From positions 19,530,001 to 19,594,000 of the forward strand of contig CM106585.1 of the NCBI GenBank assembly GCA_048013815.1: DNA of 64,000 bases, written 5' to 3'. How positions within the stretch are numbered: position 1 is the stretch's first letter; the number at the start of each line of letters is the position of its first letter. The stretch is from Setoptus koraiensis (lineage: Eukaryota > Animalia > Arthropoda). Shown piece by piece: positions 1 through 64,000 of the stretch. Position numbers and translations under genes: made by a program. The notes beneath the pieces were generated by a model. The model did not search any database. It was not told where the DNA came from and worked only from the letters and a program-made list of their open reading frames with translations.

Positions 1-2
1 TG

Positions 3-1952
3 GTCCTAGCTCGATCAGTTCACATAACTTCAAGCGAGGCACTTTCTAGCAGCTGGATTGAAGAGATTCTGCAAGACATTAAGCAAGTCACTCCTCTGAG
101 TTGGTCGACCTTCTCTTTGAACCATTTCCCACCAAGCATTAAAGAATTCTTCCAGACTAATATGCCCCCAAAAGAAAACAACGCTCAATTAAAACCTGCT
201 GTAGAAGAAGAATATAGAAAATGGAAGGCTATAACTAATGAGAATAGCCTTGTTACTCATTTCTCACAACCCAATGCACCACCACTCTTCATTTGTTTAT
301 TATGGAAAATGGTGCTGAAGAAAGAACTCCTTCTAGAGAAAGAATATCTCAATCCTATTGTATACAAGATCCTAGATAGTATAAGAATCAAGGCGCTGTC
401 AGCTCACCTCAGAACTTTCGCAGATTACTTGGTGTACGAATGTGCCAACTCTCACTCTCAAGAATTCACTAAATACATGGATGCTCTAAGTGATCTCATA
501 TGGAAATTCCATATCATAACTTTGGACAGATTAACTTTGATTATGTGTTTGAGGAGTTTCGAGGGTAAAGAAGCGACTGTTTGCTCGTTCATTATTCAAA
601 ATCTGTTACTTCAGAAGAATCTTTTCAAAACCAGATTATTGTTTTTCATACACAACTACTCACCTGAACATTGGAGGCAGAATCCCGACTGGTACGAAAA
701 CCATCTGAACTTTCACAAGAGATTTCCAGAAAAATACTACTCTGACTGTTTGATAGGAATCAACCAATCGAGTTCACAATCACTACCATTGCCAACATAC
801 TTTAGTAATGTATGCTTGAGGTTGATCTATGTATTCGATCTCTTGATACATCGTTACTTGGAATTACCGGCAACACATATTGAGGCAGCCGGTGCCCTAA
901 CTCTTCTGAATGAGTTCGGCTGCATCTACAAATTTCACGAAAAGCCTATCACTTACTTATACAATACATTGAATTACTATAATGCTATATTACAAGAGAG
1001 GCCTGCTATGAAATACAGACTTGTCGCATCAATAACTGGAGCTTTCAAAGATATAAAACCATCAAACTGGTGTTTCAGCGAAAGCTTCAATCATTACTTG
1101 AAAAAACAGCCTGAGGAGGCTTGGAAACCTAACCTGAGTTATTACATAAAGCTCATTGGGAGACTAGTAGATACTCTTCAGAACAAGTCAGTTTTTCCAC
1201 ATACTGATTGGAGGTTCAACGAATTTCAGAATGTCAAGTCTCATGCTTTGTATTGTACCAGTGTAGAATTAATGGCTCTACCTGAAACGCCTCAAGTAGT
1301 TGGCGGCAATCTTCTCGATATTATTCTAGTCGGTCACGTCTGGTTGGATAGAGATGCCATTGTGCATTGGATGAATGCCATAGGATTGGTGTTGACCGCT
1401 CTACCAACAAGTTACTACAATGTCCTCAATGCTAAAATTATGGAATACCTGCAATCACCGCTTCTCACACAAGAAAGTTATCTACAGAATGTATTACAAC
1501 TCATCGATTTCTGCGATAACCATCAAAGAATGTACGAATCCCAACTAAGCTACCTTGTTGCTCTTACTCATGCAGTTTGGCATCATTCTAACACAGGACA
1601 AATCTCCAGTCTACCGGTATTTTTGAGAGAAGAAATCAAACCTGCTATCAAAACTGAGAATCAATATCTATTCATATGTTGTCTCATAGGACCGTTTTTG
1701 CCGCGTATTGAGCGTACGCGGACGATGATGGACGTTACAATCGAACTGTATGAGATTCTTGAGAAGGTTGATCAACTGTGTGACATACAACACCTCGACA
1801 CTATATGTGACTTATTGTATCATATCAAGTATATGTTCACTGGTGATGCGGTGAAGAAAGAGATTGAACGATGTATTAGAAACTTTAAGCCCAGGCTTCA
1901 ATTTCGCCTTCGTTTCATCACCCATCTGAATATTAGTGAAACTAAGACATAA
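3..1952 (+). CDS. MED23: Mediator complex subunit 23, 5'-partial (continues upstream of the window)
   Basis: Frame is open from position 3 (VLARSVHIT...SWIEEILQDIKQVTPLSWSTFSLNHFPP). Recognisable MED23 blocks: VEEEYRKWK, PPLFICLLWKM, DWRFNEF..HALYCTSVELMALP, ICDLLYHIKYMFTGD. No intron in the visible part. Confidence 0.95.
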   Translation, partial: VLARSVHITSSEALSSSWIEEILQDIKQVTPLSWSTFSLNHFPPSIKEFFQTNMPPKENNAQLKPAVEEEYRKWKAITNENSLVTHFSQPNAPPLFICLLWKMVLKKELLLEKEYLNPIVYKILDSIRIKALSAHLRTFADYLVYECANSHSQEFTKYMDALSDLIWKFHIITLDRLTLIMCLRSFEGKEATVCSFIIQNLLLQKNLFKTRLLFFIHNYSPEHWRQNPDWYENHLNFHKRFPEKYYSDCLIGINQSSSQSLPLPTYFSNVCLRLIYVFDLLIHRYLELPATHIEAAGALTLLNEFGCIYKFHEKPITYLYNTLNYYNAILQERPAMKYRLVASITGAFKDIKPSNWCFSESFNHYLKKQPEEAWKPNLSYYIKLIGRLVDTLQNKSVFPHTDWRFNEFQNVKSHALYCTSVELMALPETPQVVGGNLLDIILVGHVWLDRDAIVHWMNAIGLVLTALPTSYYNVLNAKIMEYLQSPLLTQESYLQNVLQLIDFCDNHQRMYESQLSYLVALTHAVWHHSNTGQISSLPVFLREEIKPAIKTENQYLFICCLIGPFLPRIERTRTMMDVTIELYEILEKVDQLCDIQHLDTICDLLYHIKYMFTGDAVKKEIERCIRNFKPRLQFRLRFITHLNISETKT

Positions 1953-2225
1953 TGCTGCTTGTTCTGTTTTTTGAGTCAATAAAATATCATAAATTTCTTG
2001 ACCATGATGCACACTATTATCTTACTAAAGCAAATCAATTCATTTATTTAAATTGTGATAAAATAAGGTTCTAGCTCATGTCAGGGTTACGGTTGAATCA
2101 GGTCAATAACCGTCATTATAGCGTATATTGTTTATTTAATTGAGGAAGACAGTCTTGAGCTGCCTATGTTCTATGTATTTCTGTATGTATATATATATAT
2201 AAATAATCGGTGTGATTTAGTTAAG

Positions 2226-2627
2226 TTATACCTTCTGACCTGGTATACCAGCTCCGGCGGGCTTTTTATTGATCAAGGATTTGTGGATGTGTGGGATGAC
2301 ACCACCTCCTGCTATTGTGGCTTTGATTAACGAATCAAGCTCCTCATCACCGCGGATGGCCAACTGTAAGTGGCGAGGCGTGATACGTTTGACCTTAAGA
2401 TCTTTAGAGGCATTGCCCGCTAACTCGAGGACCTCAGCGGTAAGATACTCTAGAATGGCTGCAGAGTAGACAGCGGCGGTGGCACCGACGCGCCCATGGC
2501 TGGTGGTTCTTGATTTTAGGTGACGATGGATTCGGCCAACTGGGAATTGTAAACCGGCTCTTGCCGATCGTGATATGGCTTTAGCTTTTGATTTTCCTGA
2601 ATCTTTTCCGGCTTTACCTCCTGCCAT
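2226..2627 (-). CDS. His2Av: Histone variant H2A.Z (H2Av), intronless
   Basis: [12 protein letters not shown]...[100 protein letters not shown] is diagnostic of H2A.Z. Confidence 0.98.
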
Positions 2628-2876
2628 TTTGATTTAAATTATAGATTTTTTTTTATATTTAGATATGAGGGCAATCGTTAGAATTGAATTGAGCGAATGA
2701 ATTGTCCGTTGAAATTAGCGATCGTATTTATTTGTGAGAAGCACGAACGCGTTGTCACGAGTGTGATGTTCACATAGAATCGTTGCATTAAATTTAAGGA
2801 CAGTGGGAAGAGAACGTGTGCCTTCCCCCAGACGATCGACTCATCTGATGGTGCGCAGAAGCCGAAAAATTTTCAA

Positions 2877-2893
2877 TTCGAAATTTGGCGCTC
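2877..2893. promoter_or_regulatory. E2F/CDE + CHR-like element, copy 1
   Basis: TTCGAAATTTGGCGCTC; on the minus strand GCGCC, a 4-nt spacer, then TTCGAA. Lies ~250 bp upstream of the H2A.Z ATG. Confidence 0.45.
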
Positions 2894-3440
2894 GCTTTTA
2901 TTGGGGGAAGAGCACAATTTTGTGCCCCCGTTTTAAGCTGAAGCACAGCGAATGCGGGATTTATCATTCGAAAACAAAGAGTGGGATGCGCGCTCGTTTG
3001 GAAAGGACGACAAGAGAACTCATGAGTCCTCAGGTCGTCCTTTTCAAAACGAGTGTTATCCTCACATACGTGTAACAGGCGCACTCGCACGCGCGCCACC
3101 AAGCGGTCAGTCCGGCTGATGAGCGCCACCAAGTGGTCGGTGTCGCAAGCCCACAGCACTATTCGATTGTGCTAGCGGGTCGGGCCGAAGAACTGGGCTC
3201 TCATGTGCCGTTATGCTACTAGATGCAGGCAAGATGCTATTGGTGGCATCAATCACAAATTGACGGTCTTGGTTAATTCACATTATTAAAATAAGAGCGA
3301 ACAACAATATCTTACTGTCTCTGTCGTTCTGTTCTCGGATCTCACAAAAGCTGACAATATGTAAATTTGCGACTGAGCGGCCAGTCGTCATTTGACATAG
3401 CTTTGCGTGTGCGCATGCGCACAAGCTACAAAAAGTTAGA

Positions 3441-3457
3441 TTCGAAAATTGGCGCTC
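3441..3457. promoter_or_regulatory. E2F/CDE + CHR-like element, copy 2
   Basis: TTCGAAAATTGGCGCTC, 16/17 identical to 2877-2893, in the same divergent promoter. An Inr-like TCAGT follows near 3482. Confidence 0.45.
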
Positions 3458-3833
3458 ACAGTTTCGCAGTTTCCTTCCCCTCTCAGTATGGAATAAATTT
3501 CACGTTGACGCGTTTTGGGTTGCCCCAAATAATTGTGCACCAGCGACGCGCTTTGCGCACTCGCACAATTCAAGCTGAAGTTGGCAAGATGGAGGACGAT
3601 CGAACTAGCATTATCATTCGATTATTCGCCATTGTGCCACCGTCACCAAACAGCTAGCCGAACAACCGCAACAGCAGCAGCAGCAGCCATAGGCACGTTT
3701 AAATGAGGCGACCAATGCCAAGGTGCAAACATATAAAGCGATATATTAAAAGCAACATATTGTTTATATTAAAAGAATTTAGCAATAATAATCACAGGGA
3801 TAGAAGAGAGCGCAATAGCAACAACCACAAGTC

Positions 3834-5417
3834 ATGCACATCAGCAAAACAACAATGATTGCAATGAGAAAGAAATCTCGCCTATGCACAACATCCGGCC
3901 TCGACTTTATCATCATGCTGCTGTTAATATCAGAAGGTTCCATATTGATTAGGAGGCCCCAGGCCAACAGCGGCAGTTATACAATCGAGTACAGAGTCGA
4001 TCATCGTCAGCAGTGCAAACAGCAGCGGCCGACCAGCCACAATTGTTGTGCCATCCTACTAGCGGAGGCCAAGGGTGTTGCCGGCATGGGCAAGGCCGGC
4101 CAAGGTGTCGAGGGAGGCCAGGGTGGCACGGACAAGGCGGGCCAGCGAGTTCCTCGCGAAACCTATCTGGCCTTGTCCTATGCTTGCACTTGGATCTTGT
4201 TTACACTATCTGTGCCAGTGTTATTTTATGGCCTCAACAAAATGCTTGGCAAGGTTAAAGTTTGTTGTGGGTGCAAAAAGAAAGCCAGCCATCCAAAACA
4301 GACAGAGAGAAAACACAAACAAAAACAACAATCAACTCAATCTCTCATTGGTACTATAAGTGGTCAGATAAGCCAGAGTAAGAGCGATTCCGCCGGAAAT
4401 GCCAGCAGTAATAGCGTGTGCGAGCAGCAAGGCAAACGAACAACGCAATCACAATTCCAAAATCATCAGTACCTAAATCAATACTTTTCTAATGCTGGTG
4501 GCGCTGATATTAATGGGAATACCAACGAATCTTTCAGGTCAAAAGTAAAAGCACCAAAACTGAAACAACTAGAACAACAAGCCACCATTGGTAAATATAA
4601 TTTGCAACAACAACAACAGCAGCTAGAAATGCTTCAAAATAGTCTCATGTCAACTAACCTTGCCTTATATCATCAACAGCACCAACAACAACAACAACAA
4701 CAACAACAAATGCAGCAGCAGCAGTCAGCTTTAAGTAATTCGCAGCAAGACTTCGATAAAAGAAGTGATACTAGGCCAGATAAAAGAAACAACAATTGTT
4801 ACAATTTTCAACAACTCAATGGTTACAATCTTCCCCCATTGAAATCCAATTACAATTTCCACAACAATTTCTACTACACAAACCTTCACAACAATAACAG
4901 TAATGGCCTGTCTAATGTTGTTAAAAGTGCACCCAGTGTTGAACAATCCCATTTACTGCAGCAGCAGCAACAACACCCGCACCAGAACAAAAACAAAATA
5001 ATCAAAATACAACCCAAAAAGTCCAAACAGTGTCCCAATAGTAATAATAATTTGCTAGTCATGGATAATTCACACAATACAACAACCTCCTCATCCAACT
5101 CATCCAAGTCAAATAATGGTGCCGAATCGAAAAAAGGATCGCCCTCAGATTCTTTTTATTCTTCTAAACCGCCGCCAGTCACACAACAACCACCCTACAA
5201 TGAACACCTAGACCGACTTACGTTCGGACCAATGAACCATAGCCAAAGTATGAACTTGACCGACTTGAACTCTTACAACTCAACCAGTACAGATGCACAA
5301 CCAAATATCAACTCTGATTTTTTAATAGGAGCCAAGACACTATCCCACTATCCTGATCTCAAGGTAGATAGTAACTTTGGTTATTCGCTCGTGATGCGCG
5401 ATAACATGGCTCGATAA
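3834..5417 (+). CDS. Uncharacterised membrane protein with Q/N-rich low-complexity tail; start uncertain
   Basis: 527-codon ORF with a hydrophobic segment (YLALSYACTWILFTLSVPVLFYGL) followed by KVKVCCGCKKK, then a long Q/N/S-rich region. A possible signal-like segment (DFIIMLLLISEG) lies near the N-terminus. No recognisable family. Confidence 0.6.
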   Translation: MHISKTTMIAMRKKSRLCTTSGLDFIIMLLLISEGSILIRRPQANSGSYTIEYRVDHRQQCKQQRPTSHNCCAILLAEAKGVAGMGKAGQGVEGGQGGTDKAGQRVPRETYLALSYACTWILFTLSVPVLFYGLNKMLGKVKVCCGCKKKASHPKQTERKHKQKQQSTQSLIGTISGQISQSKSDSAGNASSNSVCEQQGKRTTQSQFQNHQYLNQYFSNAGGADINGNTNESFRSKVKAPKLKQLEQQATIGKYNLQQQQQQLEMLQNSLMSTNLALYHQQHQQQQQQQQQMQQQQSALSNSQQDFDKRSDTRPDKRNNNCYNFQQLNGYNLPPLKSNYNFHNNFYYTNLHNNNSNGLSNVVKSAPSVEQSHLLQQQQQHPHQNKNKIIKIQPKKSKQCPNSNNNLLVMDNSHNTTTSSSNSSKSNNGAESKKGSPSDSFYSSKPPPVTQQPPYNEHLDRLTFGPMNHSQSMNLTDLNSYNSTSTDAQPNINSDFLIGAKTLSHYPDLKVDSNFGYSLVMRDNMAR

Positions 5418-8400
5418 AAATAGTTGCAAAGTGAGATGATATGTATATTATAATAATAATATATCAAATGTTACTGTATAAAGCACTAGTCTTGTTTGGT
5501 CTTTTTATTCGAAAGGAAAAACGAAACATATCCTAGAAAAATTTATTACCATGCTGAAAAAGTAAAATAAAAGTCAATTCTACCAAGATGGTAATTCAAG
5601 CAGCATTCCATATAACAGTGGTATGTGTCATAAATCAAACTTGTAAAAAGATGAAAATTCATCCAGCAGTAGTATATTTGGACAGGTTAAGTCAGATGGG
5701 ATTTAAACCACAAAAGCGTTTTGATTTTTGACACGCAAATCCCCCAAAGAGCTGGCCCGCTGGTCTCTTAATATTCGTCCTAGGTGTGGCGCTGTTCCTT
5801 TCCTGATGCATCCAAATTCATTCAAACAGATTAGTGTAGCTTCGAAGCTTTCGTCAGCCTACGTCAAATCTGTCCTCTTTTATCCTTGCTTTTAGTGAAA
5901 GTATCAACTAAAACGGTACCTTTAATCGTCTGGGTGCGGATTTACGATAAGTAGAAGTGGATATTCTCGGCTTCCTACTACAATGAGGATATCTTAATTT
6001 CTAACCTAACACGCACTCTTTCCGGCCATGACATCGATTAGAGCTTGATAAATGGAAGCTACTCTGTGAATTCCATTATGTGGATAGCTATCCGGGGCGC
6101 ATTTTTATCATTATCATGAAGCATGATGAATCTCTACTTGAGCCATGAAAACTTTTGATATAACGTTTTCTTGCCCATAAACGCGACTTGTTTCACTCTT
6201 GTTCGAAATGAATAGCGATGGTTTTTTATTTTATGTTCATCTGGCAATATCTGTCTTTTGTGACGATTATATATTTATGTATTGAAACAACAAAGTAGAG
6301 GCGAGATCAAGCCATGAAGAAGACCCTCCTCCTTGAATGGCGAGCATACATGGATAAATCGATGGACCGAAACCGCTTGGCTGGCATGAACATGGTCAAT
6401 GGCTATCCAGAACAAATCCGTCTATGTCGGCTAGCGTCGAAACCAATACATTAAAACATGATAACTCTTTCGCCATTTTAACGCCGTTCAATTCCCAGCA
6501 GCAACATTAACGAGAGCACGTTCATGAAAAGCCAAACACTAGTGGAGAATATCGGCCTCTCTATCAGTATTTTGTCTATTCACCACTGTTACCGTTTCGA
6601 TTCTTTATATCCATTCAGCAATGTGTGTAGCAGTATAGAGATCGAAGAGCCATCGCATAAGACTAAGAAGATCAATAAGAATGAGAGGGTAAGAACGAAG
6701 GACAAAGGAAGAGATACGATGCGCCCCAAAAACGAACGTGTTGTTGACACAATCTTCTTTTCTTTTGTACAGTCGGTCTAGCGTTAGCAGTGGCGGTTGT
6801 AAAAGCAGCAGTAATAGTAGTAGTAGTAGTAGTGGTAGTATCAGCTGCACTAGTGATGGTAGTATTGGTATTGACGATGGTGGTGGTGGTGACAGCAAAT
6901 TGGATAGAGCAAATTACCTTGCATGGTTAGATGGCGCAATGGTTGTTATATCATCGGAAGCTTTATTCTTCTTTGTTGTGTATGAATCGAAAAGAAAACT
7001 AGCTTAGAAGCGACGAGGGTTAGGGGAAGATGAGGATGAGGATGAAGATGAAGTTGGCACAAGAAACGGATAGACAGTATGAGTAGCGATGGTGATAGTG
7101 ATGACGGTGGAATAAAATGAGAGTGAAATAAAGATGGATGAGAGAGGGCCGCGCATATACGCACAATGGAGTGAAATAAGTGATGTGCATTACTTATACC
7201 GCCACCCTTAAGGTATTCTACAGGGCAGTTACCTGGCGCCGTACGCAGAGGCTGAATTGTATCCAGGTATCCATTTCGACAATCGAGAGACTGCGAAATT
7301 GTATCAAATAGTGAGTGGCCCCGCTTGATCCCGCTCACTTACTGTTCCTATTTTGCTGCCAGGCTTACTAGCATTCGATACAGAGGGGAGGGGGGCCTAA
7401 GAGATAAAAGGAGCCTAAAGCCAGCCAGAAGTAATGAGTTTCTAGTGAAGTATGAGTTGGATGTAAGCCAGCCAGCCTGCCAGCCAGCGAGTAGACCGGT
7501 GGTGAGCCAGCCGCAATCGGGCCAGAGATATAAATCTGTAGAACGTGCAAAGAACAAAAGTGTTCCGTTGATGCTGCTTCGCATTCTTCCTCTGGCCGAC
7601 TGACTGTTTCTACAGATGAGTCAAAGGAAGGAATCTCGCAATCCTTTTATCCAAAATTAACTTAAACCCCTATTCAACAGCGCGCCCAAACCTAAAATAG
7701 AACAATCAAATTCTCACCGTTACGCCGTGAGTACAATGCGTCTACCATCTAGACGGGCCTAGCCCATACAATAGCACTCATTGAGACATTTGTTCACCAT
7801 CTCGCCGCCTGGCCTGGTTGTGTGGCTCTGATGGCGCCACTTGGCCCCCATCGGACTGATGTGGCTGCCTTGGCAGCCATTGAACTCTTTCATCCGACAA
7901 CGGCAAACCACAAGTAAGCTCGTTTGTTGCGGCGACAGTACCAACGGTGGCAGCTGATGAAGGTGTTACTATCCGAATGGGAACACTGAACAGGTCCAAC
8001 TGGTATATGATGGTATGTGGTGGTATGGACAGGCTGGTATGTGTGCGCCGTTGGATCGGAAGTAGCTCCAGTTAGGATCGTGGGCCCGGCCCGGATGGTT
8101 GCTTGTGGGGCGCTCATAAATGCGAAATGTGTGAATACTGTTACTTTATATAGATCACGTTCTTTTCATTTTTGTTGTTGTTGGCCATGCTACGGCCGCG
8201 GCCCACACTATTAGTGGCATAGACAAATGTAATTGTTTGTGTGTATCGTGCAAGATGCGCTTGTAGTGGTATAAATAGGCTCCGGTTTCTGGCAGGCTGG
8301 CCCCGCATGTGCGATCGTCAGTTTGTCTGGCACAAGTGTTGCATGCAAGAAAGTGCCCCATCCCATTCGAGGAGCCAGCCCGCGGGTGCCGAAGGAAATA

Positions 8401-11400
8401 GGGCGAGCAGCAAGTTATTGTTGTGGTGTGATAATGGCGAGACATGCATTGTTGAAAATAGTTGCTTTTGTGCGTTCGCTCAGTCTATCGAATTAGGCCC
8501 GTGCGCACCTGATTTCGGTTGTTAGCAGCAGCAGCAGCAGCTCATCGATTAATCATTTATATTTGCCACCTAACCAGACCGCACTTGGCTCCAGTCTGGC
8601 CAGGCCGGCGGGCCCATCGAGCCAGCCGGCGGGCCCCGCGAGTCGGGCAGTCAAGCGAACGAGAGCACTCTACTCATTTAACTCTCGCTTAAGTACCGTG
8701 CTCAATCTCAATCTGGCCAGCCAAAACTGTTTGCTGTGTGTGTGTGTGTGTTGCCTCTAGCTTGTGTCAGGGCTGGCCGACAAACAAAGATTGCTTATGT
8801 ATGTTTGAGCAAGGCTCGTCAGCGGCCACGACGACGAGGCTAATCGAAGACGCGGCCCCACGAAACGCCGGCCCCTGGCGGCTCTGGCGGGCGCGTTTTC
8901 GTTGATTGAAAGACGACAAACTGAGTGATGGGCGCAAGAGGGAGCCAGGGCGACACACACACACACACGCACAAACAACACAAAATAACTGGTTCGAGCT
9001 TAGAGGGCGTTAGAGGGGCCAGTGGCACAATGGCCATAAAATGGCCAGACATTCATTGTGGGGCCCCGCGCCTCGATCGATTTGCCATTAACGCCGCTGG
9101 GCTCGCTGCCATTCACAATGCGCGTTATTTTCGCTAGTTTCGCGCTGCAATTCGCTCGACCGGGGGGGGCTCCAGCAGCAACTAGCTCATGAATCTATTA
9201 TTATTATGAGTGGCCGGGCGCCTTGTTAGTCTTGTCACTCGTTGGTTGCGACCAATATGCTAACTTTACAAAGACAACAACAGCCTCGACAGGGCTGCCC
9301 CCGGTCCACATTAACCGCGCGCAGCGGCTCTATATAACGGCTCGCATGACATTCCGGCTGGCAGCGCGGCCTCCGTGCTCAATCGAGCCGCTCACGAGCT
9401 GCCCGTCAGAGGCGTGACCCGACCGCCGGCGTAGCGAGAACAAAAAACATCGTTGCTGCTCGGGGCCGTCGGTTGGCCGGTTATGACTGCCGGTCACTTT
9501 GTGGTGCCAAACGGGGCGACAACAACGTGCTGGCCGATATCGATTGATGGCTGGGCTCGCAGCCATCACCGGCTGCTGGGGGCACCGCAGGGCCACGATA
9601 TCTACTGAAGCGTGTTTTATGCCGACGCGGGACACTATCAACAAATGGATACTACTGGCCGCTGGCCGGCCGGCCGGCCGACTGAGGCGCCGATGGCCAC
9701 GGGCAACGGGAACGTGTTCGGGTCAACATTGCAGGCATTAAACTGCGAGCGAGCCACCAAAAGAAGCGTTAGCCAGAATTGAAATTGGCCGAAAGAGAAT
9801 TGCAGAGCGCACACATTCAATGGGCTGCCCGTAAGCACAGTATTCGGTATTATTGCTCTCTCCTCGGATAAGATATGTGTAGTGATACTCACGCACGCAC
9901 ACTTTTGGGGCCCCAAATTGGCGCAAGTGCGCCAAGTGTGAGTGCGCCGGCCAGCCATTCCGCCGGCCGTGGCTGCTGGGGCCCTCGGGAGCCTGGCCGC
10001 AGTGGCCGCGGTGGCCGCGCCAGCTTCACCGACTGCCCAAATTTGGCTGCCGGGCGGCTAAATTGGCGCACGAACGAGCCGACGAGCCCGCTAACAAGCA
10101 GCCGGTGGGGCGCAATCAATTGTTGACATTGGCCGAAATAAGTAATATCGGCAATATCAGGCCGAGCGGCCAAAAAAGGTCGCTCGGCCCATACTAATCG
10201 TTGTTGTTTTAGCTTGCTGGCAAGTATCGTCTGTGCACTTACTGCTGCATATGCGCGCATTATACGGCGCATTATGTGACGTTACGTAAACAGTTACATC
10301 GGCACGGATAATGGGCAAACGGTTAGCGACGACCGAGCTTTGTCCAGATTATTCAGATCAATTCTGTTATCGCGCTACAATTGATGCCTTGCCCACCACT
10401 GATTAACACGCCAGTTTGTTAGCTGGCGCGGGCGTCTACACTGGCGCCGCCGATAGCGTCGCTGGGGTGCCATTGTGAACACCCCGGTCACCCTCGGCGT
10501 TTGCATTTGTCGTGCCGACGCGCACGCTACGATAGATCCGATCCGATCCGACTGGTCAGTTGGGTCAGAGAGGCGAGAGAAAAAGCGCGGAAATTGCCAC
10601 GATTGTCACTGGCTGGACAGACAGTAATTATTGTTCAGTCAATGGTGTCGTATGGCGCCGTCTGCGGGCGCACAAATGCATCCCGAACGCTAGAGTGAAT
10701 ATTTGCTTAGACGTCCGACGGACGCGACATCGGAGCAAGAAGTCACGCCATCGCATTAGTGCCCAACCAGCGTGTTTAGGCCAGCCAGCCAGTCAGTCAG
10801 CCAGCAGTTGAGGCGGCTGAAATGCTGAATGTGGCGTAAAAGATCACAATCGAAGCGGCCGCGAAACGAGGCGGCCGATATTGTTTCTTTACAATATTAG
10901 TTGTATAATCCAACGACAACAACGACAACAACAGCGACAACAGCGACAACGTCGCTAACAGAACACGCTCATTTGAAGCGGCCAATTGACAGAAGCGGCC
11001 CCATTTTTGCCCCTGGCGCACAACTGACAATAGTTGAACCAGAGATTGATGGTTCAACAAACCACAGCTAGATCACAGATGATATCCAGACTGAATAGAG
11101 CCCTTGCGCAACCAACCAGAGAAAGAGACCTAAACAAATAGACACTGGGGCCCCGTTGGAGGGGAGGGGGGCGACCAACACGCTCGAGGCTTGAGCTGAG
11201 CTATGGTGGCTGGCGGAGGCGCTCAGTTGCGCGCGCGCGCGCCAAATCAGGCAGTTTAGGACACAAATGTCAAATGGTTGTTCATTAAATACTGCTGTTG
11301 TTGTGTTCGTGATGATGGTCTTGCACGCGGACACTGGACCAAAACAAATTCGTCGTTGGCCCGTGCTACCCGTACCAGAGACCACTACAGCTAAACAGTG

Positions 11401-14400
11401 GCTAGCAAGCTCTAGCTAGCAAACTTATTATTAAGTGGACCAGAGTCCAGCTTGCTGCAACATGCAGATAGAAACTGTTTGCAATGCCTCTGCTGCCACT
11501 AATACCAACACAAACACTGGCCCCATTGAGGGCGAGCGAGCCTCTTTGTGTACGCGCCAGAAGAAACTAAGTAGAAACAGGCAATCCACGAGAGAACAAG
11601 AGAACCAGTGCCCCTCGCTCCTCTCTAATTGATGGTGATGTCTATCATTTCTATTCATTGTCCAGTCTGAACATGTCCACTCCTGTCTGGCCTGGCCTGG
11701 CTCCCGCTGATCTGCTCGCCTCTGCGGGGCTGCTACACGGTCTGGCCTGGCTAGTTGCAGCTTCGATGTAGCGGCATCGATTTTGCTCGCCCGCTCATGG
11801 ATATTGGCACTGCAACATTCTTCTCATCGCTCACTGGCAACTTGTTATATAATGAATATTGATGGTGACTCAAGTGTGTCGACGCGCGCTCCAGAGATCA
11901 ACGGTCCAGTGGCATTAGTGGTGGGCCAATCAATGTGCTGCCCCGTTGGTAATGTGTCCGCTACATAGTTAATTGCTTCTGCTGGTGGTCACAAGCTCAA
12001 CAACGGGCACGCCAATGACAGCGAACAAACAAGGCTCGGATTAAGGCAGGTGATTGAACCCAATCATGCCAGTAATGCTAGATAAGTCAAGCAAATAATC
12101 TAGCAGTCTCGCAGCAAGCAAGACAAATTCTCGGAATGGCCGGTGCGGCCTCTCTTGAATCCCGCACTCTATTTGTGTTGTCGTAATGATAACCTCGCTA
12201 ACGAGCACCAACAAATGTTTCAATAATTCTATTGTCCCTTGTCAGTCCTTCAATTTAATCCGTGTGACCATCATCACTCAACAAGCAGCGAAATTTATGA
12301 TTCAGCTCTAACGCGCCAGCCCAGTCCCGGGCTCATCGAATATACCATCAACAACAGCATCGAAATATATATATAGTTATAAATATAAATGCTGGAATTA
12401 TTTGTGCAACGTTCGCAACGCAAATACAAACATATACAACGGTGGCCCATGCATGGGAGGTCCAAGTCTTTAGGTGGCGATGGGTGCGACATTGCAGACC
12501 CAAACTAGATTCATCCGGGCCCCCAATGCTGAATGGTCTTCATGCGTAAACCTATTCTTGCGTATGATGTCTCACACGTAGTGTGTTGCCCATGATCAGA
12601 GAAGCAACCCATTCAATGATGGCATAGGCAAAGGTTCTTGCGAATCCCTCACAGTTCGCCAGCAGTTCTCTCGAAGAAGCCATCAATGTTAGCCATTAAG
12701 CAACCACGAGTAGAGCGCGCTCAAACTATTGTTGTTGTTGTCGTTGTTATCATACTACAGTATAACTGATTTAATTTCTAATGGCTGGCGCCAACACAGC
12801 AAACGCAACAAAGACCCTCCACGCCAGTATTCAACATGATTCTCTATAGGCATTTGATGAGGGCCAGCCCCTCGATGTTCTCTATCAGCTAGAGATGATT
12901 CCACTGAAATATACGCCAGACAGTTGGATAAATAGTATGCTTGTTTAAGTGCTAGTAGTTAGTTAGTAGGGTAATAGATTGTCAGACATATATAATCAGA
13001 GGCCCTCGGATATAATTGCTAATGGCGGTGCACATTTCTAATGCGATGCACTACTTGTGTAAGCAAGTAGCTGATTCATGCAAAGATAACATCGATAATA
13101 TCCAGCCTCATCATCTGAGCGAATGGTTGTTTGTTTACCATGTGGAACATTATTATTGATTTGGCCCCATAAACGAATGCATAGTAACTACAAAAAAAAA
13201 ACGAATCAATATTGTCCCACTTAATGTGTACGGGTGTGTTGGTAGGGCTAATAGAATATAATACATACTATCAAGCTAATTCTGTCTGTTTGAAAGCAAT
13301 GCTTGTGCTCGTGATTAGTTTGCAGTCAAGGCAACCGATTTAGTTTGCGTGCCGTATCCTATTTTAGTACAAATGCTAATCATTAGTTTCGCTTAGCGCT
13401 GTGTAAATTGAGCACCCTCATTTCTGTTGATAATAAGTCACGTTTCATACTATCAGGCGGCTGGTAAGAAGCCGCTTAATTGCAGATCCTTTCCTCACTG
13501 GTCAGATCAGTTGCTACTAACTAGAGATCACTATCTACACGTGATTAAGTGGAGATCGCGTCAAGCGGTGTGATTGTACAGATCAATGGCCTCCTAACTA
13601 ACTTGGCCGTCTGATGAACTCCTCGATTGTGTTTGTCGTAGCTGGTACAACTAAAATAGATTGTATTTTAATTCTACCCTGATTGAGCTTTATTATTGCA
13701 AACTCATTTGTCACAATGTTATCACAAACAGCTAGCAATGAAAACAAGTAACATAGTATCACACGATTTGCTGTTTGTATGAGTGCGATTGTCTGGTTGT
13801 TGTTGCTGTTGGTTGGGCTTCGATGTGGTGGCTAATGACGGTTGTCACATCCCTGTACCCTTTATTATTATGCACTGTACGTGTCAAGGGAATGCCTTCC
13901 TCTGGCTCCTCTTGCTTATTGATCATGTCCCGTCGGCCCCTCGTTGGTACCAGTAGACACAAACACACATTGTGTCTCACACAAACAGACACATGTGACA
14001 CAATAAAATCATGAATGCTATTTTGGCACTTACAAGCGCCACCAACTGGCAAGCTAGTTGTTGGCGGTATTCCATTAGTGGAAATTTCGTGGAAGTGAGC
14101 CCTTTATTTCAGTTTGGTGTGCATGCCTGGCTGTCTATCTACATACGTTAGTGGCGTGAACCAATATAAAGGCTGTCGTCTGTTTGTCGTCTGGAACTAT
14201 TGCGAATGGATAAATTTGAATTGGCAAGAATTGAATTGGCACGAGCTGAATTGAATTGAATTGATATGAAATGAATGAATGTAAGTGGCGCCATATTGTT
14301 GCTGGTGTAAGTAGTTGACGGGCATAGGATAGCCGGCAAATTGCATAACAAAGGTTATTATTAATATTGTTACACAAGGCGACTGGCAGAGCCGTCATTC

Positions 14401-15370
14401 GCTGATGAATTGGCGAACGTTGGCCATAATTCAATTCGCACACTCACACATACACAAAGAGTATTTGAGTAGCCGAGTTAGTGCAGATGAGCCGACAGAT
14501 ATTTGCTGCTTGTCAGTGTGTTTTTTCCATCATTATTGTTATTATCATTTCCTATTATCCGTCTGTCATCTTTTCGCTGACACCGAGGCCGCCCGACGAA
14601 CGCACCGAAAAGAAGCGAGACGAGATGCGCCGAAGGGCGCACGGTTCGCGTATTGCCGTTCGCGGTGCAGGCCTCCTCCGTGATTATGGCGGCCTGTTGG
14701 CCTGTTGGCGGACACGTTGTTTATGAGTTTGTGCATAAATCTACCTTTGCTACTTTTCCAAATTAGCCCCCCTTATCTGGCCCGTGTTTCTGGCGCGTGC
14801 TGGGATGCCGAGGCAGTTATATTACAGTAAATAGGAGGACAAATGATCATTTTTACGAGGCAAACACATTGGCCGCTTGCACCGTGTGTACGGATCTATA
14901 AAAGCGAAAAGTAAAAAACGTTTATTGCTCACACACATACCCAGTGATAGTGTGCATGCTGTGCGATAGAGACGCCATATTAGAGGCGCTATTTTGGGCA
15001 CTGTGTGTGCCGGCGAGTGTGTTGCCGGCTCATTATCGTGTGCGGCCATGGCACGCATATAGGGCATAGGCATCCATTGTGTGTGTGTGATGGTGCGCGG
15101 CGCGGCGCGCACAGACGAGCGAACAAACGCGCGACCGGCGAGAGCATGGACGCAAATTTGGCGCAATATTCTCGAATGCGAATGGAATTTGATTATGATG
15201 ATTCCATTAGTTGCGCTTTTTATTTGTGTGTGTGTCTGTTCTAAATTGAGCAGCTTGTGCCAGCGTTCGTTTGCTAGAGCCTCGAGTGATAACTGCACCC
15301 TGCACCAGAGTCTGCTTGTGTCGCGGCTGCACCGGATCATTCCGCTACGCCGACATAACGCGCGCAACAG

Positions 15371-15440
15371 AACCGGTGCAGCACAACTGGTGCGGCGGAA
15401 CTGGTGCAGCGGAACCGGTGCGACACAAGTGGTGCAACCG
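15371..15440. repeat. 14-bp minisatellite, 5 degenerate copies (AAC[C/T]GGTGCAGC[AC/GG])
   Basis: Units: aaccggtgcagcac / aactggtgcggcgg / aactggtgcagcgg / aaccggtgcgacac / aagtggtgcaaccg. Confidence 0.85.
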
Positions 15441-18400
15441 AAGTGTTTGTGTGGAACAGAGGGGTTACGCATCGCTGCAACCGGCGTCAACTCTACACGC
15501 CCGCACGTGTATAAAAACGGCGCATGCAAGGGGCCCCAACAGCCCGTATCATTATTATCATTATTACTATTATTGTCATTATTATATCATGCTCATGTAT
15601 AACTGGATCATGCACTGGCATCATGCACTGACATCATGCGGCCGCTGCGTGCGCCTCGAATTTATGATTGAATGTTTGAAAGTTTAAAGTGAATTAGTCG
15701 CTCAAATAATGGACGCCACAGGCAATAACGGGGGACCCATCCGGCCAACTCTTTGTCTTCAACACAATACACTTATTTGGGCCTGATTCCGGTTCGCCGA
15801 TCTATCTGGCTGCAACGACGGCAACAGGGGCCGCGCGCAAGACCGCAAGGCAACACACAAAACAACAACAACAACAAACAAGTAATTTAATGCCACGACA
15901 TGCTGCTTGTCCGGAGGCCATGATAGAGCTGACCCAAAACATGTCAACTACTAACTAGCGGCACACATATCGTGTTAGTGTCACCATTAATTGTAACTTA
16001 ATACGCCATTATCAAGTTTACAAAGACCCTGGCGTCGTTTATTCGAAACTATGCACCGTCGAGCTATGGTGCCATGGTCACAATATCAGCGCCAATGTCA
16101 ACAGCAAGCGTATTTGTGTAAAGAGCTAAATATATTAACAACAGGCATGCACGACCGCTTCAAAGAATAATTACATCGACACAATAAACAGGGTAACTAA
16201 TGGATTTATATCATCATCAAGGGGGTACTACAATACAACTCAACACGACGCAATATACATATCAAACTTGCCTTAGGCCGTGCCTAGCCAAACGCCCACA
16301 TACTACCTAGCCGCACTTGGGTGACATAAAGATCAAATGCACAACAACATGGAGCGGACAAGCCACGGTCATTATAAATGTGTGTGCACTGAAATCATCA
16401 GCCACCACCATCGGCCTTTGTTTGGCCAACATACAATACACACGACCATTAAACTGTTGACCAAGTTGGTGTAAGCCGTTCCAAGTTGCTGTTGCTTGTG
16501 ATCAATGGTCAGCCCACAGATATCTCATTAGCGACGGGCTTCACGGCGATAGATAAAACAAAGACAAGGAGAAAACACGCACTAACACGCGCACAGTCCT
16601 AATAGGTGGAAAATGTTGTTCATTCTGTATTTGGTGTCTTCGGCAACTTTGAATCATTTCCAACACTACACTCACTTGAGACCATAATAAATGAATGGGC
16701 GACAAATGATATCTAATGAGTTGTATGAATGGCTCCAAGTAAACGGCTCGCTAAGCGAAATAACAGCAACAGCAGCAACAACAACAACTAACACCAACCG
16801 GTCGCCTACCCGACCAACTGGTAGTGAGCCAAGTCGGATCTAGGCTCAAAACAATAAAAGCCATCATAATTTACGCATGACTTTACGTGTCATCATTTGA
16901 ATCACCAGACTAGGGTAAGGCCACTCGTGAGCTTTATCGAATTGCGCAAACTCCAGCGCAGCCAGATAGATCTCAACCGAAAGATAGCTCCTTATCTAAA
17001 TGGTTATGTTGGCCAAAATGACAACGAGCCAACTCAACAATACGGAAGGATAATAGCGAGTAATGATTAAAATAACCAAGCATAAACGTTGTGTATGTCC
17101 CCAGTTTGGGCAACTTGCTTTTGGTCGTTTGTGATAATATTCATGGCTGATGAGGGATCTAATGGATATCGTGTGCAAATCTTGCTTCTTCTTTATTGCA
17201 ACTCACTTTCTTCCACTATTTATCAATCGTATGAGGGCCAAAGAAACTGTGGACCACTTGTGACGCCTACACGTCACAACTAACGCAACACTTGCCATTA
17301 ATTGTGTGAAAGTGTCCACTGGGATGAGTTAGATAGCGGCGCAAGAGAGGGAGAGAGAGAGAGAAATTTCGCCCTTGCCGGAAGCACGCGAATAACACGT
17401 TAACATATCCGGATCTTGCAATAATACTCAAACAATAGCACACAACTCTTGGGAGTGTATGATAAGAATGGGCTTGTAAAGAGATACTCGTCATTTTGTC
17501 TGGTATATAGTTGCCATCTATAACACTTTTCTAACAAGTGTGCTGGAAACGAAGAACATCCCTAGACAACTGAACGCAGACGATTCTTTAATCAATGGTT
17601 GCTTGCCTCAAGCCATTCTTATCCCCAACGAAATCCACTTAAATATCTGCGAGCTTGCTGACAGCTTCTCGCCATTAGCCATTTGCGCTCCAATATATCA
17701 ATAATTTCATCTATTAGCCTTAAGGGGCAAGTTCTCGATCTTTAATATATAGATGGTCCAATTCTACTTCGTAGAGGCGAAAATGAACTGATAGATACGC
17801 ATTCAACTGATGTCACCTATATGTCAATAGAGCATCCAGGTCACGAGTAGATTTTCCCGAACGCAACATCAGCGCGATAGATTAACCAAGTTTATGGTTT
17901 CCTCTGTGCAGGGCGAACTATGCTTAAGATTGTCGTGTCATGGCAAATCGAATAGGCAATCTAAATGCCCAATCTAGAGCCAGCTCGAGGCTGAAATATT
18001 CTCTTTGGGACTATCATAACACAAATTGTGGATAATGTAAAAGATCAGATAAGACTCTTCTTAATCCCGGAGATTAAACGGGCACACACACACACACACA
18101 ACAGATAAACCGTCTCTTGTCAGAATGTGATGCAATAACTACTTTTTTACCAATACATAGCTTAACGTATCATGAATTTTAAGCAGGATATTCAATCATC
18201 TGGAATGTGTTGATTTGAAGCTGTTATATCTAATGCGTGTTTTACTATTCTACACATGGTGGCAGTATAAGTTGCACAAAGCATTACTTCAGAATATATC
18301 CGGTGTGTTGGGTTTTATAATAAAACATTTCATTTTGAACATTTCAATTCGAGTCGTTTCGTGCTGACATTGCAAAAGCGACGATAATAAATGTCGCAAG

Positions 18401-18724
18401 ACCTATTATCATGATTACAATCGTATTCGTTTGTCGCTTTCCACCCAGACTGTCGTAAGTTGACGCCAGCTTCAGATGAAAAAAAAGCGAATCAAGAACG
18501 AGATTGTGTGTTGATTGCGAGCAGAGGTTATAATTATGTAATGACTCCCATGGAAGTAGCAAATTTTATTGATTTGAGGATCGTACAAACAGTGTCTATT
18601 GAGGTCTCAACAATGAACCTGTGTCTCCTATATTGATTTCCTCATGTGAAGAGAATCGAAATAGCTTGTTACACATGGGTCGACATTAGTTGATATTCAA
18701 TTAATTTGTTTCAGCAGACAAAAC

Positions 18725-19105
18725 TCAACGTCTGATCCATGCGGCTAAAGCTGGTGCGGCAAGAATTGGTCGTGGGGCCAAAACTGGCGCTAAATTAGGT
18801 TTGGTTATAATGGTGATTGAAGGAAGCAGGAATTGATTAGTTTTTGTTTTGTTTTGTTTTTTTTGCAACTTTGTTACCTCTATATTTGATTATTCAAATG
18901 AGCTGAATAATTATGAATAATTACCTGCTACTACAGCTGGGGCAGTGTTGTAAACTCTTCCTGTTAGGGCCGATGAGTATTGGCCGGTGTAGTGATCGAA
19001 GTAACCGCCGGTGATATCATGGGTACCTGAGATTGGCAATAATTGAGCTACGGCACATCCAACGAGGGCAGCCAAGAGTATGCACATGATGATTTTCGAT
19101 GCCAT
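18725..19105 (-). CDS. Small secreted cuticle-type peptide (81 aa, 2 exons)
   Basis: Exon 1 19105-18925 (signal peptide MASKIIMCILLAALVGCAVA, then G/Y-rich). GTAATT donor; CTAAT branch point and TAG acceptor. Exon 2 18789-18725 gives in-frame APVLAPRPILAAPALAAWIRR*. TATA box upstream. AAP/APV motifs are typical of arthropod cuticular proteins. Confidence 0.75.
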
Positions 19106-19219
19106 TTTAGATTTTGTTTGTTTGTTTGGGTTTGTTGTGGGTTTGAGTTAATTGAATTGTTGTTGTTGTTGATAAGATTGTTGATTGCGAATGTGATACA
19201 AGAAGAAGCGAAAGCATTC

Positions 19220-19227
19220 TTTTTATA
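19220..19227 (-). promoter_or_regulatory. TATA box of the small secreted peptide gene
   Basis: TATAAAAA on the minus strand, ~115 bp upstream of the ATG at 19105. Confidence 0.55.
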
Positions 19228-22200
19228 CTATCTGGGAGTCGCCTGAGTGCGACCAATATTAGAATGTCGGGCTGGCCTCACACAGAGCTTTTAAAGGCAC
19301 TGTAGTTTCATGTTGTACAATATAGTGATAGGCTAATTATCATGCTATCTAGGCGGGCTTTCGATGTTGTATGAAGCTTACTGGTGTTGATGGTGGTGGC
19401 GAACGCAAAGGTAGTTGGGTGAATAGATAAACCGACAGTGGAAGTGAAATAGCTGATCGTGAAGAGTTGCGTGTAATAGATAAACGGCAGCGTTAGAGAA
19501 AAAGATCTGTCTGGTAAAAATTAATTGCTGCCAATCATGATTGATGATCATGCAAATAACAAGTGTTAGCAAGAGAACATTTGTTAGCTCGGCTCACGTA
19601 GAGTAGAATAATCACTTTATCTTAGCTTGTTTATATCAATGTTGTTTTCTCCACTTAAGCCTTGAGTGGTGATCATGAATTCTTGCCTGGCTGCCTGTTT
19701 GCCTGATAACTTGGCAAATTGCCTGCCACGAGTAGTTAGCATTAACTATTCACGTGACTCTAATGGCTCGTGTGACGCGTGTCTGATCAACACGATTTAT
19801 ATTGTTCCCCAATCAAAACCACGTGCGCTTGTTGGGCTGTAATAGAAGTCTCAGTTTTGAAGGTGGCTCCTGGGAACGTTTGCCTTCTTCACGTGCTAAA
19901 TTTTCATATAATTATTATTCTTTATACAATGGCTACCTGTTTGTTGGCAGATAGTTCTTAGGCTGACGAACAATGACTCGGCAACAACTCATAGACGTAA
20001 GCAAATCGAGTCAACAACTAACGAGAACAAACTTAACATAACATCTCGATATCGTTATCCAGCAACTCCAATGTGAAAACATGTTTTGTTGTCGTTAATT
20101 CTCACAGTTCTGGCTACATGTTCTCTAACACACAACAGAATAAAATCAGTAGGTTATGAGTGCAATATCAAGATGTGTGTAGATGCCTGCAAGTTGAATG
20201 TTGTCGAAGGATGACAGCCTACCACACTACAGATGAATTTAAATACAATTTATTCGTAATTTTAGCCAACTTTTTGGCATATTAAATTCTTTAAATGTTT
20301 GAAATTTATTCCCGCTTGTAACGAATGGAATATCATCGAGCGCTAGCGCATTGTTTGCAAATCACTGCCATCGTTTAGCCGTTGAGATAGCTGCAACGAT
20401 CAAATAGTTAATGGTAACGGTTATTTTTTCGTCTTCGCCGTTCAACATCATCGTATAAAGATCATTAACTTTCCATCTCGCCAGCAGACACTGACAAGCT
20501 GTTACAAATCAATAGTTGCCGTTGCCAACTAATCAGGCGCCCTGCAAGTATTGCCGTTGGTCAGAGGTGGATACAAAGAGTCTGATGTGGAAGCTTGTGA
20601 TACAAAGTTCAACCCAGTCTGGCGTGCTCGCTCTTTCGCATTCAGGCACGTTTATTGTCTGGCGATAAAAATTTTTATCATCATTATCAGATCACGCTCA
20701 AATTAATCTCACTTCCGATAGCAGCAGAAATCTCTGTTTGTCAGGCACCGACAAATTCTCTCTCTCTCTCTCTTTCCGCCATTACTTGGAGGCTTGCAGA
20801 GTTTACACAGAGATAACAAAGAGTTAGAAATAGTTGCTGTCATTCAGACAGCGAAGCAACCCAAGCTCTGTGTCGTGTCACTGCCAAAATAGTGGCGAGC
20901 TTTCTATTTCTAGAGACACGAACACGCTGAGATTATATACCAATCATGGCAAGATAAGTTAACAAGTGAGACACACAGACACTAGGCTCGTACTAACCAA
21001 ACAGGCCAGGTAAAACAACAATATACTTTCATCACGGCCAGCACGAGCCAGCACATACCGTCATCGGATTTTGCTGTCTCGATGTGTCTCGTTTTCTCCA
21101 TCTAGTTGGTGGTGTGATTAACGGTCATTTGTCAGAATCATGTGTGCCGGCGGGCAAAAAACAATGCAAGGGAACGCGTGCGCGCTGATTTATTCTTTGG
21201 GCCTCAGAGAGCGAAAAAACAACAATAACAACAACAACAACAAATTCTTTATTCTTTTTACAGTTGAAAATTAATGCCCCCACTATTGTCGCACTATCAC
21301 TATAACTCACCGTCTGTTGGCAACCTTTGCAAACATCGCCAGACAAGCTGAGGCAAACGCTTTCAACATAGTTTCTGGCAACTCCAGTCTTTTCTCACTG
21401 TTGTGTGGCCACCAACGCCGCCAGTTGCCGAGGACAGCAGTTGAAATTGTCTTCTATTCTTTATGGTGTTTAAAAGCTATTAAGGGCAAGCTTCAGTTTA
21501 TTCTCTTGCACACAACGACGAAGCCATTGACATACAAATGGAGATACAACATGGCGAACCTTTTCTTTTTGTCTAGATCATCTTGGCAGCTGTTGTTGGA
21601 TTGGCTCAATGTTTAACAAGGACGCCAGTAAAGTTTTCTCAGTTGGAATAGTTGCCACATCGCACTTGGCAGCACAGTGCCAACCAGAGAAACAATGGTC
21701 ACAACACAAAAGTGAAAAATATCAAAACGATGATCCTCATCGTGTTGTTCGCTTTCTTTGGCCCCAACCCAAATCGCTGCTTGCGTCGGATAATTCATGC
21801 AAAAGCAATATCTGGGCCAATATTTAGTTACTACTGGCGCTCTGTTTGCCAACAAATGACCAAGCACTCAGAAGCTGCCACTAAATCGCCACTCATCATA
21901 CTTGTGCCAACCATGGGCAGACTCTTGTTTGTTCACACCAAAAGCTGGACTTGATGATGTCCGATGGGGCTAGAACGCAGTTGTGTTGTTTTTTTAACAT
22001 AAAACGATATCTTATTCTTCCAAACGAAATCAACGGCGAACATATCTATCCGGGCCCATGGTGTTGCCATCCTGTTTGCACATCCTTTGCTTTACACACT
22101 GTTTCAGAGTGCTACCAAGTGTAAGATGACTGTTCTTCGGAGCTTCGATTGTTCTTTGCTAGTATGAGTGTAGTCGTTTGTTTACTAGACACTAAATAAA

Positions 22201-23483
22201 CACATAACATAACAAGCTCAGACAACATGTCCCACTAGAATTAGATCTTAGATCTTCTGAGAATTAGATATCGCGAGAAAAAGAATAGCTTAATCAGCCG
22301 ACATTAAAACTATGGCCAATAGGCGATATAGCTCCAAAATTAGGGCCATAAAAAGAAACGTGGCCTCTGTTTCGTGGGGCCCCAATTTCATGGGCGCATT
22401 AATGGTGAGACAAAAAGATGCGACGCACACAAACACTAACAAGGCCCTCAGTGATCTTAGACAACTGGCAATGAAGACTGTCCCATCGGTCATCTCTTGT
22501 TTACGGTCAGGGTCATAAGTAAACATTAGTTTTATTTGTGCATCTAATTGTGACACAAGCCACGAATTAGACCAAATAGAGTGACCAAGAGCAAAAGATC
22601 ATTTCCTGCTTAATTGAAGATACAGATATAGCACCAGCTTGATGTTGTCCATATATAGTTCCGCATTTTCGTGTAACTCAATCTGCACAATGTTAATGGG
22701 TCGCGGTTGTCTGGCTACAACTATTATTCAAATGCTCAGATGGTCAAAACCGACCATGCGTGACACATGTCGATCGGGGGCCCGTCTTTATCAATACGTA
22801 TATGTAGTCGTACAGCCATGCTTCAGGTACGGTATTAATGCATATCGCACAGAAAGATGATGCATGTGTCTGGCCGAGCTTCCTTGTATCGCTTTATATC
22901 TTTGCCATCTTTACTGTCTTACTCTTGGATCATTATTTATCTTGCAATAAATGACGCAACTAGATCCGACCATGATCCTGGGGAATCCAACTGATGGCGT
23001 ACACGTGCAGTCTAGACTATGAGGTAAATAGATTTGGATCAAGCGAATCGTGCACCTAGATTGATATTAAATGTCATGCAAATGTGTGTCGATAGTAATA
23101 ATAAGCGTCACGCTGAATCAATATCGTGACCCAGTGCCACTGTACCTGCTACTTCCTCCTAATGTGGTAAGGATGAGCAGCATAGATATACTAATAATTC
23201 AATAGTATATACTATTTGCCTACTATAGAGTCGAGAAATGACTACACTAAAGACCAATTCTTTGTAACACTCATAGCTTGTTGTTTCGGATGAGCGCCCA
23301 AGATATTGTCGCAAGGTAACTTGCTCGCTGAGTGCTGTCCAATCTGCTCTTGTTCGAAGTTTGTTGCAAAGTTAATCAATTGTTCGACCAAGGTGCAAAC
23401 TTAAACCAATCATCTTGATTGCTGATTGGTTACATTACATTGGATATTGTGCAACGCAATATGAAAAAGACTAACTGAAAATC

Positions 23484-25872
23484 ATGGTTCATCATTTTGC
23501 GGAAAGTAATTGTAACCAGCTGAGAAACGACACAGCCACTAGAGACGATTCACCATTTGATCGGCGAATTCTAATTGATAGATATAAGCAAAATATACAC
23601 GATTTATATTTGAAAATTTACATGTTGCTAGAGTTCGGCCAAGACTATCGGTTCAAAAATAATGTCGAAAATTCTAGCGATAAAAGTGTCTTGTATGAAG
23701 AGCAAATGTATGGTACATGGACAAATAATCGACTGCTGAGAGGCATAGTAATGTTTCTATGCAAACACCGTTCCAAGAAGATAATTCGGATGTGTGGTTA
23801 TACAACCTGCTCTGTTCAATTTTTTGTCAGCATCTATACGACATATTTGCTTTGGCTCACCATTTCAATTGCTGACAACGAACGTTTAAGGGACAACGCA
23901 GAGAATAAAGGAACCTACATATCCGACGGATATGTTGTATCATTGTTCGGTAGGCTACAATTGAGCCCATTTGTATTGATACTGTCTTCGTTAACCACGA
24001 TTTCTTGCTCGTTTTTTTCTTTCAACAGCTTTTGGACGAGAAGAAAACGCTCACGACTTTTAGTTGAATTATTTGTACCCGCATCCTGTGGTCTTGATCT
24101 TATGATTGCCGATTACATGACAATATGCGCTTGTTCTGGACTCAATATTGCCTACAAGCTGGCTGTTCTCGACATACTAGCCGATTGCATCACAAATCAC
24201 TTGTTAGTCAATTGTGGCCAAGAACACTCAACGATGGCCCGCTTCAAAGTAAGAAAACGAATGAGAAACATAACAGAAATAGAATTCTTAGACGAATTTC
24301 ATCAGGCTGCAGTGAGTAAAAAAAGTAGAACATCAACGATTTACAAGAAAATAATTGATCATGGTGGAAATAGATTGAATTACAACCCGCCAAACAATAT
24401 TAACATTAAAGAAATAGCAAATTTTCTGGAAAAGATAAATCCAGCTAAAAAATTCTCTGTATATATCACACGTTCACTTGAACTGTTTATATACGCTCTT
24501 TTGGTGCTTGTTACCTTAGTTAACTCATCAAACCTCGTTTGGACTTGTTACAGGTGCAATCAAGTCTATACGGCAGATATTATGAGTTATCGAAACGAGG
24601 ACACCTCCGGTGTCGTAACACCCATTAAAATGATCACTAGACAATTGTCACTGATTTGTCAATCTGCACTGTTAATGGTGTGGACAGTTATCGCTGATTT
24701 GAGACTGCTATATTTCACCTTCTACATTCCCTACACTACATTCCTGCAGAGACAATTTGATTTGATGCACTTTGCGCAAGAGGTTATATCGACCAAGACT
24801 CTGTTCAGACACAACAAACGCAATCAACAATCATGGTTTAGCGAAAATTATGACCACTTGGAAATTCTAAGCGAACCGGTTGATCACAAATCTGATCATC
24901 TAAAAAGAGGAAATATCATGAGCTGCAATACAAACAAATCTCTTTGCATTGATGCCTCGCCAATAGTTAAACAGTTGGGCGCGCATGGTTCGACGCTACT
25001 AGAGTCTCTATCTTTCAACCCATGCCAAGCTATAAATCAAAATTTCACAAAGCCAGAATTTCTGCAAATCATTGGTGAAAATTTGGAAACACGGGCGATC
25101 CTGGGGAGACTCTCTTGCAATCCATCGGAGCGTCTCAGTGCTAAAGACAAAACTGTTTCGTCGCTCAAGAGCAGCTTTTATAAGAGGCAAGGCGGCAACA
25201 CCGACTTAATTTACGTATTCAAAGAACATAGCAACAGGCCCAATGAAGATATATGCGGTTCTCACCCTTGGGATACAGTTTTACTGGATATCGTTCATAT
25301 TAATAATTTGATGATGGAACATGTTCGTTCATTCGGTTCATTTCAGGAGATCAATTCTCTCATCGCGGGCACATGGGCCTGCGCGAATTGTGTCGTCGTG
25401 ACTATACAATGTCTACGAGGTCTTAGCTTTTTCTATTATGACCCTGTCGCATCACTTACTTGTGTTGGAGCGATTTATATATACTCGCTGTGTTTGATAG
25501 TATTTGAGAAATCTGCAAGACTCAACGAGTCGATTCAATGCATTGGCAATGTCTGGTGTTCTACACTGGCCTCATTCGTTGAGAGGGATTTTTTAACAGG
25601 CTACACAGTGAAAATCGTGCAGGATCATGTATTGAGCCTGTACTCGAGAAAGGGGCCTAGCATATTCTTGCATGCAGGGTTATACAAGCTAGACTATTCG
25701 ACACTGCTTCTGGTAAGTGTTTAACAATTGCTGATGCGAAAAACTAAGATCACCAGATCATTAATGATGATCATTAATGATCTGATTATGATTCTTAATA
25801 TGTCCTTTACAATATAAGACGACAGTATGGATTGTATCCGGTGCAGTTTTGTTCGTAACTTATTTGGATTAG
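23484..25872 (+). CDS. Divergent, oversized gustatory-receptor-like 7TM chemoreceptor (~760 aa)
   Basis: Exon 1 23484-25712 has about 6-7 hydrophobic segments and ends HAGLYKLDYSTLLL, resembling the GR pre-TM7 motif, at a phase-0 GTAAGT donor. Putative last exon 25819-25872 (TTVWIVSGAVLFVTYLD*). Family call is from topology and motif only; the last exon is tentative. Confidence 0.55.
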
Positions 25873-25961
25873 TGACCGGATCTCTTCAATATGCTGTACA
25901 ATATAAACACACCAGCAATACCTCGGAATGAGTGCGTCAACATTGAGCAAAACTAGTAGTT

Positions 25962-27050
25962 TTATTTCTGATGGTCTATGGATATTTTCTTATTCTTAAA
26001 ATAGTTATAACAATGCTTGAGGCTTTGCGGAGTTACATTAAACAGGGGGTTAGTGGGGGCCAATAAATTAGTATCATATCCGCCATTGTTACAAATCACT
26101 TTACCATCGTAGCCATATTGCGATATAGAGAGTCCAGCAAGCGCGTAACACGTGTGGTAGAAATCTGGTGGAGCTTCTGGTTTGTCTCTTAATAATCCTG
26201 ATTTGGCTTGACAACTTTCTAGTATGAACTCTTGGAGGGAAACACAGTTGAAAATCCATTGTGACTGCTCATTAGTTTTTTCTTCATCAAATAAAAAAGG
26301 GTGAATCAATGCAAATACTGCACCTTGCCAAAACGAGTAGCAACTGTCCACTAGTTTATTCGAGCGACCACAGAAACCCCCTTCGACTGCGAGCTGTTTG
26401 TTCGTTAACCATCTTAGAAGGGACTGTATATCGCATCGATGAAGCTGATTGAGAAGGCATAACGCTGCCACGCAACAAAATGTATAACCACCGTGAGCCT
26501 CACAACCTGGTAGGCTGCTGAAGCCCCCCTCATAGGTCTGGCATTCTAGTAGCCAATCGGCGACATTATTAGTAAGATCGGCGTCTTCCATATTCAAACA
26601 TCTGAGCACCGCAAGTGCACAATATGAAGCCCTGGAGTCAATTTCGCCATCATGGTGCATTGTAAAAGATCCGTCTGGTTGTTTCATTTCACGCAAAAAT
26701 TGAATCATTTTTGTTCTATCGATCGATTCTAAGGCATTCTCGTCAGACAGAGATATCAAGGCATTAACGGCTGCATATGTCGTAGCAAGGTGACCGATTT
26801 GTCCCGGGCCGCCACCATAACCGCCGGAAGGACTGGCACACTCTTTGATGAATTCTATTATATCGGGCGCTGACGTGTTCAGCTCAAACTCTTGGTCGAG
26901 TAGAGCCAGCGAATGCGCTATCCAATAAACAGTCCATGTCTGGGCGGGAACTAATTTTTGATAGGCAGACGGCAGTTCTTGTCTGAGGCCTTCAATCAGT
27001 CGCTTGATGTGCTTTTTTCGTTTGAGTTTTTTACATTCGTCTCCATTCAT
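25962..27050 (-). CDS. FNTB: Protein farnesyltransferase subunit beta
   Basis: WTVYWIAHSLALL, GGYGGGPGQIGHLATTYAAVNAL, GEIDSRASYCA, EAHGGYTFC, GRSNKLVDSCYSFWQG, DKPEAPPDFYHTCYALAGLS. Start set at the ATG of MNGDE (27050); the track's 27206 start is a GTG. Confidence 0.93.
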   Translation of the reverse strand: MNGDECKKLKRKKHIKRLIEGLRQELPSAYQKLVPAQTWTVYWIAHSLALLDQEFELNTSAPDIIEFIKECASPSGGYGGGPGQIGHLATTYAAVNALISLSDENALESIDRTKMIQFLREMKQPDGSFTMHHDGEIDSRASYCALAVLRCLNMEDADLTNNVADWLLECQTYEGGFSSLPGCEAHGGYTFCCVAALCLLNQLHRCDIQSLLRWLTNKQLAVEGGFCGRSNKLVDSCYSFWQGAVFALIHPFLFDEEKTNEQSQWIFNCVSLQEFILESCQAKSGLLRDKPEAPPDFYHTCYALAGLSISQYGYDGKVICNNGGYDTNLLAPTNPLFNVTPQSLKHCYNYFKNKKISIDHQK

Positions 27051-27993
27051 GGTAATGTGTATAATAATTACAAAACAAACATAAAATAAATTGATTCCTA
27101 ACGAGTTTTTCCCTATGTTTCGGCTATCACATAGACACATAAATATGTTAATTAATATGGTGCAGATTCTTATAAGTGAGGCGCATTGCTGTCGGTGTGA
27201 TGCCACAAATTGATTGCCTAGGTGCCGACAGGTTTTGTTTTGAGGAAAAACAATGTGGCCGCTTTAGTTACCCCGAATTAAGGTGAATACCGAAATAGGC
27301 GTGACACAACGCGGTTAACGGTATAAGGGTGTGCGGAGTCGGGTGTCGCGCCACACAGGCAGAGCGAACTGCACAGAACGTTCAACTGTGTGTTGCTCGT
27401 TTGCTCGTGTGGTGCACTCTCGGAATGCGCTTCTAAAACTATTCTGGCTTTCACCATACATCTGGTGGGGTGAACACTAAAAGTTGTGTGAAAGTGAGCG
27501 TTCTGTGCAGTATGCTCATCTGTGTGCCAAGATAGATGAACTCTAGGCTGTGTTGCTGCCAGCAGATGGTTCTTTCCCCAAAAAAAGCATCCGCACCAAC
27601 AGAAAATCTGTACTAAATAACATCTATTAAAGCTATGTCTCGTGTGTCGATCCAACAAGTTCTTGCGCATTAATTTGAGCAAACTAGTCCGGCAGTAAAT
27701 GCTTTTCCCCAAAACAAAACAAAACAAAATCTGTCATTGCCTGAGCATTGTATCATCTAAGTACGACAGAAACCTTTCGTCAAGAACCTCACCAATCAAT
27801 AGATTTCACACCGTAATATTGTTAATAAATTCATGTGCCTCAACTCTATCCGCTCAAATGAATCAGTTCTCTGATCATCGGACGTTACTTCATAATCTAA
27901 GGATATATTCTAGTTAGAGGAGGAAGGAACCTCAATAGGAATCAATTTTGAATTTTAAATTTAGAAAATTTTAGATTAGCACGTCTAGCTGGC

Positions 27994-30900
27994 ATGAATC
28001 GCCCTCCTACGAGCATCATCTTGCCTTGCGTTGCTTCCTTTTTTATCACAATATTTCTCTTATTCATTCAAGATACAAAAGCTCTCAAGACCCAACAGCA
28101 TTTTGGCAATAGCAGGAACCATGATTACATTCGCAACAGATTTATTAGGAGTAACCAAAATGATCAAAATACTACTACCCCCAACAACAACCAATTGCAA
28201 TCCTATTATCCCCCATCCAAGCAAAACAATGTTCATAGTCAATTTTCGAACGCCCATTCAAATGTATCACAAACATCATCTACGCCACAGTCTATTAGTT
28301 ACACCACACCATCACTGTCGTCACCAATTAACAATCCAATCTCAGTGACGCCCACAGCCACAAATACGACATATAGCTCCAATATAATTAATGGATACAA
28401 TTGCTCTCCTAATAATCCGTCATGCCAGCAACAGTGCCATGGGCGCACTATGCTAAACAAAACTAGAGGTTTTATCACTGATGGTTATGGAAACTACTCT
28501 ATTAATATACAATGCACATGGCTTATAGACAGTGGAAATAACAACTCCTTAATTAGATTGAGATTTAGTGAATTCAATACAGAATGTAATTATGACTATT
28601 TGTATATATTTGATGGTGACTCTATTTTCTCACCACTCGTGGCTGCATTCTCTGGTATCTTGAAGCCGACACTAACCCAATCTAGCCGAAACAATATTGA
28701 TAATTCGAACTCTTTGATCTCAACTGCTACATCGTTCAGTGATATGACCAGGAATGATAGTGCTCCAAACATCGTACAAGACGACACGGATAAATATGAT
28801 TTAACATTCTATAATGAAATAGTTATTCGGTCCGGCAAGGCATTCATCTATTTTCACAGTGACACTGCACAAAGTATGCCAGGTTTTAATCTCACTTATT
28901 CTATTAACTCATGCCCATTTGATTGTTCATCACATGGAACTTGTGACGCTGCTAAGCTGCAGTGCAACTGTGATCCTGGATTCAAGGGTCAAGGATGCCA
29001 GATTGAGATTTGTCCAAATAATTGTTCAGTGAATGCGCAAACAGGCAGATGTGATAAATTACTAGGAAAATGTATTTGTATTGATGGTTATTCTGGCAGT
29101 GATTGTTCAAAAAAAATTGATCAAGGCGTTTGGACCCCAGTAGAGAATGAACTAAATGCAGATCTTAAGTTGGAAGGTCGATCATTCCACCAATCCTTAG
29201 TGGTCGACAATCATATCTGGGTCCTAGGTGGCAAAACTGCACTCAACACCAATTCAAAAGATCACTGGAGTTACATTATTGATAGGTTTAATCTTGAAAG
29301 CAATCAATGGGTAACGGATAGAATACGAGCGAAGGTTGGACTAAATGAGCTCGCAGAATTAGTTGGTCATACCGCAATATACTATGACAAGAAGATACTC
29401 ATTTATGGTGGAATGTTACCGAATGGATCAATTTCAAACGCTTTGATTGTCTATGATACATTGAGAATGACTTCTGAAACTTCTATTGGGTATTCCCTCA
29501 ATGAGAGAATGAAGAAACTAGACTCAGGTCTCGAGGATGATTTTGTACCACCGCTTGGTGTTGTTGGACACAGTTGTGTATTGGTGGGTCAAGTGATGTA
29601 CATATTTTTTGGTTATAATCCATTATATGGATACCTTGACATCGTACAAAAATACAATATAATGGATAACACTTGGACTATAGTTGATACTAGAGGCTCT
29701 TCAGTTGAGGGCTCTATCGGTCACAGTAGCGTGTACGACGAGAACAGCAAGTTGATTTTAATTTATGGTGGTCATCATTCGCATAGATCAAACTACTTGT
29801 ACTCATATGATCCCTGGCAAGATACTTGGAGACTTCTACAACCAGGACCTTATCCTAGATATTATCATAGATCTTTGATCACGAATGGTCTAATGCTCGT
29901 AATGGGTGGTAACAGTTATAATGCAAGTTCAAATCCGGATGCATGCGATGATTGTTTTGACAGCCACACTCTAATGTATGATTTGAATTGCATACATGGC
30001 AATCATTTTAGTCACCATGCACTGGCAATAGGAAATGATACTTCAATATGTGATAGCAATTGTTGGCAGGTTATTAATGATCCAATACCAGGGGTTTTGC
30101 AACGTTATGGTCATACAGTAATCAAGCACCAATCTTCACTATTCTTATTTGGAGGATTCAATGGACTGATATTGAATACTCTGTATCAGTACAAAATACC
30201 AGATTGTTTAGATTACTCAAATGAGAAGGACTGTAAGAGGCCGAAACTAGCTTTGAAATGTGACTGGAATCAGCTCAAGAGTTCCTGTCATGTTACTAAT
30301 TCTATGCAGAAACAGTCACTCAGTCAAGCAAAAGAGTCTAGTCTGTTTCGCAACAACTCATCATCATCTTCATCAACATCCAATCAAGACTATCAATGTT
30401 CTGTCAAGCTTGCTCAATCTGTTTGTGAGAATCGACTCACGTGTAAAGATTGTTTATATACGAATTATGGCTGTCGTTGGTGTGGAAACGGCCAGTGTAG
30501 ATTTGATAAATGCAAATCGTCAGAAACCAAAGCAATCGTCGATCCATCTCTATGTTATGGCGATGAAACAAATTCTAGTGCTAATGGCAACTTTTTAAGT
30601 ACATTCTCCCCTGAAACGTTCTCATACAAGCACGATATTTACGCTCAGAGGGAAAAAGAGCTCAGCACAGAGATTGAATGTAGACGTTACGTAAATTGTT
30701 ATCTATGTCAAACTAAGAGTTATTGTTCCTGGCAAAGCGATCACCAGCGTCAAGTATGTTCGTTTTTACCACCATCCAGACCATTACCGACACCCACCAA
30801 TCTGCAATCGAGCCCGAATACCGCATCTTTAATGCATTTGAATGACGCAATTTTCACGACAAATCAATCAAATCAACATTCTACAGCATTAACAACAACA

Positions 30901-32929
30901 TCATCACCTATTAATCTTTGGAAGCACGTCTTTGATTCCCCATCATCGTTCTCCAATTCTACATTGACCATGATGGACATGCTCAATGCGGTTACATCAT
31001 ATCATTCATGTGAATCCCCATGCTTCAGGCGCAAATCGTGCCGTGAATGTATACAGAACAAATGCATATGGTGCGATACAAGCAATGAATGTATTGACTC
31101 GTCAGCATACTTTGCCTACTATCCAATTGGTCAATGTATGCATTATGTTGCACACGCATCGAAATGTCAAGGTACGTTATGTTCTGAGATAGAAACTTGT
31201 GATCAATGTCAGAAAAATCCAAAATGTGGTTGGATAGACGATGATACTGGTCGTGGCATTGGGAAGTGCGTCGAAGGCACCAGTTCTGGGCCTTTAAGCG
31301 GACAAAACATCACTGAACCTGTTTCTACGTCTCTGGCCACAACGGGCGAGCTTAGCAAATCACACAAATGGTATTTTTATACTTGTCCTCTTTGTCAATG
31401 TAATGGCCATAGTACGTGTAGACCAGGAACAAACATATGTCAGAAAGGTTGTAGCGGTCACACAGAAGGTAATCATTGTGAGAAATGCATAGCAGGATAT
31501 TATGGTAATCCAATCAATGGTGGCGTCTGCAGAGAGTGCAAATGCAATGGTCACGCCAGTTCCTGCAACAAAGAAACTGGAAAATGTCATTGCTCAACGA
31601 AAGGCATAATAGGGCATAGCTGCAATCAATGCGATGAACAAAATCATTATATTGGCGACCCAACTGCACCCAGTGATGGTACATGCTACTACAATCTAAC
31701 CACTGATTATCAGTATACATTTAACATGTCTAAGGCAGATGATTATTTCTATAGTGATATAAACTTCATGAACGTCCCGATGAAGAGAGATGTTGATGTC
31801 GATTTTACCATAGTTTGTTCAAGTTTGGCCCTAGTTAATATTACATCAGGTACCCCTGGCTTATCATATCGTTACAGTGAGTAAAGAGTTTCTACCGACA
31901 TGCCTATCAATCCACCAGACCACAGAAACTGATTCTTGTCATCTTTTTTTCCAACTTCTCTAGGTATCTTCTCAAGGAGATCATCTCTGCACACTGGATT
32001 GGAGTGTGGTTCATTCAGACTCAAGTTCCCCTACGACGAACATCTCATCGGCGGCGGAAGTAATTATACTTTCTATGTACATGTTTATAGATTTCAAACT
32101 CCCTTTGTGTTGCAAATAGCCTTCTCACAACACCGGACCCTTGATTTGTGGCAATTTTTCTTTACGTTTGCTAGGTGAGTTGATTTACTCAAAGAGTACC
32201 AAAGTTTGGACTGCACAGTTTCTAATTCATTCTAAATCAACTGTTAATAACTAACCTTTTTCTCTTTGGCAAAAAGCTGTTTCCTGTTTTTATTCGTTAT
32301 GGCTGGAGTTGTATGGAAACTTAAGCAAAAATATGATCTCTACAGAAGACGACAGGTTAGTAACAAAGCTGATTGCTTAGATTGTTGGAGCATGATAAGT
32401 GCGATTGGCATCGATTGATCACAATCCAGGTTATAACAATTTTTTCATTTTTATATCGCAGCAACATGTTATCGAAATGGAGCAAATGGCGAGTCGTCCC
32501 TTTGCGACCATACTGCTAGAATTGACAGGAGGATTTGGTTTTAAGAGGGCGAATTCGGTTGATCTCAAACTGAAAAAGAACGTGAACAATCTGGATCAAA
32601 CAGATAATTGTCGCGTATTGATGGACAGTAACGACGCTAAAGGAACGCTCACTCACGGCGACGAGGAACCCCCCAGGAGCTCAAGGTCTACTTCTCGGAT
32701 ATCTTTGGACAAATTCCACGAAGTAGATTATCACAAGCTGGTGGAGGCTCCATCCCCGATATCTGTGGAGCCTTGTTCCTCCGGTAAAGCGGGTATACTG
32801 AGTCTTTTTGTTCAGCTGCCCGGTCGACCGAACCTGGCTATCGGTTCTGCACTAGTCTCGCTAAGTGACGATTCAAGCAGCACAGGCTCTAATAATTTAG
32901 GAAACAATTGTGACAAGGTTGGACCTTAA
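27994..32929 (+). CDS. ATRN: Attractin/attractin-like (distracted-like) CUB-EGF-Kelch-PSI-laminin-EGF type I membrane protein, 4 exons
   Basis: Exons 27994-31849, 31964-32174, 32277-32355, 32462-32929, all GT-AG and in frame. Signal peptide, CUB (FNTECNYDYLYIFDGDS), EGF, kelch repeats, PSI, LE repeats, IAFSQH..LWQFFFTFASCFL TM region and the conserved EMEQMASRPFA tail. Confidence 0.92.
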
Positions 32930-33038
32930 GATTATCTAATCCAACTACACTTCACAAATAACACACGTCATTAATGTAAATAAACAGTCTTAAACCGTTT
33001 CCTAGAATTTTATTTAATTTAATGCTTACAAATACAAA

Positions 33039-33368
33039 TTAGCCGATAAAGTTGAACACAGCTAAGTGCAGGATAAGGTGGGCAAACAGAAAATCTGCAA
33101 ATGCCCTCTCATTTGATATATCGGGGAACATTGCTTTGTTTTCAGGATTTACTTGTAATCTAAGACACACACCAAAGGTAAAAGAGCCCACGCATGATAA
33201 GAAGCCGGCAAGGAATGAATTGAATGGAAATGTTCCAACTAGAAGGCAATATAAGAATTGAATGACGCCTGTCAACAGAATCACCAACAGATAGACGTCG
33301 ATGGCTTTGAGCCTCTTATTGTGTTTTTCTACAAAGTCCAGGCTTCGCCTCAGGGTAGCAAAAGCCAT
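33039..33368 (-). CDS. DAD1: DAD1/OST2 oligosaccharyltransferase subunit with an akirin-derived N-terminus
   Basis: LKAIDVYL...[34 protein letters not shown]...[23 protein letters not shown] is canonical DAD1. The first 19 aa ([19 protein letters not shown]) match the neighbouring akirin rather than DAD1. Confidence 0.96.
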
Positions 33369-34151
33369 TGTGTCAGTATGCCGTTTTTGGTTGTTATTAA
33401 GGGTGAGGTCGGTACCAGTGTATCAATTTACAAATAATAATAGTTGTAATAATTATTTTAATAAATAAAATGGTGAGTGACCGCTGGGCGCTACTGCGGT
33501 AATACAGTCAGGAAACACTGTGCTTACCTAGCCTATTGTACAGTCGCGGCAATGAATGATAGAACAGGGCTAGGAGTAGCGTGTTTTCCCTTGCGCAGAA
33601 CAAAGCGCGAATTTGAAACCAGCAGAACATCAGATGTTCTGCATCTGAAATGTCGATTCTGCGCATCTGGGGGGGATACGCACTACTTCTACCCCTATTC
33701 TATCATTCATTGATGCGATTGTACTGTGTGTAGTGATTGGGGGAGGAACACCTCCCCCTCCCACCTCCCCGTTTTGTAAGTGCGACATGAGAAACTCACC
33801 CATTGTGTGTGTCAGAAACTGTAGCGCCTCTGGCGGCTTTTTTTCGCACTGAGCACATTGCGACTGGGAAAAGCGCACACACACACACAGTACAATGGGC
33901 TAGGCAAGTACAGTGTTTCCTGGCTTTATTACTGCAGTAGTACTGCGATTACTCACAATTTTATTATTATCAAAATAATTATTATTACATATATAAATAT
34001 ATATATATATATATATACATACATATACCTGTAAATTGATATATTGGTACCAACCTCATCCTTAATAACAACAAAAAACGGCATACTAACACAATGGCTT
34101 GTGCTACCCTGAAGCGAAGCCTGGACTTTGTAGAAAGACCCAATAAGAGGC
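33311..34151. repeat. Decayed ~840-bp palindrome linking DAD1 and akirin
   Basis: Ungapped inverted matches: 33311-33432/34030-34151 (112/122), 33491-33540/33891-33940 (44/50), 33541-33590/33672-33721 (40/50). Perfect central stem GCAGAACAT-cag-ATGTTCTGC at 33622-33642. Confidence 0.95.
33725..33889. mobile_element. 165-bp insertion in the right palindrome arm; possible non-autonomous element
   Basis: Present in one arm only, flanked by a GTAC direct repeat (33721-33724, 33890-33893), with TGTGTGT...ACACACA inverted termini. A deletion from the other arm between two GTACs is an alternative explanation. Confidence 0.35.
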
Positions 34152-34597
34152 GCTGCCCAAGCCAATTAGCCCATCACCACAACCAACGTCTGCACCATTC
34201 ACATCATCATCATAAAATTATGTCCTCAGCTCAAGGTGCTTGTTGTTCTTCTTCTAGCTCTTCGTCACTAGTAAATTTACCTCCTAAAGAAGCATCACCA
34301 TTTGCTGATCCGATTCGAGCACGCCTAGAGGTAGCCACAAGCATAAAAGATGAGGTTAGACGATTACAACATAGGCGATCTTCACAAGCCACTCAAGAGC
34401 CCCTCGTATTCTCTGTTAGCCAAACCCAATTAATTTGTGAGCGACTGATTAAGGAAAATGAGACTAGGTTAAGAGAGGAATATGATAAAATACTAGCCTC
34501 AAAACTGGCCGAACAATATGACACCTATGTCAAATTTACATTCGACCAAATTCAAAAGCAGTACGATGGAGGATCTATACCTAGCTATTTATCGTAG
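34094..34597 (+). CDS. akirin: Akirin (subolesin), intronless
   Basis: N-terminal MACATLKRSLDF..KRRC and C-terminal LFSVSQTQLICERLIKENETRLREEYDKILASKLAEQYDTYVKFTFDQI...SYLS are the conserved akirin blocks. Confidence 0.96.
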   Translation: MACATLKRSLDFVERPNKRRCPSQLAHHHNQRLHHSHHHHKIMSSAQGACCSSSSSSSLVNLPPKEASPFADPIRARLEVATSIKDEVRRLQHRRSSQATQEPLVFSVSQTQLICERLIKENETRLREEYDKILASKLAEQYDTYVKFTFDQIQKQYDGGSIPSYLS

Positions 34598-34682
34598 ACC
34601 AATATTAACACTACTACCACTATTACTACCTATTATTATTACTATTATTATTATTATTATTACAATAGATTAATAAAGAACA

Positions 34683-45375: not shown

Positions 45376-45644
45376 GTTGCATCATTCATTTTGTGCGTCA
45401 GCAGTGCTGTTGATTCGATCGTCGCGACGATCGCATGAGTCGGCTCGACGACAATATGTACAAGTATACATAGATTATCGCACAAACACACCCACACACA
45501 ACAGTCGTCAGTTGCTTGCTTCATTGTCATTTGGGCCCATTCGCCGCAAAATAATTTTCAGACGAGTGCTGTATTGCACAATAGGCAACATTTAATTTGA
45601 TATTATTTAGCTGAGTTTCATTGAGTGTGGCGAGAGATTAATTA

Positions 45645-46580
45645 ATGCCCAGCATAGGAAAAATGGCCTCAGCAAGCAGCTCATTAGGCGCTGGCAACAT
45701 TGGTCAGCATTTGCAACAACCACAACACCAACTCATCAATACAAATGAATTGGGCTCGGCGTCGTCATCGGCAACGTCGTCGTTGCTTGACACCGCCTGG
45801 CATCATCAGCATCAATATCAATTTCAAATGGACAAATTGGCCCATTCGATTGAGCAATTGCAACTACAATCACAACAATTTCATAGCCTGTTACAAGTGC
45901 AAGCTCGCATGCAACAACAATTTCAGCAACAGCTCCATTTGCAACAACAACAATTTCAACAACAACAAGCCAACAAACAATCTTACCAGCAACTATTGGA
46001 ACTGGCCGCTGTCACGGCCAACCATAATAATAATAACACTAATAATAGTAATAACAATTCTGGCGGAAATCAACGATCGTCATCAACAACATCAGGACAG
46101 ATGCACCATCAGCATCATCATCATCAGCAGCACCATTATCAGCAAGCCAGACACTCGCAACAGAACAAACAAAAACAAAACGGACCTGCCGCCGGATCTA
46201 AACAATGCAACAGCCACAATAATAATGCCAACAGCAAAGACAACAACAACAATAATAGTACTAACAGCAACAACAACAACAACAACGCCAAGGACAATAA
46301 TGCCAATGGTAAAAATCTAAAATCTTCATCAACTTGCGCGATAAATCTCAGATCAAACAACAATCAAAACAATCACAATGGCAAAGAATCCGAGCCAGCA
46401 CTGCAACAAATGCCGCGCGACATGATAGCCACCTGTGTCAAATATATACTTGACAGCAACTCATCGTCGCTGAGTGACATACTATCGATTGATTCGTCGC
46501 CGCTGTCCAGCGGACTGCATCAATTGGACCAAGAATGCTCCCTGGCAGATAATATCATTATGAATCACACCATGAATTGA
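45645..46580 (+). CDS. Uncharacterised Q/N/H-rich low-complexity protein (311 aa)
   Basis: ATG-initiated ORF with polyQ/polyN tracts and a short non-repetitive C-terminus (MPRDMIATCVKYILDS). Could be non-coding CAA-rich sequence that is open by chance. Confidence 0.45.
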   Translation: MPSIGKMASASSSLGAGNIGQHLQQPQHQLINTNELGSASSSATSSLLDTAWHHQHQYQFQMDKLAHSIEQLQLQSQQFHSLLQVQARMQQQFQQQLHLQQQQFQQQQANKQSYQQLLELAAVTANHNNNNTNNSNNNSGGNQRSSSTTSGQMHHQHHHHQQHHYQQARHSQQNKQKQNGPAAGSKQCNSHNNNANSKDNNNNNSTNSNNNNNNAKDNNANGKNLKSSSTCAINLRSNNNQNNHNGKESEPALQQMPRDMIATCVKYILDSNSSSLSDILSIDSSPLSSGLHQLDQECSLADNIIMNHTMN

Positions 46581-46965
46581 TTAGTAATACGTGGCTCTAT
46601 TTATAGTTGCTATCAACAGCATATTCATATGTACAATTAATATTTTACTATCATACAATAAACATCATCAGTGTGCCTTCTTTTGTCCGTGCATTATAAA
46701 CTGATTTGCACCGTGCGTGTGTGTGTGAGTGCGCGACCAACAAAATCCGTCAGTCTTCGGGGGGGATCCGGGGCCATGCGCTGTGCGAAGGGGCAGGGGG
46801 ATCAGGCACATTTAGAATGTTTACTGGCCCGGCAGGGTGCCTCAGTTAATGTCGTCCGAGAGAGGGCTGCCTTGATGAGATGTTTGTGAGATGAAAAAGT
46901 TGGTTATACCATCAGTGCGCAGTTACGTAGATCGCTTATGGTTGCGGTGTGCGCGATCAACAAAG

Positions 46966-49900
46966 CTAATGCATCAACGGATTGGGAAAGTCCACTGGAT
47001 GAGGTAGGGGTCCCGGGTGTTGCGTCTTCCTCCTGTAGGGCATCAGCCAGCAACTTATGGCTATTATAAGAGCTATAATTGATAGTATTATTGTCAGTAT
47101 TATGGACAATAGTAGACCTAAATTGGGTAGACACACAAATTCTATGTCGTCCACTCTAGGGCCCTCTTGTGGCAGCGACGGTTGAGCATCTTTTTTCTCG
47201 AATGTCAGTATGGCGTTTGATTGGACCATTATCTCTTCGCGTAATGCGCCCTCTTTGAAGGCGTCCGTCACAATGAGTTCGTCGTCGCTTGGATTGCTGG
47301 CCGCTATGGCCTGGCGACGCTTCCTTCGTTTGCGTTTCTTTTTGCCGTAGGCATCGATGCCGGCACAATTAACCGCCGGACACGAACCAAAACAAACGCG
47401 TATATTACATTGGAAGCGCAAATTGTTCGAAGATGGAAATTTAAAGGCATTGAATCTGGCCACTAGTGATTTCTTATGTACATCGTATTTCCAATCGCTA
47501 AATATCGATGGATCGGTGGCACAACCGTTGGCGTCTGTCACCTCGTACTGATATTCGCCCTCGTCGTCCATTGTTTTGGCTTCGCACGAGCGCGCAAAAC
47601 CACCATAAATAGAATCTGGTTGTACGTCAACGCGCAACAACAGATCCTGACCAATTTCTGCGCTTGTCACCTCGCGTCCGTCTAGCGCCGTAATAGACAT
47701 TAGACACGTTGGCGGCGGTCCCGTGTTTGCTATAGTACCGGAAGTGGTGATCATGCTCACATTGAAGCCCAATGTTACCTTTTGCTCGCCAGTGTTATAA
47801 ACACATTTCACATGATAGGCGCGCGCTCTGTATGTTACCAATTTTGGATGTTTCTGTATGACCAGCACAAAACCGGCCTCGCCATTTCTGTGTATGAGAT
47901 CACAATGGCCAAATTGTACCTTAAAATCAATATATTCATTAGAGTTACTTGTGACTAGACGACGACATTTTGGATCCTGTGAGTGACCCTTGACATAGAT
48001 GATACCATCGAAGCCGCCCAATTGCATGTCAACCTGAACTCCGTCGGCCAGACACATGACAAACAAATCGGACGGTGGTATTGTCCTAAATTCAACACTT
48101 GGCGTTGTAGTCTCTGGCGGTGCCATTGTGGTTGTTATAATGGGCACCAATGTTGTTGTTGGTATTCCCATTGTTGTTGTTGGCGGCGGTGCTGGCGTTG
48201 TTGTAGTGGTGGTTGTTGTGGTTGTTGTTGTGGTGGTTGTTGTTGTTGGTGGCGGTGGCTGACATCCGTAAACTAAATCTATGGCTGTGCCAACGTAATT
48301 CTTTGGACAGACACAAATGGCCACATGATCGGCTGCGGTACAAATGGCCCTAGGTCCGCATATGTAGCACGGCGTAACACATTGGTTTGTTTTGAGGTTA
48401 CATTCGCGATCATTGGCACAATCGGCATTTGATCTACAGCCAATAGGAATGGGATCACAGCTTTTAACATAGGGATCGCCCACTGTACCCGGTGGACAGA
48501 CACACTCGTAGGAGCCAATTTTGTTTTGGCATATAGCGCCTACGGCGCATGGGGTTCCTTCGTCGCACTCGTTACGATCTAGGCAAGCGACTCCGTTAGC
48601 GGTCAATTTGTAGCCATGCGGACAAATACAAATACCGGTATATTCCTCTAGATCGACACTAGTAACAATTGAGTGCTGTTCGCTATTGTACAATTGTAAT
48701 TGTTGCGAGTTGATACACTCCTCTCTGGCTCGACAAGCCGATGATGAGGTACAATTTGTTCGGTACATGTAACAATAATTGGCCTCGCGATGATAGTTGT
48801 TGGGGCAACCGCAAACCCTCAGAGCACTCTGGCTACCCGATTCGTCCTGTTGCACTGACGAGCCCAAACAAATCAGATTACCTGGACAGTGTATGTCGGC
48901 GCTACAGGTGACTTGTTGCTGTTGTTTTGTGAATAGCTGGTGAGTCACTTGATTGGTCTGGTTGAATCTGTTGCGTCTCTCCTCCTGTTGCTCTTGTTGT
49001 TGTTGTTTCACTATCTGCTGTTGCACGATCTGTTGTTGTTGTTGCACAATCTGCTGTACGAGCTCCTGTTTCTTTTGGTCCAACTGAACCTCTTGCAATT
49101 GTTGATGCTTGTGATTCTCGCTGCTCGTCTGATTGTGACTGTTGGTTGTAGTGGTGGTGGTTGTTATGGACGTGATAGATGGCGTCTGGCTTATGCTAAT
49201 TATGGGCTGTATTATAGCAACGGTAGTTGGTAATTGTTCACGCAATTGCTCGTGTTCCGTTCTTATTTGTTCTTGCTGTTGCTGTTGCTCTCTAATTTGC
49301 TGCTGCTCTTTAGCTTGCTGTTGCTCTCTAATTAACTGTTGCTCTTTGGCCTGCTGCTGTTCTCTAATCAGTTGTTCCCTGATCAATTGCTGTTGTTGCT
49401 CTCGCTGTTGTTGCTCTCGCTGTTGTTGTTCTCGCTGCTGTTGCTCCCTCTGCTGCTGCTCCCTCTGCTGTTGCTCCTTCAATAGTTGCTGCCTTCTTCT
49501 CTCGGCCAAATAGTGTTGCTGAGAACTCGTTCTGTTGTTAATTGTTGTAGTTGTGGTGGTTGTGGTCGTGGTCTGTTGTTGCGGATTCACCAAAGCTATT
49601 GGTGGTGTCACAAGCAGTACTTGTGGCGATGTGGGCAATAACGGTTGCTTAGTTGATTCTTTGGCAGTGATTGTTGAAAGGAACTGTTGATGTTGATTAT
49701 TATTTTGATTGTTGTTGCTCGTGGTCACCTGTGATACACTGGTCACCTGCTGCTGTTGCGTAGTTGTGAACTGGGGCGTAAATGGGGGCGCCGATGTCGC
49801 TATGCTAGTCAATGGTAACTCGTACTCGCTCAACGAGGTCTTGGTCAGCTGCTGCTGCTGCTGTTGTTGTTGTTGTTGTTGCTGCTGGGCAATCTGCTGG

Positions 49901-52900
49901 ATCTTCTGCTTTTGATTTTGTTGACGCTGTATTTCAAAAATATTATCCTGTTGCAATTGTGGCTGCTCTTCAACGAGCACAATTGAGGGCTTATGCTGCT
50001 GATTCTGGCTAGACTGGTGATGGGTGAAATTATGCGACTCGTTGTGCTGATGAGTGGTTGTGGTGGTGGTGGTTGTGATTGCCAATGGTGGAACAACTGC
50101 AACATTGATCGGGGGAGTAAATCCACCGTCGAGGCTCACCGTTGACAAATCTTGCAGTTGTTGATTGTGCTCGGCGTTCACTTGCTGCACTACGCGATCG
50201 CAACCGGATTGAAGCTCGTAAGCGTTTCCTTCGGTTCCTGGCTCACAAGTACAAACGGCCCGATGGGCAAAGGCTGAGCAGCGTGCGTTTGGCCCACAGA
50301 CGCTTATTTCGCACGGGTTGACACATTGGAATCCCACTTGTGTGTTGATAAAACTACAAGATAAATGACTACGGCAATCGCTGTGATCTACGCACGAGCT
50401 CGGCTTCACACACTGGCCACTGAAACAGACTTGACCTCTTGAGCATTCGGGACAACTTGAGGTGCGAGCTTCTTGTTGTTGGTTGTTGTTGTTGTTCACT
50501 TGCGATGAAGCTTGCTGATTGTTTTGTGAAGTTGTGGTTGTAGTAGTGGTTTGCTGAATTTGAGCGGGCGGCACGGCCAGAATTTGCTGCTGATTTCTCA
50601 CCTCTAACTGGCAGGCCTTGTACGGGTCACCAATGTAGCCAGGCGGACAGATACAATTGAACGAGCCCGGTGTGTTGTGGCACAACGCCTGTCGACCGCA
50701 CGGGTGCGACGTGTTGAACTGGTACTGGCCGGATATTGTGGTCGGTCCGGCGGCTATGCCGCCATTTGCCGTCAGCGGTGTCATACCGGACAATGTGGAG
50801 CCCGTGATGCATTCGTTGACGTCGACACAACCCGACTGGCCGTCCGATTGGGCAATGTAACCGGCGGCACAAACGCAAACAGCTTGCTGATTGGCGTCCA
50901 ATTGGCATGTTGCATGGCGACCGCACTGGGTAGTGTCACAAGGATGCTTACAATCGTCGCCGGCAAACGGACTCGGACAATGACATCTGCCCTCTTTGCA
51001 TATCTGATTGCCCTGACACTGGTCGCTGGTGCGGCACACGCCCACCTCCGGTATGCACTTGTCCGCCGGATCGCCCTGGGTGCCCGGTGGACAGCGACAG
51101 GTGAATGAGCCCGGCGTGTTTGTGCACACTGCATTGTAGCCACATTTTCCATTTGGTCCGAACTCGCGTGAGCATTCATCGACGTCGCGACATCTTGTTT
51201 TGGCGTCCCCAGTCCAACCTTCGGCACAAGCGCACTGAAACGAACCTGGCGTATTGGTACAAATAGCCGATTCGCCACACTGTCCAAAAACTCCAAATCG
51301 CCTATCGCACTCATTGATGTCCTCGCAATACCTGAACGGATCGCCATCGTAACCTGGCGGACAGTAGCACCTGTAAGAGCCTGGCACATTTGAGCAAAGC
51401 GCACCCTGGCCGCACAAACCCGACGGGCCGTAATTAGAGTCACACTCATTGATATCTACACAACCGGCGCTTATGTTGTTCGGGTCAAATGTGAATCCTG
51501 TTTTGCACACACAAGCGGCCTCATTTCCGTGCGCTCTGCATGTTGCGTGCAGTCCACAATTGATTCCGTCGCAGGGCGACTTGCAGCCATTTATTGGGTC
51601 GCCGTCAATAGGTATGAAATTTTCCTGGCAAACACATTTGAAAGAGCCCTCTGTATTGTAACACTGGCTGTTCTGTCCGCAAGGCGGCGTTCCTCCTGGC
51701 GACAACAATTGACATTCGTTGATGTCGCGACACTTGCTAGTGGGCGACGACGGATCTATTTTCTCGTAGCCCGGTTTACATTCGCACTTGTAGGCACCGT
51801 CCAAGTTTAAACATTTGGCCTCTTGTCCGCACAGAACACTAGAATGGTGTTCCTGTTTCAGAGCTGCCGAATGTTTGCTGCCGAATTTGGCCACACTTGT
51901 TGCGGGGCTTCCCGTTGTTGCCGACAGCAAAGTGGTTGTCGTTGGGCCACATTCGTCCACATCTACGCACTCTATTCCTTGAGCCTGGTAGCCTGTCTTA
52001 CAGCGACAGGTTGAATTAAAGCAAGCGGCATTCCTGGTACAGTCGTAATCGCTAATGCAGCCAATATCCACCGCGGCTCGATCACAGCCCATTTCTGGGG
52101 TGCCGCGCGCCAAAAATTTATCCGGACACGAGCACTTGTAGCTGCCCGACAGATTGATACAATGAGCGCCCGGTCCGCAGGCCGAAGAGGTCAGACACTC
52201 GTCGACGTCGACACACCTGACGTAGGGATCGCCCGTGTAGCCGCTCTGACAGACGCACTGATAGGAGCCTTGGGTATTGTAGCAGCGGGCGTTAATGCCG
52301 CAGGCGTCCTTCCTGAGGCACTCGTCCTCATCTGTGTGTCGTTGATGAGGATATTAGATGGACATGAGTAATATATGAGTAATTAGCATAAGTGAGCAAA
52401 GACGGAAGGTTAGCTAGCCAGAGAAGCAAACACAGAGAGAGAGAGAGAGACAGAGTGAGTGAGACATCAGGTGTGGAAATGTCCCAAGACGGTCACACGC
52501 TAGCCAATACCAATCAATGTCAGATTGTTAAATGATAAATGACGATTGGCACACATGAGCGGCCATATATGATCAGCGAGCTTGGTCAGATTAGTCAGTT
52601 GGGTGGCGGTGAGTCAGCGGGCCAGCTGATTGTCAATCGACTATAATAATATTCAAGGTTGCCCGTTGCTCATTTTAGCTCATTTAACAACGGCAACAAC
52701 GATGCCAACAAGTTTAATTGTGACTAGTTAGTGTTGCTGCTGTTGCTGTTGTCGCTGTTGCTGTTGCAATACACGACATATGGTTTGGATAGCTAGCTGT
52801 TGCAACTGGTGCAGCTTCCATTGCATGTAGGTAGCATTGCGTTCGGCAGTTCATGCCCTGACTGTCGTTTCTTTTTTTTTTCTTCGCTAGCTTGTTCCAA

Positions 52901-55900
52901 CAGAGCTGCTTATCAAGCCAGTCGGCTTATCCAGTCGAGTCCTGGATAAAATATTGAGCGCATCCATATTTGGTAAATTGTCTCGTCGTTGGTTTGATTC
53001 CTCTGACGCTCACTCTCGCTGAGCTTCTCTGTGCATTTATCTATTTATGTGTTACTTACCTTGACATCCCTCAGGCTGGTAGGCGTTGCCTAATGAGACG
53101 ATAATAAGCCGGTGAAAAGTGAGAGATTAGAAAGTTATTCTGTGTCGTTTGACTAGCGACTCTGTGTGTGTCTTGTTGTCGCTGTTTAATATGTGTGTGG
53201 TGCACTTATGTATACCAACAATTAAAGGCTCTTGGTCAGGATTGAATTAAATCACACCTCTTTGTTTGTGTCCGCTCAATACAGTTCGCCTGTTAATCTC
53301 GCCTAAAAATCTATTGGAACTCTCGCTCGCTCGCTCGCTCGTCCGTCTAGCCAACACACTCTCCAACGTCACACGCTGAACCAACTATCAGTTCAGTTCA
53401 GTTCAGTGATTTTGTTGGCTAGAAAATCGTACGTACAAACTGTTGGATTGCCAGAAGAGGTCGTCGTCGTCATCTTTGTCATCTAGGCACACCAGAGAGA
53501 ATGAGTCGCTTTTGTAACGGCAGCAGCAGCAGCAACAACAACAAAGAAAACGTTGCAGATTGCTGCAAATTTATCACCTGCTCTCTATCTTGTTGCTGTT
53601 GTTATCAGAGGGTAGTAAATGCGTGTGTATTATCACTCATTTTTCATTGTAAATCTTTCAACTCTCATAGAGCTTGAACTCTAACTCAAGCACCGTTCGC
53701 TCTCGACAGATTGCAGTTTATTGGCCAAAGTCAACAAGTCAGTGAGCAATCTAAAAGGCAAGTAGGCAGCAAGCTCATGCAATGGCAAATCAAACGGACC
53801 AAATGAAATCAAATCAAATTAAACATTCAATTCAATGTTAACGGTTTCATTCTCATCTGGTCTAGAGAGCTGGCTGCATTGTTATGCTCATAGTTGCATT
53901 GTTTTCATTCGCTCAATCTTGAGCTAAAGCGCTAACTTGCTTCCAACTAATAATGGTCATCCACTCTATTATATATATCGCGAGCCACGAGAATCGTGAT
54001 CTGCCAGCTGGCTAATTGTCGCTAGCCGGCTGTCGGAATAGGTGCATGCACCTTTTGCACCACCAAGCCATGTATTAGTTAGTTGTTAGCTTGCTGGTTG
54101 TTAGTTTGTTTGGTGACGACAAAGACGGTGGCCCAATCTGCGGCCGTCGGTTATGGGCAACCGGCAACCGGCAACCAACAACCAACATCAATGAACAAAT
54201 GCAACGGCAACGGCATCAGCATCACTTTCAATCTTGGAATCGATAATCGATTTGATTCACAATGGAGCCACTCTTGATTCAAATAAAACGTTTCCTCATT
54301 CACCTGTCGTTTTATCTCGATGTTGATCGTATCGTCGTCGTGGTCGTTGCTTGAATAAGCTAACAGTGCTGTGACTACTCATTCATGGCTATTTCCTCGT
54401 ATTTGCGTGTGCGATGCTTGCACTATCAATGATTGAGTCCAGCAATGGCGATTGTTGTTGTCCAGTCTAACACTTAAAAACTGTTGCACACACACACACA
54501 CAAACACTCTATGATTGCGCAACAATCAACCGATAAACTAATCTTTATCTCAAGTCCATCCCTCGGGACTCATACTCAACAGATCGCACACTCAACGGAT
54601 GATGCCGGAGTCTTCACAGGAGTCTGTCCACCTATTCGTATAATTTAATACTGTAGTGGTCAGTGCTATAACTAGTTACTAGTGGATGTACACACTGGTT
54701 GCACACAGACATTAGCAAGTAGCAGTATTGGAAGCACCTACAATTTGTGGCCGCCAATCAATTGGTTGTGGTCATTCATGTTACATCAACAATTGTGTTG
54801 TGTGGTGTTGTGTTGTGTTGTGCATGTTCCGATGGACGCAGGTAAGCGGATTATAATCATTGGCTAACACACTGACACTAATTAAAAAGAAGCTCACTAT
54901 TGACTTCTTCTCTATCCGGTGAAAAAGAGTCAAAAAACGTATTGACCCTACTGGTCAGGTATCTAATGTGTCTCTCTTCTTTTCCCATATGCGCTAGTAT
55001 AATTACCCTGGCCTGGAAGCCGGTGGTCTATATATCAGGAAAGAAGCCGCTACCGCTGCTACACCCATCAGAACGATGATTGCATAGTTTAAGATGACGA
55101 CGACGATAATACCGGCGGTAGTTGATAAACTGGTCGATTCTCACTGAATCTCTCTCTCTCTCCCTCTCTCTCACACACACACACTCACACTCACAAATTG
55201 CTAGCCACAGTTAATTGTTGCTAACGTTTCCACATGTCGGCCTTACTATCTGTGTCTCTCTGTTCGTCTTTCCGTTCGTCAGTTTGTCTGTTCGGCCGGC
55301 CGACTGTCCGGCATGTTTCCTAAACATCAATCTCATGAAATTATCATCATTATTATTGTTGTGTCTTCTTTTTCTCTATCTCGCCCATTTTCTCTGTGCT
55401 GCCTAAACGGTTTGGCTGTTTCATCGAAGTCATTAATTCTGCTGCCAGTTACACTGCTGCTAACCAAATGACTAAAGATCACACGGCACACATGAACGAC
55501 TGACTAACGAAAATCTAATAGTCTAACAATAGTCACCAATAATAAATGTTCTTTTTCTTTTCCGAGACTCCTTCGAAACCCTACATAACTCTTCTACTGA
55601 CACTGATAATACTTTTGATAATAATAATTGCCGATCGCACTGTCGATCATTCATAGATGATCGTCGGCGCTGACCAACACTAGTAAACCAAAAGGGTCAC
55701 TTACCGGTAAATCCGTGCTTGCATCCGCAACGATAACTTCCAGGTGTGTTCTCACAAATAGTATTGGCACCGCAAGCGTGAGGACACTCGTCTATATCAT
55801 AACAGGCTATTTTAGGATTGCCTAAAGAATCAATGGATCAGTAATTCGTCAGATTAACACGTTAGCCAATGGTGTCATTGAGAAGATAAAAAAGTTTTGC

Positions 55901-58900
55901 TATTCCATAATCATAGACATAAATATTTATATATATATTATAGTTACCTGTATAATTGGGGGGACATTGACAGAAGTAGGCGCCGGGTGTGTTGACACAC
56001 TGGGCCAATTGACCACAAGGATTTTGTGCGCACTCGTTAATGTCGACACAACCAACAAATGAGCTACCGTTGATTGTTGCTGGGATTCCTTGTAGATTTA
56101 AATCGGTCATTATGTCGCCCTCATTGCCGATAGCTTGCAGCTCCCTAGTACGCTCGTATCCAGTTGGACAGGAACATTTAAAACCTCCAGGAACATTTGT
56201 ACAAGATGCTCCCTGACCACAAGGATTGTTTCTACATTCATCCATATCTAAGAATTTATCGTACACATGTTACATAAAGTAGTGTTGTTATTGTTGTTGT
56301 AACCAAATAAAAGGGTGTGCAAGCAGGAAATGAAAGCAATAAGTAAATTTACATTAGTTAGTAAGTGTGAAGCCAGCTATTTTCTCATGAGCGCTCTTCT
56401 GACTGCCTGTCTGTCTCTCTCTCTCTCTCCCCTTCCTCTCTTTCCTTTCAACTAACAAGTTATATTAAACTGACCGATCGATCAATCGATTGGCAACAAA
56501 TTATTTTTGTTAGGGATGTTCCGAATGACAAATTGGCTTGCGGACCATTATTCTGGAATAACATAACAACAACAAGTTATGTGCTCATGTTTTATGTGAT
56601 TCTTCAACTCAAGCTTATCTTCTGTCGTGTTCGATTTATTATTAGATGGCAGTCAGAATAGTGGTACTAGTAGTTTTATTAACATCGACGTGTCTAATCT
56701 TTAATCAATTTGATTAATTCCACCAATTGTAAGCGAATGTGAGCCCTGGGGGCATTTCAATATGAAATGTCAGGAAACTCTGACTGGACAGTCAAAATGT
56801 TAGCTGGCCATCGAGTCAGCTAGCCGTATATTGTATTCTTTGGCAAACAAAATTTTTGTTACATCACCTCTATCATGAACTGAGTCACGAGTTCGCCCAA
56901 TACACTCCTATGACCAATTTACAATGGCCACATTGATTGCACAAAAGAATACAGTTATATGCCAGATTTGAATGGTAGCACGCTAGTGTGAACGAGGTGA
57001 AATCGAGCTATATATATTCGCTAGCACTTTCTAAACTATTTTTCCCATTTAGAAAACTTGTTAGTCTGTTTGCCTATTGTTAGCAGAATCTACCCGTTTC
57101 GACCAATGCCCATCTCAGCGCAAATGAAAGTCAGATTAGGGCACACACCAGTGAGCAAATATTCTTGCGCCTGTTACATAAGCCCAAGAAGGAGTTGGCT
57201 AGTTTGTTATTAAATGGTGGAGGTATTTTTTATGATTCTAGTTTTTAAGATTCTTCTTTCGGCTATTGTAATTATGGACAATAATAATAGTAACTGGAAT
57301 CTTGTGAAATCAACACACAGGCACATCAGGTGGATAGGTTTCGCCAACATAACCATCCGAACAACGTTATTTGAAATTCCGGCCGACCATCATCACTACA
57401 ATAACGATGATTGGTTGATATTATCATATTGTTGTTATTGTAGATGTCCGTCATTGGATTGTTGAGGGCCAATTCTTTGAATATCTATCGCTATCTCTAA
57501 ACGTTTTTTATTCATCATGCAAACAAAGATTCTTTTCCCATTATTTATTTATCCATCTATCAGGTTAATCTTGCTCCACTGCTCAAGATTACATATGAGG
57601 TCGATGGCACAACAAACATCATATTACACAACTAACTTAACTACTCATCTATTCCAATCTAAGTTAAATACATCTGACAAGACCACCGCCACTGCCGTTG
57701 TTGCCGCCAACGCCTCCACCGCTAATTGATAACTTTAGTCCGAATAATAACTATGCCTTCGTGTGCATTCAGTTTAGTTAGGTAACATGACTAAACAACG
57801 ACGACAACTAATGTTTCTATTGTGGTTGATTATGGACCATGCTCTCTCTCTCTCTCTCCCTCTCTTGATTGCATCAACGAGATTGACTCTTTAATCTCTC
57901 AATGTTACTGCTATTTGTTTGTTAAATTATCGCCATGCAAATGATGATGGATTGTTTAACATAAATTAAACTTTTTTCTCGTTCTCTTTTTTGTTGCCCT
58001 CTACCGTGCCGACTGTTGTCGTTGATCGGTAAAATCAAGAGAAAAGAGCATCATCATCATCACATTTGCAAAGCCCTTGTTGTTTGCTTTAGCTGGCTCT
58101 TTGTGTTTACTAAAATATAACATGATATTGACCTATGTTAATGGATGACCAAATAAGGATGCCATAATACCTCTATAATTATATCACATAAATTTTGTTG
58201 TCAGTACTACAGTATCATGATTATTGACCACAACAGCAACAACAAAAAACAACCAATAAAGTTGCCATAATGATATAATTTCAATTGTCGACGTAACTCA
58301 AGATCACCAAAGGCAAACAAAACTTTTCAATATCTTTCCATATTGTCCGGAGTTTAAGGACAAATTTCAGTCAACAGTGCTCACTATATCTTGTTCTCTC
58401 ACTTATACACTTGTAATCGGTTCGATTCCGTGTGTACATGACCATGTGTGTCGATGGTTTTTTGTACACATTATTCACTTATGTATATTTCATTCGACTT
58501 TTTGCTTGTGGTTTCATGAATAAGAGATGGCTTTATTGATGGAGAGTGTTGGTCTTTTGTAGGCTTCTAGTGTCCACGGATGTATCGATAAGAGTAAATC
58601 AATTTTATGGATAGACGCCTTGGAAAATCAACAAATCATAACATGCTGGATAACATGATGATTGTGTGTTACGAGCCATCATCATGACTAGCATGATGCA
58701 GTCATGTCGACCCATGCAAGCATACGGATTTGTCCATCTAACGATTGGTCAGTATGTATTGATGGTTTACGATACCTTAAACTTGTAAATAATTGCCAAC
58801 ATCATCTTCATCATGAAAAGTAATAACTCGTTCAATGATCTTATTACAGCTCTTTCACTCACCTGGCCTCTACTGATCATTTTCCCTCTTGTGGAGTCAC

Positions 58901-64000: not shown

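Follow-up and report, generated by a model that had tools for sequence, protein, structure and literature searches.

A transcribed chimeric DAD1 gene with an akirin-derived start in a mite genome, probably formed by fold-back or template-switch inverted duplication

Among the described rearrangements that come closest to the locus reported here are fold-back inverted duplications, known from human (PMC3907307) and yeast (PMC7467729, PMC11724301), which provide a precedent for the mechanism considered below and share with this locus the inverted arms, a very short inverted-repeat spacer, a microhomology at the far junction and an origin from single-copy DNA rather than from a transposon. Those described comprise either very short templated insertions (about 5-34 bp) or duplications that are large, pathological and accompanied by terminal deletions, whereas here a fixed event of about 320 bp would have replaced a promoter and a coding start in frame, in a gene that apparently still works. 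Short-range template switches, for which the four-point model has been proposed (PMC5453318, PMC7954356), likewise replace a sequence in one event by the reverse complement of a nearby one (a precedent for replacement by an inverted copy: PMC5453318), create or perfect a hairpin and entail no net gene rearrangement. Most of those reported involve tens of bases in non-coding DNA or RNA stems, whereas here about 320 nt are concerned, and regulatory and coding sequence would have been swapped between two unrelated genes.

Chimeric new genes such as Drosophila jingwei and Sdic reportedly arose through partial duplication and capture of a 5' exon or promoter, and in them, as here, a promoter, 5'UTR and N-terminal coding sequence are joined to the body of another gene. 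Such chimeras are additional genes whose two parents persist, whereas the recipient here is apparently the working gene for a conserved OST subunit, as judged within the window (the whole 64-kb stretch of Setoptus koraiensis DNA that was analysed), which points to replacement rather than to a new gene. Duplications at Drosophila inversion breakpoints (PMC1885836, PMC3355041) also consist of inverted 5' or 3' pieces of genes in non-repetitive DNA, accompany a change of gene order between close species and may yield new or altered genes. Their copies, however, lie on either side of the inverted segment and mostly decay or become additional genes, whereas in the window the copies abut and one of them has replaced the 5' end of a conserved gene. 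The bidirectional promoters that serve head-to-head pairs of genes (PMC3082894) resemble the locus in that divergent genes, with transcript starts about 450 bp apart, are served by one intergenic region, but mirror duplication is not a feature of ordinary bidirectional promoters, whose two genes have no common leader, start codon or N-terminal codons. The literature that we searched contained no DAD1-akirin link of such a kind, and the eriophyoid genome papers searched made no mention of palindromic, inverted or bidirectional promoters.

In the window, the entire region between the divergent DAD1 and akirin genes is occupied by an 841-bp fold-back palindrome (33311-34151, centre at 33632; Table 1). 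Its outer ends had been recognised in a preliminary description, in which 33311-33432 was given as the reverse complement of 34030-34151 at 112 of 122 nt, and the repeat search reproduced this pair (122 nt, 92% complementary, spacing 597 nt); in the DAD1-side arm of the pair, the leader accounts for 64 nt (33369-33432) and the coding sequence for 58 nt (33311-33368). The full extent of the repeat had been missed: the mirror symmetry runs on to the centre through nested arms at 33491-33544/33887-33940 (87%) and 33538-33590/33672-33724 (81%), and the one stretch between the arms that lacks a mirror counterpart is a 159-nt insertion in a single arm, of which no second copy was found within the window. 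Expansion of an AT microsatellite at 33995-34025 has lengthened the right arm further. Folded as single-stranded DNA, 33300-34165 reaches -268 kcal/mol, with z = -32 against shuffles, and the mirror symmetry is therefore not a product of chance. Arm identity, read from the centre outward, is 0.55, 0.82, 0.84, 0.80, 0.88 and 0.94, over short segments with small numbers.

Table 1. Coordinates of the features of the DAD1-akirin locus in the window.
Feature	Position	Strand	Description and evidence
DAD1 mRNA from RNA-seq assembly	32998..33489	-	X6 contig of 492 nt, 0 mismatches, colinear, no joint
Chimeric DAD1 CDS	33039..33368	-	109 aa, intronless; ORF, Pfam, structure model, dN/dS
Fusion junction, AGGC microhomology	33311..33314	-	Codon 19 AGG and first base of codon 20; comparison of window and relative DAD1 and both akirins
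Akirin-derived start codon and first 19 DAD1 codons	33312..33368	-	53/57 nt identical to akirin codons 1-19
DAD1 5'UTR	33369..33489	-	121 nt, without upstream ATG; contig ends at 33489 (X6) and 33486 (X8)
Palindrome left arm, the copy	33311..33631	.	Arm-to-arm alignment; DNA fold
Palindrome centre	33622..33642	.	10-bp perfect stems with a single base at 33632 between them; sequence and fold
Palindrome right arm, akirin's own upstream region, leader and codons 1-19	33633..34151	.	Arm-to-arm alignment
Insertion of about 159 nt, right arm only	33727..33886	.	G/C-rich runs and CA repeat; gap block in arm alignment
Akirin CDS, donor gene	34094..34597	+	167 aa, start MACATLKRSLDFVERPNKR; ORF, homologues, RNA contig 34073-34596
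DnaJ/Pam18-like gene	34683..35003	-	Weak Pfam DnaJ/Pam16 matches; synteny with akirin in the relative
REV3 (DNA polymerase zeta)	35402..39847	+	ORF; blastn 85% over 4.4 kb to the relative

The protein encoded on the DAD1 side matches the Pfam DAD family (PF02109) over residues 12-109 with 144.8 bits (curated cut-off 27) and human DAD1 of 6S7O at 7e-42, and its AF2 model (pLDDT 73.7) adopts the three-transmembrane-helix fold, with TM 0.89 to human DAD1 (6s7o_D) and 0.88 to 6s7t_D. Compared with the closest relative, represented by one public run (SRR33593474), dN/dS is 0.082 over 91 core codons, a mark of strong purifying selection on the core. The family core is intact and the foreign part is confined to the tail: the native segment that precedes the first transmembrane helix (...[FY]xx[ED][YH]...T[PS]x[KR]LK) is lacking, the akirin-derived ...VEKHNKRLK stands there, and the fusion is in frame at the conserved RLK just ahead of the helix. 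The akirin-derived codons differ from akirin codons 1-19 by four nonsynonymous and no synonymous changes; C3F and K7R in DAD1 and K15R in akirin would have followed the fusion, with C3F removing from DAD1 the cysteine (Cys3) conserved in akirins. Because the leader contains no upstream ATG and the next in-frame methionine is M81, the akirin-derived ATG is the first in the mRNA and the sole start from which a DAD1 that includes the first transmembrane helix can be made. In the cytosol, the new tail of 19 residues may well be tolerated, being of about the same length, predicted to be helical (residues 2-15, at low confidence in the AF2 model) and provided again with a basic K/R-LK motif beside the membrane.

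Akirin, the donor, shows the traits of its family, namely MAC(G)ATLKR at the N-terminus, along with a bipartite basic NLS (for the role of this motif, see 10.1101/2024.11.08.622636) and a C-terminal coiled coil ending in S-Y-x-S, here SYLS; its residues 96-165 align to Akirin-2 of PDB 7NHT. More speculatively, the transferred tail together with DAD1's own LK might recreate, on a protein of the ER membrane, a bipartite basic motif of the akirin type (RR-x9-KRLK) that faces the cytosol.

The akirin motif occurs in 115 of 120 akirins and in 0 of 120 DAD1 homologues, which bears out the proposal of the preliminary description that the transfer ran from akirin to DAD1; an outgroup DAD1 natively carrying the same N-terminus, which that description had named as a contrary possibility, is absent among the 120. 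Equally, its statement that DAD1 orthologues begin with an unrelated N-terminus agrees with the native T-[PS]-x-[KR]-LK, which is present in 114 of the 120 homologues and missing here. DAD1 of the relative keeps a native-type N-terminal segment (...VYKEYHQTTSNRLK), followed by 16 residues identical to DAD1 of the window. Its native LDSVYKEYH and the akirin-derived LDFVEKH are weakly alike, over a stretch that we judged too short for this to have meaning.

Several comparisons show that the copying took place later than the split from the nearest sampled relative. At six synonymous positions the arms depart from the akirin of the relative, and at all six they agree with each other; they show no synonymous differences from each other over 12.7 sites, while each differs from the relative's akirin by about six at synonymous sites (interspecies dS 0.3-0.87). 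The akirin leader does not align beyond -6 nt between the species, whereas the 64 nt adjoining the DAD1 ATG are 90.6% identical to the leader of akirin in the window. Arm identity ends immediately past AAGAGGC, where the junction had been placed before; a 7-nt microhomology at this position did not hold, the real match being the 4 nt AGGC, which native DAD1 in the relative (AAT AGG CTC) shares with akirin (AAG AGG CGC), provided that DAD1 before the event resembled that of the relative.

The DAD1 chimera is transcribed. RNA contigs of two samples from another study, independent of the assembly (X6 and X8, the latter covering 33207-33486), extend without a break from about 33489 across the akirin-like leader and the ATG as far as the DAD1 stop, and no splice joints inside DAD1 were reported in the RNA contig data. 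X6 was recognised as RNA by GT..AG joints in a neighbouring gene and by zero depth over 33564-34004. The 5' end of the mRNA at about 33489, as given by the ends of the RNA contigs, falls within the 321-nt left arm, which mirrors the upstream region of akirin, in keeping with the earlier suggestion that both the promoter and the N-terminus of DAD1 had been replaced. DAD1 would now be driven by a mirror copy of the akirin promoter, with akirin's leader and AUG context, and because of this mirrored promoter and common context the two genes are probably co-expressed; the predicted start of the akirin transcript lies at about 33942 on the plus strand. The N-terminal peptide of the chimera is presumably translated, and with the initial Met removed it is predicted to be acetyl-AFATLR. 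A role of the palindrome as hairpin RNA or dsRNA was rejected on the zero RNA depth over 33564-34004 and on the 5' ends of the mRNAs, which are of the same sense and not complementary; a bacterial-type promoter scan was disregarded, the genome being eukaryotic.

Fold-back chimeras arise as an artefact in whole-genome amplification of tiny animals, and the arm might accordingly be an assembly or amplification chimera, or the locus mis-annotated, with a DAD1 mRNA that uses another 5' exon or start. Against this stand the differences between the arms at 10 of 122 positions and the presence of the DAD1-side arm, with 0 mismatches, in the RNA contigs of the two samples and in a 10.5-kb DNA contig that covers 31800-33734 and thus crosses both the fusion junction and the palindrome centre; moreover, the DAD1 ORF is continuous, with no splice joints and no other methionine before the first transmembrane helix. 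The diverged DAD1-side arm thus recurs in RNA as well as DNA contigs obtained independently, which excludes an artefact of assembly, and the RNA is colinear with the genome and shows no different 5' exon; both objections had been raised in advance by the preliminary description. We consider such an artefact extremely improbable, and this reading is largely refuted. DNA depth is about 118, flat over DAD1, the left arm and the centre and the same as in the flanks, and it does not exceed that of the flanks in the right arm, except at 33730-33770, where it is about twice the flanking depth. No single short-read DNA contig joined DAD1 to akirin, coverage being interrupted by a G/C-rich run near 33735 and by an AT repeat (33959-34034). 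A transposon or MITE was ruled out by the single-copy depth (33730-33770, at about twofold, excepted) and by the lack of another copy in the 64-kb window.

Taken as a whole, the locus is a real, expressed chimeric DAD1 that probably originated from a fold-back or template-switch inverted duplication joined at AGGC. The event would have started with one break or stalled fork upstream of DAD1, after which a short inverted repeat, located where the centre now lies, may have allowed the akirin-side strand to fold back. Synthesis would then have copied the akirin promoter, leader and 19 codons in reverse orientation, and the new strand would have rejoined the resected DAD1 end through the AGGC match, at the cost of the gene's native promoter, start and about 20-24 N-terminal residues. 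Such an event would be classed as fold-back repair or as an intra-strand template switch. The rise of arm identity from 55% to 94% is not predicted by a single event followed by neutral decay; to account for it, leader and coding sequence must have been constrained, the centre of the palindrome must have decayed faster, or the palindrome must have been built in more than one event, and it is compatible with one event plus constraint as well as with two events.

Two events are assumed by an alternative that we regard as rather unlikely, in which an older fold-back produced a palindromic, non-coding bidirectional promoter, and later gene conversion between the arms, or a second template switch, spread outward until the DAD1 leader and first codons had been overwritten by those of akirin. 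The outward climb from 0.55 to 0.94 and the coding arm with its 0 synonymous differences both speak for such a history, but conversion requires homology on both sides of the tract, and the outer end matches by only 4 nt; constraint on the 5'UTR with faster decay or revision at palindrome centres would give the same gradient, which itself comes from short segments and small numbers. Improbable, in our view, is a chimera that represents a relocated extra copy, redundant or with a new function, while a conventional DAD1 elsewhere serves OST. It would draw on the origin of most chimeric genes in the literature from duplicates and on gene order: in the relative, DAD1 lies directly upstream of REV3, whereas in the window REV3 adjoins the DnaJ-like gene and DAD1 is found beyond akirin. 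As these positions relative to REV3 and akirin differ, DAD1 must have changed place in one lineage or the other, and akirin may not have stood head to head with it before the event; outgroup synteny is uninformative, since Halotydeus DAD1 and Tetranychus akirin have unrelated neighbours. An extra copy is, however, at odds with a core dN/dS typical of an essential single-copy gene, with an RNA depth (13.3) near that of akirin (15.5) and with the lack of any trace of a further DAD1 in the 64-kb window, be it in the stretch from the DnaJ-like gene to REV3 or elsewhere, since tblastn with both the window's and the relative's DAD1 matched only 33042-33368.

The fact that gene order differs between the species at exactly these genes would also suit a staggered-break chromosomal inversion, as at Drosophila inversion breakpoints, with the inverted duplication as its by-product. 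Very little speaks for this origin once it is worked through, and it was ruled out on topology: the copies in that model flank an inverted, unduplicated segment, whereas the arms here meet at a 1-nt centre, and because the extra copy of the akirin 5' end would sit away from the DAD1 5' end, the model gives no fusion.

A broader reading of the favoured fold-back or template-switch origin, tentative and somewhat short of likely, is that the process is lineage-wide: head-to-head pairs in miniaturised mite genomes would repeatedly gain palindromic shared promoters by fold-back, and because the intergenic regions are so short, the copy would sometimes enter the coding region and overwrite the starts or N-termini of essential genes. 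Support for it comes from the relative, in which DAD1 has for its 5' flank a copy, 93% identical, of the one that belongs to a different neighbour, the DnaJ-like gene, and also has a non-canonical start. The flanks of the relative gave no alignment to the intergenic DNA of the window, and a gene fragment upstream of its akirin (L002 3-134) had no match in the 64-kb window.

DAD1, a subunit of OST, the enzyme that attaches sugar chains to proteins, ranks with the most conserved small membrane proteins of eukaryotes, with its N-terminal motif in nearly all of the 120 homologues, and here, in a single lineage, that N-terminus and all upstream control were exchanged for those of an unrelated nuclear factor in a gene that is apparently working. 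The locus thereby offers a natural experiment on how little OST function depends on DAD1's cytosolic tail, and a clean, dated case of in-place capture of a promoter and start codon via inverted duplication, with transcript support and a relative in the native state. If the process is common in these genomes, it would constitute a route, undescribed so far, by which extreme genome compaction rewires both regulation and protein termini.

The DAD1 product, an OST subunit, hits the Pfam DAD family at residues 12-109 with a score of 144.8 bits, and its match to human DAD1 in the OST structures reaches 7e-42; its neighbour akirin recovered ~120 homologues and aligns to Akirin-2 of PDB 7NHT. The best named matches of both proteins are acariform mites, and gene structure here is intron-poor and compact. 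The preliminary description held that DAD1 took akirin's upstream region, start codon and first 19 codons by inverted duplication, and the repeat it reported was recovered exactly as claimed (outer arms in the table). The symmetry is larger than noted, however, as two more nested arm pairs lead inward to a perfect centre, and therefore the whole of 33311-34151 is one fold-back. As single-stranded DNA, this interval folds at -268 kcal/mol (z = -32 vs shuffles). The right arm, comprising akirin's own upstream region, leader and first codons, measures 519 nt vs 321 nt for the left, DAD1-side arm, the extra length being an insertion and an AT-repeat expansion. The insertion, present in one arm only, carries a CA repeat and a G-run/C-run mini-palindrome (GGGGGAGGAACACCTCCCCC).

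Features of the DAD1-akirin region and gene order in the closest sampled relative (SRR33593474)
Feature	Position	Strand	Remarks
DAD1	33039-33368	minus	109 aa; head to head with akirin
Akirin	34094-34597	plus	167 aa; head to head with DAD1
Outer inverted repeat	33311-33432/34030-34151		122 nt, 92%; 58 nt coding sequence, 64 nt leader
Nested arm pair	33491-33544/33887-33940		87%
Nested arm pair	33538-33590/33672-33724		81%
Palindrome centre	33632		single base flanked by 10 perfect base pairs
One-arm insertion	33727-33886		~159 nt
Neighbouring spliced gene	32053-33004	plus	introns 32173-32274, 32353-32458 (GT..AG); stop 32929
Akirin His/Ser-rich insert	34160-34270	plus	~37 residues
High-copy repeat	35196-35300		between DnaJ-like gene and REV3
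Window gene order			DAD1 (-), akirin (+), DnaJ-like (-), REV3 (+)
Relative contig L001			DAD1 (+), then REV3 (+) 365 bp on
Relative contig L002			akirin (+), DnaJ/Pam18-like gene (-)

The assembly-artefact reading is rejected: a 10.5-kb contig of DNA run X1, spanning 31800-33734, carries DAD1, the fusion junction and the left arm in full and continues over the centre 100 nt into the right arm, and the arms themselves disagree at 10 of their 122 positions. Mismatch-free contigs also exist for 33736-33958 and 34035-34603, and gaps are limited to a G/C-rich run and the AT repeat. A transposon is likewise rejected, since no second copy of the locus occurs within the 64-kb window and DNA depth stays level at ~118 over 31800-33710, which takes in the left flank and the left arm. 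Right-arm depth is ~70-94, save for an 89-nt contig at 33730-33770, within the insertion, at about twice the flanks.

The chimeric gene is transcribed. Run X6 is identified as RNA by a pair of GT..AG joints within the neighbouring gene on the plus strand and by the lack of depth at 33564-34004 and past 35185. Its 492-nt contig spans 32998-33489 with zero mismatches and no joint, and a contig of run X8 spans 33207-33486; therefore, the DAD1 mRNA begins inside the mirrored region, its 5' end (taken from the contig ends) preceding the akirin-derived ATG by ~121 nt, and is colinear across the fusion junction to the stop. No upstream ATG was found in the DAD1 leader. The akirin-derived ATG stands in the context ACACAATGG, and the next in-frame methionine is residue 81, beyond two transmembrane helices, so the former must, judging from the sequence, be the start, from which we infer translation of the chimeric N-terminus. 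Relative to the closest sampled species, the DAD1 core (codons 19-109) has a dN/dS of 0.082. The AlphaFold model (pLDDT 73.7; TM 0.89 to human DAD1) places the foreign tail as a short, low-confidence helix (residues 2-15) before the first transmembrane helix. The RNA contig of the neighbouring gene ends at 33004, so the convergent transcripts abut or overlap by ~7 nt. Run X12, which carries a different organism label and may represent another strain or population, yields DAD1 and akirin contigs over 33017-33255 and 34104-34354, with two differences each, that stop short of the fusion junction.

The akirin-like motif occurs in 0/120 DAD1 homologues vs 115/120 akirins, and the native T-[PS]-x-[KR]-LK motif, present in 114 of the 120 DAD1 homologues, is absent from the window DAD1. 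The relative's DAD1 (P0001), the nearest in the protein collection with 83% identity, joins a native-type segment to a 16-residue stretch exactly matching the window protein, and the N-terminal swap therefore occurred in the lineage of the window species. Codon comparison agrees: the coding arms show four differences, each of them nonsynonymous (synonymous changes, 0/12.7 sites), and the relative's akirin differs from each arm at about six synonymous positions, where the two arms agree with each other; for the four local genes, dS between the species is 0.31-0.87. With the relative's akirin as outgroup, C3F, which removes the akirin-conserved Cys3, and K7R would have arisen in the DAD1 copy and K15R in akirin, the change at codon 16 being of ambiguous polarity. 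Microhomology at the junction was correctly anticipated, but it comprises 4 nt (AGGC, 33311-33314), not 7, when akirin (AAG AGG CGC) is compared with the relative's DAD1 (AAT AGG CTC). The akirin His/Ser-rich insert (…AHHHNQRLHHSHHHHK…SSSSSSS…) is missing from the relative's 130-aa akirin, and its tract is polymorphic, since position 34201 is followed by an additional CAT (His) in X12 RNA.

Gene orders differ between the two species, and therefore in one of them DAD1 sits on the other side of the akirin-DnaJ pair; outgroup mites share no synteny at this region, so either order may be ancestral. Upstream of DAD1, L001 opens with 152 nt that match the reverse-complemented end of L002, upstream of the DnaJ-like gene, at 93% identity, and a further 34 nt match at 91%, up to 17 and 8 nt from the respective start codons (L001:1-237 and L002:1278-1465, both contigs ending at the same 30-mer). 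The relative's DAD1 5' flank is thus also a copy of that of a neighbour, in a layout that would be, on such short contigs, either a DnaJ-DAD1 palindrome or a direct repeat. Its DAD1 also has a non-canonical 26-residue N-terminal extension (MVKVSKAGTTNASTNVTKQPKTDKLP) replacing the usual start; thus, the DAD1 5' end was remodelled in both lineages. Beyond the window's DnaJ-like gene lies a high-copy genomic repeat (DNA word depth ~780-3600 vs ~118 in the flanks) with no second copy in the window.

A short perfect inverted repeat marks the point where the arms meet, no unmirrored segment separates them, the outer junction falls on microhomology, and native sequence was apparently replaced, not added. 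Because these four features match its products, we propose fold-back priming at a resected break, or intra-strand template switching (PMC3907307, PMC7467729, PMC11724301, PMC5453318), which would yield both the palindrome and the AGGC-joined DAD1 fusion. Staggered-break inversion places two copies at opposite ends of the inverted segment (PMC1885836, PMC3355041) and so does not fit, as the akirin 5' copy would not end up joined to the DAD1 body. Fold-back does not fully explain why arm identity climbs outward: it is 55% by the centre, 80-84% in the promoter arms, 88% in the leader and 94% in the coding part. Constraint on the leader or faster decay at palindrome centres is possible, as is a second event spreading outward.

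DAD1 and akirin have in common a mirrored promoter, a ~120-nt leader and AUG context, so co-expression is expected; at 13.3 and 15.5, their contigs are of similar depth, a poor measure of it. Human AKIRIN2 has an N-terminal bipartite NLS (10.1101/2024.11.08.622636), and within the 19 transferred residues lie the initial basic pair of the akirin NLS and some of its second cluster, forming with DAD1's own LK a putative, membrane-adjacent NLS-like motif (RR-x9-KRLK). Most likely, a tolerant cytosolic tail was replaced with near-neutral effect.

In the literature searched, no DAD1-akirin link of this kind was found, and promoters of a palindromic, inverted or bidirectional type go unmentioned in the two eriophyoid genome papers. 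While chimeric genes and fold-back duplications are known kinds of event, what is new is the apparently in-place swap of promoter, start codon and N-terminus in the gene of a conserved OST subunit, with transcript support and with a relative that retains the native state.
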